NCBI GenBank assembly: GCA_043770175.1
Contig: JAYVIO010000332.1
Span: forward strand, 2,213-66,212
Direction of reading: 5' to 3'
Length of the DNA stretch: 64,000 bases
Source: Verrucomicrobiales bacterium
GTDB lineage: Bacteria; Verrucomicrobiota; Verrucomicrobiia; Verrucomicrobiales; Verrucomicrobiaceae
In this document: one piece after another, positions 1-64,000 of the stretch
Position numbering within the stretch: the stretch's first letter is position 1
How the letters are laid out: each line of letters begins with the position of its first letter
The notes under the pieces: model-generated
Seen by the model: the letters and a program-made list of their open reading frames with translations, nothing else
Database searches by the model: none
Told to the model about the DNA's origin: nothing
Position numbers and translations under genes: made by a program

Positions 1-697
1 GCGGCTGCTGCATGAAGGAATAACCCAGCGCCGTGGCTTCAGCGAGTTTCAGCCAGTAATTGGCGTCTTTCTCCTGGAGCGGCTGCTCTTTGCCTGCAGC
101 GAAGGGCTGCGCAGGCCTCGGCTCTACCGGCGCTGGTGCTTGATAGGCGATCTTCATCCAGCGCTCACGCAACACGGCCCAGCGTGCCTTCCAGTCTGCG
201 GCCAGCGGCTTGTCAGCGGCAGGCCAGGTGCGCGAGGCATTCTTCAGCGCCGCCGCTAGACGATCCTCGGCCGCCTGAAACTCTTTGCGTGCCAGTTGCA
301 GGCGCTTCTCGTCACTCACCCGGCGGTACATGCCCAGAATACCCGGATCCTGCGGCATTTTTTGTTCCGGCTTGAAGCTGATCTCCATTTTCGATTCGCC
401 GCCCTTGGCGATGAAGTTCGAACCACGATCCTGACCTTCATCGACGACAGCGGCAAACACGATCTGGTTGTCCTTCCGTATCCCCTGCCCCGACCAGCGC
501 CCGGTCGATCCCGGCTCAGCCGCCCAGCGGACGCTGACCTCCACCCGACCACCTGACTTGCTATCGAGAGTGAGATACCGCTGCCCCACTTCATCAAAAA
601 AATGCGCCACACCCGGCGGATCGGCAGCTTGGGACATCGTACCGGCCAGGCAAAGCACCAGCAAGGAAGTGAATTTCGAATTCAGGCGAGCATTCAT
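1..697 (-). CDS. Secreted hypothetical protein (partial; runs off the left edge)
   Basis: Manual minus-strand translation from the ATG at 697 (MNARLNSKFTSLLVLCLAGTMSQAADPP...) is open to position 1 and starts with a signal-peptide-like segment. Absent from the ORF track because no stop lies in the window. Confidence 0.75.
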   Translation of the reverse strand, partial: MNARLNSKFTSLLVLCLAGTMSQAADPPGVAHFFDEVGQRYLTLDSKSGGRVEVSVRWAAEPGSTGRWSGQGIRKDNQIVFAAVVDEGQDRGSNFIAKGGESKMEISFKPEQKMPQDPGILGMYRRVSDEKRLQLARKEFQAAEDRLAAALKNASRTWPAADKPLAADWKARWAVLRERWMKIAYQAPAPVEPRPAQPFAAGKEQPLQEKDANYWLKLAEATALGYSFMQQP

Positions 698-1034
698 CGT
701 CGCCCATTCTCATAAGAGGATGCCGTGTGTGCAAGAATTAGAAAAAGAGGTTTTTGAGAACTCTCCATAATGAACGCATTTTTGGGCAAATTTGGCCGCT
801 GAGTTGACTTTGGACCGCAAAATCTTCGCCAAACGCCTGCAAACTACGCCACCAGCCTTTTTGGCGGTCATTTTCATGAGGTTTTTAAACCATTCATTAT
901 CAGTCTATTAGTTTGAAATGGCGGCCTCCATATTATCATATTTACAATTTTATGAGTTATTTCTGATATAGTTGTTGCAGTGATTCTATATTTTGCTATA
1001 AATACTAGCAGAAACAAGAACCACTTACGCAGCC

Positions 1035-1736
1035 ATGAAAACACTCATCCGCCTCGCAATTGCCACCAGCCTCTTCGCCGCCACCATCGCGAACGCCCAG
1101 AACGGATACTATGCCGCCGGTTACTACGCTGCCCCTCAAGCCCAAGCTGCTTACGCTCAGCAGCAGGCCAACGCTCAAGCCTGGGCCGCCTACAATGCCC
1201 AGCAGGCCAATGCTCAGGCCTGGGCCAACTATTACGCCCAGCAGCAGGCGGCTCAGCAGGCTGCCGCCCAACGCGCCGCTGCACAACGCGCTGCCGCCGC
1301 ACGCAACGTCGGTCCCGCCAGCAATTCTCAGATCCGCTTCGACGGCCGCTTCGCCACCGTTGGCCAGACCGCTCCTCAGGCACTCCAGTTCGCCGTTTAT
1401 GCTGCCAACACTCTCCAGAACAAGCCTTATGTGCTTGGTGGCGGCCATCGCAACATCGAAGACAGCGCTTATGACTGCTCCAGCAGCACTTCTTACATCC
1501 TCATCAAGGCAGGATTGCTGAACCGCTGCCTGTCCAGCAAGGAGTTCGCCACCTATGGCGAAGGTGGTGCTGGCCGCTTTATCACCATCTGGGTGAAGCC
1601 TGGCGAACATGTTTTCATGACCATTTGCGGCCTTCGCATGGACACCTCCGGCCAAGTCACTGGCGAAGGACCCCGCTGGCGCACCAAGGGCCGTAGCTAT
1701 GCTGGCTTCAGCCCTCGCCATCCTTTTGGCATGTAA
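1035..1736 (+). CDS. Secreted NlpC/P60-like peptidoglycan endopeptidase with Gln/Ala-rich N-terminal repeats
   Basis: Signal peptide, then a low-complexity region (YAQQQANAQAWA repeats), then PYVLGGGH...YDCSSSTSY...GEHVF carrying the NlpC/P60 Cys/His catalytic pattern. Confidence 0.8.
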   Translation: MKTLIRLAIATSLFAATIANAQNGYYAAGYYAAPQAQAAYAQQQANAQAWAAYNAQQANAQAWANYYAQQQAAQQAAAQRAAAQRAAAARNVGPASNSQIRFDGRFATVGQTAPQALQFAVYAANTLQNKPYVLGGGHRNIEDSAYDCSSSTSYILIKAGLLNRCLSSKEFATYGEGGAGRFITIWVKPGEHVFMTICGLRMDTSGQVTGEGPRWRTKGRSYAGFSPRHPFGM

Positions 1737-1839
1737 TTCTCATTTTTGTGACTCGATTCTCACACCCGTAAACAAACATTCATTCAAATCTGAATCTCGC
1801 CGCCTAAATCACCTCAAACCTCTCAAACCTACGAATCAT

Positions 1840-2031
1840 ATGAAAACGAACACCACCCTCTCCACCGCTTCCAACAACGAAATCACCCTCGGTTGGTCCT
1901 CGATGCCCGCTTATGGCGAAGTGATGAACAACCTCGTTGGAACCTCCCACACCGACGTCACCAGCACGCTGAAGCTCGGAACGAAGGGTGTCCTGAATTC
2001 CTTCTGGAGCACGCTGAGCAACCTCAAGTAA
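1840..2031 (+). CDS. Small hypothetical protein (63 aa)
   Basis: ATG at 1840 (MKTNTTLSTASNNEITLGWSS...) in frame with the stop at 2031; codon usage resembles flanking genes; fills the gap before ribF. Confidence 0.55.
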   Translation: MKTNTTLSTASNNEITLGWSSMPAYGEVMNNLVGTSHTDVTSTLKLGTKGVLNSFWSTLSNLK

Positions 2032-2100
2032 GCAAGACGGGCGGTAGCGCCCTTCACCTTGCGATCTGCATCGTCGCTGATATGGCTCAAGCTCCACCGC

Positions 2101-3015
2101 ATGCAGGTTCTCCGCTCCATCGACGCCCTCTCCACCCTCCCCGGCCCTCTGGCGCTCGCTGTCGGCGTTTTCGATGGCATTCACATCGGCCATCAGGAGG
2201 TGATTCGGGCCGCCCAAGAACACGCGACCCAGCACCATGGCACTGCCGTTGTCGTCACCTTCGATCCGCATCCGGCGCATGTGCTGCGCCCCGGATCAGC
2301 GCCCAAACTGCTCTGTGGCTCGCGTCATCAGCAGTTGGTCCTCGCTCAAATCGGCATCCCCTGCCTGCTGGCCTGTCCCTTCACGGCTGAAACGGCGAAA
2401 ACCCCCGCGCGCGATTTCATTCAGCAACTCGTCGAGGCCGCACGTCCGCTGGGCTGCATCTCGGTCGGCTACACCTGGAGTTTCGGCCACCAGCGCGAGG
2501 GCGACATCCACCTGCTCATGGAAATGGGCCAGCAACACGACTTTGCCGTGTATGGCGTGCCACCATTGAAAATCGACGGTGAAATCGTCAGCAGCACGCT
2601 CATTCGCGAAGCAATCGCCACCGGCGACTTCATCAAAGCCGCAAGTCTGCTCGGTCGTGAATATTCCGTCTTCGGTAGCGTCGTCGAAGGCCGAAAACTT
2701 GGCCGCCAGCTCGGCTTTCCCACGGCCAATGTCGATGTCGAAAACGAACAGCTTCCACCGCTTGGCGTTTATGCCGTGCAAGCACGCATCAACGACGCCT
2801 GGCTGCCGGGAGTCGCCAATCTTGGCCGTCGGCCCACCCTCGCTGACAACGCCGAGCCTTCGCTCGAAGTGCATCTGCTCGACTGGAGCGGTGATGTTTA
2901 CGGCAAAGACATGGAAGTCCGCTTCACACGCCTTCTGCGCCCTGAGATGAAATTCTCCGGTCTAGACGAACTCAAGGCCCAGATCCAACGCGACATCGTC
3001 GCCGCGAGAGCCTGA
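2101..3015 (+). CDS. ribF: Bifunctional riboflavin kinase/FAD synthetase
   Basis: GVFDGIHIGHQ, TFDPHP, GRKLGRQLGFPTAN and EVHLLD motifs; start trimmed to the ATG at 2101. Confidence 0.95.
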   Translation: MQVLRSIDALSTLPGPLALAVGVFDGIHIGHQEVIRAAQEHATQHHGTAVVVTFDPHPAHVLRPGSAPKLLCGSRHQQLVLAQIGIPCLLACPFTAETAKTPARDFIQQLVEAARPLGCISVGYTWSFGHQREGDIHLLMEMGQQHDFAVYGVPPLKIDGEIVSSTLIREAIATGDFIKAASLLGREYSVFGSVVEGRKLGRQLGFPTANVDVENEQLPPLGVYAVQARINDAWLPGVANLGRRPTLADNAEPSLEVHLLDWSGDVYGKDMEVRFTRLLRPEMKFSGLDELKAQIQRDIVAARA

Positions 3016-3021
3016 GCCACG

Positions 3022-3930
3022 CTACTTCTTCGGCTTCGGCGCCTCCTGCTTCGGATAACCCTCCAGCTTCACCACGCTCACCGCCGTTTCCGTCGGGAAA
3101 TCCGTCGGCACCGCCGCGGTGCGCTCCACATTGCCCGTGGCCACCCATTCCGTGCCGCGTTGCAGGATCGTGTAAAAGCCGCGATCCAGCATCGAGTAGT
3201 CCGCATGACCCAGCGTGGTGTGAAACACACGGCCCTTGTGGTAGGCCAGCACCAGGTTGTTGGGCTCGTTCACTGCCGTGAGATCGGATACCGAAGTGCT
3301 GAGCACGTCCACGTTCTCCGCCGGACCACGCAGTTTGCTGTACAGCTCGTCCTTCGCATGCAGCCAGCGCTTCGGCAGACCACGCGTGATCGGATGATCG
3401 GGATTCTGGATCTCCACCACAAACTCATGCTGCGCTCCATGCGCACCGCCGTTACCCGCAGTCGTGTCGCGGAACAACTTGCCGTCTTTAACGTACAACC
3501 ACGGCCCCGACTTCTCGTTACGCCCACCCCAGCCACCGACACCGATCATGTCATTGTATTCCTTCCATTCCGGGAACGAATTGTTCGCCGCATGGATCGA
3601 CACAAAGCCACCGCCATCCGCCACATACTTCGTGAACACATCACGCACGTTCTGCGGCCATGGTTCGCCGTTGTAGTTGCTCATCACGACCTGGTAGTCG
3701 CTGAACACCGGCTTCCACGCCTGCCACGCCTCCTTCGGCGATCCTTTCGACGGTGTCGTGCTCACATCCACCGTGAAGGCACCGCTGCTTTCCAGCGCAT
3801 TCTTGAGCACCGGTGTGGTGATGTCCCACTTGTGGTTGTTCTGGCCGTCCACGATGAGGACTTTCAGTTTATCAGCCGCTTGCAGGCTGCCGACGGCAAA
3901 AACGAGGATGGAATAGAAGATGGAGCGCAT
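3022..3930 (-). CDS. Secreted ThuA-like (glutamine amidotransferase-fold) domain protein
   Basis: Signal peptide MRSIFYSILVFAVGSLQA; KVLIVDGQNNHKW, GGGFVSIHAA, DELY and GRVFHTTLGH motifs typical of ThuA-domain proteins. Confidence 0.8.
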   Translation of the reverse strand: MRSIFYSILVFAVGSLQAADKLKVLIVDGQNNHKWDITTPVLKNALESSGAFTVDVSTTPSKGSPKEAWQAWKPVFSDYQVVMSNYNGEPWPQNVRDVFTKYVADGGGFVSIHAANNSFPEWKEYNDMIGVGGWGGRNEKSGPWLYVKDGKLFRDTTAGNGGAHGAQHEFVVEIQNPDHPITRGLPKRWLHAKDELYSKLRGPAENVDVLSTSVSDLTAVNEPNNLVLAYHKGRVFHTTLGHADYSMLDRGFYTILQRGTEWVATGNVERTAAVPTDFPTETAVSVVKLEGYPKQEAPKPKK

Positions 3931-4047
3931 AAGAAGGCATGTTGCTATCAGTCCATCTCGATTTTGGCAAGAACGAACACACCAACCCGGCCCGTAATTC
4001 ACCTTGACCCTGCGCACCGCTCCCGCCCACACTATGGTGTCCTCTCG

Positions 4048-5310
4048 ATGTCCCTGCTCGTCGCCTCCCTGATCTACCTCAACCTCCTGCTAATCCTCGC
4101 GGTCGTCTCCGCTTCGGAAACCGCCATCCACAGCGCTCGGGATGTGGAGACACAGCTTCTCGCCGCCGGTGAAGGCGCCGTGGCAAAAAAGCTTCGTGCC
4201 ATCACCGCGAATCCCTTCGCGCAACTGCACCGTGCGCTGCTGATGTCCGCCGCATTGAACCTCGCACTCGCCGCGCTGGGTCTCTGGATTGTCACCGGCC
4301 CGCTGCTTTATCTCGGCTGGAATCCATGGATCACCTCATCCGTGCTATTCTTGGCAACGGTTCTGCTAGGAGACATGGTCCCGAAATTTTTTGCCGCTCG
4401 CGCACCGTCCGTGGTTTTGCTCGGCAGCCTGCGTCTGCTGAACCCGCTGCGCAACGTGCTAGACCCGCTAACCTCGTTCGCCGACCGTGCCACCGACGTG
4501 CTGCTGCAAAAATTCGTCGCCCGTCATGTAAAGACGCGTCTGCCTGTCACCCGTGATGAGTTTGAAACCCTCGTCGAAATGCGCCAGGAGCAGGGCCTGC
4601 TCGACAGCGATGAGAGCGCCATGATTCATGAGGCGCTCGATATTGAGGCGCTCACCGTGCGCGACTGCATGATCCCACGTGTCGATCTCGCGCTGATGAG
4701 CAGCGAGGACGCGCCGCAGAAAGCCACGGCCATTCTCGAAAAATCCGCCAGCCGGTTTGTTGTCGTGTATGGCGAAACTCCCGACTCCGTCGAAGGCGTG
4801 CTCGACACCAGCGCCTGGAAGCTCGCCAACCGCCCGGAATGGCGCACGCTGCTGCGCACTCCGGCCTTCGTGCCTGAAACCATGCCCGTGCTCGAAGCGC
4901 TTGATCATCATCTGCAGAGCGATGATCAGCCGGTGCTCATCGCCGACGAATACGGCGGCCTCGAAGGCATGATCACCCGCCGTGAAATCGCTGACTGGCT
5001 GCTCTATGAAGCCGCGCCATGGCACGGCGAAGCCTCTGAAATTCGCGATCTCGGTGGCGGCCGCTACCTGCTCGATGGCGGCACGCGTCTCGACCATCTC
5101 CAAAAAGAACTGGGCATCGAACTCGACGCCGACGGCATCGACACCATCGGCGGTCTCGTCTTCAACCATCTTGGCCACGTACCCAAGCAAGGCGAACGCG
5201 TCACCATCAACGGTGCCGACATCAAAGTGCGCCGCATCGTCCGCGCCCGCATCCAGGAGGTCGAACTGCGCCTCAAACCCAAACCCATCGACGAATCCGG
5301 AGCGATCTGA
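4048..5310 (+). CDS. CNNM/hemolysin-family protein (DUF21 + CBS pair + CorC/HlyC domain)
   Basis: SASETA, GDMVPK, CMIPRVD, ADEYGGLEGMIT and C-terminal DTIGGLVFNHLGHVP; start trimmed to the ATG at 4048. Confidence 0.85.
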   Translation: MSLLVASLIYLNLLLILAVVSASETAIHSARDVETQLLAAGEGAVAKKLRAITANPFAQLHRALLMSAALNLALAALGLWIVTGPLLYLGWNPWITSSVLFLATVLLGDMVPKFFAARAPSVVLLGSLRLLNPLRNVLDPLTSFADRATDVLLQKFVARHVKTRLPVTRDEFETLVEMRQEQGLLDSDESAMIHEALDIEALTVRDCMIPRVDLALMSSEDAPQKATAILEKSASRFVVVYGETPDSVEGVLDTSAWKLANRPEWRTLLRTPAFVPETMPVLEALDHHLQSDDQPVLIADEYGGLEGMITRREIADWLLYEAAPWHGEASEIRDLGGGRYLLDGGTRLDHLQKELGIELDADGIDTIGGLVFNHLGHVPKQGERVTINGADIKVRRIVRARIQEVELRLKPKPIDESGAI

Positions 5311-5405
5311 TGAAACCAGTTTTTTGCCCCCAAGTACACTCATCCAGACTCAATGCAGCCATCCAAAATCAGTCATCCGTGTTTCATCAGTGAAGATTAG
5401 TGGTT
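5307..5405. repeat. Intergenic inverted-repeat element (CTGATGAAAC ... GTTTCATCAG)
   Basis: 10-bp perfect inverted repeat at 5307-5316 and 5381-5390, the second arm inside ATCCGTGTTTCATCAGTGAAGATTAGTGGTT. Confidence 0.6.
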
Positions 5406-5439
5406 TCAAACTCTGACCTTCGTCATTCGTCAATTCTCC

Positions 5440-6378
5440 ATGACCTGGCTCCTGCTCATTCTCTGTCTCGCCCTGTCCTTCATCCTCTCCGGCCTGGAGA
5501 GCGCGGTGCTGGCCGTCAGCCGCGTGCGCGTGCGTCATGCCGCCGACGAAGGTGATGCCCGCGCACGCGGCCTGCTGCCGTTGCTCGAAGATCGCGATGC
5601 GCTCATCGGCTGCATCACGGTGGCGAATCACATGACCAATCTCTGCGCCTTTGTGCTCATCGCCTTGCCCGTCGTGCGCAATGCCAGCCTGTGGGGTTAT
5701 GCGCTCGCCTTCGCCCTCGCCCTGCCCGTGTTCCTCATCGGCCTCGAAGTGATGCCCAAGAAACTCTTCCGCCGTTATCCGTTTCGTTCGCTGCGCTCGG
5801 TTTCACCGCTCGTGCATTTCGTCGGGATGGCGCGCCCCTTGTTCCGCACCATCGCCGCCGCCAAACCGTCCACCGAAACCATCGTGGCACCCAACGTCGC
5901 ACGCCAGAACCGTGGTCGTGACGATTTGAAGGCACTCGCCCAGGAACTGACCGCGCAGCATCAGCTTTCCGCCACCGCCACGCATCTCATCGAGCGCATG
6001 CTCGACTACAAGAAGCTCAGCACGGCCGATCTCATGCAGCCGCTCGCACGCAGCATCGCCCTCGCGGCCGAAATGACCCTCAGCACCGCGCTGATCATCG
6101 CCCGCGAGCAGAATTGCACCCTGCTCCCCGTGCTTGGTGACAACGGTAGCTTCATCGGCGTTCTCGACACCACCGAGTTGCCCGCCACCATCCCGCCCGA
6201 CCGCCTCGTGCGGCAGCACATGCGTACGCTTGATGCCATTCCTGGCACCCTGTCCGCACTGCACACCTTGCAACGCATGCGCAAATCCGGCCGTCGCCTC
6301 GCCATCGTCGTCGATGAACGCCAATCCCCCCTCGGCCTCATCACCGAGGAGCGCCTGCTCGAACCGCTCATGCACTGA
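5440..6378 (+). CDS. Second CNNM/CBS-domain protein
   Basis: LSGLESAVLAVSRVRVRH, LEVMPKKLFR, and a CBS-like C-terminus (LAIVVDE...GLITEE). Confidence 0.8.
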   Translation: MTWLLLILCLALSFILSGLESAVLAVSRVRVRHAADEGDARARGLLPLLEDRDALIGCITVANHMTNLCAFVLIALPVVRNASLWGYALAFALALPVFLIGLEVMPKKLFRRYPFRSLRSVSPLVHFVGMARPLFRTIAAAKPSTETIVAPNVARQNRGRDDLKALAQELTAQHQLSATATHLIERMLDYKKLSTADLMQPLARSIALAAEMTLSTALIIAREQNCTLLPVLGDNGSFIGVLDTTELPATIPPDRLVRQHMRTLDAIPGTLSALHTLQRMRKSGRRLAIVVDERQSPLGLITEERLLEPLMH

Positions 6379-6383
6379 ACGTG

Positions 6384-6480
6384 GGAGCGAGGGAGTGATG
6401 GATTCTTGGAGTAATGGAGTGTTGACGTCCGGTCCCCATTCATCCAGCACTCCACCACTCCGTTCCTCCACCACTCCTCC
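6384..6480. repeat. Palindromic short-tandem-repeat element (GGAGT(G/A)AT units and inverse)
   Basis: ggagtgatgg...ggagtaatggagtgttg followed by cagcactccaccactcc...ccaccactcc in the opposite orientation. Confidence 0.7.
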
Positions 6481-6482
6481 GC

Positions 6483-7076
6483 ATGCGTCTCCTCTTCGCC
6501 ACCTCCAACGCCCACAAGACCGAAGAAGTCGCCGCCATTCTCGGCGCAGACTGGCAGGTCGAGGATTTGCGCGCGCATCCAGGCATCACGCTCGATGAAG
6601 AAACCGGAGACACCTTCGAGGCGAATGCCGTCATCAAGGCCGTCAGCGGCAGCCGTGGCGCGCCCGGCCTGCTCGTGCTCGCCGATGACTCCGGCCTCGA
6701 AGTCGATGCCCTCGGTGGTGCTCCTGGCGTGCGCAGCGCCCGTTATGCCGGTGAAACCGCCAACGCTGCGGACAATCGCGCCAAGCTCAAAGTCGAACTC
6801 GCCAAGAAGGCGATGTACTCACGCTTCGCCGGCCGCTTCCACTGCTGCATGGTCCTCGCCCGCGATGGCAAGGTGCTGCACATCACGCACGGCAGTGTCG
6901 CGGGCCATCTCCTGCTCGAAGAGCAGGGCGCAGGCGGCTTCGGCTATGATTCGCTCTTCGTTCCAGATGGCTTCACCGATTCCTTCGGCGTTCTTCCCGC
7001 TGAAACGAAGAACCAGCTCAGTCATCGTGCGCGTGCTCTCGCCGCGATGAAGAAAAAGCTCGCCACCCACCTCTGA
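6483..7076 (+). CDS. rdgB: Non-canonical purine NTP pyrophosphatase (RdgB/HAM1)
   Basis: FATSNAHK, ETGDTFEANAVIKA, ADDSGLEVDALGGAPGVRSARY, GFGYD, KNQLSHR. Confidence 0.95.
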   Translation: MRLLFATSNAHKTEEVAAILGADWQVEDLRAHPGITLDEETGDTFEANAVIKAVSGSRGAPGLLVLADDSGLEVDALGGAPGVRSARYAGETANAADNRAKLKVELAKKAMYSRFAGRFHCCMVLARDGKVLHITHGSVAGHLLLEEQGAGGFGYDSLFVPDGFTDSFGVLPAETKNQLSHRARALAAMKKKLATHL

Positions 7077-7080
7077 GCGC

Positions 7081-7938
7081 ATGTACCGCCTCGCCATCAT
7101 CGCCGCGCTCGCCCTCACGAGCTGTGTTCAGCCACCACGAGCAACGCCGGTCGAAAGCGATCCGAACCCACCTTCCCTGGCACCGCGCTACCCATCGTGG
7201 GACGAAGTACCCGCACCAATTCAAAACCCGGCTGCCATACATTCCTCTCGAATCGATTCCGCCAAAGCAGGCCAGCCTCTCATCGGCGGCGCGTCCTTGC
7301 ATCAAACCACGGTTCATTCCGTCGAAATGCAGTTCGTGATCTTCGACAGCCGCAGCTACGACCTCAAAGTCATCGACCAGCCCGAAGACTGGTCCGGTGG
7401 CGGCAAGATCAGCGAGTGCCTGCGCAAGGCCGGAGCCATCGCCGGCGTGAACGGCGGGTTCTTCACGCCGCAGTTCACCCCCATGGGCCTCATGATCTCC
7501 GCAGGTCGCAAAACCGGCTCCTGGCAGCAAAACAAACTGCTCAGCGGCGCCGTCGTCGTCGATGCACAACCACGCCTGCTCTGGAATGCTGAGGTCAACC
7601 GCAACAGCGCCTGCGAACTGCTGCAAGCCGGCCCACGTCTCGTCGATGCGGGTCGTCCGGTGCCGAATCTCGAACGCAGCAAGCACACCACGCGCACCTT
7701 CATCGCCACCGACGGCGGCCATCACTGGCTCCTCGGCCTCGCCCGCAACATCAGCCTCGGCGAACTCGCGGAAATCCTCGCCCTGCCCGGCAGCCTCGCC
7801 GGTTTCAACATCCAGCGCGCCCTCAACCTCGACGGCGGCCACTCCTCCGCCCTCTACTACCGCACCGCCGACGGCCAGGAGCACTCCGATCCCGGCTGGA
7901 GCACCGTGCGCAACTACCTCGGCATTGTACCTCGATGA
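7081..7938 (+). CDS. Lipoprotein of the phosphodiester glycosidase (NAGPA/DUF2233) family
   Basis: Lipobox LTSC; AGVNGGFF, LLQAGPRLV and ALNLDGGHSS motifs. Confidence 0.8.
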   Translation: MYRLAIIAALALTSCVQPPRATPVESDPNPPSLAPRYPSWDEVPAPIQNPAAIHSSRIDSAKAGQPLIGGASLHQTTVHSVEMQFVIFDSRSYDLKVIDQPEDWSGGGKISECLRKAGAIAGVNGGFFTPQFTPMGLMISAGRKTGSWQQNKLLSGAVVVDAQPRLLWNAEVNRNSACELLQAGPRLVDAGRPVPNLERSKHTTRTFIATDGGHHWLLGLARNISLGELAEILALPGSLAGFNIQRALNLDGGHSSALYYRTADGQEHSDPGWSTVRNYLGIVPR

Positions 7939-8048
7939 ACACTGAACATCGAACGCTGAACACTCAATCTCCAACCCCAACCGCCCGCTGATCCATTCAT
8001 CATTCAATGTTCATTGTTCAACCTTCAGTGTTCAGTGTTCAATGTTCG
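7936..8048. repeat. Palindromic heptamer tandem-repeat element (TGAACAC / GTGTTCA)
   Basis: tgaacac-tgaacat-cgaacgc-tgaacac at 7936-7963 and inverse units ttcaatg-ttcattg...ttcagtg-ttcagtg-ttcaatg-ttcg at 8003-8048. Confidence 0.8.
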
Positions 8049-8060
8049 CCTCCCTTCCCC

Positions 8061-9134
8061 ATGTCCCCCTCCTCCAAAACCTTCCTCCTCGATCTCCTCT
8101 CCACGCCCAGCCCCACTGGCTTTGAGGCACGCGGCCAGCGCAAATGGGCCGCCTACGCACGCAAATTCGCCGACCGCGTGGAAAGCGATGCCTACGGCAG
8201 CGCCTGGGCCACACTCGATGGCGGCACGAACGGACGCCGCCTCATGTTCGAAGCCCACGCCGATGAAATCGGCTACATGGTGAAGTACATCAACAAGCAC
8301 GGCTTCATCTTCGTCGATCGCGTCGGCGGCAGCGATGTCGCCACCGCCCGAGGGCGTCGCGTCGATATCTTTGGCGACAAAGGCACCGTGCGCGGCGTCA
8401 TCGGCAACACTGCCATCCACATCCGCGACCGCACCGACGAAAAGGTGCCGAAGGTGCATGAACTCGCCATCGACATCGGCGCTTCCAGCGACAAAGAAGT
8501 CGCCAAGGCCGGCATCCGCGTCGGCCATCCGGCCGTCTATGCCGACGGCGTCGAAGAACTCGGCCCCGACAAGCTCTGTGGCCGTGCCTTGGACAACCGC
8601 CTCGGCGGCTACATCATCGCCGAGGTCATCGCCCGCCTCGCCAAGCGCAAGTCTCGCCTGCCCACCACCGTCTATGCCGTCAACGCCGTGCAGGAGGAGA
8701 TCGGCGGCCACGGTGCGCGCATGATCGCCCACCGCCTCATGCCGGATGTCGCCGTCGTGCTCGATGTCACCCACGCCACCGACACCCCGCACGTCGATGA
8801 AAAGAAGCACGGCGAGGTGAAGCTCGGTGGCGGCCCCAGCCTCACCCACGGCGGCGCGAACCACGTCGAAGTCGTAAAGCGCCTCATCGAAGTCGCCGAG
8901 CATGAGAAAATCCCCCTCCAGCACGAGGCCTCATCGCGCAGCACCGGCACCGACACCGACGTCATCTTCCACCAGCAAAGCGGCATCCCCAGCGCCCTCG
9001 TCTCGTTGCCGCTGCGCTACATGCACAGCGTCGTCGAAATGGCCCACCTCCAGGATGTCGAGCACACCATCCAGCTCCTCACCGCCTTCGCCCAGAGTGT
9101 GAAGCCCAAGGATGAGTTTCGAGTGAAGTTGTAA
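8061..9134 (+). CDS. M42-family metallopeptidase (FrvX-like)
   Basis: PSPTGFE, EAHADEIG, RALDNRLG, QEEIG and LRYMHS motifs; start trimmed to the ATG at 8061. Confidence 0.9.
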   Translation: MSPSSKTFLLDLLSTPSPTGFEARGQRKWAAYARKFADRVESDAYGSAWATLDGGTNGRRLMFEAHADEIGYMVKYINKHGFIFVDRVGGSDVATARGRRVDIFGDKGTVRGVIGNTAIHIRDRTDEKVPKVHELAIDIGASSDKEVAKAGIRVGHPAVYADGVEELGPDKLCGRALDNRLGGYIIAEVIARLAKRKSRLPTTVYAVNAVQEEIGGHGARMIAHRLMPDVAVVLDVTHATDTPHVDEKKHGEVKLGGGPSLTHGGANHVEVVKRLIEVAEHEKIPLQHEASSRSTGTDTDVIFHQQSGIPSALVSLPLRYMHSVVEMAHLQDVEHTIQLLTAFAQSVKPKDEFRVKL

Positions 9135-9146
9135 AACGACGCACCT

Positions 9147-9189
9147 AAAACGCAAAACCGCCTCCGACGGTTGGCACCGAGGGAGGCGG
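9147..9189 (-). terminator. Intrinsic terminator downstream of rpoC
   Basis: ccgcctcc...ggaggcgg stem with inner cggt/accg; A-tracts on the left read as a U-tract on the minus strand; lies between convergent genes. Confidence 0.7.
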
Positions 9190-9212
9190 GATTGAGTGGA
9201 TGAGAGCGCTGA

Positions 9213-13364
<4,152 letters not shown>

Positions 13365-13418
13365 GATGGGTGGAGATGGGTGGCAGGTTTTTGCGCTGGG
13401 TTGCTGGGGGAAGACGGG

Positions 13419-17279
<3,861 letters not shown>

Positions 17280-17656
17280 AAGGCAGAGATGAGGCGGTTT
17301 AGGGGGCGATGGCGGGGCAGGATGCGGAGGGGTTAATTCCGCGTGGCAACAACAGCGGTGAGGTCAGGCGGCCAGCCCAGCCTCACACACAATGATTGCG
17401 AAAATGAAACAGCCGGAGACCGGGGATGAACCCGTTCTCAGGCCGAAAAAATGGAGTACAGCAGCCGACACACCGCGAGCAACCCCGGAACCGCAGCGCT
17501 GGCTGCGGAAGTTCAGGAGGTCACGGACGGATGCGGGCATGCGATGAAACGAAACTAACGGGGGATTGGACTGGACTAACTTGAGAGACTCTGGGCCACG
17601 TGGCGCTGGCTGGTGAAAGCGCACGCCACGCGGCAAAGAGCAGGAGGAACGTGAGA

Positions 17657-18037
17657 TTACTTGATCGTAACTTTGGCGCCGGCGGCTTCCATCTTCTTCT
17701 TGATTTCTTCCGCCTCTTCCTTCTTGACGCCTTCCTTGAGGGTCTGCGGAGCGCTCTCGACGAGCTTCTTCGCTTCAGCAAGGCCAAGGCCGGGGACCAC
17801 GCCGCGGACTTCCTTGATGACGCCAATCTTGTTGGCACCGGCTTCGGTCAGGATGACGTCGAACTCGGTCTTCTCTTCAACAGGAGCAGCAGCGGCACCA
17901 CCGCCACCGGCGGCAGCAGCGGCCACGGGAGCAGCAGCGCTCACGCCCCACTTCGTTTCGAGGGATTTTACGAGTTCAGCGACTTCCATGACGGTCAAGC
18001 CACTCAGTTCTTCAACGATTTTATTCAGGTCAGCCAT
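17657..18037 (-). CDS. rplL: 50S ribosomal protein L7/L12
   Basis: [22 protein letters not shown]; canonical position. Confidence 0.98.
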
Positions 18038-18172
18038 ATTAGTGTGTCGGTGTCGCCGAGCTCCGAAGCTTCGGATGATTTAAGAGCAAAAGCTTTTGCT
18101 CCGGCGAGGAACCATTGGGTGTTTAGGTATTCAGGCCGTGTGACGGGCCATCTGGTCAAATTGGGGGTGGGT

Positions 18173-18742
18173 TTAGGCTGCAACAGTTTCAGCAGGTGCA
18201 GCTTCAGGAGCGGTTTCGACGGGCGCAGCTTCGGCAGGGACCGCAGCGGCTTCAGCCGGAGCGGATTCCAGGTCGGCCTTGGCTTTGAGCACGCGGGCAA
18301 GTGCCGAAGCAGGAGCCTGCAACACGCCGAGGAGCTGCGAGAGGAGCGCTTCGCGGGAGGGCAGATCAGCGAGAACCTTGACGGCGCTGGCATCAAGCAG
18401 CTTGCCGTCAAGCACGCCGACTTTCATCACCGGCTTCTCGAATTCAGCAGCGAAGTTCTTCATGACCTTTGCGGTGGCGCAAACGTCCTTGGCGCCGGTG
18501 ACGTAGGCGCTCTGGCCGGTCAGGTGCGTGCTCAAATCACCCGGGTAGCCGGCCTTTTCAGCGGCCTTTTTCACCAAGTTGTTTTTGAAGACGTGGATCT
18601 CCGCGCTGACAGCGCTGAGGCGCTTGCGCAGTTCGGCGAATTTATCGACCTTAAGGCCGGTGTAATCGACGACGAAGAGGAACGGGGAGGCATTGACCCG
18701 GCGCAGCAGGTCATCAATGAGCAATGTCTTTTCAGCTTTCAT
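18173..18742 (-). CDS. rplJ: 50S ribosomal protein L10 (Ala/Glu/Pro-rich C-terminal tail)
   Basis: VVDYTGL, VFKNNL, LPSREALLSQLLG; canonical position. Confidence 0.97.
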   Translation of the reverse strand: MKAEKTLLIDDLLRRVNASPFLFVVDYTGLKVDKFAELRKRLSAVSAEIHVFKNNLVKKAAEKAGYPGDLSTHLTGQSAYVTGAKDVCATAKVMKNFAAEFEKPVMKVGVLDGKLLDASAVKVLADLPSREALLSQLLGVLQAPASALARVLKAKADLESAPAEAAAVPAEAAPVETAPEAAPAETVAA

Positions 18743-18760
18743 GTGTCGGTGCTGCGTGGA

Positions 18761-19459
18761 TTAGAGTTTGATGTACTTCGACACGTCGATGCGGAGCGCA
18801 GGCGACATGGTGGCGGCGAGTGTCATGGTTTCGACATAACGACCACGAGCGGAGGCGGGTTTGGCACGCACGACGGCTTCGATGAGCGAGGTAGCGTTTT
18901 CGGCGATCTGGCTCACTTCGAAAGAGGCTTTACCGACGGAGGAGGCGATGTTGCCATTCTTGTCGAGCTTGAAGTCAGCGCGACCAGCCTTCACGGCCTT
19001 AACGGCAGCGGCGGTGTCTTCAGTGACGGTGCCGGTACGCGGATTGGGCATCAAACCGCGTGGGCCGAGCTGTTTACCGAGTTTGCGAACTTCATTCATC
19101 GCAGCCGGAGTGGCGATGGCGACGTCGAAGTCGGTGAAACCTTCCTTCACCTTGGCGATGAGGTCCTCGTTGCCGACGATGTCAGCGCCGGCGGCCTTGG
19201 CGGCATCAGCGGCAGCGCCTTGGGCGAACACGGCGACACGCACGGTCTTGCCGGAGCCATGGGGCAGCGGGCAGGTGCCGCGCACCATCTGGTCGCTCTT
19301 CTTCGGATCGACACCCATGCGGAACGACAGGGTGACGGTCTGGTTGAACTTCGTGCCGGGGAGTTTGCGCAGGAGGTCGGCCGCTTCTTCAAGCGTGAAG
19401 ACCTTGCCTGCCGGAACCATCTCGGCGGCTTTCTTGTAACGTTTGCTTCTCTTTTGCAT
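18761..19459 (-). CDS. rplA: 50S ribosomal protein L1
   Basis: VRGTCPLPHGSGK, LGPRGLMPNP; start trimmed to the ATG at 19459. Confidence 0.98.
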   Translation of the reverse strand: MQKRSKRYKKAAEMVPAGKVFTLEEAADLLRKLPGTKFNQTVTLSFRMGVDPKKSDQMVRGTCPLPHGSGKTVRVAVFAQGAAADAAKAAGADIVGNEDLIAKVKEGFTDFDVAIATPAAMNEVRKLGKQLGPRGLMPNPRTGTVTEDTAAAVKAVKAGRADFKLDKNGNIASSVGKASFEVSQIAENATSLIEAVVRAKPASARGRYVETMTLAATMSPALRIDVSKYIKL

Positions 19460-19511
19460 GGTGTGTGTGCAGTGGTGGCGAACTGTGACGTTCTCCTGCT
19501 TGGGTTGGGGA

Positions 19512-19937
19512 TTAGTCGGCGATTTCGATGCCCATCTGACGTGCGGTGCCGGCCATGATGCGGGAGGCACGTTCGAGGTCAGTGGTGTTGAGGTCGGCCA
19601 GCTTGAGCTTGGTCGCTTCGAGGAGCTGGGCCTTGGTGATCTTGGCAACTTTCTTCTTGCTGGCCTCGCCGGAGCCGGAGGCGATGTTCGCCACCTTTTT
19701 CAGGAGGTTGGAAGCAGGCGGCTGTTTGGTGATGAAGGTGAAGCTCTTGTCCTTGTAAACGGTGATGACAGTGGGCAGCACGTCACCGCCGGCTTTCGCG
19801 GTGGCAGCATTGAATTCCTTGCAGAAAGCCATGATGTTCACACCGGCCTGACCGAGAGCAGGGCCAATGGGCGGTGCGGGGTTGGCGGCTCCAGCCTTGA
19901 TCTGAAGCTTGATGAGTTTGATGATTTCCTTGGCCAT
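19512..19937 (-). CDS. rplK: 50S ribosomal protein L11
   Basis: [26 protein letters not shown]. Confidence 0.99.
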
Positions 19938-19992
19938 GTGTTTGTGTTCCTTGCTTGCTTGGGATGAAAATGAGTGAGTGAGTCAGGCGGCT

Positions 19993-20562
19993 TTATGCCT
20001 TTTCCACCTGCCAGTATTCGAGATCGACCGGAGTGGAGCGACCGAAGATGTTGACGGAAACGCGCAGCACGCCGCGCACCGGATCGATTTCCTCGACGAT
20101 GCCGTTCTGGCTCTCGAAGGGACCGTCGGCCACACGCACCGTGTCGCCGAGATTGAAAGCGATCTTCGGCACAGCGCCTTCAGATTTGTCGCCCACCTGG
20201 GAGAGCATCGCCTCGACCTCTTTGGCACGCATTGCGATGGGGTGATCCTTGGCACCGGCGAAATTGAGGACGCCGTCGGTTTCCTTGACGAAATACCAGG
20301 TTTTATCGACGAGGCGGTTGTGTTCGTCGAGCAGGTGGCAGTTGGCGATGACGTAGCCGGGGAAGAACTTGCGGTTGCTCTCGGAGCGCTTGCCTTTCTT
20401 CACTTCGGCCACGCGTTCCATGGGAACGAGCACCTGGAAGACATAGTCCCCCATCTCCTCCGTTTCGATACGGCGGAGCATGCTGTCACGGACCTTCATT
20501 TCAAGGCCGGAGCGGACGTGGATGACGAACCACTGATCGCGGGGTGCAGGGATGGCTCCCAT
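19993..20562 (-). CDS. nusG: Transcription termination/antitermination factor NusG
   Basis: WFVIHV, KFFPGYV and KOW motif VRVADGPF; start trimmed to the ATG at 20562. Confidence 0.97.
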   Translation of the reverse strand: MGAIPAPRDQWFVIHVRSGLEMKVRDSMLRRIETEEMGDYVFQVLVPMERVAEVKKGKRSESNRKFFPGYVIANCHLLDEHNRLVDKTWYFVKETDGVLNFAGAKDHPIAMRAKEVEAMLSQVGDKSEGAVPKIAFNLGDTVRVADGPFESQNGIVEEIDPVRGVLRVSVNIFGRSTPVDLEYWQVEKA

Positions 20563-20600
20563 AAGGTTTCGGGGGGAAGAGGGGTTGGGAAAATGGAAGA

Positions 20601-20819
20601 CTACATGCCCAGCTTCTGCGCGGCCTCGAAGGCCCACTTGAAGCTGATGTCGAACGCGGCCACGAAGGCTCCGAGCAGGATCATCGCGATGAAGACCACC
20701 ACGGTGGATTCATTCAGTTCGCGGTATTTGGCGAAGCCCTTTTCCTTGGAATCCCACGGCCAGGTGGCCTTCTTGAGTTCGAGGATGACTTCGCTGATGT
20801 ATTTGCGGATGCGGCTCAT
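20601..20819 (-). CDS. secE: Preprotein translocase subunit SecE
   Basis: ELKKATWP plus a single TM helix; located between tRNA-Trp and nusG. Confidence 0.93.
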   Translation of the reverse strand: MSRIRKYISEVILELKKATWPWDSKEKGFAKYRELNESTVVVFIAMILLGAFVAAFDISFKWAFEAAQKLGM

Positions 20820-20863
20820 GTGAAGCGTTGCGACTTTCTGGGATATGTTCTCGGGATGTTCGC

Positions 20864-20939
20864 TGGCAGGCCAGGAGGGACTCGAACCCACAACCAACGG
20901 TTTTGGAGACCGCTACTCTACCAATTGAGCTACTGACCT
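20864..20939 (-). tRNA. tRNA-Trp (CCA)
   Basis: 76 nt AGGTCAG...CTGGCCTG-CCA, anticodon loop CTCCAAA, T-loop GTTCGAG, encoded CCA end. Confidence 0.97.
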
Positions 20940-21030
20940 GTGTGAGCGAAAACGCTTCCCGAAATGGATAACAATGGATGACGGTTTGGCAAGTCGCGGT
21001 CTCCTTCGCCCCGGTTGGGAGACGAAACCA

Positions 21031-21059
21031 CCGCCGGGTCTGTGCGCCAGACCCGGCGG
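21031..21059 (-). terminator. Stem-loop after tuf (terminator or processing site)
   Basis: Perfect 12-bp stem ccgccgggtctg/cagacccggcgg; only a weak U-tract. Confidence 0.5.
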
Positions 21060-21087
21060 GGTTCGAGACAAACGAACTGCGCGAACT

Positions 21088-22272
21088 TTAGTCGAGGATG
21101 GTGGCGACACGGCCAGCACCGACGGTCTTGCCGCCCTCGCGGATGGCGAAGCGGATGGTCTTTTCCATGGCGATCGGGGTGATCAGCTCGACTTCGATCG
21201 AGACGTTGTCACCAGGCATCACCATTTCAACACCTTCAGGAAGCTTCACGCTGCCGGTCACGTCCGTGGTGCGGAAGTAGAACTGCGGGCGGTAGTTGTT
21301 GAAGAACGGCGTGTGGCGGCCGCCTTCATCCTTGGAAAGCACATACACCTCGGCGGTGAACTTCTTATGAGGAGTCACAGAGCCGGGCTTGGCGATGACC
21401 TGACCGCGCTCGATGTCGGTCTTCTTCGTACCACGAAGGAGGAGGCCGACGTTGTCGCCCGCACGACCTTCGTCGAGCAGCTTGCGGAACATTTCGATGT
21501 CGGTGACGGTGGTCTTGGCGGTCGGGCGGATGCCGATGATTTCGACTTCGCCCATCTTCTTGATGATGCCACGCTCGATACGACCGGTGCAGACGGTACC
21601 ACGACCTTCGATGGCGAACACGTCTTCCACAGGCATGAGGAAGTCTTTGTCGATCGGGCGCTCTGGCAGCGGGATGTAGCTGTCCACGGCGTCCATGAGC
21701 TTGAGGATGTTGGCTTCATGCACAGGATCGCCTTCGAGTGCCTTGAGCGCGGAACCCTTCACGATCGGGATTTCGTCACCTGGGAAGTCATACTTGGAAA
21801 GGAGGTCGCGCACTTCCATCTCGACGAGGTCGAGAAGTTCGGCGTCGTCCACCATGTCCACTTTGTTCATGAACACCACGAGGGCTGGCACACCGACCTG
21901 ACGGGCGAGCAGGATGTGCTCACGGGTCTGGGGCATTGGGCCGTCAGCGGCGGAAACCACAAGAATGCCACCGTCCATCTGGGCGGCACCGGTGATCATG
22001 TTCTTCACATAGTCAGCGTGTCCGGGACAATCGACGTGCGCATAGTGGCGCTTCTCGGTTTCATACTCCACGTGAGCCGTGTTGATGGTGATGCCGCGCT
22101 CTTTTTCTTCAGGAGCCGCGTCGATCTGATCATAAGCCTTCGCCTGGGCGAAGCCCTTCTTCGAAAGGACGGTCGTGATTGCTGCGGTGAGGGTGGTCTT
22201 GCCGTGGTCAACGTGGCCGATCGTGCCGATGTTGACGTGCGGCTTGTTGCGTTGGAATGCTTCTTTGGCCAT
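21088..22272 (-). CDS. tuf: Elongation factor Tu
   Basis: [24 protein letters not shown]; 394 aa from the ATG at 22272. Confidence 0.99.
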
Positions 22273-22347
22273 GGGTGGAGTTAGTTGAGGGGGTGCGCTT
22301 GGGAATGGTTCGTTTGTCGTGTTTCGAAGATCCCCACAGTTCGCCAC

Positions 22348-22422
22348 TGGAGCTGTTAGAGGGACTTGAACCCTCGACCTCGTCCTTACCAAGGACGTGC
22401 TCTACCACTGAGCTATAACAGC
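22348..22422 (-). tRNA. tRNA-Thr (GGT)
   Basis: 75 nt GCTGTTA...TAACAGCT-CCA, anticodon loop CTTGGTAAG. Confidence 0.97.
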
Positions 22423-22545
22423 AAACCGGCGGCAGTCTCGTGAGAGACCTCCTCCTCTTTCGACAATAAAACCGGGGAATGCAAATCTCTCAGACAGATG
22501 TCTGAAGACAGTACGCCCCGGCTTTTTTACCGAAAAAGTGGCGCG

Positions 22546-22573
22546 AAAGTAGGACGCTCGGCATCTCTGTCAA
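22546..22573 (-). promoter_or_regulatory. Sigma70 promoter of the tRNA-Thr–tuf operon
   Basis: Minus strand TTGACA-N16-TACTTT followed by a GC-rich discriminator CGCGCC. Confidence 0.65.
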
Positions 22574-22719
22574 AGATTATTTCCAATCTTTCCGAAAGAC
22601 CCAAAAGCACTCCTGCGTGGCACTCATAGCCCCCCCTCGCCCTGCTACAGCAACATTTTAGGCTTGGCTTGGCGGCGGCGGCTTCATAACCTCACGACGC
22701 AATCACTTCGCCACATATC

Positions 22720-23166
22720 ATGAAAACACTGTTCCTGACCACCCTCGCCCTGCTCGCAACCGCCACCACCATCCTCGCCAAGACCGGCTGGGATGACGAC
22801 TTTGAAAAATCCCTCACCAAGGCCAAGGAGGAAAAGAAAATGGTGCTGCTCGACTTCACCGGCTCCGACTGGTGCGGCTATTGCATCAAGCTGGATGACG
22901 AGGTCTTTTCCAAAGCCCCTTTCAAAAAATTTGCCAAAGAAAACCTCGTGCTGGTGGAACTGGACTTCCCCCGTAGCAAAGCCCTGCCCAAGAAGACCAA
23001 GGCGCAGAATGATGCCCTCAACGCCAAGTTCAACGTGAACGGCTACCCCACCATCGTCCTGCTCGACAGCGAAGGCAAAGAGGCCGCCCGCTGGGTCGGT
23101 TATGACCCGGAACTGCTCTCCAAGCTCAAGGAAAAAGTCGGCACACCCAAAACTGAGGCCAAATAA
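22720..23166 (+). CDS. Exported thioredoxin-family protein (WCGYC)
   Basis: Signal peptide; LLDFTGSDWCGYC and GYPT (cis-Pro loop). Confidence 0.9.
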   Translation: MKTLFLTTLALLATATTILAKTGWDDDFEKSLTKAKEEKKMVLLDFTGSDWCGYCIKLDDEVFSKAPFKKFAKENLVLVELDFPRSKALPKKTKAQNDALNAKFNVNGYPTIVLLDSEGKEAARWVGYDPELLSKLKEKVGTPKTEAK

Positions 23167-23187
23167 TCCCCACTCGTCCCCACCACC

Positions 23188-23613
23188 ATGAAAACACTCG
23201 TTCTCGCCACGCTCGCTCTCCTCACCACCTGCGCTCTCGCCGAACCCAAGGCCGGCTGGAGCGAGGATTACAAAGGCTCTCTCTCCAAAGCGAAGGAGGA
23301 AAAGAAAAAAGTACTCCTCGACTTCACCGGCTCCGACTGGTGCGGCTGGTGCATCAAGCTCGACAAGGAAGTCTTCTCCACGGACGAGTTCAAAAAGCTG
23401 GCCGAAAAGGAACTGGTGCTCGTCGAGCTGGACTACCCGCGCAGCAAGCCACTGCCAGAGGAATTGAAGAAACAGAACGCCGAATTGAAGGGCAAATTCG
23501 CCATCAACGGCTACCCCACCATCATCCTGGTCAGTTCCAGCGGCAGAGAACTCAAGCGCTGGGTCGGCTACAGCGCCAGCATGCTAACTGAGCTGAAAAA
23601 AGAAGCCCGCTAA
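23188..23613 (+). CDS. Exported thioredoxin-family protein (WCGWC), tandem paralogue
   Basis: Signal peptide; LLDFTGSDWCGWC, GYPT. Confidence 0.9.
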   Translation: MKTLVLATLALLTTCALAEPKAGWSEDYKGSLSKAKEEKKKVLLDFTGSDWCGWCIKLDKEVFSTDEFKKLAEKELVLVELDYPRSKPLPEELKKQNAELKGKFAINGYPTIILVSSSGRELKRWVGYSASMLTELKKEAR

Positions 23614-23635
23614 CCCGCCCGACTTGCCCACGACG

Positions 23636-24988
23636 ATGCGCTGGTGCCTCTTATCCTGCATGGCGGTCGTTTTTGCCACCGCATGCCTGCATGCGGCGGA
23701 TGAAACCGAGGCGCAGCTCAAAACCATCGTGCGGGCGGCACGCATCGGTAATCAAGAGGCCCTCACGCTGCTGAAAGTCCTGCCCGCCACCAAATTGGCG
23801 GGTGAGGCCGTGCTCAGCATCGTCAGTGACAAAAAAGTTGGCACCGGCATCAAGCTGCGCCTCGCAGAAATCGTCGCCGCCTGGCCTGCGGGAGAAGGCC
23901 GCAAGGCGCTGGCCGACTGGCTGGTCAAACATCCGTCATGCAGTGACGATGAACTCATGTTCTTCGCTGGCATCGGCCTGCTGGAGGCGCGCACCTTCTT
24001 CTGGAACATGCTCACTCAGATCAAAGGCCCGCTCACCGCCGTGCGCGATCCCGAGCACGTGGCTCTCGCCGCCAAAGCACTCGGTGCCTTCCCGGACAAT
24101 CCTGAAGTCGTCGTCACCCGCATCGCCTCCATGCTCGATCCCGCCTGCGCCCACGTCATGCGTGCCTGCGCGGCGGAAGCCCTCGGCGGCATGCAGAACG
24201 TCAAGGCCATCGAGGCGCTCCTGCCGCATCTAGGCGATGACGCCATCGGTGACATCGCCCAGTGCGCGCTCTATCGCCTCACCGGCCAGGGCTTTGCGAC
24301 GGATGTGGACAAGTGGAAAGCCTGGCTCGTCGAGCAAGGCGCGACCGTCGCGTGGAAAAAACTCACCCGCACTGACTTTGCGAACTATCTAAAGACGCAG
24401 AAGCTCCTCATGCCGCTGGATGATCCCGCCATGAACAACATGGGCTCGTTCTACGGCATGGAGTTCAAAGCCAAAGGCGCGCTGTTCATCCTCGATGTCA
24501 GCGGCAGCATGACGCAGGACGACCGCATCGGCAGGCTCAAGGCGCAGATGGGCAACCTCCTCACCGCCATGCAAAACATGCCGGACAAGCTGCGCTACGG
24601 CATCATCACATTCGGCGAGAACATCGACTCCTGCTTCCCGGCCCGCGGCATCGAGACCAACACCGAAAAAAACCACAAGCAGGCTGAGCGCTTCGTCGAG
24701 CGCATCCAGGCCGACGGTGGCACCCCGATGTGCGAGGCGCTGACCCATGCGCTGACCAAAATGCTGCCCGACGGCAACCTCGACGCCATCTACTTCCTCA
24801 GCGACGGCCAGCCCAGCGACGGCACGCCACAATACGTGCTGGAACTCGCCACCCGCATCCACACCAAATTCCAGACCCGCATTCACACCATCAGCATTGG
24901 CGAAGAACCTGCTCAAAACCTCGACCAGCCCTCGCTCCTCAATCAAATCGCCAACGCCTGCGGCGGCACCTTCACCCTTCCACCATGA
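23636..24988 (+). CDS. Exported HEAT-repeat + von Willebrand A domain protein
   Basis: HEAT-like segments (CAAEALGG, ALYRLTGQ), then VWA MIDAS elements FILDVSGSM, GGT and FLSDG. Confidence 0.8.
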   Translation: MRWCLLSCMAVVFATACLHAADETEAQLKTIVRAARIGNQEALTLLKVLPATKLAGEAVLSIVSDKKVGTGIKLRLAEIVAAWPAGEGRKALADWLVKHPSCSDDELMFFAGIGLLEARTFFWNMLTQIKGPLTAVRDPEHVALAAKALGAFPDNPEVVVTRIASMLDPACAHVMRACAAEALGGMQNVKAIEALLPHLGDDAIGDIAQCALYRLTGQGFATDVDKWKAWLVEQGATVAWKKLTRTDFANYLKTQKLLMPLDDPAMNNMGSFYGMEFKAKGALFILDVSGSMTQDDRIGRLKAQMGNLLTAMQNMPDKLRYGIITFGENIDSCFPARGIETNTEKNHKQAERFVERIQADGGTPMCEALTHALTKMLPDGNLDAIYFLSDGQPSDGTPQYVLELATRIHTKFQTRIHTISIGEEPAQNLDQPSLLNQIANACGGTFTLPP

Positions 24989-25881
24989 AAACACGTCGCG
25001 ACATCCTCCGCTCGGCGCTCTGCACCGCACCCGCCGTCCTCACCGGCTGCATCCTGCCCGATTTGCAGGAAGTCCGCCGCACCGGCCTCATCTCCCAATC
25101 CACCTCGACCAGCGGCGCCCCCTTCCTTGTCTCTGGCAGACGAGCCGCTGCCTTGCGCGAATACAACCAGCGCTTCCTGGTTTCGGGAGCCACCTTCCGC
25201 TTTTCCGCCAAACCCGCCTTCGGCATGGCCTGGACCGCCGAACTCGAACGCGGCTACGCCAGCATCAAGCGTGACCCGCGTCTCGGTTATGCCGTCAAAA
25301 ATCTCAGCACCGGCGCCTACCTTGCCGAATACCAGGCAGACCGCGTACTTGTTGGCGCTTCCATGCCCAAGCCCGCCGTCTCCGCCGTGCTGCTGGAGTC
25401 GAAACAGGGCAACCTCAGCCGCGAAGAATTCCAGCACATCATCAATGCCTGCGACCTCAGCATCAACGCCTCCTGGCACGCCATGCTTGGCCGTTTCAGC
25501 GCTGCCGATGAACAGTACTTCGAGCAGAAATACCACCTCCCCGACGTGCCCATCCGCGCCAACGGCCAGTCACCCCGCTTCTACGCCGAGTTCTTCGAGC
25601 GCCTTGTGAACTACAAGCTCGACTACGGCTGCGAGATGCTCCTCGAAGCCACTCGCCGCAATCAATTCGGCCGTGGCCGCTGGTATCTCCCCGCCGAGAT
25701 CACCCAGGTCGGCGGCAAGACCGGCACCGACGGCCCCTACAAGCACGAAGGCCTCTGGTTCTACTATCGCGGCACCCCGTATGCGATTGTGATGTACAGC
25801 GACGGCCACTTCGGCCGCCACGAAAGCTTCTGGCGCATCGGGGCTGTCTTCGGCGGCCTGTTCCGCGAATACATCGCGTGA
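24985..25881 (+). CDS. Tat-type lipoprotein, serine beta-lactamase/PBP-like hydrolase
   Basis: ATG at 24985 overlaps the upstream stop; TRRDIL...LTGC signal; SxxK (SMPK), SxN (SIN) and KTG motifs in order. Confidence 0.7.
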   Translation: MKTRRDILRSALCTAPAVLTGCILPDLQEVRRTGLISQSTSTSGAPFLVSGRRAAALREYNQRFLVSGATFRFSAKPAFGMAWTAELERGYASIKRDPRLGYAVKNLSTGAYLAEYQADRVLVGASMPKPAVSAVLLESKQGNLSREEFQHIINACDLSINASWHAMLGRFSAADEQYFEQKYHLPDVPIRANGQSPRFYAEFFERLVNYKLDYGCEMLLEATRRNQFGRGRWYLPAEITQVGGKTGTDGPYKHEGLWFYYRGTPYAIVMYSDGHFGRHESFWRIGAVFGGLFREYIA

Positions 25882-25887
25882 TTCCGC

Positions 25888-26826
25888 ATGCTTCCTGCCC
25901 GCACCATCTTCATCGTCGGACCGACCGCTTCCGGTAAATCCGCGCTCGCCCTTGCCCTGGCGGAGCAGATTGGCGGTGAGATCGTCAATGCGGACGCCTT
26001 TCAGCTCTATGCCGGGATGGACCTCCTGACAGCGAAACCTGCCGCCGCCGAGCTGGCCCGCGTGCCGCATCATCTTTACGGCGTGCTGCCGCTCACGGAA
26101 TCCTGCGATGCGCAGCGTTATCACTCGCTCGCGCTACCGGTGATCGAGGACATTGCGGCACGTGGTCGTGTTCCTATTGTCGTCGGCGGCTCGGGGCTGT
26201 ACCTCAAGGCGCTCACGCACGGCCTGTCTCCCCTGCCCGCCGCCTCACCGGCCTTGCGTGAGCATTTCAAGCATCTCAGCGCCGGGGAAAAAATCGTCTG
26301 GCTGCTCCAGCGCGATCCCGAGGCCGCCACCACCGTGAACCTGCGCAATCCGCGCTATGTCGAGCGTGCACTGGAAATCTGCCTGCTCGCCGGACGAGCG
26401 CAGTCCGGCCTGCGGCGTTCGTTTGCGGCCCAAGAACCGCAGGTGAACGGCATCATCCTCGACTGGAACCGCGAAACGCTCTACGCCCGCATCAATCAGC
26501 GCACCCTGACCATGTTTGAGGCCGGCTTGATCGCCGAAGTCGCCGCACTGGGCGAACTCTCGCCCACCGCCGAGAAAGCCATCGGCATTCGCGAAGTGCG
26601 CGAGCATCTCGCCGGACGCGTGAACCTGGAAGACACCATCGCCGCCATCCAGCAGGCCACGCGGCGTTACGCCAAGCGCCAGATCACCTGGTTTAGGCGC
26701 GAACGCTGCTTCCAAACGATTTGCCTCGATTCCGTTCCGACAGCAGAGTACGCGCTCTCCCGCATTCTCGAACTCTTTCCATGCCTCCGCCCGTCCAGCC
26801 AGTCCGCCCCGTCTTCGTCAACCTAG
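25888..26826 (+). CDS. miaA: tRNA dimethylallyltransferase
   Basis: GPTASGKS, VGGSGLYL, TRRYAKRQITWF. Confidence 0.96.
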   Translation: MLPARTIFIVGPTASGKSALALALAEQIGGEIVNADAFQLYAGMDLLTAKPAAAELARVPHHLYGVLPLTESCDAQRYHSLALPVIEDIAARGRVPIVVGGSGLYLKALTHGLSPLPAASPALREHFKHLSAGEKIVWLLQRDPEAATTVNLRNPRYVERALEICLLAGRAQSGLRRSFAAQEPQVNGIILDWNRETLYARINQRTLTMFEAGLIAEVAALGELSPTAEKAIGIREVREHLAGRVNLEDTIAAIQQATRRYAKRQITWFRRERCFQTICLDSVPTAEYALSRILELFPCLRPSSQSAPSSST

Positions 26827-36644: not shown

Positions 36645-36833
36645 CCCGGCTCATTTTCAACCAGAGCGGACTCATTCAGTCTGAACATGAGATCATCCTG
36701 ATCTGGAATGAATCCAAATGAGCTAAAAATGAACTCATTCACTGCCAGAATGAATTCATTTCCGGCACACATGAGTTCATTGCCAGCGTGGATGAATTGA
36801 CTGGAGATCGGGATGATCTGCCACCAGCGCCGC
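36645..36833. repeat. Phased 21-nt degenerate repeat array with ATGAnnTCAT palindromic core (9 units)
   Basis: ATGA at 36687, 36708, 36729, 36750, 36771, 36792 and 36813; in-phase TCAT at 36651, 36672, 36693, 36735, 36756 and 36777. Confidence 0.85.
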
Positions 36834-36984
36834 AGCGGCCCAGCTAGCGCAGAAATGAGCGGATGACCACGCGGAATGGATTCTGTCACGCCGCATGAAA
36901 AGTGTTGAACGCCGCGTATCTGCCCGCGTCAAAGTGAGCAAGGCTGTGCCACACGGTGCGGCTGAAACAACCGCTGTTCCTGCT

Positions 36985-37701
36985 ATGGCACGCTTTGATG
37001 ACCCCTCTGTGCGCTTCGACGCACCGGGGATTTTTTTTGACCTGCCGGAACCAGGGGCGGCACCAAGAACCAAAAGTATGTCCAAGCCAAAACTCAATCT
37101 GCAAGGGGTCGATCCCCTGTCCAAGGTGCAACTGGTGAATGACATCGTTACCCAGATGACGGGCAACGCGAATTTCACCACGCCCACCCCCACGCTGGCT
37201 GCGCTCACCACCAAGAGTGACGCGCTGTCGGCTGTCATCAGCCAGATCGCCCTCACGGAACAGCAGCTCGAACAGCACAACGTCACGCAGGACACCGTCG
37301 TCACGGAGCTGGATGCGTTGCTCACCGCGCTGATGGGCTATGTGGAAAGCGCCAGCGGTGGCGAGGAGGCCAAAATCCTCTCCGCCGGCATGGGCGTGCG
37401 TGGCAAACCCACGCCACCCAGCCCGATGCCACAGGTGACGGGCCTGGAGGCCAAAGCGGGTGACGATGCAGGAGTGATCCTGCTGCGTCACGGTGCCGTG
37501 AAGGGTGCCAAGGTGTATGAGCGCCAGCGCAGTCCTGATCCGTTCACCAACGCAAGCTGGGTGAATCTGGATGCGAGCACCAAGGCCAGCAGCACTGTGA
37601 CGGACCTGCCGAGTGCAACGCGCTGCTGGTTCCGCGTGCGTGCCGTGGGTGCCAAAGGCCCCGGCCCGTGGAGTGATCCCGCCATCAAGACGGTGCCGTG
37701 A
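36985..37701 (+). CDS. Helical N-domain + C-terminal fibronectin type III domain protein (no signal peptide)
   Basis: C-terminal PQVTGL...WFRVRAVGAKGPGPWSDP is a typical Fn3 ending; start uncertain (36985 MARFDD or 37078 MSKPKL). Confidence 0.75.
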   Translation: MARFDDPSVRFDAPGIFFDLPEPGAAPRTKSMSKPKLNLQGVDPLSKVQLVNDIVTQMTGNANFTTPTPTLAALTTKSDALSAVISQIALTEQQLEQHNVTQDTVVTELDALLTALMGYVESASGGEEAKILSAGMGVRGKPTPPSPMPQVTGLEAKAGDDAGVILLRHGAVKGAKVYERQRSPDPFTNASWVNLDASTKASSTVTDLPSATRCWFRVRAVGAKGPGPWSDPAIKTVP

Positions 37702-37727
37702 AGCGGCGTGCGGCCCGCCGCGCTCCT

Positions 37728-37860
37728 GTTGGCGATGGTTGACATCGCTGAAGGGCGCGGCCAGCCCAGCAGTGCTGCGCACCGCTTTGCAGGCGAGCGC
37801 CGTTGGCAGTGGTTTCAATCCACTGCCAACCACCGTCAACAACAGTCAACCACCATCAAC
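37728..37860. repeat. Structured intergenic element: 11-bp hairpin plus 10-nt CAAC-phased repeats and their inverse
   Basis: gttggcagtgg/ccactgccaac stem (37802-37830); CAAC at 37827, 37837, 37847 and 37857; GTTG at 37728 and 37738. Confidence 0.7.
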
Positions 37861-37871
37861 TTTTCATCGCC

Positions 37872-38789
37872 ATGCCCTACGACCCTATGTTTCCGCTCAC
37901 CAATGCCGCGCTGGTTTCAGCACAGTTCCGCACGCAATTTGCCGCTTTGTTTGATCTCATTCAAAGCATCCCCGTCGGGCCGCCCGGACAAAACGGCAGC
38001 GATGGCACCAGCGTCACCGGCGCGGTGATCGACAACACCACCACGCTCAATCCCGGCAACCCGGCGGAAGCCAGCGTGAGCTGGGATGGGGCGAACGTGC
38101 GTTTCACGTTTGGCATCCCACGCGGACAGGACGGCGTGAGCAGCCCGCCCATCACGAGTTTCATCATCGATGGCGTGAACACCCTGAACCCCGGCGACAA
38201 TGCCACGGTGCAGACCAGTTTTGATGGTGCCAATGTGCGGCTGCTGTTTGGCATTCCGCGTGGGAATGACGGCACGAATGGCAGCAACGGCAACGATGGC
38301 GGCCAAGGCCCGCCGTTCACCAACTTCATCGTCGATGGCGTCAACATGCTGAACCCGACTGATCCCGCGACGGTGCAGACGAACTTCGATGGCAACGCCG
38401 TGCGGATGATCTTCAACCTGCCGCGTGGTTTTACCGGCAACGATGGTGGCACGGGTGCGCAAGGCGGACCGGGGCCGCAGGGGCCGCCGTTTGCGAACGC
38501 GGTGGTGGATGGCGTCCTCACGCTACCCGCCGGTGAGAACGCGACGGTGCAGACGAACTTTGATGGCAGCAATGTGCGCTTTCAGTTCGGCATTCCGCGC
38601 GGCAATGACGGCGGCAGCGGTCCGCAAGGCCAGCCGGGCGAAGTGACGAACGCGCAGCTCAACAGCGCGATCAGCGGCACAAGCAACAACAGCAACGGCG
38701 TGAGCACGCTGGACACAGCCTTCACCGATCCCGATGCGGAATCGTTGCGTCAGGCGTTCAACGCGCTGGTGCTGGCGCTGCGGCGGTGA
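37872..38789 (+). CDS. Collagen-like/tail-fibre-like repeat protein (305 aa, no signal peptide)
   Basis: Four repeats of ~38 aa ending in (I/L)PRG, separated by short Gly-X-Y runs (GPPGQNGSDG, GAQGGPGPQGPP); helical C-terminus. Confidence 0.8.
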   Translation: MPYDPMFPLTNAALVSAQFRTQFAALFDLIQSIPVGPPGQNGSDGTSVTGAVIDNTTTLNPGNPAEASVSWDGANVRFTFGIPRGQDGVSSPPITSFIIDGVNTLNPGDNATVQTSFDGANVRLLFGIPRGNDGTNGSNGNDGGQGPPFTNFIVDGVNMLNPTDPATVQTNFDGNAVRMIFNLPRGFTGNDGGTGAQGGPGPQGPPFANAVVDGVLTLPAGENATVQTNFDGSNVRFQFGIPRGNDGGSGPQGQPGEVTNAQLNSAISGTSNNSNGVSTLDTAFTDPDAESLRQAFNALVLALRR

Positions 38790-38848
38790 CAACACGCTGC
38801 ACCTGAACTACAGCGGGGCAGATCACATTCCAATGCTCGGCTGAAACC

Positions 38849-38876
38849 TTATTCACAGCCGCTGCGTTTATTCACA
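38849..38876 (+). promoter_or_regulatory. Two DnaA-box matches upstream of smc
   Basis: TTATTCACA at 38849-38857 and 38868-38876, both matching the consensus TTWTNCACA. Confidence 0.55.
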
Positions 38877-39051
38877 GCGCACGGCCCCTGAAAAATCCCA
38901 CATCTTGCTTCGGAGTCCTTAACTAAGCCCAAGATAAGGGAAAAATGGCCTTCGTTCTTGCGGGCAGGGGGCATGGAATGGTTCAATCCACCTCAGCACT
39001 TCCTTTTTCTGGCATTCGTCATTCCTCATTCATCCTTCGACCTTTTTCATC

Positions 39052-42000
39052 ATGTATCTCAAGAGCCTCACCCTTCACGGCTTCAAGTCCTTCGCGGACA
39101 AGACCCACTTTGAATTCCACAAAGGCGTCACCGGCATCGTTGGTCCCAACGGCTGCGGTAAATCGAACGTGGTCGATGCCATCCGCTGGGTGCTCGGCGA
39201 AACCTCTGCCAAGGCGCTGCGTGGCGATGAAATGGCCGACGTCATCTTCAACGGCACCGACAAGCGCAAGCCCGTGGGTCTTGCCGAAGTCACGCTCACG
39301 ATGGCGGATTGCGAAGAGTCGCTGAAGGTCGATTTCAATGAGGTCGCGCTGACACGCCGCGTGTTCCGCGATGGTCGCAGCGAATACCGCCTCAACAACA
39401 CGGTCTGCCGTCTCAAGGACATCCACGATCTCATCGCCGGCACCGGCATTGGCCGCGCCGCTTACTCGATCATGGCACAGGGCCAGATCGACATGCTGCT
39501 CAGTTCGAAGCCCGAAGATCGACGCACCGTCTTTGAAGAAGCTGCCGGCATCACCAAGTTCAAATCGCAGAAGCGGGAAGCGCTGCGCAAACTTGAATAC
39601 ACCGAGGCCAATCTGCTTCGTGTCGCCGACATTGTCGCCGAAGTGAAGCGTCAGATGGGCACCTTGCAGCGTCAGGCGGCCAAAGCACGCCGTTATCAAA
39701 CCCTGCTCGAAGACACACGACTGCTCGACACCCACCTCGCGCACAAGCAATACACCGAATTCAGCGGCGAGAAGTCCGAGGCCGAGACCCAGGTGCGCGT
39801 GATGGCCAACCAGATCGAGGAACTGCAGCGCAAACTGCAAACCGCCGAAACGGAAGCCGCGCAAACGCGTGAAGCTTACCACGCGCTCGAATCGCAGATC
39901 AGTCAGGCGCGTCAGCAAGCGCAGGAACTCCGCTCGCAGATGCAGAGCGCCGAAGGTCGCATCGGTTTCAACAAGGAGCGCAGCGAGGAACTCGAAGGGC
40001 GTATCCGCCAGAACGAGGAGCAGATCGCTGCCAACGAAGAACTGCTCGATCAGGCCCGTCGCGATCTTGCCAATGCCGATGAGCAGCTTCTCGCGATCAC
40101 CGACAACATTCAGACGCGTCAGTTCGCGATGAACGAGCACTCCAGCGTGCATCAGAGCATCCTGCCAGAGCGCAACCGCCTCGACAGCGACCGCCGCAGT
40201 ATTCGCGAGTCGATTCGCCAGTTCGAAGGCCAGATGGCCGCCAGCGAAGCGCGTGCGCAGTCCTTGAGCAATCAAATCTCCGCTGACCGTCAGCGTTTCG
40301 AGTCTCTCGCCCATGATCGTCAAACCGCAGCGCAGGCCCGCGAGTCCAGCCAGATCGAATTCGACGAACTGCAGCGCAACATCCAGGAACTCGAAGAAAC
40401 GCGCAACCAGCTCGACGAGAAGGCCAAGGACTGCGCCCGCGAGATCATCGAACGCCGCCGTCAGCGCGACGCGATGAACAACGAACTCAACGACCTCCAA
40501 CGCAATCTCACCCAGCGCAAGTCACGCCTCGAAATCCTCGAACAACTGCTGCAAAAAGGCGAAGGTCTCTCCTCCGGCACGCAAAGCGTGCTTAGCGGCC
40601 TCGACAACCCGGACGTTTACTCAACCGGCGTGCGCGGCTTGCTGGCTTCCAGCATTGAAGTCGATCCCGATTTCATTCCTGCCATCGAAGCCGCGCTCAA
40701 AGATCATTTGCAAGCCGTGTTGCTCACCGAAAGCGAACTCGCCGCGCAGATCATCGACCGCCTCACCGATCACAAGATGGGCCGAGCCTCGCTCGTGCCG
40801 CATGATTTCTGCAATCTGCGCAACGCCGCAGATCGCGAACTCATGCCCGCCGGTGCCATCGCCTGGGCCACAGACAAGGTGCGCGTCAAAACCGGCGTGC
40901 AGAGCCTCATTGATCACCTGCTGCACAACGTCGTCATCGTCGATGACCTGCACACCGCGCTGCGCATGAAGCGTGAGATGCCGCACCTCGCCATCGCCAC
41001 GATGCGCGGCGAATTCATCTCCACCGACGGCATCATCAACGGCGGTGCAAGCAAGGAAGAAGGCTCCTCCACCCTACGTCGCGAAGCAGAAGTGCGCCAG
41101 CTCCGCACCGAGGTCGAAGCGCTCGAACTCCAGTTCATGGAGAAGGAAGACGCGGTAAAAGCCGTCAGCGCCCAGCTCGAAGACATGCAGCGTGAGGAAG
41201 TTTCCCTGCGCGAGCAAAGCCAGCGTGCACGTGAAGGATTCTCGCAGTTCCAGGGTAAGATCAGCGTCGTCCAGCGTGCGCTGCAACAAGCCACCGCGAA
41301 GCTCGAAAGCGTCGAGTGGGACCAGAACCAGATTCAAGAGCGCATCGGCGGCTCCGAAAGCCAGATCAATCAACTCCGCGAGGCTGCCGCCATCGCGCAG
41401 GAGCAGCTTGAATCCTCCCGCGTCCGCGAAGGCGAACTGGAACTCGAAATGGAATCCTTCCTGCGCCGTGAACTCGAATCCAGCGAGCGCCTCAACGAGT
41501 TGCGCACCGCACTCGCTCTTGAGCAGAGCGCGTTGCATTCCATCGAACGCCAGAAGGCTCCGCTCGGCGTGCGCTTGCAGGAACTGCAAGCTGGCATGAA
41601 CCGTTTCTCCGAAGAGATCAACACCTGGCGCGTCCGCATCCAGCAAAGCGATGCTGAAAACGCCCGCTTCCAGGAGCAGATCGAATCCCAGCGCGGAGCC
41701 ATCGCCGCCATCGAAGAACATCTCCATGCCCGCACGGAAGAACGGGCCGGATTGTTCGAGCAGGTCAGCCAGCTCGAAACCCAGCTCACGCAGCTGCGTC
41801 AGAGCTACAACGGCATCAACGAATCCCGCAACCGCGCCGAAGTCGCGCTGACGCGAGTCGATCTCCGCCTCGAAAACCTCATCAATCAAGTTCAAGAGCG
41901 CTATAGCTTCCACATCGACGCCTTTGAGCCTGATTACCATGTGCTCATGGTCACGATCGAGGAGCAGAAGAAAAATCGCAGCCGTGGCAAGAAGGCCGCG

Positions 42001-42972
42001 GCGAATGCTGCTGAGGTCGCCTCAGATGGCACACCGTCGGACGTGTCTGACACGTCCGACCAGTCAGACACCACCGAAGAATCCCAAGAACACGTTGTTC
42101 CTGCGATCTCAAACCGTGATGACGACGAAGACCTCGAAAACATCGTCATCCCTGGCGAAGAAGCACAGCCCGACTGGGCCTTCGTCATGGAAGTCGTCTA
42201 TGAACTGCGTCAGAAGCTCGAAGGCATCGGCCCGGTCAATCTGGATGCCATTCAGGAGTTCGAAGAACTCGAAGAACGTCACAACTTCCTCGACACCCAG
42301 CACAACGATCTCGTCAAATCGAAGGACGAACTGCTCCAGGTCATCGCGAAGATCAACGAGACCACGAAGACCATGTTCGTCGAAACGTTCACGCAGGTGC
42401 GCGGCTTCTTCCACGACAACTTCCGCGAACTCTTTGGCGCTCAGGCCAAGGCCGACCTCATGCTCATTGACGAGGGCGATCCGCTGGAATCCGGCATCGA
42501 AATCATCGCCAAGCCGCCGGGCAAGAAGCTGCAAACCATCAGCCTCCTTTCCGGTGGCGAGCGCAGCATGACCGCTGTGGCGCTGCTGTTCTCGATCTAT
42601 CAGGTCAAGCCCAGCCCGTTCTGCGTGCTGGATGAGCTGGACGCCCCGCTCGATGAAACGAACATCGGCCGCTTCCTCAAGATGCTCGACAAGTTCATCG
42701 ACAACTCGCAGTTCATCATCGTCACGCACAACAAGCGCACCATGAGCCGTGCAGACGTGATCTACGGTGTCACCATGCAGGAATTCGGCATCAGCAAGCC
42801 CGTCGGCGTGCGCATGACCACCGAGGATACTCGTGGCACGACCAAATCCGTGGAGGAACTCCAACTCGACGCCCCCGCCGACCGGCCGCGCCTCGAAAGC
42901 ATGGACGAACAGCAGGAACGCCTCACCGAGATCGAAGAGCTGGAAGAGGCATCACCGGCGGTGTTGGTGTAG
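39052..42972 (+). CDS. smc: Chromosome segregation protein SMC
   Basis: GPNGCGKSN Walker A, hinge region, LSGGE signature, CVLDELDAPLD, VTHNK. Confidence 0.98.
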   Translation: MYLKSLTLHGFKSFADKTHFEFHKGVTGIVGPNGCGKSNVVDAIRWVLGETSAKALRGDEMADVIFNGTDKRKPVGLAEVTLTMADCEESLKVDFNEVALTRRVFRDGRSEYRLNNTVCRLKDIHDLIAGTGIGRAAYSIMAQGQIDMLLSSKPEDRRTVFEEAAGITKFKSQKREALRKLEYTEANLLRVADIVAEVKRQMGTLQRQAAKARRYQTLLEDTRLLDTHLAHKQYTEFSGEKSEAETQVRVMANQIEELQRKLQTAETEAAQTREAYHALESQISQARQQAQELRSQMQSAEGRIGFNKERSEELEGRIRQNEEQIAANEELLDQARRDLANADEQLLAITDNIQTRQFAMNEHSSVHQSILPERNRLDSDRRSIRESIRQFEGQMAASEARAQSLSNQISADRQRFESLAHDRQTAAQARESSQIEFDELQRNIQELEETRNQLDEKAKDCAREIIERRRQRDAMNNELNDLQRNLTQRKSRLEILEQLLQKGEGLSSGTQSVLSGLDNPDVYSTGVRGLLASSIEVDPDFIPAIEAALKDHLQAVLLTESELAAQIIDRLTDHKMGRASLVPHDFCNLRNAADRELMPAGAIAWATDKVRVKTGVQSLIDHLLHNVVIVDDLHTALRMKREMPHLAIATMRGEFISTDGIINGGASKEEGSSTLRREAEVRQLRTEVEALELQFMEKEDAVKAVSAQLEDMQREEVSLREQSQRAREGFSQFQGKISVVQRALQQATAKLESVEWDQNQIQERIGGSESQINQLREAAAIAQEQLESSRVREGELELEMESFLRRELESSERLNELRTALALEQSALHSIERQKAPLGVRLQELQAGMNRFSEEINTWRVRIQQSDAENARFQEQIESQRGAIAAIEEHLHARTEERAGLFEQVSQLETQLTQLRQSYNGINESRNRAEVALTRVDLRLENLINQVQERYSFHIDAFEPDYHVLMVTIEEQKKNRSRGKKAAANAAEVASDGTPSDVSDTSDQSDTTEESQEHVVPAISNRDDDEDLENIVIPGEEAQPDWAFVMEVVYELRQKLEGIGPVNLDAIQEFEELEERHNFLDTQHNDLVKSKDELLQVIAKINETTKTMFVETFTQVRGFFHDNFRELFGAQAKADLMLIDEGDPLESGIEIIAKPPGKKLQTISLLSGGERSMTAVALLFSIYQVKPSPFCVLDELDAPLDETNIGRFLKMLDKFIDNSQFIIVTHNKRTMSRADVIYGVTMQEFGISKPVGVRMTTEDTRGTTKSVEELQLDAPADRPRLESMDEQQERLTEIEELEEASPAVLV

Positions 42973-42985
42973 GCGGCTGCGCTGC

Positions 42986-43046
42986 GTCAAAAGATCAAGT
43001 TGGTCAAGGGTCACGATCCTGACCGCTTGACCTCTTGACCGTTGAC
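42986..43046. repeat. Palindromic short-tandem element (TCAA / TTGAC units)
   Basis: gtcaa-aagatcaa-gttggtcaa-gggtca followed by tgacc-gcttgacc-tcttgacc-gttgac. Confidence 0.65.
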
Positions 43047-43059
43047 GCTCCTGTCCGGC

Positions 43060-44484
43060 ATGACCTTCACCATCGAGTCCTTTCAGTTTCATGTGCTGCC
43101 GATGCACACGCGGTTTCCGTTCAAGTACGGCATCGCCAGCATGAGTGCGCTGCCGCATTTGTTTGTGACGGTGAACTTGCAGGTGAATGGCAAAGCGGTG
43201 CGCGGCCTGGCGAGCGAAGGACTGCCGCCGAAGTGGTTCACGAAGGATCCGGACACGTTGTTTGAGATCGATTTGGCGGAGATGATCGCGGTGATTCAGA
43301 ATGCCTCGCGCATTGCACGACTGGCCGCAGAGAAGCCGACAGGATTCTTCGCATGGTGGCAGAACCTGTATGCAGAGCAAACAAACTGGGCCCAGGTGAA
43401 AGCGGTACCGCCGCTGCTGGCGAATCTGGGCGTGAGTTTGATCGAGCGTGCGGTGCTCGATGGTCTGTGCAAGGCGCTGGGACAACCGCTGCATGCGGTG
43501 CTGCGCTCAGACGTGCTCGGCATTGATCTCGGTGCCGTGCGTGAGGAACTGCGTGGCATGCGGGTGAGCGATGTGATCGCCCCGCAGCCGCTGGCACGCG
43601 TGCATGCGCGGCACACGGTCGGTCTCGGCGATCCGCTCACGGCGGCGGATGGCACCTTGAATGACGGGCTGCCCTACACGCTGGAGGAAAACATCCGTGC
43701 CTACGGCCTGCGCTACTTCAAGATCAAAGTTTGTGGCAAATCGGAGACCGATCTGCCGCGTCTGAGTGAGATCACGCGCGTCATCACTGCGAACTGCCCC
43801 GATGGCTTTCATGCGACGCTGGATGGCAACGAGCAGTTCTACGATCTGGCGAGCTTCCGTGATTTTTACGCGACGCTGAGCGCCGATGCCGCACTCGCGC
43901 CGTTGTTCCGCAGCCTGCTGCTGATCGAACAGCCGTTGCATCGCTCCAAAGCGCTGAACGAGGCCATCGGAGACAGTTTGGGCATGATCATCGACGAAAG
44001 CGACGGCTCCCTGGCCGATCTGCCGCTCGCGCTGGACCTCGGCTATCGCGGCACGAGCCACAAGAACTGCAAAGGCATCGTCAAAGGCCTCGCCAACGCC
44101 GCCCTGCTAAAAAAACGCGCCGCCAACATCCCCGGCGGCCCGATCTTGAGCGGCGAAGACCTCGCAAACGCGGGTCCGGTGGCCTTGCTGCAAGATTTGA
44201 GCGTCATGGCCCTGCTCGGCATCACGCATGTGGAACGCAACGGTCATCATTACTTCCGAGGTCTGAGCATGCACTCATCCGCAACACAAGACTCGATGAT
44301 CGGGCGGCATGCGGACTTGTATCAACGCCACACCGATGGTTTTGCCACACTGCGCATCGAGAAGGGCACGCTCGATCTGGAAAGCGTGAATGCCGCTCCC
44401 TTTGGCTGCGGCATCACGCTGGATGTGACTCAGTTCGAGCCATTGAATGACTGGATCAAGCGGGGTGGGATGGCGGAGCTGTGA
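43060..44484 (+). CDS. Uncharacterised enolase/mandelate-racemase superfamily protein
   Basis: KxK motif (YFKIKV) and metal-ligand motifs LDGNEQ, IEQPL and IDES; start trimmed to the ATG at 43060. Confidence 0.7.
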   Translation: MTFTIESFQFHVLPMHTRFPFKYGIASMSALPHLFVTVNLQVNGKAVRGLASEGLPPKWFTKDPDTLFEIDLAEMIAVIQNASRIARLAAEKPTGFFAWWQNLYAEQTNWAQVKAVPPLLANLGVSLIERAVLDGLCKALGQPLHAVLRSDVLGIDLGAVREELRGMRVSDVIAPQPLARVHARHTVGLGDPLTAADGTLNDGLPYTLEENIRAYGLRYFKIKVCGKSETDLPRLSEITRVITANCPDGFHATLDGNEQFYDLASFRDFYATLSADAALAPLFRSLLLIEQPLHRSKALNEAIGDSLGMIIDESDGSLADLPLALDLGYRGTSHKNCKGIVKGLANAALLKKRAANIPGGPILSGEDLANAGPVALLQDLSVMALLGITHVERNGHHYFRGLSMHSSATQDSMIGRHADLYQRHTDGFATLRIEKGTLDLESVNAAPFGCGITLDVTQFEPLNDWIKRGGMAEL

Positions 44485-44488
44485 ACGC

Positions 44489-44914
44489 TCAGACAACCAT
44501 GAGTTTCGCCGCGCGCTGGCGTGGCTTCACATGCTGTTCGCTAAGACGTTCCAGTAGTGCTGGCGCATCATCCGTCATCGCGGTGCGCATCTCGCCAAAG
44601 CGGAAGACCGATTCACGCGGTCTCACTAGCTCCTGGAAGATGCTCTTCGCCAGCCGTTGGTCTGGGGTGGCCTGCACGAGTGTGCAAACACGCTCAAGCT
44701 CGGCAATCATCGCCTGCCGTTGGCGCAGGTAATTCTCCGCCGTCACACTGGGAAAAAATTGCGTCACCCGTTTCACATCCTGCTCATCCCCCGCATGACC
44801 GCACCATCCGGTGCCCACATCATGCACCACCACGCCCACGTTCACAAACTCCCCCGTCTCCGGGTAGGGCAGGTAACGGAGCACCGCGTAGTTGCAGATG
44901 TGATTGGGATTCAT
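44489..44914 (-). CDS. DUF3037-domain protein (141 aa)
   Basis: YAVLRYLPYPETGEFVNVGVVV is the DUF3037 N-terminal signature; the start overlaps the kinase stop. Confidence 0.85.
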   Translation of the reverse strand: MNPNHICNYAVLRYLPYPETGEFVNVGVVVHDVGTGWCGHAGDEQDVKRVTQFFPSVTAENYLRQRQAMIAELERVCTLVQATPDQRLAKSIFQELVRPRESVFRFGEMRTAMTDDAPALLERLSEQHVKPRQRAAKLMVV

Positions 44915-45720
44915 GGCAGTTTCCAAAAAGCATCCGGCTCCGTGAAGGGCCGCGACAGTTCGAAGGATACACAATCCATGTCCAGTTGCACGGGCAGACT
45001 TTCATCCCCGTCCAAATGCAGCCATTCCATCGGCAGTTCGGCAAAGATTTCCGGAAGTTGCTCCCACGCCGCCTTCAGCCGCAACTCCATCCGATCACGA
45101 AAGCCGACCGGCCACTGCTTTAGCATCTCGCCAAACACATGCGAATCAAAGAACCGCGCCCGATTAAACTGCTCGTCAAAAGCCAGATTGAAATCGTAGG
45201 CCCAGAGCATCTCCCGCCGTGGCTGATTCTTGCACAGCGCTCCTTCCTCGTCCCAATCCGGCAGCGCTGGCACTGGAGTCACCAGGAGGTTTGGGTTCCC
45301 ACCCAGCGCCGACAAACTGCGGTCCTCGTTCTGCAACCATAGGTCCAAAAACAGCAGTGTGGCCATCGTTTCCTGCGGCCAGCCTTGAGCGGCGGACCAA
45401 GTCAGTTCCTGCCCGTCTTCGATCCGCATCGAGGCAAACACCAGCCCGGCGCCCAAGTCTTGAATGTCTGTCCGTGCGCTGCCTTCAATCAAAGCCCTTG
45501 GCACCTCCGCCATCGCAAAAATAGGCACCCCAAGAGGAACTCCGCCCAAGATGGAGTTCGCCAGCCGTCCCGCCACCCACTCGCAGCACAACGAACGCCT
45601 TCCCGCATACGCACCTTTGACATAGCAGACCATCCAAGGATCACCGCGACAGACAAACGGCCGCGTCATGCCTTGCTCTGTCCGGCCCAGAATTTCGGTG
45701 ATGGTCAAAACGCTCCTCAT
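44911..45720 (-). CDS. HipA-like (PI3/4-kinase fold) protein kinase
   Basis: GMTRPF, YVKG, CEWVAGRLA, DLWLQNEDR...NPNLL and DFNLAF motifs; paired with DUF3037. Confidence 0.85.
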   Translation of the reverse strand: MRSVLTITEILGRTEQGMTRPFVCRGDPWMVCYVKGAYAGRRSLCCEWVAGRLANSILGGVPLGVPIFAMAEVPRALIEGSARTDIQDLGAGLVFASMRIEDGQELTWSAAQGWPQETMATLLFLDLWLQNEDRSLSALGGNPNLLVTPVPALPDWDEEGALCKNQPRREMLWAYDFNLAFDEQFNRARFFDSHVFGEMLKQWPVGFRDRMELRLKAAWEQLPEIFAELPMEWLHLDGDESLPVQLDMDCVSFELSRPFTEPDAFWKLP

Positions 45721-46592
45721 AAAATCTCGGCAGGGTCAGTCTGGCCGTCTGTAGCATGTGCCGGAGTAGTCGCGAAGACGAAGCGGTGGATGCCGGGGAG
45801 GTCGGGTGCAGTGGTGGCGTTCAAGTAGCCGAGTTCCGTGCAGCGGGTGGCGACAGGCGTGCCTTGGTCGTGGCCGACTTCGAGGGCGATGATGGCGTTT
45901 GAATTCAAGTGCGGCAGGGCGTCGGTGAGGAAGCGTTCGACGATGCGGAGGCCGTCGGGACCGCCGTCGAGGGCAAGGATGGGGTCGCGTTTGACTTCGG
46001 GGCTGAGGCTTTGGATTTCGGCGCTGGGGATGTAGGGAAGGTTGGCGACGATGAGATCGAAGGTGCCGGTGATTTTTTCGTAAAGGTCGCTGCGCAGGAG
46101 CTTGATGTTGGCGCTGAGGCGTGAGGCGTTGAGGCGGGCGAGGTCGAGGGCGTCTTCGCTGATGTCGGCGAGGATGATTTCACTCAAGGGCCAGGCTTTG
46201 GCGAGACTGAGGCCGATGCAGCCGGAGCCGGTGGCCATGTCGAGGACACGGGCGGGCGGGGTGGCGAACTTTTTGAGGATGAGTTCAACAAGGGTTTCGG
46301 TTTCGGGCCGCGGGATGAGGGCGCGGTGGTCGCTGACGAATTCGTGGCCGCAGAACTCGACGGTGCCTAGGAGGTGCTGCAGTGGTTCGCCTTCGCCACG
46401 GCGGCGGAGGAGATCGCGGAGGGTGGTCAACTGGGCCTCGGGGACGGTTTCGTTGAAGCGGAGGTAGAGATCGAGCCGACGGCAGCGAAGGACGTGGGCA
46501 AGGAGGTGCTCCATGTTGAGCCGGGCTTCCTCGATCTGGCGTTTCTCCAGGTAGGCGGTGCCGGACTGGATGATTTCGAGGAGCTGTTTCAT
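45717..46592 (-). CDS. prmC: Release factor glutamine methyltransferase
   Basis: GEPLQHLLG, LIPRPETE, DMATGSGCI, ANLPYI; start trimmed to the ATG at 46592. Confidence 0.95.
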   Translation of the reverse strand: MKQLLEIIQSGTAYLEKRQIEEARLNMEHLLAHVLRCRRLDLYLRFNETVPEAQLTTLRDLLRRRGEGEPLQHLLGTVEFCGHEFVSDHRALIPRPETETLVELILKKFATPPARVLDMATGSGCIGLSLAKAWPLSEIILADISEDALDLARLNASRLSANIKLLRSDLYEKITGTFDLIVANLPYIPSAEIQSLSPEVKRDPILALDGGPDGLRIVERFLTDALPHLNSNAIIALEVGHDQGTPVATRCTELGYLNATTAPDLPGIHRFVFATTPAHATDGQTDPAEIL

Positions 46593-46639
46593 GCGGAGCG
46601 AAGGGCGGAGGGCATAGGGCGATGGGTGGAGCAAGGATC

Positions 46640-46684
46640 GGCACTTGCCAAGTGCCGTGTTCCAAACGGGACTTGGCAAGTCCC
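46640..46684. repeat. REP-like doublet (two inverted 17-nt palindromes)
   Basis: ggcactt-gcc-aagtgcc (46640-46656) and gggactt-ggc-aagtccc (46668-46684). Confidence 0.75.
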
Positions 46685-46713
46685 GCTCCTTGCCCATAAG
46701 GCTTGATTCCTTG

Positions 46714-47304
46714 TCAGGGAGACGCGGATGGCCGGATCAAGCCGGATTCGGTGATGATTTGATGGACGCGCTGGTCGTGGGCTTCGACGGGGATGTGATC
46801 GATGATTTGGAGATCAAAGGCGATTCCGATGCGGCGTGCTTTACAGTATGGGTTCGCGAGGAGACGGTCGTAGTAGCCGCCGCCGCGGCCGAGGCGGGCG
46901 CCGCCGCAGGTGAAGGCGAGACCGGGGACGAGGATGATGTCGAGGGCGGCGATTTCGAGGCGCGGGCAGTGGGGTTTGGGTTCCCAGACGTTCATTTGGC
47001 CGCGTTGGAGGTCGTCGAGTGATTGAATCTGGCGCGGATGGAGTTCGCCAGAGTCGATTTGAAACAATGCCAAGCAAGCTCCTTGAGCATTGAGAGCGGG
47101 GAGGAGATGCGGGAGGAGGTCGGGTTCGTTTCTGAGGCCGCCGAAGAGGGCGATGACCTGGTGTGGCGCGGTTTCGGCATGCTGACGCATGCCGCTACGA
47201 AGGATGTGCTGGGCGATGCGAGCGCTGGCTTGCTGGCGCGTTGATTCGTCGATGGAACGAAGGCGTTCGCGCAGGTGCTGGCGAAGCGTGGGTTTGTCGT
47301 GCAT
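46714..47304 (-). CDS. 5-formyltetrahydrofolate cyclo-ligase
   Basis: ILVPGLAF...RLGRGGGYYDRLL and EAHDQRVHQIITE motifs. Confidence 0.93.
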   Translation of the reverse strand: MHDKPTLRQHLRERLRSIDESTRQQASARIAQHILRSGMRQHAETAPHQVIALFGGLRNEPDLLPHLLPALNAQGACLALFQIDSGELHPRQIQSLDDLQRGQMNVWEPKPHCPRLEIAALDIILVPGLAFTCGGARLGRGGGYYDRLLANPYCKARRIGIAFDLQIIDHIPVEAHDQRVHQIITESGLIRPSASP

Positions 47305-47355
47305 GACGAAAGCGTTTGTGTGACTAGATCGCGGGGGACGAAGCGACGCTTCATC

Positions 47356-47375
47356 GACGGACAGGAGTGTCCGTC
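47356..47375. repeat. REP-like hairpin
   Basis: Perfect 8-bp stem gacggaca-ggag-tgtccgtc in the intergenic gap. Confidence 0.55.
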
Positions 47376-47379
47376 GTAC

Positions 47380-48618
47380 TTACAAGAGTTCGGGTTTTTG
47401 CAGGAGTTCGGCGACGCGTTTGAGGAGGCGTCCGGCACCGCCGCCGTCGAGAACACGATGGTCGAAGCTGAGGGTGAGTTCGGCTTCGGTGACGGGGATG
47501 AATTGCTGCACTTCGTCGCTCCAATGCGGGACTTTGCTGCCGGCACCAAGTCCTAGAACGAGGTTTTGCTCGGGCAGCGGAATGGGCGTGGCCCAGACGA
47601 TGCCGAAGGTGCCGAAGTTGGTGACGGTAGCGATGCCGGGGCGATTGACGTCGTTGGGAAGACGGCGTGCACGGGCCTGCTCGACGAGTTTGTTGTAGGT
47701 AGGCACCAGTTTGACGAGCGGAGTCTTTTCAACTTCGCGCAAGGTGGGAACCATGACGCCGTCATCGACTTCGACGGCGAAGCCGATGTCGATGGCGAGA
47801 GGATGGACGATGCGATTGCCGACGAGGCGTCCGGCGAAGGCGGTGTTTTCAGCAAGGGCGAGAGCTAGGGCACGAATGACGTAGAGCGCGGGGCCGGGTT
47901 TGGGATCGGCTTTTTTGCGATGCGCGAGCAATGCATCGAGCATGACGGGACTGCCGACGGTGGCGAGAGGCCGTGCCCAACTGCGGCGCATGCTGTCTGC
48001 AACGGCGATGCGCATGGGCGATGCGGGCGTCATGCGATGCTGCTCGAGGGCGCGGAGGAAGGCTTCGAAGTCCTCGACGGTGACGCGGCCACCAGCGCCG
48101 GTGCCTGGAACGCCGGCGAGGTCGGAGGCGTTCAAGCCGAGTTCGAGCATGCGGGCGCGCATGCGTGGCGAAATGTAGCTGGCACCGGTGGCACCAGCGG
48201 GCACTGGCAGGCCGCCGACGACGGGTTCGACGGTGGGCTGACGGGTGGAGATGACGTCGTTGTCGCTGATCTTGAAGTGGAGGTTTTCGACTTCTTCGCT
48301 GCTGCTGGTGCTAGTGCGCGGGGCTGGTGAAGCAGGTTTTGGTTCTTCACTGAGGCCGAGAGACTGGGCATCTTCGTCGGTGATTTCAAACGCAGCGAGT
48401 GTGGCACCGACGGCGTAGCTGGTCTGCGTGGTGGCGACGATTTGACCGATAGTGCCAGCGCAAGGCGCGGTGACTGCCATGGTGGCCTTGTTGGTCTCCA
48501 CCTCAAAGAGATCGCAGCCTGCCTCGACGGTGCGCCCCGGCTTGATGAGGATGCGGAGGATGGTGGCTTCGGCGATGGATTCGCCAAGCTGGGGCATCAG
48601 GATGGGGATGGTGGGCAT
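47380..48618 (-). CDS. 2-oxoacid dehydrogenase E2 (dihydrolipoamide acyltransferase)
   Basis: Lipoyl domain (VETNKA), subunit-binding domain (GTGAGGRVTVED), catalytic SFDHRVLDG. Confidence 0.92.
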   Translation of the reverse strand: MPTIPILMPQLGESIAEATILRILIKPGRTVEAGCDLFEVETNKATMAVTAPCAGTIGQIVATTQTSYAVGATLAAFEITDEDAQSLGLSEEPKPASPAPRTSTSSSEEVENLHFKISDNDVISTRQPTVEPVVGGLPVPAGATGASYISPRMRARMLELGLNASDLAGVPGTGAGGRVTVEDFEAFLRALEQHRMTPASPMRIAVADSMRRSWARPLATVGSPVMLDALLAHRKKADPKPGPALYVIRALALALAENTAFAGRLVGNRIVHPLAIDIGFAVEVDDGVMVPTLREVEKTPLVKLVPTYNKLVEQARARRLPNDVNRPGIATVTNFGTFGIVWATPIPLPEQNLVLGLGAGSKVPHWSDEVQQFIPVTEAELTLSFDHRVLDGGGAGRLLKRVAELLQKPELL

Positions 48619-48656
48619 CTCGAGAAGGTTGAATGACGAATGACGGAATGCCAAAT

Positions 48657-49622
48657 TTAATAGCGCAGCAGACGGCGAAGGGCGGCGGCGATGGTGGCGG
48701 TGGTGGGCCGATGCGACTTCCAGAGATTCGGATGATACGGAATCGGGGTGTCCTTGGAGTTTAAGCGCATCGGCGGTGCATCGAGCAAATGAAAGCCTTC
48801 ACTGCTGACACGGGCGATGATTTCGGCAGTGACGCCACCCCAAGGAAAAGCTTCACCCAGGGCAAGCAGACGACCGGTACGAGCGACGGAGGCGAGGATG
48901 GTGTCGGTGTCCATCGGCTTCACTGAGCGGAGATCGACGACTTCGATTTGATAACCGTCGAGCTGGAGTTCCTCGGCGGCACGCAGGGCTTCGTGCACCA
49001 TGGCGCTGTAGGTGACGATGGTGGCATGGCGGCCTGGGCGTGCGATGCGCGCTTTGCCGATAGGCAGGCTGCGCTCGCCGATTTGGTCGGCCTTGAGATG
49101 GTAGTAGAGGAACTTGTGCTCGCAGTAGATGACGGGATCGTTGATCTGAACGCTGTCGAGCAGCATCCAGTAGGCGTCTTCGACGGTGGCAGGCGTGACG
49201 ATGACCAGGCCAGGATAATGCGCGTAGATAGCCTCCATCGACTGGCTGTGAAACGGGCCGCTGCCCGCCGTGCCACCGGAGGGCATGCGAATGGTGATGG
49301 GGCACGGCACGTTGGTGCGCCAGTAAAGCGTGGCGGCCTGGTTGACGATCTGATTGAATCCGACGGAGGAAAAGTCGGCAAACTGCATCTCGATGATGGG
49401 CCGCGCGCCTTCGACAGCGGCACCGACGGCCATGCCGATCATGGCGTCTTCGCTGATGGGAGAATCGAAGACGCGACCGGGGAATTCTTTGCTGAGATTC
49501 TTGGTGGCCTTGAAAGCACCGCCAAAGGTGGCGATATCCTGACCGTAAAGGAATACGGCGGGATCGTGACGCAGAGCTTCGTATTGCGCCTCACGAATGG
49601 CTTCGAGGTAGGTGATGCTCAT
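48657..49622 (-). CDS. 2-oxoacid dehydrogenase E1 beta subunit
   Basis: RVFDSPISE, EMQFADF, GPFHSQS, EVVDLRS. Confidence 0.93.
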   Translation of the reverse strand: MSITYLEAIREAQYEALRHDPAVFLYGQDIATFGGAFKATKNLSKEFPGRVFDSPISEDAMIGMAVGAAVEGARPIIEMQFADFSSVGFNQIVNQAATLYWRTNVPCPITIRMPSGGTAGSGPFHSQSMEAIYAHYPGLVIVTPATVEDAYWMLLDSVQINDPVIYCEHKFLYYHLKADQIGERSLPIGKARIARPGRHATIVTYSAMVHEALRAAEELQLDGYQIEVVDLRSVKPMDTDTILASVARTGRLLALGEAFPWGGVTAEIIARVSSEGFHLLDAPPMRLNSKDTPIPYHPNLWKSHRPTTATIAAALRRLLRY

Positions 49623-50674
49623 GCCTCGTGCTGCCCCTCCACAAGATCAGTGCTGGAAAGGGCCTGCCAGTTTTCTTTGAAGGGGTCAGGGGTGGGCTCT
49701 TTGGACACTTTGGAAAAGGTTTGATCAACGTTGCGACGGACTTCCTCATGCAGATCGCGGATTTCCGCCTCATTCATCCAGTTGTGATCGAGAATGAACC
49801 GCTCGGCGACGGCGAGACAGTCGCGTGCAGCGGGATCTTTGCGTGCTTTGTCCGGAACGTAGGAGGCGTCGTCGTGCTCACCATGACCGGCGAGGCGCAG
49901 CAGCGAGCCCACGATCATCTGCGGCCCACCACCAGAGCGCGCACGAACTGCGGCGGCACGGAAGGCCTTGAGGCAGGCAGCAAGGTCGGTGGCATCCACG
50001 GCCACGCCTTCGACACCATAACCTGCCGCACGATCCACCAAGTTCGCACAGGCGTACTGACGCGTGTTCGGCGTGGAGTAGGCATACTGATTGTTCGCGA
50101 TGCTCACGATAATCGGCAGGCGCTCCACCGCCGCCATGTTCAGGCCTTCATGGAAAGCGCCGGTGGAGGTGCCGCCGTCGCCAATGCTGGTGGCACCGAT
50201 GCTGTCCTTCAATGTTCCCGCCAGACGACGTGCGAACAAAGCACCCGCCACAACTGACAGGAGGCTGCCGAGATGACTGATCATCGCCAGATGGCCTTCC
50301 TTCGGTCGGCCACGATGGATGTTGCCATCGCGGCCGCGCATTGGCCCCGTGACAGCACCTAAATAGGTGCGCACACAGTCGAGAATCGGCTCTCCAAAGG
50401 CGATGCGGCCCGCCTGATCACGAATCAGCGGGCCGTAAACATCCCTGCCCTTGCGCAACTGCACGCCAAGGGCCGCACTGAACGCCTCCTGGCCTTTGCC
50501 AAGGTAAACGCCACCCACAATGCGCCCACCGGCCCGGTAGAGCGATCCGAGCTTTTCCTCCAGCACTCTGGACAGCAGCATGTGCTGGTAGGTGAGGAGG
50601 AATTGATCGCGAAAATCGGCCGTCAGGTCGGTTTCGCTGCATGTGGTCGTTTCGGCGAGAGACACGGAGAGCAC
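49619..50674 (-). CDS. 2-oxoacid dehydrogenase E1 alpha subunit (TPP-dependent)
   Basis: TPP motif GDGGTS...NNQY, GQEA, GHGEHD. Confidence 0.92.
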   Translation of the reverse strand: MLSVSLAETTTCSETDLTADFRDQFLLTYQHMLLSRVLEEKLGSLYRAGGRIVGGVYLGKGQEAFSAALGVQLRKGRDVYGPLIRDQAGRIAFGEPILDCVRTYLGAVTGPMRGRDGNIHRGRPKEGHLAMISHLGSLLSVVAGALFARRLAGTLKDSIGATSIGDGGTSTGAFHEGLNMAAVERLPIIVSIANNQYAYSTPNTRQYACANLVDRAAGYGVEGVAVDATDLAACLKAFRAAAVRARSGGGPQMIVGSLLRLAGHGEHDDASYVPDKARKDPAARDCLAVAERFILDHNWMNEAEIRDLHEEVRRNVDQTFSKVSKEPTPDPFKENWQALSSTDLVEGQHEA

Positions 50675-50702
50675 TAGGTACCAAGCGTGGCAGACTCGTC
50701 AA

Positions 50703-50750
50703 CTTTGGCACCGCAAGGAATCTTGCCAAAGGAGGAATCCTGCCAAAGGA
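50703..50750. promoter_or_regulatory. 17-bp tandem direct repeat plus inverted half-site; candidate operator
   Basis: GGAATC(T/C)TGCCAAAGGA at 50717-50733 and 50734-50750; inverse CTTTGGCA at 50703-50710. Confidence 0.5.
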
Positions 50751-50906
50751 CAAAATTCATGGTGCTGAAGGCACCCAATCTGCTTTAAACGGAGGCCGGG
50801 CCTTTTGAGGATTTTCCCCGCGAGACAAAGACTTTATAATAAATTGTTTGAAATTATGATAATAAAAGGCAGATTTTATAAAGTTACCTAAAATTTTTAG
50901 AAACCT

Positions 50907-51467
50907 ATGGAGTCTCTCATTGCCACCGCCGCCGCCGACCCCGCTTTCGCTGGCTTCCAAGTGCAAAGCTTTGGAAGCCTGCTGCTGCCTGATTATCCGA
51001 TCCGTTTTGGATTTCAGGTGGACATTGTGCCGGCTAACAGTCCGACAAGCATCCTTTTTGGCCTCATCAGCCGCGATCCCGTGAACAGTGGGTCGGCCAA
51101 AACCAGCGGCTTTTGCGTGCGGGTGGACCTGGAAATGCGTGAAGTCTGGGATGTGCTCAATGGCAGCGGCCTCGTTGGCTGGGTGGAACATCCGCTAGGT
51201 CTCGCCGGTTTCAGCGATGAAGAACCCCTGCTGCTCGGCTGGGAAATCGAATACCACGGCCAGGCCTTGATTCCGAAGCTCATCGTCGCCGACCAGCAGT
51301 GGCTCTATCCTGCCATCCAATGCCCCGAACCCATCGTCATCGAAACCATCGTCGGCTGGGCGGGAGAGTGGGAGCAGGATCCACGCGGTATCTTCCTGCA
51401 CCCGGCACTGTGGCGTGAACAGATCCCCGTGACATCATCCCACGAACCGGAAGCCATGGCTGCGTAA
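50907..51467 (+). CDS. Hypothetical protein (186 aa)
   Basis: ORF preceded by an AT-rich promoter-like region; no recognisable motif. Confidence 0.65.
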   Translation: MESLIATAAADPAFAGFQVQSFGSLLLPDYPIRFGFQVDIVPANSPTSILFGLISRDPVNSGSAKTSGFCVRVDLEMREVWDVLNGSGLVGWVEHPLGLAGFSDEEPLLLGWEIEYHGQALIPKLIVADQQWLYPAIQCPEPIVIETIVGWAGEWEQDPRGIFLHPALWREQIPVTSSHEPEAMAA

Positions 51468-51516
51468 CCAAGCTCCGGCTTGAATCTGCCCGCGTCCCCC
51501 GTTAGTGGCTGGGAGC

Positions 51517-52518
51517 ATGAAAAACACGGACAGTCGCATCCTCGTCACCGGCGGAGCCGGATTCATCGGCAGCGCCCTCGTTTGGGAGCTGAACCGCCGT
51601 GGCTGCGAAAACATCGTCGTCTGCGACCGCCTCAGCACCGACGAGAAATGGAAAAACCTCGTCCCGCTCAAATTCGCCGACTACATCGACGGCAACGACC
51701 TCCTCAAGGCTGTGGAGCACGCGCCCGCGAAGCTCGGCCGCTTTGACCACGTCCTCCACCTCGGTGCCTGCTCCGCCACCACCGAACGCGATGCCGATTA
51801 CCTCATGCGGAACAACTACGAGTTCACCAAGCAGCTCTGCCAGTGGTCACTCGCCCATCAAACCCGCTTCGTCTATGCCTCCTCCGCCGCCACCTACGGC
51901 GATGGTGCTCACGGCATGGACGATCAAATGCCTGACATCCACAAGCTGCGCCCGCTGAACATGTACGGCTACTCGAAGCACCTCTTCGACCTCCACGCCA
52001 AACGCGAAGGCTGGCTGCCCAACATCGTCGGTCTCAAGTACTTCAACGTCTATGGCCCCAACGAAGACCACAAGGCCGACATGCGCAGCCTCGTTCATAA
52101 GGCGTGCGGCCAAATCCTCGCCACCGGCAAGGTGCAGCTCTTCAAATCCCATCGACCCGACTACAAACACGGCGAGCAGATGCGTGACTTCCTCTACGTG
52201 AAGGACGCCATCCGCATGACTCTCCACCTCGCGGAAACCGCCAGCGCGGGCGGTCTTTTCAACCTCGGCTCCGGTGAAGCCCACACTTGGGTGGAACTCG
52301 CCACGGCAATCTTCACCGCCCTTGGCAAGGAGCCAAACATCGAGTTCATCGACATGCCCGAAGCCCTCCAATCGAAGTACCAATACTACACCTGCGCCGA
52401 CATCGCCAAACTGCGCTCCTCCGGCTTCCAGACCGAAATCACCCCGCTTGCCGAAGCCGTACGTGATTATGTGCAGGGCTACCTCGTTCCGAATCGCAGG
52501 CTGGGAGACGAAGCTTGA
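51517..52518 (+). CDS. hldD: ADP-L-glycero-D-manno-heptose 6-epimerase
   Basis: VTGGAGFIGS, YASSAATYG, PLNMYGYSK, KYFNVYGPNE, RDFLYV. Confidence 0.93.
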   Translation: MKNTDSRILVTGGAGFIGSALVWELNRRGCENIVVCDRLSTDEKWKNLVPLKFADYIDGNDLLKAVEHAPAKLGRFDHVLHLGACSATTERDADYLMRNNYEFTKQLCQWSLAHQTRFVYASSAATYGDGAHGMDDQMPDIHKLRPLNMYGYSKHLFDLHAKREGWLPNIVGLKYFNVYGPNEDHKADMRSLVHKACGQILATGKVQLFKSHRPDYKHGEQMRDFLYVKDAIRMTLHLAETASAGGLFNLGSGEAHTWVELATAIFTALGKEPNIEFIDMPEALQSKYQYYTCADIAKLRSSGFQTEITPLAEAVRDYVQGYLVPNRRLGDEA

Positions 52519-52534
52519 GCCTCCGTCATGGAGC

Positions 52535-52550
52535 GCCGACGTTCGTCGGC
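52535..52550. repeat. REP-like hairpin
   Basis: gccgac-gttc-gtcggc directly after the hldD stop. Confidence 0.4.
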
Positions 52551-52642
52551 CCTCCCCAACACCGCTCGGTGCCGCACATGCTCCTTGCTAATCCCAGCGC
52601 CATTTCGTAACACTGGCGCGCAATTCACCGCCGCCTTCTCCC

Positions 52643-55600
52643 ATGGACGCCCCTGCCAACACTCCCGGCCCCACACCCACCGGCTACCAGCGCACGCAAG
52701 CAGGCGGGTTCAAATGGATGGCTCCCTCCGCCGAGCAGCTCGCCACACTGCTGCCGCAGTATGACATTGAATCTCTCCTCGGCCGTGGCGGCATGGGCGC
52801 GGTTTACAAAGGCAGGCAGAAGTCGCTCGACCGCGCCGTCGCCATCAAAATCCTGCCGCCCGAGGTCGATCACGACGACGCCAGCTACACCGAACGCTTC
52901 AAGAACGAAGCGCGCATCATGGCACGGCTCGACCACCCCGCCATCGTTCCTGTTTATGATTTCGGTGAGACCAGCGCAGGTCAGCTCTACATCGTCATGG
53001 CTTTTGTCGATGGCACCGATGTTGCCCAGATGATCAACAGCCAGAAGCGCCTGCCGCCCGAGCATGCGCTCGCCATCGCTGCGCATGTTTGCGATGCGCT
53101 CGGCTACGCGCACACCCACGGCGTCGTCCATCGCGACATCAAGCCGGCCAACGTCCTCATCAACATGGAAGGCCAGGTCAAAGTCGCCGACTTCGGCCTT
53201 GCGAAACTCGACGAATCCGGCACCACCGGCCTCACGAAAACCGGCATAGCCATGGGCACGCCCGATTATGTGGCTCCTGAAGCCCTCATCATGGGCACGC
53301 AGATCGATGGCCGCGCCGATCTGTATGCCATCGGCGTCATGCTCTACCACATGCTCACCGGCGAGGTGCCGCGTGGTGCCTTTGACCTCCCCGGCAAACG
53401 CCTCGGCACCGATCCCCGCTTTGACGCCATCATCCTGAAAGCGATGAAGATGGATCGAGCCGAGCGCTATCAATCCAGCGCCGAACTCCGCCGCGATCTC
53501 GATGTCATCCTCACCGTGCCGCTCGTGCAAACTGGCGGCCACAGCAGCGTCGCCATCCCCGTGCAATCGCTGCCTGCCCGCAATGCTTCGCATAGCGTTG
53601 CAAGCGGGCCACCGAAGCCCGTCGCCAAAGGGCCGCAGCAGTCCCCTCGTAGCCACGTTCGCCAGAACGTGGAGCAGCGACCTCAGCACCACGCTCTGGC
53701 GAGCGCGGCTACACCGAAATCCAAAACTCCGCTCCTCATCGGTCTCGCCGCCGCCGCAGCCGCCGCCGCCATCGGCGCATTCATCATCTTCAGACCAGCG
53801 CCACAGCGTGAAGCCAAAGTAGTCCAGAGCTTTAGCTCGATTCCAGCCACGCCGAATCCAACACCAGCCCCGACGATCGTTCCACCGCCAACCGAATCGA
53901 AGCGCACTCCCACAGTTACCACCACGACCGGCTCCGCCAGCACCGTCACGCCGCCAAAGACCATTGCCACCACGCCAGCCGCCACACCGACGAAACCCGC
54001 TGCTGCCATGGCCGAGGCAAAGCCAGCCGCCCCGCCGCCTTCCGCAGCCACCAGTATTCCCGCCAAACCTAGCCCGGTGCCCGCGCGCCTGCCCGACCCG
54101 GCGAAGTGGGTGAAAGTGTTCGAGACGCCGGAGAGTCTTGCCCTATTTGGTGACAATGCCCTGTGGACCGATGGCGGCATCAAGCTCAAGAGCACAATTA
54201 CAGTTCCAAGCATCACACTCACGGATGGTGCCCTGCGTGCGAGGATACGCTTGGGCACCATTGTTTATCTCGGTCTGCGTAATGGCGCGCAACGCTTCCG
54301 CGTCGCGAAAGTTGACGGCGTCACCCAGATAATCACCGTCCAGAAACGTAGTGGCACGTCCTCGGACGAGACCATGGCAACGTTCTCATTTAAATCCTCG
54401 TCCACCACAACGACGGATATCGAGGTTGAGTTGCTCGCCGTCGGCAAGGTCATAAGTGTTTCCGTCGATGGTAAAGTAGTAGGCAGCCTCCTTGACAACG
54501 AGGAACCTTACGGGGGCACCGTCTCGCTCTACAGCAGCACCGATGGCCTCGTCCGCGACATCGCCTGGCAATCGCTCGAAGCCCCAAACCCCGCCGACGA
54601 AAAACTCGCCACGCTGGAGCGCGCGTATCAGGAGCGGATCAAGAGCGAGGCGGATGCGCCGTTCGAGACCGCCGTGGCCGAGTTGGCGGCCAAGCTCAAG
54701 GCCGCCCTGGAGCGCACCGTGCCCAACGTGCGCGGCACGCCCACCGAGGCGCTGCTCCGTGCGGAGATCTCCCGCATCGAGAAGAAGGACCCCATCCCGC
54801 CCGCCGATGAGCCGAAGATTCCCGGCCTGCTCGTCACCCTGCGCAAGACCTGGCACACCGAGCTTGCCAAGCTCCTCGTCACCCGCATCCAGAACGCCGC
54901 CCCCGCGAAGCAGGCCCAGGACCAAGCCCTTGCCGCCTTGCAGAAGGAACTGGAGGACAAAGGCGACATCACCCGCGCCGAGCGCATCAAGCTGGCCCGC
55001 GCCCATTTGCAGAAGGCGGATGCCCTGCCCGTCTCCGGTGGTCTCGCCGCAGTGAAGAAAGGCCCGCTCAACGTGCGCCACACCAAGGCCGGGAAGCTCA
55101 AGATGATTGGGTGTATGGGCAATGCAGGCATGCCGCTGAACGCGGAACCATTCGCGGCATACAACGACTTTGTGCAGGTGGTTGCTAATCCACTGGCCTT
55201 TGCCGCCCTTCGTGCCAATGGCGGTGCCATCATTCAGAGAAAAAACAAAGAGGTCTTGGAAACTTTCATTCACGAAACTCCGCCTTTGAGCAAGCTCATC
55301 GTCCGACAGGGTTCGGTCTGGGGGTTGACTGAAGATGGTCGAGTCGTCCAACTAAGAGTGAGCGGAGAAAATGTCCGAGGCCCGTGGGATAAGCTGGACG
55401 GCGTGTCTGACTTCAGCGGAGGTGACCAAGGCAAGTTTTGTGCGGGCTTGCGAGCGGATGGCACCGTCATGCTTGTCGCAGCAAATACTCCCGGCGAGTG
55501 GTTGCCCAAGCCTGAATCATTGCCAAAGGCTAAAGCGGTGTCGTGTGACAATCAGAGCCTGATCATCCTCACAGAGTCAGGGGCTATCATGGCATGGCAC

Positions 55601-55984
55601 GAGTCCGGTTTAGAAGTGAAAGCGCCACCTCCATTACGTCGGGGGATTGTGCGTTGGGTTGGGCCAGGCTTGTCGCTGAATACAACTGAGAAAGTGATGG
55701 TTTGGAGTGGCGCATTTTTGGACAAACAAGGCGATCTGCACACGGAGACAGGTGGTGTTTTCAAGATGGCTGCGGATCATGTGGAAGATGTGGAAGGCAC
55801 AATCGTCAATTTTCATTGGCGTCGAAAGGGGAAGCCCTGGGTCATTAACGGGATCAGCCAGTTTGGTGAAATCGAAAAGGCACAGGAAGTGCTCGCCAAG
55901 AGTGCCCCGATCTCCTGGCAGTGTTGTTCGTCCAGTCTAGGCGGCGGTATGGGTTCTACCGGCATCTTCGTCTGGATCGAGTGA
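52643..55984 (+). CDS. Membrane-anchored Hanks-type Ser/Thr protein kinase with mosaic extracytoplasmic domains
   Basis: LGRGGMGAVY, HRDIKPAN, DFG, GTPDYVAPE; TM segment LLIGLAAAAAAAAIGAFIIF; Pro/Thr linker; RCC1-like repeats near the C-terminus. Confidence 0.92.
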   Translation: MDAPANTPGPTPTGYQRTQAGGFKWMAPSAEQLATLLPQYDIESLLGRGGMGAVYKGRQKSLDRAVAIKILPPEVDHDDASYTERFKNEARIMARLDHPAIVPVYDFGETSAGQLYIVMAFVDGTDVAQMINSQKRLPPEHALAIAAHVCDALGYAHTHGVVHRDIKPANVLINMEGQVKVADFGLAKLDESGTTGLTKTGIAMGTPDYVAPEALIMGTQIDGRADLYAIGVMLYHMLTGEVPRGAFDLPGKRLGTDPRFDAIILKAMKMDRAERYQSSAELRRDLDVILTVPLVQTGGHSSVAIPVQSLPARNASHSVASGPPKPVAKGPQQSPRSHVRQNVEQRPQHHALASAATPKSKTPLLIGLAAAAAAAAIGAFIIFRPAPQREAKVVQSFSSIPATPNPTPAPTIVPPPTESKRTPTVTTTTGSASTVTPPKTIATTPAATPTKPAAAMAEAKPAAPPPSAATSIPAKPSPVPARLPDPAKWVKVFETPESLALFGDNALWTDGGIKLKSTITVPSITLTDGALRARIRLGTIVYLGLRNGAQRFRVAKVDGVTQIITVQKRSGTSSDETMATFSFKSSSTTTTDIEVELLAVGKVISVSVDGKVVGSLLDNEEPYGGTVSLYSSTDGLVRDIAWQSLEAPNPADEKLATLERAYQERIKSEADAPFETAVAELAAKLKAALERTVPNVRGTPTEALLRAEISRIEKKDPIPPADEPKIPGLLVTLRKTWHTELAKLLVTRIQNAAPAKQAQDQALAALQKELEDKGDITRAERIKLARAHLQKADALPVSGGLAAVKKGPLNVRHTKAGKLKMIGCMGNAGMPLNAEPFAAYNDFVQVVANPLAFAALRANGGAIIQRKNKEVLETFIHETPPLSKLIVRQGSVWGLTEDGRVVQLRVSGENVRGPWDKLDGVSDFSGGDQGKFCAGLRADGTVMLVAANTPGEWLPKPESLPKAKAVSCDNQSLIILTESGAIMAWHESGLEVKAPPPLRRGIVRWVGPGLSLNTTEKVMVWSGAFLDKQGDLHTETGGVFKMAADHVEDVEGTIVNFHWRRKGKPWVINGISQFGEIEKAQEVLAKSAPISWQCCSSSLGGGMGSTGIFVWIE

Positions 55985-56181
55985 TCCAGCTGAGCGCGAA
56001 GCGTCTTGGAGTGCGGTGGCGTAGCAGCCTCTCCCGCAGCGCCCCTGATGCCCGGAGCCGGGCCGCATGCTTCAACATTCCGGCATTGATGCGCTGCGCT
56101 TCCCTGCGGACTGCCTTCAGCAATCTGTCTTGATGCTCCCGGCTCGACATTCGTCATTCCGCATGCTAAACACCCGGCCCC

Positions 56182-56994
56182 ATGTCCGCCCCCACCAACC
56201 GCATCGACGCCCGTTTTGCCCAGCTTCGCACCACGCAGAAGAAGGCATTCGTGGCCTACGTCTGCGCCGGTGATCCCACCCTCGATGCCACCATCGACAT
56301 CGTGCTCGCACTGGAGCGTGCGGGAGCGGACATCGTGGAACTCGGCGTGCCTTTTTCCGATCCACTGGCTGATGGCGTCGTCAATCAATTGGCCGCCGAC
56401 CGCGCCCTGCGTGCCGGAGCATCGACGCCACTCGTGCTAGAGATGATCAAGAAGCTGCGCACGAAGTCCCAGGTGCCACTGGTCCTGTTCACTTACCTCA
56501 ATCCCGTCTATACCTACGGCTACGAGCGTTTCCACATCGACGCCGCTGCTGCCGGAGCCGATGGCGTGCTTGTTCTCGACCTGCCGCCCGATGAAGCAGC
56601 ACAAAATGCTGAATTGAAGCCCACCGCCGAACTGCGGCATATCCAACTCATCGCACCAACAACCCCCGCCGACCGCATCGCCAGCATTGCCAAGAGCGCG
56701 GAAGGCTTCGTTTATTACGTGTCGCGTCTCGGCGTCACCGGCGCACAGGCAAAGATCGCCACCGGCATCGCTGAGCAGGTCGCCATCATCAAGGCAGCCA
56801 CCGATGTGCCAGTCTGCGTCGGTTTCGGCGTATCGAACCCTGAACAAGCTGCAGAAATCGCCAGCAAAGCCGACGGCGTCGTCGTCGGCAGCGCCATCGT
56901 CAAATTGATCGAGCAAAACGGCTCCAGCCCCGATTGCGCCGCCAAAGTCGAAGCCTTCGTCAAACCACTCGTTGATGCCGTACACGCACTCTAA
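56182..56994 (+). CDS. trpA: Tryptophan synthase alpha chain
   Basis: ELGVPFSDPLADG, YYVSRLGVTG, VGFGVS. Confidence 0.97.
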   Translation: MSAPTNRIDARFAQLRTTQKKAFVAYVCAGDPTLDATIDIVLALERAGADIVELGVPFSDPLADGVVNQLAADRALRAGASTPLVLEMIKKLRTKSQVPLVLFTYLNPVYTYGYERFHIDAAAAGADGVLVLDLPPDEAAQNAELKPTAELRHIQLIAPTTPADRIASIAKSAEGFVYYVSRLGVTGAQAKIATGIAEQVAIIKAATDVPVCVGFGVSNPEQAAEIASKADGVVVGSAIVKLIEQNGSSPDCAAKVEAFVKPLVDAVHAL

Positions 56995-57000
56995 TTTCCC

Positions 57001-57813
57001 ATGACCCTGCAATTCACCAAAATGAACGGTGCCGGCAATGACTTCGTCATGCTGGACAATCGCGATCTCAGCCTCGCGCTGACCAAAAATCAAATCGAGC
57101 GCCTCTGTGACCGCCATCGCGGCATCGGTGCCGATGGTTTGCTCTGTGTTGAACCTGCAACCCAAGGCGGCGACTTCAAGATGCGCTACTACAATGCCGA
57201 CGGCGGCGAAGCCGAGATGTGCGGCAATGGCGCACGTTGTTTCGGCCGCTTTGTGAATCACCTGCACGGAGACAAGCTCACGAAGATTGCCTTCGAGACC
57301 CTCGCGGGCATGATCAGCGCTGAATTTGAAGGCAGCCAAGTGCGCATCAACATGAGTGCTCCGCACAGCCTCAAGCTCGCGCAAACTCTGCACGTCGCTG
57401 GCACCGAACTCACCGTCCATAGCGTCAACACTGGTGTCCCGCATGCCGTCGTGTTCGCCGATAACCTCGAAAGCGTGCCCGTATGCGAATGGGGTGCCGG
57501 ACTGCGCTATCACGAGGCCTTCAAGCCTAAAGGCACGAATGCGAACTTCGCCAAAGTCATCGCCCCCGGCAGCATTTCTATCCGCACCTACGAACGCGGC
57601 GTCGAAGGGGAAACCCTCGCCTGCGGCACCGGCATGGTCGCCTGCGCCCTCATCCATCATGAACTTACCGGCGCTTCAAGCCCCGTTTCCGTCCTCGTCA
57701 AAGGCGGCGACACACTCAAAGTCGGCTTTGAAGAGCCGAAAAAGAGCGAATACACCAATGTGACCCTGTTCGGCCCGGCAGATTTCGTTTTCCAAGGCAC
57801 CGTTCAACTCTAA
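57001..57813 (+). CDS. dapF: Diaminopimelate epimerase
   Basis: KMNGAGNDF, EMCGNGARC, ERGVEGETLACGTG. Confidence 0.97.
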   Translation: MTLQFTKMNGAGNDFVMLDNRDLSLALTKNQIERLCDRHRGIGADGLLCVEPATQGGDFKMRYYNADGGEAEMCGNGARCFGRFVNHLHGDKLTKIAFETLAGMISAEFEGSQVRINMSAPHSLKLAQTLHVAGTELTVHSVNTGVPHAVVFADNLESVPVCEWGAGLRYHEAFKPKGTNANFAKVIAPGSISIRTYERGVEGETLACGTGMVACALIHHELTGASSPVSVLVKGGDTLKVGFEEPKKSEYTNVTLFGPADFVFQGTVQL

Positions 57814-57842
57814 GCTCCACGCCCTTCGCCCCCCCGCTTCCC

Positions 57843-58724
57843 ATGTTCGCAGGCACGCACACCGCCATCGTCACCCCTTTCAAAAACGGCCAAATTGATG
57901 AGGCCGCGCTCAAATCACTCGTCGATTTCCAATTCGACAACGGTGTGACCGGCATCGTGCCTTGCGGCACGACGGGTGAGTCGCCCACGCTTGATTACGA
58001 CGAGCATGAGCGCGTCGTGAAACTCAGTGTCGAGTTCGCGAAAGGCCGTGGCATCGTCATGGCGGGCACGGGATCGAATTCCACGCGTGAGGCCATCGAA
58101 CTCACCCAGGAAGCCGAAGCCGCCGGTGCCACCGCGTCGCTGCAAGTCGCTCCCTATTACAACAAGCCGACTCCTGAAGGCCTGTATCAGCATTTCAAAG
58201 CCATCGCCGACAATACCAAGCTGCCGCTCATGCTCTACAGCATCCCCGGACGCTGCGGCATCGAGATCGGCCTCGACGTGCTCATTCGCCTCGCGGAGAA
58301 CTGCCCGAACATCCGCTCCATCAAGGAAGCCGGCGGCAATCCTGAGCGTGTCAGCCAGATGAAGCAGGTGCTTCCAGCTGATTTTGAGATCCTGTCCGGC
58401 GACGATGGCCTGACCCTGCCATTCATGTCGGTGGGTGGTGTCGGCATTGTCAGCGTCGCATCAAACCTGATCCCAAAACCGATCAGCGAGATGGTCCAAC
58501 TCGCCCTCAAAGGCGATTACGCAGCCGCTTTGAAGATCCACACGCGCTACTACCCGCTCTTCGCCGCCTTCCTCAAGCTCGCCACCAATCCCATCCCGAT
58601 CAAAACCGCGATGGCTTTGGCAGGACACTGCACCGACGAACTGCGGCTGCCACTGGTGGGCATGGAACAGGCCAAGATTGAGGAACTCAAGGCCACGTTG
58701 AAGAAGCTGGGCATCATCGGGTAG
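57843..58724 (+). CDS. dapA: 4-hydroxy-tetrahydrodipicolinate synthase
   Basis: GTTGESPTL, PYYNKP, LYSIPGR, IKEA, LSGDD. Confidence 0.97.
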   Translation: MFAGTHTAIVTPFKNGQIDEAALKSLVDFQFDNGVTGIVPCGTTGESPTLDYDEHERVVKLSVEFAKGRGIVMAGTGSNSTREAIELTQEAEAAGATASLQVAPYYNKPTPEGLYQHFKAIADNTKLPLMLYSIPGRCGIEIGLDVLIRLAENCPNIRSIKEAGGNPERVSQMKQVLPADFEILSGDDGLTLPFMSVGGVGIVSVASNLIPKPISEMVQLALKGDYAAALKIHTRYYPLFAAFLKLATNPIPIKTAMALAGHCTDELRLPLVGMEQAKIEELKATLKKLGIIG

Positions 58725-58762
58725 CCGCTGGACAGTTTGCTCCGCATGCGCATCAATGGCGC

Positions 58763-59359
58763 ATGCGGGTTCTTCGCCTCACCAGCCTCCTTTTGCTTCT
58801 GGGACTCTCCAGTTGCTCCTACTTCCTTGGCAAGGCGGCCAGTTTGGGAATGTTTCCCAATAAATCGCGAGCCGACAACCGCCTTGGTGAAGCCAAGGTG
58901 ATCGGCGTGATTGAACTGGTGAACCCCGAGCAGAACTACGTGCTCATCAACTGTGAGCAGCGGCTGAACATTCCCGCAGGCACGGAAATCGTCTCGCAAA
59001 ACGCCGACGGCTCAAAGACGAAGCTCAAAGTGTCGCCTGAACGCAAAGGCAACTACATCACGGCTGACATCAAGGAAGGCATGCCGCAACTGCGCGATAT
59101 CGTGTTGTACAAGATCAAGCCGGGTGAAGTCCCTGCCCCCGCTCCGGTGACTACCACAGCGGGAGGTGCTGTCGTGCCGCTGACACCGGTCATGCAGGCA
59201 GATGTGATTCCACCGCTGGACGCCCCCTACCAGCCGCTGGCACCGGTCAAGCCTGCACCCAGCCCTGCTCCGCCACCGCTACTCAAGGCACCGCCCGCAA
59301 CGCCTTCTGAGCCTGAGCCGACTCCAGATCTCAGCAAGCTGCCGCCTGTCGTCCGATGA
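58763..59359 (+). CDS. Hypothetical lipoprotein with Pro-rich tail
   Basis: Lipobox LSSC; small beta domain followed by a Pro/Ala-rich C-terminus. Confidence 0.75.
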
Positions 59360-60552
59360 TTTCCGAAAGCGCAGCGCTCGAACGCATTCTGGCAGCGGTG
59401 GCACCGATGCAGGTCGTGTCAGAGGCATTGTTTGAAGCCTTGGATCGTTATGCAGCGCAGAATGTGACCGCCGCGGTGCCGATTCCGGCTTTCGATCAAT
59501 CGTCGATGGATGGCTACGCGCTCATCGCGTCTGAAAGCACCGACAAAACAGCGCTGCGAGTCACTGGCGAGCAGGCGGCGGGATTAGATCTCGGATTGAA
59601 ACTCGCATCTGGATGCGCCGTGCGCATTTTCACCGGTGCACCGCTTCCCGCTGGAGCAGATGCGGTGATCATGCAGGAGGATGTGCGGCGTGATGGTGAT
59701 CACATCGTCTGCCAGGAGCCAGTCGTTGCGGGCGAGAACATTCGGCGTGCGGGCGCAGACTTGTGCCAGGGCCAGATCGTGATGCGGGAGGGCGAAAAAA
59801 TCACCCCCGGCAGGCTGGCCGTGCTGGCATCGCAAGGCTTGGAGAAAATTCAGGTGCGTGCGCTGCCGCGTGTGGCGGTGTTGAGCACGGGCGATGAACT
59901 GGTGCAACCCGGCGCAGGTCCGTTGCGAGCGGGACAGATTTACAACACCAACGGCCTCATGCTGCGCGGCCTGCTGGCGCGTCTGGGCATTCGCAACAGC
60001 CTGCAGGTGCATTGCCGCGATGATTTGCAGACCACCATCGAGACGTTGCGACAACTGATGGATGGAAACGATGTCCTGCTGCTCAGCGGCGGTGTTTCCG
60101 TCGGTGATCACGATCAGATCAAGCCTGCGTTGCAACAGCTCGGCATCGAGCCGCAGCTCTGGCGGGTGAAAGTGAAGCCTGGGAAGCCGTTTCTCTATGC
60201 GTCGCGATCTGAGCCGCACATGACCCATATCTTCGGACTGCCGGGTAATCCGGTGTCGTCTTTCGTGACCTTTCTGCTGTTTGTGCGGCCCGCCTTGCTC
60301 AAGATGATAGGCGCAAGCGATCAACATCTCGCACCACGTTTGGTGCCAGTGCTGGCTGGAGCAACGCTCGATAATCCAGGTGATCGCCCGCATTATCTGC
60401 GAGGCACACTCACGAACGGCCAGTTCATGCCCTTTGGAATGCAACAGAGCCATGCATTGCTTTCCTTGAGCCGCTCAGAGGCGCTGCTGCGCCTTGATGC
60501 CGGTCAAACGCTGCAAGCAGGCGACGCTGCTCAGGCGTGGTTGCTGGATTGA
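59356..60552 (+). CDS. moeA: Molybdopterin molybdotransferase
   Basis: [49 protein letters not shown]. Confidence 0.95.
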
Positions 60553-60596
60553 TTGGTTGCGCACTCATCGCGGCCATTCATTCTGCGCAACCTCAC

Positions 60597-61199
60597 ATGG
60601 AACACGTTCTCGTCATCACCCGCCGTCTTTTCGACGCTCTCGGCAGCTTTCAAGGCTTTCAACCCGATGCCCCGCGCTATTTGCATGCGATGCTGGCCCC
60701 AGGAGCCAATCATTTCATGGAGCGTCCCGCTGCTGAAAAGGATCCCACGCACAAACAACTCATCCCCTACACGATTTTCCATCATGCGGGCCGTTATGTC
60801 AGCTATACCCGCGGCGGCAGCTCGGGCGAGAAACGCTTGGTGGCGAAACGCTCCATCGGCATTGGCGGTCACATCAATCCCGTGGATGCCGGTCAGGACG
60901 GTCTTGGTGAAACGATGTACTACAACGGCGTCGAGCGTGAGATGGCCGAGGAGCTGGTCATCGGCGGCACGCACACACAGAAGGTCATCGGTTTGATCAA
61001 CGACGATGCGACAGAGGTCGGCAGCGTTCACCTCGGCGTCGTGCATTTCTTTGATCTCAACAGCGACGAGGTGCGATCGAACGAGGATGCCATCCAGGAC
61101 CTGCGGTTTCACACGCTGGAGGAACTGCATGCTATGCGCGACCAGTTGGAAACGTGGTCGCAGATCTGCGTGGACCACCTCTGGAGCGTTCAAAAATAA
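60597..61199 (+). CDS. Predicted NUDIX-family phosphoesterase
   Basis: KQLIPY, SIGIGGHINP, REMAEEL and VHLGVV motifs; start trimmed to the ATG at 60597. Confidence 0.8.
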   Translation: MEHVLVITRRLFDALGSFQGFQPDAPRYLHAMLAPGANHFMERPAAEKDPTHKQLIPYTIFHHAGRYVSYTRGGSSGEKRLVAKRSIGIGGHINPVDAGQDGLGETMYYNGVEREMAEELVIGGTHTQKVIGLINDDATEVGSVHLGVVHFFDLNSDEVRSNEDAIQDLRFHTLEELHAMRDQLETWSQICVDHLWSVQK

Positions 61200-61264
61200 C
61201 TGAAATCAGCCGCCCGGGAAGAAATGCTTGTCTGTTTGCACAACGAGTGGTTTCCTTTCCTCCA

Positions 61265-61912
61265 ATGGAAGAATCACCCCTCAGCGCCGCAGCGACTCCC
61301 ATCGCTTCGCTGATCCAACCACCCGCGCCCAACAGCAGTGCAGCGGAGGATCGCATCCTCGTTGACCGGGCGCAGGCGGGTGACACCAAGGCCTTCGACG
61401 ACCTTGTGCGTAAATACACGCCCAAGCTCTACGGTCTCATTTATAACATGACCTCGAACCGGGAGGACACCGCCGACCTGCTGCAGGACGTGTTTGCCAA
61501 GGCCTACCGCTCCATCAAGCGCTTCATGGGCAAGTCTTCGTTCTATACGTGGATTTACTCCATTGCAGTGAACATGAGCCTGAATTTTCTCAAGAAGCGC
61601 GGGCGCTACCACAAGGTCAGTCTTGACGATGTAGATACCGGCATTGAGAACGATCCCGAATTCATCCGCGTGACCACGGCCAACTCCGGCACGCTTCGAG
61701 AAGTGAACATCCATGAGCTGCAAAAAAGGTTGAACGCAGCCATGATGAAGCTGTCCGAAGATCACCGCACGGTGGTGACTCTGTATGATGTACAAGGTCA
61801 CCAGCATGCCGAAATCAGCAAGATACTCGGAGTCTCGGAAGGGACGGTCAGATCCAGATTGTTTTACGCCCATCGCCTGCTCCAGACTTATCTTGAAGAT
61901 TTTGTGAAATAA
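61265..61912 (+). CDS. ECF-type RNA polymerase sigma factor
   Basis: Region 2 (DLLQDVFAKAY...FYTWIYSIAVN) and region 4 (EISKILGVSEGTVRSRLFYA). Confidence 0.93.
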   Translation: MEESPLSAAATPIASLIQPPAPNSSAAEDRILVDRAQAGDTKAFDDLVRKYTPKLYGLIYNMTSNREDTADLLQDVFAKAYRSIKRFMGKSSFYTWIYSIAVNMSLNFLKKRGRYHKVSLDDVDTGIENDPEFIRVTTANSGTLREVNIHELQKRLNAAMMKLSEDHRTVVTLYDVQGHQHAEISKILGVSEGTVRSRLFYAHRLLQTYLEDFVK

Positions 61913-61957
61913 CCCCGCGCCATTCACGAAATTAACACACACAACCCACAGCACGCC

Positions 61958-62497
61958 ATGAGTGAGTTTGAAGATATCCAGCGGTTGATCCGATTGAAAA
62001 GGTTTGAACAGCCTGAAGAAGGGTTCACAGAAGACTTCCTCCAGAAGTTTCATCAGCGGCAGCGGGCGGAGATGCTGAAGCAATCATCCCTCGAACTGCT
62101 CTGGGAACGCGCCACCACCTGGTGGGGCAACTTGTTCGTGCCCAAGTGGGGCATGGCTGCCGCTGCTATGGCGGTTTGCGCCATGGGGCTCAGGATGCTT
62201 TCGCAAAGCGCTGACACTCCAGCGCCTGCACTCACCGCAGTGCCAGCGGCGGTGCCGACATTCCCGGAGAAGCCTTTCATTCCCAAGATGGATCTCAGCG
62301 ACCTTCCGCTGGCAAACATGGCCGAACGCGGCAATGCCACGCTCGAAGACACGCTGCTCCGCAAACATCTCGAAGTGCGCTCTTCGCTCGAAGGCAATGT
62401 CTCCCCCTTGCCTGCTGGTGGTTGGCAGAAAGCCCCCGGCTTGAAAGATCTGACTCCCGCTACGGCGCATGGCACCGAAGCAGGCGCTGACAAGTAA
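61958..62497 (+). CDS. Single-TM protein, probable anti-sigma factor
   Basis: Directly downstream of the ECF sigma gene; short cytoplasmic N-domain, one TM segment, C-terminal tail. Confidence 0.6.
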   Translation: MSEFEDIQRLIRLKRFEQPEEGFTEDFLQKFHQRQRAEMLKQSSLELLWERATTWWGNLFVPKWGMAAAAMAVCAMGLRMLSQSADTPAPALTAVPAAVPTFPEKPFIPKMDLSDLPLANMAERGNATLEDTLLRKHLEVRSSLEGNVSPLPAGGWQKAPGLKDLTPATAHGTEAGADK

Positions 62498-62596
62498 TCA
62501 CGCATTCGCTTCCACGTCGGTGGGTGGTCGTGCCCACCGGCGGTTAAAACTTCTCTTTGCCAGCAGGTCGGACCCGGCGTAAAAAGTACGCCGTTC

Positions 62597-62659
62597 ATGG
62601 TCAACCGCCCTGACATCTGCCCAATCAGCCGAATTAGCATCGGACTCCTCTGCGCCTGA
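62597..62659 (+). promoter_or_regulatory. Putative leader peptide (uORF) MVNRPDICPISRISIGLLCA upstream of cimA
   Basis: 20 codons with 4 Ile, 2 Leu and 1 Val; the stop lies inside a long hairpin at 62641-62677. Confidence 0.6.
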
Positions 62660-62802
62660 CGCAGCTGAGGGAGTCCGTTGGTTTCATCCATGCCCGCGCT
62701 CCAAGCGCTCCCGGCAGCCGGCGTCCCGGAACCTTAGGCAACTGCCATCCGGCCTGTTTTCTCATTGCACACCCCTTCCACCCTCTCCATTTCCATACCC
62801 AC

Positions 62803-64000
62803 ATGTCTCCAGTTACCATCTATGACACCACCCTGCGTGACGGCACGCAAGGCACCGGCATCTCCTTCAGCACCCTCGATAAAATCCGCGTCGCCGAAAA
62901 ACTCGACGACTTCGGCGTGCATTACATCGAAGGCGGCTGGCCCGGCTCAAACCCCAAGGACGCGGCCTTCTTTGAAGAAGCCGCCAAACGTTCTTGGAAA
63001 ACCGCTAAGATCACCGCCTTCGGCATGACCCGCCGCGGCAAGATGAAGGTCGAGGACGATCCTCAGGTCAAAATGCTCCTTGATGCCAAAACCCCCGCCG
63101 TAACCGTCGTCGGCAAAACGTGGGCACTGCATGTCACCGAGGTCTTCCAGGTCAGTCTGGAAGAAAATCTCGCGATGATCGCCGATACCGTGGCCTACTT
63201 GAAAAAACATGGCCGCGAAGTGCTCTACGATGCCGAGCACTTCTTCGACAGCTTCAAGGAAGACCCGGAATACTCGCTCAAAACCGTCAAAGCCGCGCAG
63301 GATGCCGGTGCTGACCTCATCGTGCTCTGCGAAACGAATGGCGGCGCATTGCCCGAGTTCGTCGAAGACACCACACGCAAGGTCATCGCGCATCTCGGCC
63401 GCCCTGTCGGCATCCACACGCACAATGACGGTGGAGTCGGCGTCGCCAATGCGCTTGCCGCCGTGCGCGCCGGTGCCTGTCAGGTACAAGGCACCATCAA
63501 CGGCTACGGTGAACGCGTGGGGAATTGCAACCTCACCACCATCATGCCAGCACTCCAGCTCAAGATGGGCGTCGAACTTGGCCTCGATCTCACACGATTG
63601 CGCGAACTGGCCCACTTTGTTGATGAACTCGCCAACGTGCCGCATGACATCCGTGCGCCGTATGTCGGCCTCGCCGCATTCACCCACAAAGGCGGCCTGC
63701 ATGTGCATGCGGTGCAGAAACTCGCCCGCACCTACGAACACGTCGATCCCGCGCTCGTCGGCAACCAGCGCATCATCAGCATCTCCGACATGTCCGGCCA
63801 GTCGAACGTGCTCGTCAAAGCCGAGGGCATGGGTTTCAAGTTCGCCAAGGGCGATCCCAAGGTTCAATCCATCCTCGCCGAGGTCAAACGCCTCGAAAGC
63901 GAAGGCTGCGAGTTCGAAGCGGCTGAAGCATCGTTCGAAATGCTCATCCGTAAACAACTCGGTCAATACCAGCCGCTGTTCGATCTCATCGAGTATCATT
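62803..64000 (+). CDS. cimA: Citramalate synthase (partial; runs off the right edge)
   Basis: YDTTLRDGTQG, YIEGGWPGSNPKD, YDAEHFFD, HTHNDGG and GERVGNCNL motifs of bacterial CimA; not in the ORF track because no stop lies in the window. Confidence 0.9.
   Translation, partial: MSPVTIYDTTLRDGTQGTGISFSTLDKIRVAEKLDDFGVHYIEGGWPGSNPKDAAFFEEAAKRSWKTAKITAFGMTRRGKMKVEDDPQVKMLLDAKTPAVTVVGKTWALHVTEVFQVSLEENLAMIADTVAYLKKHGREVLYDAEHFFDSFKEDPEYSLKTVKAAQDAGADLIVLCETNGGALPEFVEDTTRKVIAHLGRPVGIHTHNDGGVGVANALAAVRAGACQVQGTINGYGERVGNCNLTTIMPALQLKMGVELGLDLTRLRELAHFVDELANVPHDIRAPYVGLAAFTHKGGLHVHAVQKLARTYEHVDPALVGNQRIISISDMSGQSNVLVKAEGMGFKFAKGDPKVQSILAEVKRLESEGCEFEAAEASFEMLIRKQLGQYQPLFDLIEYH

Follow-up and report, generated by a model that had tools for sequence, protein, structure and literature searches.

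A 21-nt phased palindrome array upstream of an Fn3-family gene: a cassette found sporadically in Verrucomicrobiota, Planctomycetota and other phyla, with a candidate role as a row of protein-binding sites

Short sites in tandem are a feature of several well-described systems. CRISPR arrays consist of ~23-50-nt repeats separated by unique spacers of like length, and are accompanied by a leader and usually by cas genes. Partition centromeres include parC, which is bound by ParR, and F-plasmid sopC, which comprises 12 units of 43 bp, each containing a palindrome; the gene for the cognate NTPase (ParA/ParM/TubZ) and an adaptor gene lie in the same operon. Plasmid iterons usually occur in 3-7 copies, together with a rep gene, an AT-rich unwinding region and DnaA boxes. 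Among regulatory arrays, tandem ARG boxes at 21-bp centre spacing are bound by ArgR, and phased sites are also known for BvgA, for OmpR/PhoB and in sigma-54 enhancers, the last having a bEBP gene in the vicinity and, downstream of the sites, a promoter of the -24/-12 type (TGGCAC-N5-TTGC). In the type III toxin-antitoxin systems (ToxIN, CptIN, TenpIN), 34-45-nt repeats forming RNA pseudoknots are followed by a terminator and an endoribonuclease gene, the promoter lying upstream of the repeats and the terminator hairpin between the repeats and the gene (PMC3401426).

The window analysed here is a 64,000-nt stretch of a Verrucomicrobiales contig, in which an array of short palindromes precedes a gene encoding a protein with a fibronectin type III (Fn3) domain. 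The features of this region, from left to right, are the following:

36551-36889, minus strand: ORF P0001, 112 aa with heptads, an artefact of the repeat and not a gene
36645-36833, no strand assigned: phased array of nine 21-nt units
36687-36780, no strand assigned: central block of the array, with four exact palindromic cores and a near-core at 36708-36717, from exact matches and inverted repeats
36905-36933, plus strand: ECF/sigma-E-like promoter motif TTGAAC-N16-CGTCAAA, from motif match and orthologue conservation
36934-36984, plus strand: leader, presumed 5' UTR, highly conserved, containing a small hairpin (GTGCC-ACAC-GGTGC) and then CTGAAAC
36985-37701, plus strand: Fn3-family gene, 238 aa, with a helical N-domain and a C-terminal Fn3 domain
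37803-38789, plus strand: collagen-like or tail-fibre-like gene, 3' of the Fn3 gene here and in ~10 other loci

The first-pass annotation of this DNA had described an exact 21-nt periodicity with a conserved palindromic core, perfect at 36750, and variable spacers, and this description was borne out. Nine 21-nt rows can be laid out in the frame set by the perfect palindrome ATGAATTCAT (36750-36759), each consisting of a 9-10-nt core, ATGAnnTCA(T), and an unconserved 11-12-nt spacer, the spacers being mutually unrelated. Four of the cores match ATGAnnTCAT exactly (36687-36696, 36729-36738, 36750-36759 and 36771-36780), at spacings of 42, 21 and 21 nt, and the remaining five units are degenerate: the left-edge units at 36645 and 36666 have the right half CTCAT only, and those at 36708, 36792 and 36813 the left half ATGA only. 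The earlier figure of nine units is a fair count of the rows, yet the full sites number only four or five, the rest being half-sites. A repeat search of the array gave spacings of 21, 42, 63 and 84 nt and an overall dyad symmetry, which inverted-repeat analysis centres at 36754/36755. The pattern ATGAnnTCAT occurs six times in the window, compared with 0.88 expected, a count reached in none of 100 shuffles; in the 6.06-Mb assembly it occurs 223 times, and nowhere but in the array do two or more matches fall within 70 nt. The array is richer in AT than the flanking DNA. It was not reported by Tandem Repeats Finder run on the window, because its 11-12-nt spacers are unrelated and the units share the core only. 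With a core of 10 nt, a spacer of 11 nt and a period of 21 nt, no Rfam match here and no cas-like neighbours, it is also, as had been stated from the start, not a CRISPR array.

The minus frame across the array was correctly described as open and reading as heptads (ORF 36551-36889), with a small heptad-repeat protein as one alternative, and it is likewise open in the orthologous locus L073. The window was compared with two orthologues, L073 (96% identical, with an SMC gene downstream as here) and L080 (95% identical, from a metagenome), in both of which the array register is kept. The question posed at the outset was whether conservation follows DNA palindromy or codon positions, and it tracks the motif: between the window and L073, five of 72 sites differ at unit positions 0-8 (ATGAnnTCA), compared with 41 of 96 at positions 9-20, and among the three orthologues 55/72 core positions (76%) are invariant vs 36/96 (38%) in the spacer (Fisher p = 5e-7), while the differences between the window and L073, counted by codon position in the minus ORF, show an even spread (13/17/16). 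In an orthologue, the reading frame of both P0001 and P0002, on the minus strand, is changed by 1-nt indels just left of the array. No homologue of ORF 36551-36889 was found in 60 related genomes, stop codons close all six frames in 19 of 50 homologous arrays, and in one clade (L041/L137) the period is 22 nt. The heptad-protein reading, almost certainly wrong for this ORF, is refuted for the array class by these comparisons. The core-focused conservation, the codon-blind substitutions and the frame-breaking indels together argue that the array is non-coding, and by this comparative evidence it is a real element under selection. DNA and ORF searches in the 60 relatives recovered no homologue. 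A second minus-strand ORF in this region, 36355-36675, has a signal-peptide-like sequence (MSRGKRPLHQLWKSIAAVLPMAVAAALTASS). The possibility that it represents an overlooked start of a gene was rejected, its frame being lost in an orthologue; it overlaps the start of the 887-aa gene to the left and is probably spurious. The 23-32-nt DNA matches to its region in the 60 relatives correspond to a transmembrane segment of RND (AcrB-type) transporters, and are chance matches.

The orthologues also indicate to which gene the array belongs. Homology among the window, L073 and L080 starts at ~36665 and continues rightward through the array, the leader and the Fn3 gene, while the genes of the left flanks are mutually unrelated: the window encodes an 887-aa fibre-like protein there, L073 a different protein of 401 aa, and L080 has three further genes. 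The array had been taken to lie between, and to be shared by, two divergent operons; with synteny stopping at its left edge and unrelated left flanks in three loci, this placement was not upheld. Because homology begins at the array left edge, the array can be assigned to the plus-strand Fn3 gene, and in L080 the array and the Fn3 gene are retained with different genes on both sides. By these alignments, the array left edge is a synteny breakpoint, and the array may mark a point of cargo insertion. The left flank of the window is a fibre/polymorphic-toxin-like operon (breakpoint ~36486-36665), and that of L080 includes a gene with an aspartyl-protease domain and one with a GT9 glycosyltransferase domain; searches of Pfam, PHROGs and NCBIfam gave no match for the left-flank genes. 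The island is accordingly redrawn with the array as the edge of a conserved Fn3-collagen-SMC block and variable cargo alongside. The SMC gene downstream in the window is present in L073 and is not conserved in other loci, and the minimal cassette does not include the collagen-like gene.

A search for 21-nt arrays upstream of Fn3 homologues in other genomes, proposed as a check in the first-pass annotation, was strongly positive. Upstream regions of family members, each of 200 nt or more, were available from 43 metagenomic loci, and a free autocorrelation search (lags of 8-49 nt) gave 21 or 42 nt as the strongest lag in 39 of the 43. Among genomes of the phylum the family is sporadic (5/401) and multi-copy, with three copies in the window genome and five in another, and nine of the 11 phylum loci show their best periodicity at 21 or 42 nt, on the upstream side of the gene. 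The number of units in the arrays of the family ranges from 5 to 22, and the distance from the array end to the start codon is ~30-390 nt. Their motifs are locus-specific, differing even among the five copies within one genome. Palindromic stems of at least 7 bp are present in ~17 of 50 consensus units vs ~2 expected, and in some arrays inverted units alternate, giving a 42-nt super-period. The GC content is 0.48 in the arrays compared with 0.61 in the gene, and no consistent strand skew was found across the arrays. Indels between near-identical loci are exactly 21 or 42 nt, a VNTR-like polymorphism in unit number in which the helical phase is always preserved. Two pairs of loci, L113 with L114 and L121 with L122, encode identical Fn3 proteins, and their arrays are distinguished by a single indel of 42 or 21 nt.

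The Fn3 gene is the only gene always present at these loci; the other recurrent neighbour is the small collagen-like gene downstream (~10 loci), and the remaining neighbours are unrelated housekeeping or defence-type genes. The cassette, as defined by these sequence comparisons, consists of the array, a ~150-nt leader and the Fn3-family gene, and occurs sporadically in Verrucomicrobiota, Planctomycetota and other phyla. Full-text literature searches yielded no earlier account of such a cassette, which is widespread and, it appears, so far undescribed. The second copy in the window genome, on contig C128 (~22270-22580, locus L069), is one of these nine and has a 13-unit 21-nt array with a motif unlike that of the window (TGTTTTGGAATnAGGAnnTCC), located at -632..-318 before an Fn3-family gene (C128:22899-23495) whose product is 30% identical; at the third copy (C433:50908-51630, locus L067) only a weak periodic GC-rich region is seen.

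A contrasting approach, starting from the DNA pattern, was a scan for three phased cores in 185,579 species genomes (one per species), which yielded 33 loci, mostly in Verrucomicrobiota, Planctomycetota and Bacteroidota. Four of the 33 have an Fn3 homologue directly downstream: L036 (Akkermansia), L041 (Verrucomicrobiaceae), and L044 and L052 (Planctomycetota). The others are near-perfect 21-nt minisatellites by unrelated genes; they may be unrelated to the cassette, some of them perhaps chance matches among many 21-nt tandem repeats. Minisatellites containing ATGAnnTCAT, with no Fn3 gene in the DNA examined, include L047:4923-5069 (a Methanosarcinales MAG), L032/L061 (one 'Kiruna' bin), L039, L046 and L059. 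One minisatellite locus lies upstream of an archaeal threonyl-tRNA synthetase gene, and several are located at contig ends, where they probably break assemblies.

The size, phasing and number of the sites resemble those of plasmid iterons, lambda-type origin repeats and sopC/parC, and the synteny breakpoint with its three unrelated left flanks, together with the polymorphic unit number, could be taken as signs of recombination. The array might then be an iteron or centromere, relict or active, belonging to a mobile element that has integrated, or else a hot spot of recombination at which variable cassettes are captured. This is highly improbable: no Rep domains were found among the neighbours in the window and ~60 loci, and no Rep, Par, integrase or transposase gene in the ~60 loci; no cognate NTPase or adaptor genes flank any locus; the loci lie in Mb-size chromosomal contigs (0.95 and 1.4 Mb); a search of viral contigs for the Fn3 family found none; and the array is bound up with one non-replicative protein family. 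The iteron and recombination-array labels attached to the array in its first description likewise lack support, no Rep, Par or recombinase gene being nearby.

The 238-aa product of the Fn3 gene was modelled by AlphaFold with a pLDDT of 88 for the whole protein and 94 for the N-domain. From the N-terminus, the models show a disordered stretch in which FD/YD motifs occur three times, then MSKPKLNLQGV in extended form, a helix of 15 residues, the loop TGNANFxTPxP, which is the family's most conserved loop, a helix of 54 residues and the Fn3 domain. The C-terminal domain is a recognisable Fn3 domain, with a PF00041 match in 37 of 44 family members, Foldseek probability 1.0 to many Fn3 chains, and profile matches to the Fn3 domains of titin and RPTP. 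Whole-protein fold searches returned Fn3 only; the N-domain alone gave nothing significant against PDB folds (best E = 1.5), and no match in Pfam, PHROGs or NCBIfam. Searching with the N-terminal domain recovered at least 644 clusters at 50% identity, almost uniformly of 205-240 aa, which points to a large family of fixed architecture, annotated at source only as "fibronectin type III domain-containing" or hypothetical. Residues 1-31 (36985-37080) form the disordered extension with its three spaced FD/YD/WD motifs (FDDP..RFD..FFD), and a conserved internal Met (37078, MSKPKLNLQ...) corresponds to the start of ~207-aa family members, which suggests either that translation yields two isoforms or that a short linear motif mediates an interaction.

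The segment K-P-K-L-N-L-Q, encoded at 37084-37104, is the candidate reader of the array; the x residues of K-L-x-L-x are N38 and Q40 when numbered on the long form. Ribbon-helix-helix (RHH) proteins read DNA with a strand of alternating basic/hydrophobic pattern, and the RHH domain consists of an N-terminal beta-strand, helix A, a short turn and helix B, and forms a dimer. The K-V-K-L-x-L-x alternation followed by a helix would fit such a domain. In the monomer model, however, the loop comprises 11 residues and the second helix 54, no Pfam RHH family matched the N-domain even at E = 10, and neither did any solved RHH structure. The likeness to an RHH strand is drawn as a functional analogy only, and not as membership of that family.

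Conservation upstream of the gene points to a promoter located between it and the array. Strong conservation among the three orthologues sets in sharply at TTGAAC (36905) and reaches the ATG. Extracytoplasmic function (ECF) promoters have a -35 element (G)GAAC and a -10 element CGT(C)/TCAAA, 16-17 nt apart, and TTGAAC-N16-CGTCAAA at 36905-36933 conforms to this consensus, with three positions of the 16-nt spacer varying among the orthologues. The motif is also present 78-131 nt upstream of the ATG in L073, L080, L075, L082, L076, L086 and L108. Across 51 leaders, ECF-like motifs number 11 in sense and three in antisense orientation, compared with 2.1 in shuffles, and they are absent from many clades. 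The sequence at 36905-36933 is a putative ECF-type promoter of the Fn3 gene, with a predicted transcription start at about 36938-36941 and the array ~70-260 nt upstream of it in the window. An ECF sigma factor fused to a ~350-aa C-terminal extension is encoded at L099:591-2201, with equivalents in L100 and L104, in each case just upstream of the array and in the same orientation, which fits the ECF-like motif in the clade of the window. A scan of the leaders for sigma-54 promoters (GG/GC fixed) gave one match in sense and one in antisense orientation, so that none was recognised, and no bEBP gene was noticed at the loci. The gene itself most likely starts at 36985 (MARFDDP...) rather than at 36895, since all five differences within 36895-36984 are non-synonymous in the 36895 frame; its homologues are ~237 aa.

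This arrangement bears on whether the array acts as RNA, with a repeat transcript that binds or neutralises the protein, as in type III toxin-antitoxin systems, or that serves as a scaffold. Repeats, a hairpin-bearing leader, a protein gene and co-variation between repeats and protein make up a ToxIN-like layout (PMC3401426), and the array region folds better than shuffles (z = -3.8 and -4.9), as would be expected of any palindrome array. However, mismatches in the palindromes show neither G-U preference nor compensation: the non-Watson-Crick pairs in consensus palindromes are G-T 140, A-C 106 and other 312, a spectrum that looks like unconstrained mutation and not like RNA-helix tolerance. 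Strand skews are inconsistent across the arrays, and the uncompensated single half-sites at the array edges suit protein-DNA binding and not hairpins. Both the conservation in the window and the promoter-like motif begin downstream of the array, no terminator was found between the array and the ATG, and the protein, which combines a helical hairpin with Fn3, is no endoribonuclease of the ToxN/AbiQ type. With the array upstream of the likely promoter, a DNA-level element is favoured over an RNA resembling a type III antitoxin, and an RNA function is considered very unlikely.

If the array is instead bound as DNA by the Fn3 protein, motif and protein would be expected to change together. Where two proteins are 84-90% identical but their array motifs are not the same, most of the protein differences fall within the first ~60 residues. 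In the clade L110-L121 (80-90% identity), array motif classes were set beforehand from the DNA alone, and pair with protein segments as follows:

Class I: DNA motif CATGGTC..., protein segment LLS/LLN
Class II: DNA motif GTCCGCAAGCTTGCGGAC, protein segment DLR
Class III: DNA motif CTACTAAACT..GTTGTAG, protein segment DLF
Class IV: DNA motif ACGA.GTTTC.TAG, protein segment ELD/ELN

The classes coincide with the x residues of K-V-K-L-x-L-x, which rank first and second of 79 variable columns (z = 3.9 for column 38; mean z of 1.6 for the strand block), in a comparison based on 9-10 loci and five classes. By contrast, no association is seen for the N-terminal extension, whose 17 variable columns have a mean z of -0.2, although the extension is closer to the array on the DNA than is the K-V-K-L-x-L-x segment, so that simple linkage is an unlikely cause of the co-variation. 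In the comparisons made, the array motif co-varies with two residues of the Fn3 protein.

A similar correspondence is found for the motif of the window. All five ATGAnnTCAT arrays, found by the DNA pattern alone, are accompanied by a protein with K-L-x-L-Q (KLNLQ for the window type, KLSLQ in L036, KLGLQ in L044 and L052, and KLELQ in L041/L137), a sequence present in none of ~28 other strand types, while the closer relatives of the window protein (~55% identity) have H or R at the Q position and other motifs. The converse prediction, that Q at the key position implies ATGAnnTCAT, came true at L137, partly at L134 (GTCAnTCA), and failed at L135 (AGGAAAnnnTTTCCT). Because L134 and L135 bear Q and have other arrays, one residue does not make a full code. 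Proteins with K-L-D-L-(K/R), in L086, L108, L107, L110 and L116, go with arrays of TCCG...CGGA-type palindromes (AAATCCGTTCG, TCCGAnnTCGGA, GTCCGCAAGCTTGCGGAC), a possible second residue-base rule.

These observations bear on the other alternative of the first-pass annotation, a cooperative array with all sites on one DNA face. The protein-binding part of that proposal is supported throughout by the comparisons, with the conserved motif, the kept two-turn period and the 21- or 42-nt indels; only its iteron and recombination labels lack support. The preferred reading is that the array is a row of binding sites on one face of the helix, probably read by the Fn3-family product as dimers, and this reading is given roughly an even chance. 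Dyad-symmetric sites two helical turns (21 bp) apart would all face one side of the helix, and Fn3-family dimers would read the half-sites ATGA/TCAT through K-x-K-L-x-L-x (KPKLNLQ here). The dimers would then align cooperatively along the array, upstream of the ECF-sigma-type promoter of the Fn3 gene, leading to autoregulation, to a fixed protein-DNA platform, or to both. It is by inference from the sequences compared here that the array is regarded as bound by a protein, that the Fn3 protein is named as the binder, that the promoter is placed and that expression may be affected. Locus-specific motifs within one genome make a single host factor unlikely, and imply that the specificity determinant should be encoded in cis. 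A point against the Fn3 protein as binder is that its N-domain has no recognisable DNA-binding fold.

Three rival readings may be ranked by falling probability: binding by another regulator, a function as RNA, and a part in replication (iteron), partition (centromere) or recombination. In the first of these, the array would be bound by a dedicated regulator, either an XRE-type HTH protein, its gene lying in cis in some clades and at another genomic position in others, or an ECF-linked factor, and the Fn3 gene would merely be regulated. HTH dimers typically bind palindromes of 10-18 bp, and the want of a known DNA-binding fold in the Fn3 protein speaks for such a binder, as do the ECF sigma genes upstream in L099, L100 and L104. 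Moreover, at L041:951-1283 (+) and L137:1141-1461 (+), where the arrays are ATGAnnTCAT with a 22-nt period, array and Fn3 gene are separated by an XRE-type HTH gene (product ~106-110 aa), which in this clade is an obvious candidate for the binder. However, there is no HTH_3 gene on the contig of the window and no homologue of the L041 regulator in its genome, and L080 retains the array and the Fn3 gene amid different neighbours on both sides. Differing motifs within one genome would require an unlinked regulator for each copy, and the localised co-variation with the N-terminal segment of the Fn3 protein would be left unexplained. A separate regulator is on balance somewhat unlikely.

An extension of the preferred reading, binding by Fn3 dimers, is that the dimers, through a DNA-reading module not recognised before (the K-x-K-L-x-L-x strand with the helical hairpin), polymerise over the 5-22 same-face sites, so that their Fn3 domains stand out from the chromosome as a regular protein brush, a speculative proposal that is rated as unlikely. 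Such a brush would label one fixed chromosomal position, which here is the edge of an exchangeable toxin/fibre island, and could serve regulation, recruitment of a partner (e.g. the collagen-like protein) or cassette exchange. In that case the module would be a new fold for DNA binding in which two residues make up a simple recognition code, and the brush a new chromosomal landmark common to PVC, FCB and Acidobacteriota lineages. If the Fn3 proteins do read their arrays, hundreds of uncharacterised members (at least 644 clusters) would be sequence-specific binders of DNA arrays that lack a known DNA-binding domain and come with arrays of their own. The cassettes would then provide natural orthogonal protein-operator pairs, possibly following a simple recognition code, and an undescribed cis-regulatory or architectural element in groups where transcriptional control is poorly known (Verrucomicrobiota, Planctomycetota). 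They would also account for many false 'CRISPR-like' or minisatellite calls and for breaks in metagenome assemblies.

Compared with the systems described above, the cassette shares with parC and sopC some ten or more tandem, helically phased, often palindromic and locus-specific sites, whose sequence co-evolves with a small binding protein encoded in cis, and, with parC, the position of the array directly upstream of a regulated operon. Unlike these centromeres, it has no ParA/ParM/TubZ NTPase and no plasmid context, occurring at chromosomal loci, and its putative binder is a helical hairpin plus Fn3 rather than the ribbon-helix-helix or HTH fold of partition systems. Iterons of theta plasmids and lambdoid origin repeats are alike in their 17-22-bp units on a 21-22-bp grid, matched to a protein encoded in cis, but the cassette lacks the rep gene, the AT-rich unwinding region and the DnaA boxes. 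Type III toxin-antitoxin systems likewise have a tandem array right upstream of one protein gene, in a compact, mobile, two-part unit whose repeat sequence changes along with the protein (PMC3401426); the cassette differs in its 21-nt strand-symmetric units, the lack of an RNA pairing signal and of a terminator, its promoter-like motif downstream of the array, and its Fn3 protein. With activator and repressor arrays it shares dimer sites in whole-turn phase upstream of a promoter, suited to cooperative binding on one face. There, 2-6 sites serve a regulator of global or pathway scope, with one motif per genome, whereas the cassette has 5-22 sites, no sigma-54 promoter, and a private motif for each gene copy.

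What the first reader, a model, noticed from the sequence alone, without database searches (positions are those of the whole stretch)
62575..62802. Ile/Leu-rich leader peptide and overlapping hairpin upstream of citramalate synthase: candidate attenuator
Seen: uORF 62597-62659 (MVNRPDICPISRISIGLLCA) has 7 of 20 branched-chain codons, including 4 Ile and a Leu-Leu pair near the end. Its last codons and stop form a long stem-loop (cggactcctc-tgcg...cgca-gct-gagggagtccg, 62641-62677), followed by further GC-rich stems before cimA. Established: CimA starts the threonine-independent route to isoleucine, and amino-acid biosynthetic genes are often controlled by leader peptides rich in the end-product codon. 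Inference: ribosome-mediated attenuation sensing Ile/Leu; a classical U-tract terminator is not obvious, so the output may be Rho-dependent or translational. I am not aware of this being described for this lineage.
Basis: partly seen in the sequence, partly recalled or inferred. Interest (0 to 1): 0.7.

Follow-up and report, generated by a model that had tools for sequence, protein, structure and literature searches.

The report
Isoleucine-sensing leader peptide before cimA
A 20-codon, isoleucine-rich mini-gene and a switching RNA structure sit in front of the citramalate synthase gene and are conserved across Verrucomicrobiaceae, so this is very probably a classical "leader-peptide attenuator" that turns isoleucine synthesis up when isoleucine runs short, in a phylum where none seems to have been described.

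Summary
The uORF 62597-62659, the hairpin 62641-62677 (-24.2 kcal/mol, z -3.2) and cimA (ATG 62803, TIGR00977) are all there.

On its own the window's peptide is only weakly unusual: 4 Ile in 20 residues. Comparison makes the case. Nineteen leaders share:
- an invariant ATG 9-14 nt after a conserved -10-like box, which makes the uORF near-leaderless;
- indels only in multiples of 3;
- an invariant CGA-AUU (Arg-Ile) exactly 27 nt before a UGA/UAA stop that lies in the hairpin loop;
- 18.7% Ile, against 5.4% in the window's ORFs.

The hairpin covaries. So does a long-range helix made by the last two stop-codon bases plus the next 3 nt (62658-62662) and a downstream 5-mer (62721-62725). That helix shows at least three independent compensatory switches.

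In sister clades this helix overlaps a canonical terminator, which gives the classical 1:2 / 2:3 / 3:4 attenuator. Distant lineages carry Ile-run uORFs before cimA.

Leucine sensing is not supported, because the Leu-Leu pair is a by-product of the hairpin arm.

The output step in the window's own clade is unresolved: intrinsic terminator, Rho-dependent termination or translational control. No experiment exists. This is a new member of a known kind.

The parts
62557..62585 (+). Promoter-like site: -35 TTGCCA (62557-62562), 17-nt spacer, -10 TAAAAA (62580-62585). The uORF ATG follows 11 nt after the -10, so the 5' UTR is predicted to be about 3-7 nt with no Shine-Dalgarno (near-leaderless).
   Evidence: TTGCCA/TTGATC/TTGCAC, then N16-17, then TAnnnT is conserved in position in all window-type leaders. 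The ATG lies 9-14 nt downstream. The tool's stricter consensus scan did not call it. There is no TSS data.
62597..62659 (+). Leader peptide uORF, 20 codons plus TGA: MVNRPDICPISRISIGLLCA. Ile codons are at 62615-17 (ATC), 62624-26 (ATC), 62633-35 (ATT) and 62639-41 (ATC).
   Evidence: ATG is invariant in 19/19 leaders. uORF length is 18-20 codons, with indels only of 3 or 6 nt. The stop is always TGA or TAA, 27 nt after CGA. Ile makes up 18.7% of residues.
62630..62636 (+). Invariant CGA-ATT-A (Arg12-Ile13): the universally conserved regulatory Ile codon, preceded by a rare Arg codon. It sits 8 nt before the base of hairpin H1.
   Evidence: Invariant columns in alignments A1 and A2. CGA is 5.5% of Arg codons and ATT is 18% of Ile codons in the window's long ORFs. 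The pattern CGAATTANNNNNGGRYTCC occurs once in the window, and in the fetched loci it matches only at the site upstream of cimA.
62641..62677 (+). Hairpin H1 (the '1:2' element). The 5' arm is the last six uORF codons. The stop codon lies in the 5-nt loop. The 3' arm is CGCAGCTGAGGGAGTCCG.
   Evidence: MFE -24.2 kcal/mol, z -3.2. 88% of cells are paired across 18 sequences, against 32-42% when the partner is slid. Covarying pairs: AU/GU/GC, CG/UA, and AU/UG/CG/UA.
62658..62673 (+). X strand of the switch helix: GACGC (the last two bases of the stop codon plus 3 nt), then GCTG and GGGAG.
   Evidence: The 5-mer has one exact downstream complement in 16/18 leaders, and 17/19 with L171. The match is type-specific. 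Shuffles give mean 2.6, maximum 9. The extended pairing appears in the stalled-ribosome fold and in the duplex calculation.
62708..62725 (+). Y strand of the switch helix: CTCCC-GG-CAGC-CG-GCGTC. The core is GCGTC at 62721-62725.
   Evidence: The CGGCGTCCCGG block is conserved in win, L001 and L002.
62678..62689 (+). U-rich tract directly after H1 (TTGGTTTCATCC): a candidate pause site or weak first terminator.
   Evidence: The tract is present in the Prosthecobacter clades (L001 TTTTTATG, L003 TTTTTTCA, L004 TTTCGTTT, L169, L171). It is absent from the other clades.
62691..62716 (+). Conserved hairpin A (TGCC-C-GCGCT-CCA-AGCGC-TCCC-GGCA). It is enclosed by the X:Y helix when that helix forms.
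   Evidence: Consensus fold of the four window-clade leaders.
62726..62766 (+). Terminal hairpin T (CCGGA 62726-30 : TCCGG 62748-52, with inner GGC:GCC), followed by the tail CCTGTTTTCTCATT. This is the candidate intrinsic terminator ('3:4').
   Evidence: Energy is -8.6 to -12.4 kcal/mol in the four window-clade leaders, with shifted but maintained pairing in L002 and L003. A hairpin plus a U/C-rich tail sits at the same place in most window-type leaders; in L163, L164 and L165 it is a canonical terminator. In the window, its overlap with X:Y is marginal.
62753..62802 (+). Pyrimidine-rich, G-poor tract up to the cimA start codon, with no Shine-Dalgarno. It may be an SD-independent translation initiation region and/or a Rho loading site.
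   Evidence: Read directly from the sequence. Similar tracts occur in relatives.
62803..64000 (+). cimA, (R)-citramalate synthase, the regulated gene. It runs off the end of the window.
   Evidence: TIGR00977 equivalog, 569 bits against a cutoff of 450. 94% identical to Prosthecobacter CimA.

Best explanation
This is an isoleucine-responsive, ribosome-mediated attenuator of cimA.

**Proposed sequence of events**
1. Transcription starts a few nucleotides before the uORF AUG, from the promoter at 62557-62585. The 20-codon leader is therefore translated as a near-leaderless mRNA.
2. Hairpin H1 (62641-62677) forms behind RNA polymerase. Together with the U-rich tract after it, H1 probably pauses polymerase until the first ribosome arrives.
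3. If Ile-tRNA is scarce, the ribosome stalls at the conserved Ile codons around CGA-AUU (62624-62641). A ribosome with AUU 62633 or AUC 62639 in its A site covers the base of H1's 5' arm. It leaves the stop-codon region (X, 62658-62673) free.
4. X then pairs with Y (62708-62725). This antiterminator-like helix interferes with the last hairpin before cimA (T, 62726-62752, plus its U/C-rich tail). Transcription continues into cimA.
5. If Ile is plentiful, the ribosome reaches the stop codon and covers X, or it has left and H1 re-forms and sequesters X. Y is then free, the terminal structure forms, and the transcript is terminated.

**Shown by sequence comparison**
- The conserved uORF and its Ile codons.
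- The fixed geometry: CGA to stop is 27 nt.
- Covariation in H1 and in X:Y.
- The overlap of X:Y with canonical terminators in sister clades.

**Inferred**
- The transcription start.
- Translation of the uORF.
- Stalling of the ribosome.
- T acting as a terminator in the window.
For: **The regulated gene**
- It is the dedicated Ile-pathway enzyme CimA.

**The uORF**
- 19 leaders were collected from loci whose upstream neighbour genes differ, so the leader travels with cimA.
- They keep an invariant ATG, indels only in multiples of 3, and a stop exactly 27 nt after the invariant CGAATTA.
- Ile is 18.7% of leader residues against 5.4% in the window's ORFs.
- The codon before CGA is Ile in 15 of 18 leaders, and toggles between ATC and ATT.

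**Breadth across cimA loci**
- Across 164 cimA loci, Ile is the residue most often found at 4 or more per 10-aa window of a forward-strand uORF: 17 loci forward against 4 on the reverse strand.
- Examples: MPMKGRIIIKSILIAIIQD (L019), MNRIFIISIISKAITIGAASIG (L092), MLHSIRISIIPIITA (L102).
- L045 and L156 also have canonical terminators.

**Hairpin H1**
- 88% of cells are paired, against 32-42% in slid controls. Three pairs covary.

**Switch helix X:Y**
- GACGC matches GCGTC in 8/8 leaders, AACGC matches GCGTT in 5/6, and GATGC matches GCATC in 3/4. Cross-type matches are close to 0.
- 16/18 leaders have an exact complement, against a shuffle mean of 2.6 and maximum of 9.
- On the CimA tree the changes map to at least 3 independent events, for example L004 against L169 and L171.

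**Overlap with the terminal hairpin in relatives**
- In L081, L163, L164 and L165, Y is the 5' arm of a hairpin followed by a U tract (AUCAAGCC...GGCUUGAU UCUUUUUC).
- With a ribosome modelled at the Ile codon, that hairpin is replaced by X:Y in L081 and L163. In L163 it is restored with a ribosome at the stop.
- In L166, X:Y extends 5 nt into the terminator's 5' arm, at -16.2 kcal/mol.

**Promoter**
- A -35/-10-like pair is conserved 9-14 nt before the ATG.
Against: - There is no transcript, TSS, Ribo-seq or reporter data. Metatranscriptome contigs were uninformative.
- In the window's own clade X:Y abuts T rather than clearly overlapping it. MFE modelling lets T form with the ribosome stalled or at the stop.
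- T is weak (-8.6 kcal/mol) and its U tract is imperfect.
- Canonical terminators are not enriched in this genome window.
- The window's peptide has only 4 scattered Ile codons, and it lacks Ile at the otherwise common position before CGA.
- The nucleotide-level invariance of CGAAUUA is not explained by Ile sensing alone.
- Third codon positions are not more variable than the others, so the coding evidence rests on ATG, frame, stop and the Ile codons.
- Many other Verrucomicrobiota cimA loci (L006, L007, L009-L017 and others) have no such uORF.
Confidence: 0.72

Rival explanations
1. Same sensor, different output. The Ile-codon uORF, H1 and X:Y control Rho-dependent termination, or cimA translation initiation or mRNA stability, rather than an intrinsic terminator. 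In this reading the long C-rich, G-poor, untranslated tract 62753-62802 is a Rho loading site or an SD-independent ribosome landing pad, and the switch alters its use.
For: - T is weak and is not clearly disrupted by X:Y in the window clade.
- Terminator-like sites are no more frequent than in shuffles across 60 kb of the window.
- A pyrimidine-rich, G-poor tract without SD precedes cimA in all window-type leaders.
Against: - Sister clades with the homologous leader have canonical hairpin-plus-U-tract terminators overlapped by X:Y. L045 and L156 have textbook terminators.
- The pyrimidine tract stays unpaired in all modelled states, so no obvious structural switch acts on it.
Confidence: 0.2
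2. H1 plus the U-rich tract after it (62641-62689) is itself the regulated terminator. A ribosome stalled at Ile13 or Ile15 physically covers its 5' arm and prevents termination (two-state occlusion, related to pyrBI-type coupling). No downstream terminator would be needed.
For: - A strong hairpin is followed by UUGGUUUC in the window, and by UUUUUAUG, UUUUUUCA, UUUCGUUU, UUUGAUUU and UUUGCUUU in the nearest clades.
- The Ile codons lie 0-8 nt from the hairpin base, and that spacing is invariant.
Against: - The U tract after H1 is absent in 11 of 19 homologous leaders (L005, L026, L161, L166-168, clade B), yet H1 is conserved.
- A ribosome reaching the stop codon in the loop would block H1 as well, so high Ile would not give termination unless extra assumptions about timing are made (inference).
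- This model does not explain the covarying X:Y helix.
Confidence: 0.06
3. The conserved block is not translated. It would be a structured leader RNA or a protein- or ligand-binding element (riboswitch-like, or an RNA-binding regulator recognising AUYCGAAUUA), and the ORF would be incidental.
For: - CGAAUUA is invariant at the nucleotide level, including synonymous positions.
- There is no three-base periodicity in variability.
- Conservation of the stop codon can partly be explained by the X:Y pairing.
Against: - The ATG is invariant at a fixed distance from a -10-like box.
- All length changes between ATG and CGA are 3 or 6 nt.
- There are no in-frame stops in 19 divergent N-terminal halves.
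- ATC/ATT toggling keeps Ile.
- Unrelated-looking leaders in distant lineages share only the Ile-rich uORF.
- No Rfam family matches.
Confidence: 0.05

Closest known systems
Enterobacterial ilvGMEDA / ilvBN and trp/his leader-peptide attenuators (classical ribosome-mediated transcription attenuation)
   Same: - A short leader ORF enriched in codons of the end-product amino acid.
- A stop codon at the loop of a first hairpin (1:2), which in trp also acts as the pause hairpin.
- Mutually exclusive 2:3 (antiterminator) and 3:4 (terminator) pairings. These are seen cleanly in L081, L163, L164, L165 and L166.
   Different: - No sequence relationship, and no Rfam hit.
- The regulated gene is cimA, the pyruvate route to Ile.
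- Only Ile is sensed, not Leu or Val.
- The uORF has no Shine-Dalgarno and starts about 3-7 nt from the predicted TSS.
- The stop codon itself is part of the antiterminator helix and covaries with it.
- The terminator in the window's clade is weak or unclear.
Leaderless polycysteine short ORFs acting as Cys-responsive attenuators in mycobacteria (bioRxiv 10.1101/834739)
   Same: A leaderless or near-leaderless short ORF at the 5' end of a biosynthetic transcript, whose translation through codons of the end-product amino acid sets downstream expression.
   Different: A different phylum, amino acid and gene. Here the leaderless status is only predicted from a conserved -10 box, and conserved RNA switch helices are evident.
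ilvB-II, ilvB-OMG and ilvB uORF motifs (Narunsky et al. 2023, PMC10272879)
   Same: These were found as conserved RNA motifs upstream of a branched-chain amino-acid gene. All carry an in-frame start and stop, and encode BCAA-rich peptides. They are interpreted as uORF attenuators.
   Different: Those motifs precede ilvB and are rich in Val/Leu/Ile/Thr. The present family precedes cimA, is Ile-specific, occurs in Verrucomicrobiaceae, and does not match those Rfam models.
T-box riboswitches upstream of leuA/cimA-family genes in Bacillota (PMC12452182)
   Same: The same regulatory logic: the charging state of a tRNA controls a leuA/cimA-family gene through an antiterminator/terminator switch in the leader.
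   Different: A T-box binds uncharged tRNA directly and needs no translation. No T-box model matches here or in 20 other cimA loci tested.

Membership tests
Leader-peptide (ribosome-mediated) transcription attenuator | A short ORF in the 5' leader of an amino-acid biosynthetic gene, with start, frame and stop conserved among orthologous leaders | tested here: met
   19/19 leaders have an invariant ATG, 18-20 codons, indels only of 3 or 6 nt, and a stop 27 nt after CGA.
Leader-peptide (ribosome-mediated) transcription attenuator | Enrichment of codons for the pathway's end product at conserved positions | tested here: met
   Ile is 18.7% of leader residues against a 5.4% background. The core I-R-I is conserved, and ATC/ATT toggling keeps Ile. 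Ile is the residue most often enriched in forward-strand uORFs, 17 loci against 4 on the reverse strand. Leu and Val are not enriched.
Leader-peptide (ribosome-mediated) transcription attenuator | Alternative, mutually exclusive RNA pairings whose choice depends on ribosome position (1:2, 2:3, 3:4) | tested here: inconclusive
   H1 (1:2) and X:Y (2:3) are supported by covariation. They share the CGC of X, so they exclude each other. Exclusion of the terminal hairpin by X:Y is clear in L081, L163-L166, L170 and L004. In the window clade it is only marginal.
Leader-peptide (ribosome-mediated) transcription attenuator | An intrinsic terminator between the leader ORF and the structural gene | tested here: inconclusive
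   Window: hairpin 62726-62752 at -8.6 kcal/mol, followed by CCUGUUUUCUCAUU. It is not called by the consensus scan. Sister clades have canonical terminators.
Leader-peptide (ribosome-mediated) transcription attenuator | Expression of the downstream gene responds to the supply of the charged cognate tRNA through uORF translation | not testable with these tools
   No cultured-strain RNA-seq, Ribo-seq or reporter data were available. Metatranscriptome contigs were uninformative.
Leaderless short-ORF attenuators | The uORF start codon lies at, or within a few nt of, the transcription start, with no Shine-Dalgarno | tested here: inconclusive
   A conserved -35/-10-like pair ends 9-14 nt before the ATG in 19 window-type leaders, and 8 nt before it in L018, L093, L094 and L102. 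No SD is visible. The TSS has not been mapped.
T-box riboswitch | Stem I with specifier loop and the conserved T-box sequence (Rfam RF00230) | tested here: not met
   No Rfam match at E up to 10 in 62300-63000 apart from two meaningless hits. None in related leaders.
Known Rfam leader or uORF motifs (Leu/Thr/His/Trp leaders, ilvB-OMG and others) | A match to the family covariance model | tested here: not met
   no hits.
pyrBI-type coupling attenuator (leader ORF running into the terminator hairpin) | The terminator hairpin overlapped by the leader ORF is the regulated terminator, and it is conserved with its U tract | tested here: not met
   The uORF does overlap H1. However, the U tract after H1 is missing in 11 of 19 homologous leaders, and a further conserved switch helix lies downstream.

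The most novel reading that the evidence does not exclude
The invariant rare dicodon CGA-AUU is a programmed slow-decoding site: an inosine:A wobble in the P site followed by a G:U-read Ile codon in the A site. Placed a fixed 8 nt before H1 in a leaderless uORF, it would let just one or two Ile codons, rather than a long run, act as a sharp Ile-tRNA sensor. The attenuator would then couple 70S leaderless initiation, a built-in decoding bottleneck, and a stop codon that is itself a base-paired part of the antiterminator. That design has not been described for classical attenuators. A related reading is that the output is Rho-dependent, via the C-rich tract.
Probability: 0.15. Interest if true: 0.75.

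Novelty: new member of a known kind. Interest (0 to 1): 0.55.

Why it matters
- **Phylum.** Leader-peptide attenuation has been documented mainly in Proteobacteria and Actinobacteria, with a few cases in Firmicutes (PMC2965389). Full-text searches found no report of a cimA leader peptide, and a search pairing Verrucomicrobia with leader-peptide terms surfaced nothing relevant among the papers listed. A conserved, Ile-specific attenuator on cimA would be a first cis-regulatory RNA for amino-acid biosynthesis in Verrucomicrobiaceae.
- **Pathway annotation.** It would confirm from regulation that these TIGR00977 genes serve isoleucine synthesis, which is useful for metabolic annotation of MAGs.
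- **A tractable example.** It offers a compact, near-leaderless attenuator in which the stop codon is part of the switch helix.
- **Cultured strains.** Prosthecobacter fluviatilis KACC 12649 (L003) and Brevifollis gellanilyticus NBRC 108608 (L026) carry it, so it can be tested directly.
- **Annotation fix.** It also flags an unannotated 20-codon gene and some mis-called cimA starts.

Tried and rejected
- **Rfam.** Searches of the leader, of related leaders and of 20 non-verrucomicrobial cimA loci matched no known family. My recollection that Geobacter-type cimA carries an Ile T-box was not borne out in the one Geobacteraceae MAG examined, so I do not rely on it.
- **Consensus scan.** The promoter/terminator scan called nothing in the leader.
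- **RNA data.** No RNA run holds the window. Four metatranscriptomes hold related sequence only as low-depth contigs, without usable 5' or 3' ends.
- **Partner for CGAAUUA.** I looked for a conserved downstream pairing partner for the invariant CGAAUUA. Only inconsistent matches to U-rich tracts turned up, so this was rejected.
- **Ribosome-masked folding.** MFE folding of 18 leaders with the ribosome masked gives a clean switch in clade B. It is noisy and non-discriminating in the window clade.
- **Alternative terminator T'.** T' (GCAGCCGG 62714-21: CCGG-C-CUGU 62749-57) would be excluded by X:Y. It is poorly conserved in L001-L003, so it is kept only as a possibility.
- **Covariance model.** None was built. 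MAFFT returned an ungapped alignment that misplaces the 3' arm in one clade. A simple pattern search served instead.
- **Leu sensing.** Rejected.
- **Lost look-up.** One look-up (P0002) returned no DNA.
Full report
**1. What is in the window.**

The 305-nt spacer lies between a putative anti-sigma ORF (61958-62497, downstream of an ECF sigma gene) and the next gene.
- It contains one plausible ATG-initiated small ORF on the + strand, 62597-62659, encoding MVNRPDICPISRISIGLLCA.
- The next gene starts at ATG 62803. It matches the citramalate synthase equivalog TIGR00977 at 569 bits (cutoff 450), although it is truncated by the window end.
- The last six codons form its 5' arm, and the TGA lies in its loop.
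- Rfam has nothing for this region. The consensus scan calls neither a promoter nor a terminator.
- By itself the peptide is only mildly unusual: 4 Ile in 20 codons against 5.4% Ile in the window's long ORFs. The whole leader does not fold better than shuffles. The case therefore has to rest on comparison.

**2. Comparative evidence for the uORF.**

I collected cimA loci without regard to what lies upstream.
- 80 came from species genomes and 80 from metagenomes.
- 11 more came from CimA homologues at 86-93% identity.
- Together with the window, nineteen leaders are clearly homologous: the window, L001-L005, L026, L081 and L161-L171 (Prosthecobacter, Brevifollis and other Verrucomicrobiaceae).
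- The genes upstream differ from locus to locus (DnaG, amidohydrolase, MacB, aminotransferase and others). The leader therefore travels with cimA.

All nineteen share the following:
- an invariant ATG;
- a uORF of 18-20 codons whose length differences are only 3 or 6 nt;
- an invariant CGA-ATT-A;
- a stop codon (TGA or TAA) exactly 27 nt after the C of CGA.

The peptides read M-x(5-8)-(I)-x-I-R-I-(S/I/T)-x-G-(L/F)-x-x-(A/D).
- Ile is 18.7% of residues, with 3-6 per peptide.
- The codon before CGA is Ile in 15 of 18 leaders and toggles between ATC and ATT.
- The window's Leu-Leu is encoded by the hairpin arm. Elsewhere it is GFH, GLP, GLH or GLI. Val is 1%. So the signal is Ile, not Ile/Leu.
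- The pattern CGAATTA-N5-GGRYTCC occurs once in the 64-kb window, and in the fetched loci it matches only at the site upstream of cimA.

**3. A conserved promoter makes the uORF near-leaderless.**

- A -35-like TTGCCA (or TTGATC, TTGCAC), a 16-17-nt spacer and a -10-like TAnnnT are conserved in position in all window-type leaders.
- The ATG follows 9-14 nt after the -10. In the window these are TTGCCA 62557-62562, TAAAAA 62580-62585 and ATG 62597.
- No Shine-Dalgarno is visible.
- More distant Ile-uORFs have an even tighter layout: TTGTCA-N17-TATCAT-8 nt-ATG in L093, and similar in L018, L094 and L102.
- The transcription start is inferred, not measured.

**4. Wider distribution.**

- Among 164 cimA loci, uORFs with at least 4 Ile in 10 residues occur in 17 loci on the forward strand and 4 on the reverse strand.
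- No other amino acid reaches 17. The GC-rich-codon residues (A, R, G) are similar on the two strands.
- Examples:

| Locus | Leader peptide |
|---|---|
| L019 | MPMKGRIIIKSILIAIIQD |
| L018 | MGTESDAFSSIIITAIMIG |
| L092 | MNRIFIISIISKAITIGAASIG |
| L093 | MQLSIRILHIPIFIA |
| L102 | MLHSIRISIIPIITA |
| L045 | MSNRIPSAISISGSIMIGRRPGHGNGA |

- L045 and L156 are followed by textbook terminators (ccccgggc...gcccggggtttttt).
- An Anaerolineae locus (L038) has ...CISIIIIGQG*, with the stop inside a 14-bp hairpin.
- Many other Verrucomicrobiota loci (Chthoniobacterales-like, Akkermansiaceae) have no such uORF. The element is lineage-restricted.

**5. RNA structure: H1.**

- On an 18-sequence alignment, the 13 pairs of H1 are formed in 88% of cells. 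With the 3' partner slid by 1-3 columns the figure is 32-42%.
- Three pairs covary: AU/GU/GC 6:6:6; CG/UA 12:5; and AU/UG/CG/UA.
- The GGACUC/GAGUCC to GGGUUC/GAACCC change couples a synonymous Gly change and a Leu-to-Phe change in the uORF to changes in the non-coding 3' arm.

**6. RNA structure: a long-range switch helix that includes the stop codon.**

- The 5-mer made of the last two bases of the stop codon plus the next three bases has exactly one perfect reverse complement 57-75 nt downstream in 16 of 18 leaders, and also in L171. In the window this is X, GACGC, 62658-62662.
- Mononucleotide shuffles give a mean of 2.6 and a maximum of 9.
- The match is type-specific:

| X 5-mer | Matching Y 5-mer | Leaders with exact match |
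|---|---|---|
| GACGC | GCGTC | 8/8 |
| AACGC | GCGTT | 5/6 |
| GATGC | GCATC | 3/4 (the fourth keeps a G·U) |

- Cross-type matches are close to zero.
- On a CimA tree the changes map to at least three independent events. TAA arises in L004 but not in its sisters L169 and L171. TAA also arises in the L005/L026/L161/L167/L168 clade but not in L166. TGATGC arises in clade B.
- Whether the stop is UGA or UAA therefore covaries with a base about 65 nt away.
- X shares its CGC with H1's inner stem, so H1 and X:Y exclude each other.
- In the window the helix extends: GACGC:GCGUC, GCUG:CAGC and GGGAG:CUCCC, pairing 62658-62673 with 62708-62725.
- The same layout is visible in the distant L093/L094/L102 group, where the stop UAG plus GGCGCU pairs with AGCGCC about 55 nt downstream.

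**7. The output element.**

- In L081, L163, L164 and L165, Y is the 5' arm of a hairpin followed by a U tract (for example AUCAAGCC-N14-GGCUUGAU UCUUUUUC).
- I folded these leaders with a ribosome footprint placed at three positions. With no ribosome, L163 and L164 form that hairpin, and L163 and L165 fold the stop-codon region into a local hairpin different from H1. With the ribosome at the conserved Ile codon, X:Y replaces the terminal hairpin in L081 and L163. With the ribosome at the stop codon, L163 forms the hairpin again.
- That is the classical 1:2 / 2:3 / 3:4 logic.
- In L166, X:Y extends 5 nt into the terminator's 5' arm (-16.2 kcal/mol). In L170 and L004, Y lies in the terminal hairpin's loop or 5' arm.
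- In the window's own clade the homologous terminal hairpin is T: CCGGA 62726-30: UCCGG 62748-52, at -8.6 to -12.4 kcal/mol. Its pairing is kept through shifted changes in L002 and L003, and it is followed by CCUGUUUUCUCAUU.
- There, X:Y only abuts T. At most a 4-bp extension, UCUG:CGGA, reaches into it, and MFE models allow T in all ribosome states.
- An alternative hairpin T' that X:Y would exclude is poorly conserved.
- Canonical terminators are not enriched over shuffles elsewhere in the window.
- A 50-nt C-rich, G-poor tract without SD precedes cimA.
- The sensing half of the device is therefore well supported. Whether the window's output is an intrinsic terminator, Rho-dependent termination, or something else is not settled.

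**8. The U tract after H1.**

- In the window and its nearest clades H1 is followed by a U-rich run: UUGGUUUC, UUUUUAUG, UUUUUUCA, UUUCGUUU, UUUGAUUU and UUUGCUUU.
- This run is absent from the other eleven leaders.
- I read it as a pause site, or as a partial terminator for untranslated transcripts. This follows the trp 1:2 pause hairpin, which holds polymerase until the ribosome arrives (established knowledge; inference here).
- I do not read it as the regulated terminator, for two reasons. A ribosome at the stop codon in the loop would block H1 just as a stalled one does. This model also leaves X:Y unexplained.

**9. Geometry supports stalling at the conserved Ile.**

- With AUU 62633 in the A site, a bacterial ribosome should protect roughly 12-13 nt further (established footprint size; inference). 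That reaches about 62646, into the base of H1 (62641-), while X (62658-) stays free.
- With AUC 62639 in the A site, the whole lower stem is covered.
- With the stop in the A site, X is covered.
- The invariant distances fit such a ruler: CGA to H1 base is 11 nt, and CGA to stop is 27 nt, in 19/19 leaders.

**10. Unexplained.**

- CGA-AUU-A is invariant at the nucleotide level. It is built from two non-preferred codons: CGA is 5.5% of Arg codons and AUU is 18% of Ile codons.
- No conserved pairing partner was found for it.
- Possible readings are a programmed slow-decoding dicodon that sharpens Ile sensing, a nuclease site, or a protein site. None was tested.

**11. Comparison with what is known, and novelty.**

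- The device works like the classical enterobacterial ilv/trp/his attenuators and like the uORF motifs before ilvB (PMC10272879).
- In its near-leaderless start it resembles the mycobacterial polycysteine sORF attenuators (10.1101/834739).
- It is not a T-box and does not match any Rfam family.
- Full-text searches found no description of a cimA leader peptide. A search for leader-peptide attenuation in Verrucomicrobia surfaced nothing relevant among the papers listed. A 2010 survey states that leader peptides were then known only in Proteobacteria and Actinobacteria, plus a Firmicutes case (PMC2965389).
- I therefore class it as a new member of a known kind.

**Verdict.** Mechanism confidence is about 0.7 for an Ile-responsive leader-peptide attenuator, and about even odds for an intrinsic terminator as the output in this particular clade. 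Interest is moderate.

Noticed in passing
window 62630-62636 (and the same site in L001-L005, L026, L081, L161-L171): CGA-ATT-A is invariant at the nucleotide level in 19/19 leaders. It is made of two non-preferred codons: CGA is 5.5% of Arg and ATT is 18% of Ile in the window's ORFs. Distant leaders keep a similar core (ATA-CGA-ATT, ATT-CGA-ATA, ATT-TCG-ATT-AGC). It may be a programmed slow-decoding site, but this is unexplained.
   Followed up: partly
window 62515-62542: A strong 12-bp hairpin sits 18 nt after the stop of the putative anti-sigma ORF (61958-62497), followed by UUAAAACUUCUCUUU. It probably marks the 3' end of the ECF sigma/anti-sigma operon (61154-62497). The anti-sigma candidate has no NCBIfam hit.
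   Followed up: no
window 1-60000: Consensus terminator-like sites are no more frequent than in shuffled sequence (31 vs 18.7, 19 vs 20.1, 19 vs 19.1). Canonical intrinsic terminators therefore seem rare in this genome, which bears on how any attenuator here terminates.
   Followed up: partly
window 62753-62802: A 50-nt pyrimidine-rich, almost G-free tract with no Shine-Dalgarno lies directly before the cimA start codon. Comparable tracts occur in all related leaders. It could be an SD-independent ribosome landing pad or a Rho loading site.
   Followed up: no
L038 (Anaerolineae MAG), L142, L156 (metagenome contigs), upstream of cimA: Ile-run uORFs occur before cimA outside Verrucomicrobiota (...CISIIIIGQG*, ...SIAIRSIIITSPVG*, ...SAIIITSASGLIIGSGAAAS*). 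L156 has a canonical terminator. The cimA Ile leader may be much more widespread, or may have evolved convergently.
   Followed up: partly
L018 and L092, about 60-190 nt upstream of cimA: Two distant loci share a long conserved hairpin, GGUGAUUGCGAAUCGGU...ACCGAAUCGGGAUCACC. Its 5' arm overlaps the 3' arm of the stop-codon hairpin of their Ile-rich uORFs. This is a second family of cimA leaders with its own switch.
   Followed up: no
L093, L094, L102, upstream of cimA: These loci come from an AT-rich lineage. The uORF MQLSIRILHIPIFIA (and its variants) starts 8 nt after a near-consensus -10. The bases after its UAG stop (GGCGCU) pair with AGCGCC, AGCGUC or GCGCC about 55 nt downstream. This is the same stop-codon/X:Y layout as in the window.
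   Followed up: partly
L007 and L009, 150-260 nt upstream of cimA: The two loci (77% CimA identity) share a conserved upstream block (…gccccgatttccacatccctcgtcagattcc…) without an Ile-rich uORF. It may be a different regulatory element or a gene remnant.
   Followed up: no
proteins P0026 (557 aa), P0031 and P0046 (545 aa): Some database CimA predictions are 25-35 residues longer at the N terminus than their relatives. Gene callers may have placed the start inside the leader region.
   Followed up: no
window 62053-62691 (- strand) and 62634-62819 (- strand): Long reverse-strand ORFs (212 aa and 61 aa) overlap the anti-sigma gene and the leader. I judged them to be shadow ORFs of a GC-rich sequence and did not examine them further.
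   Followed up: no
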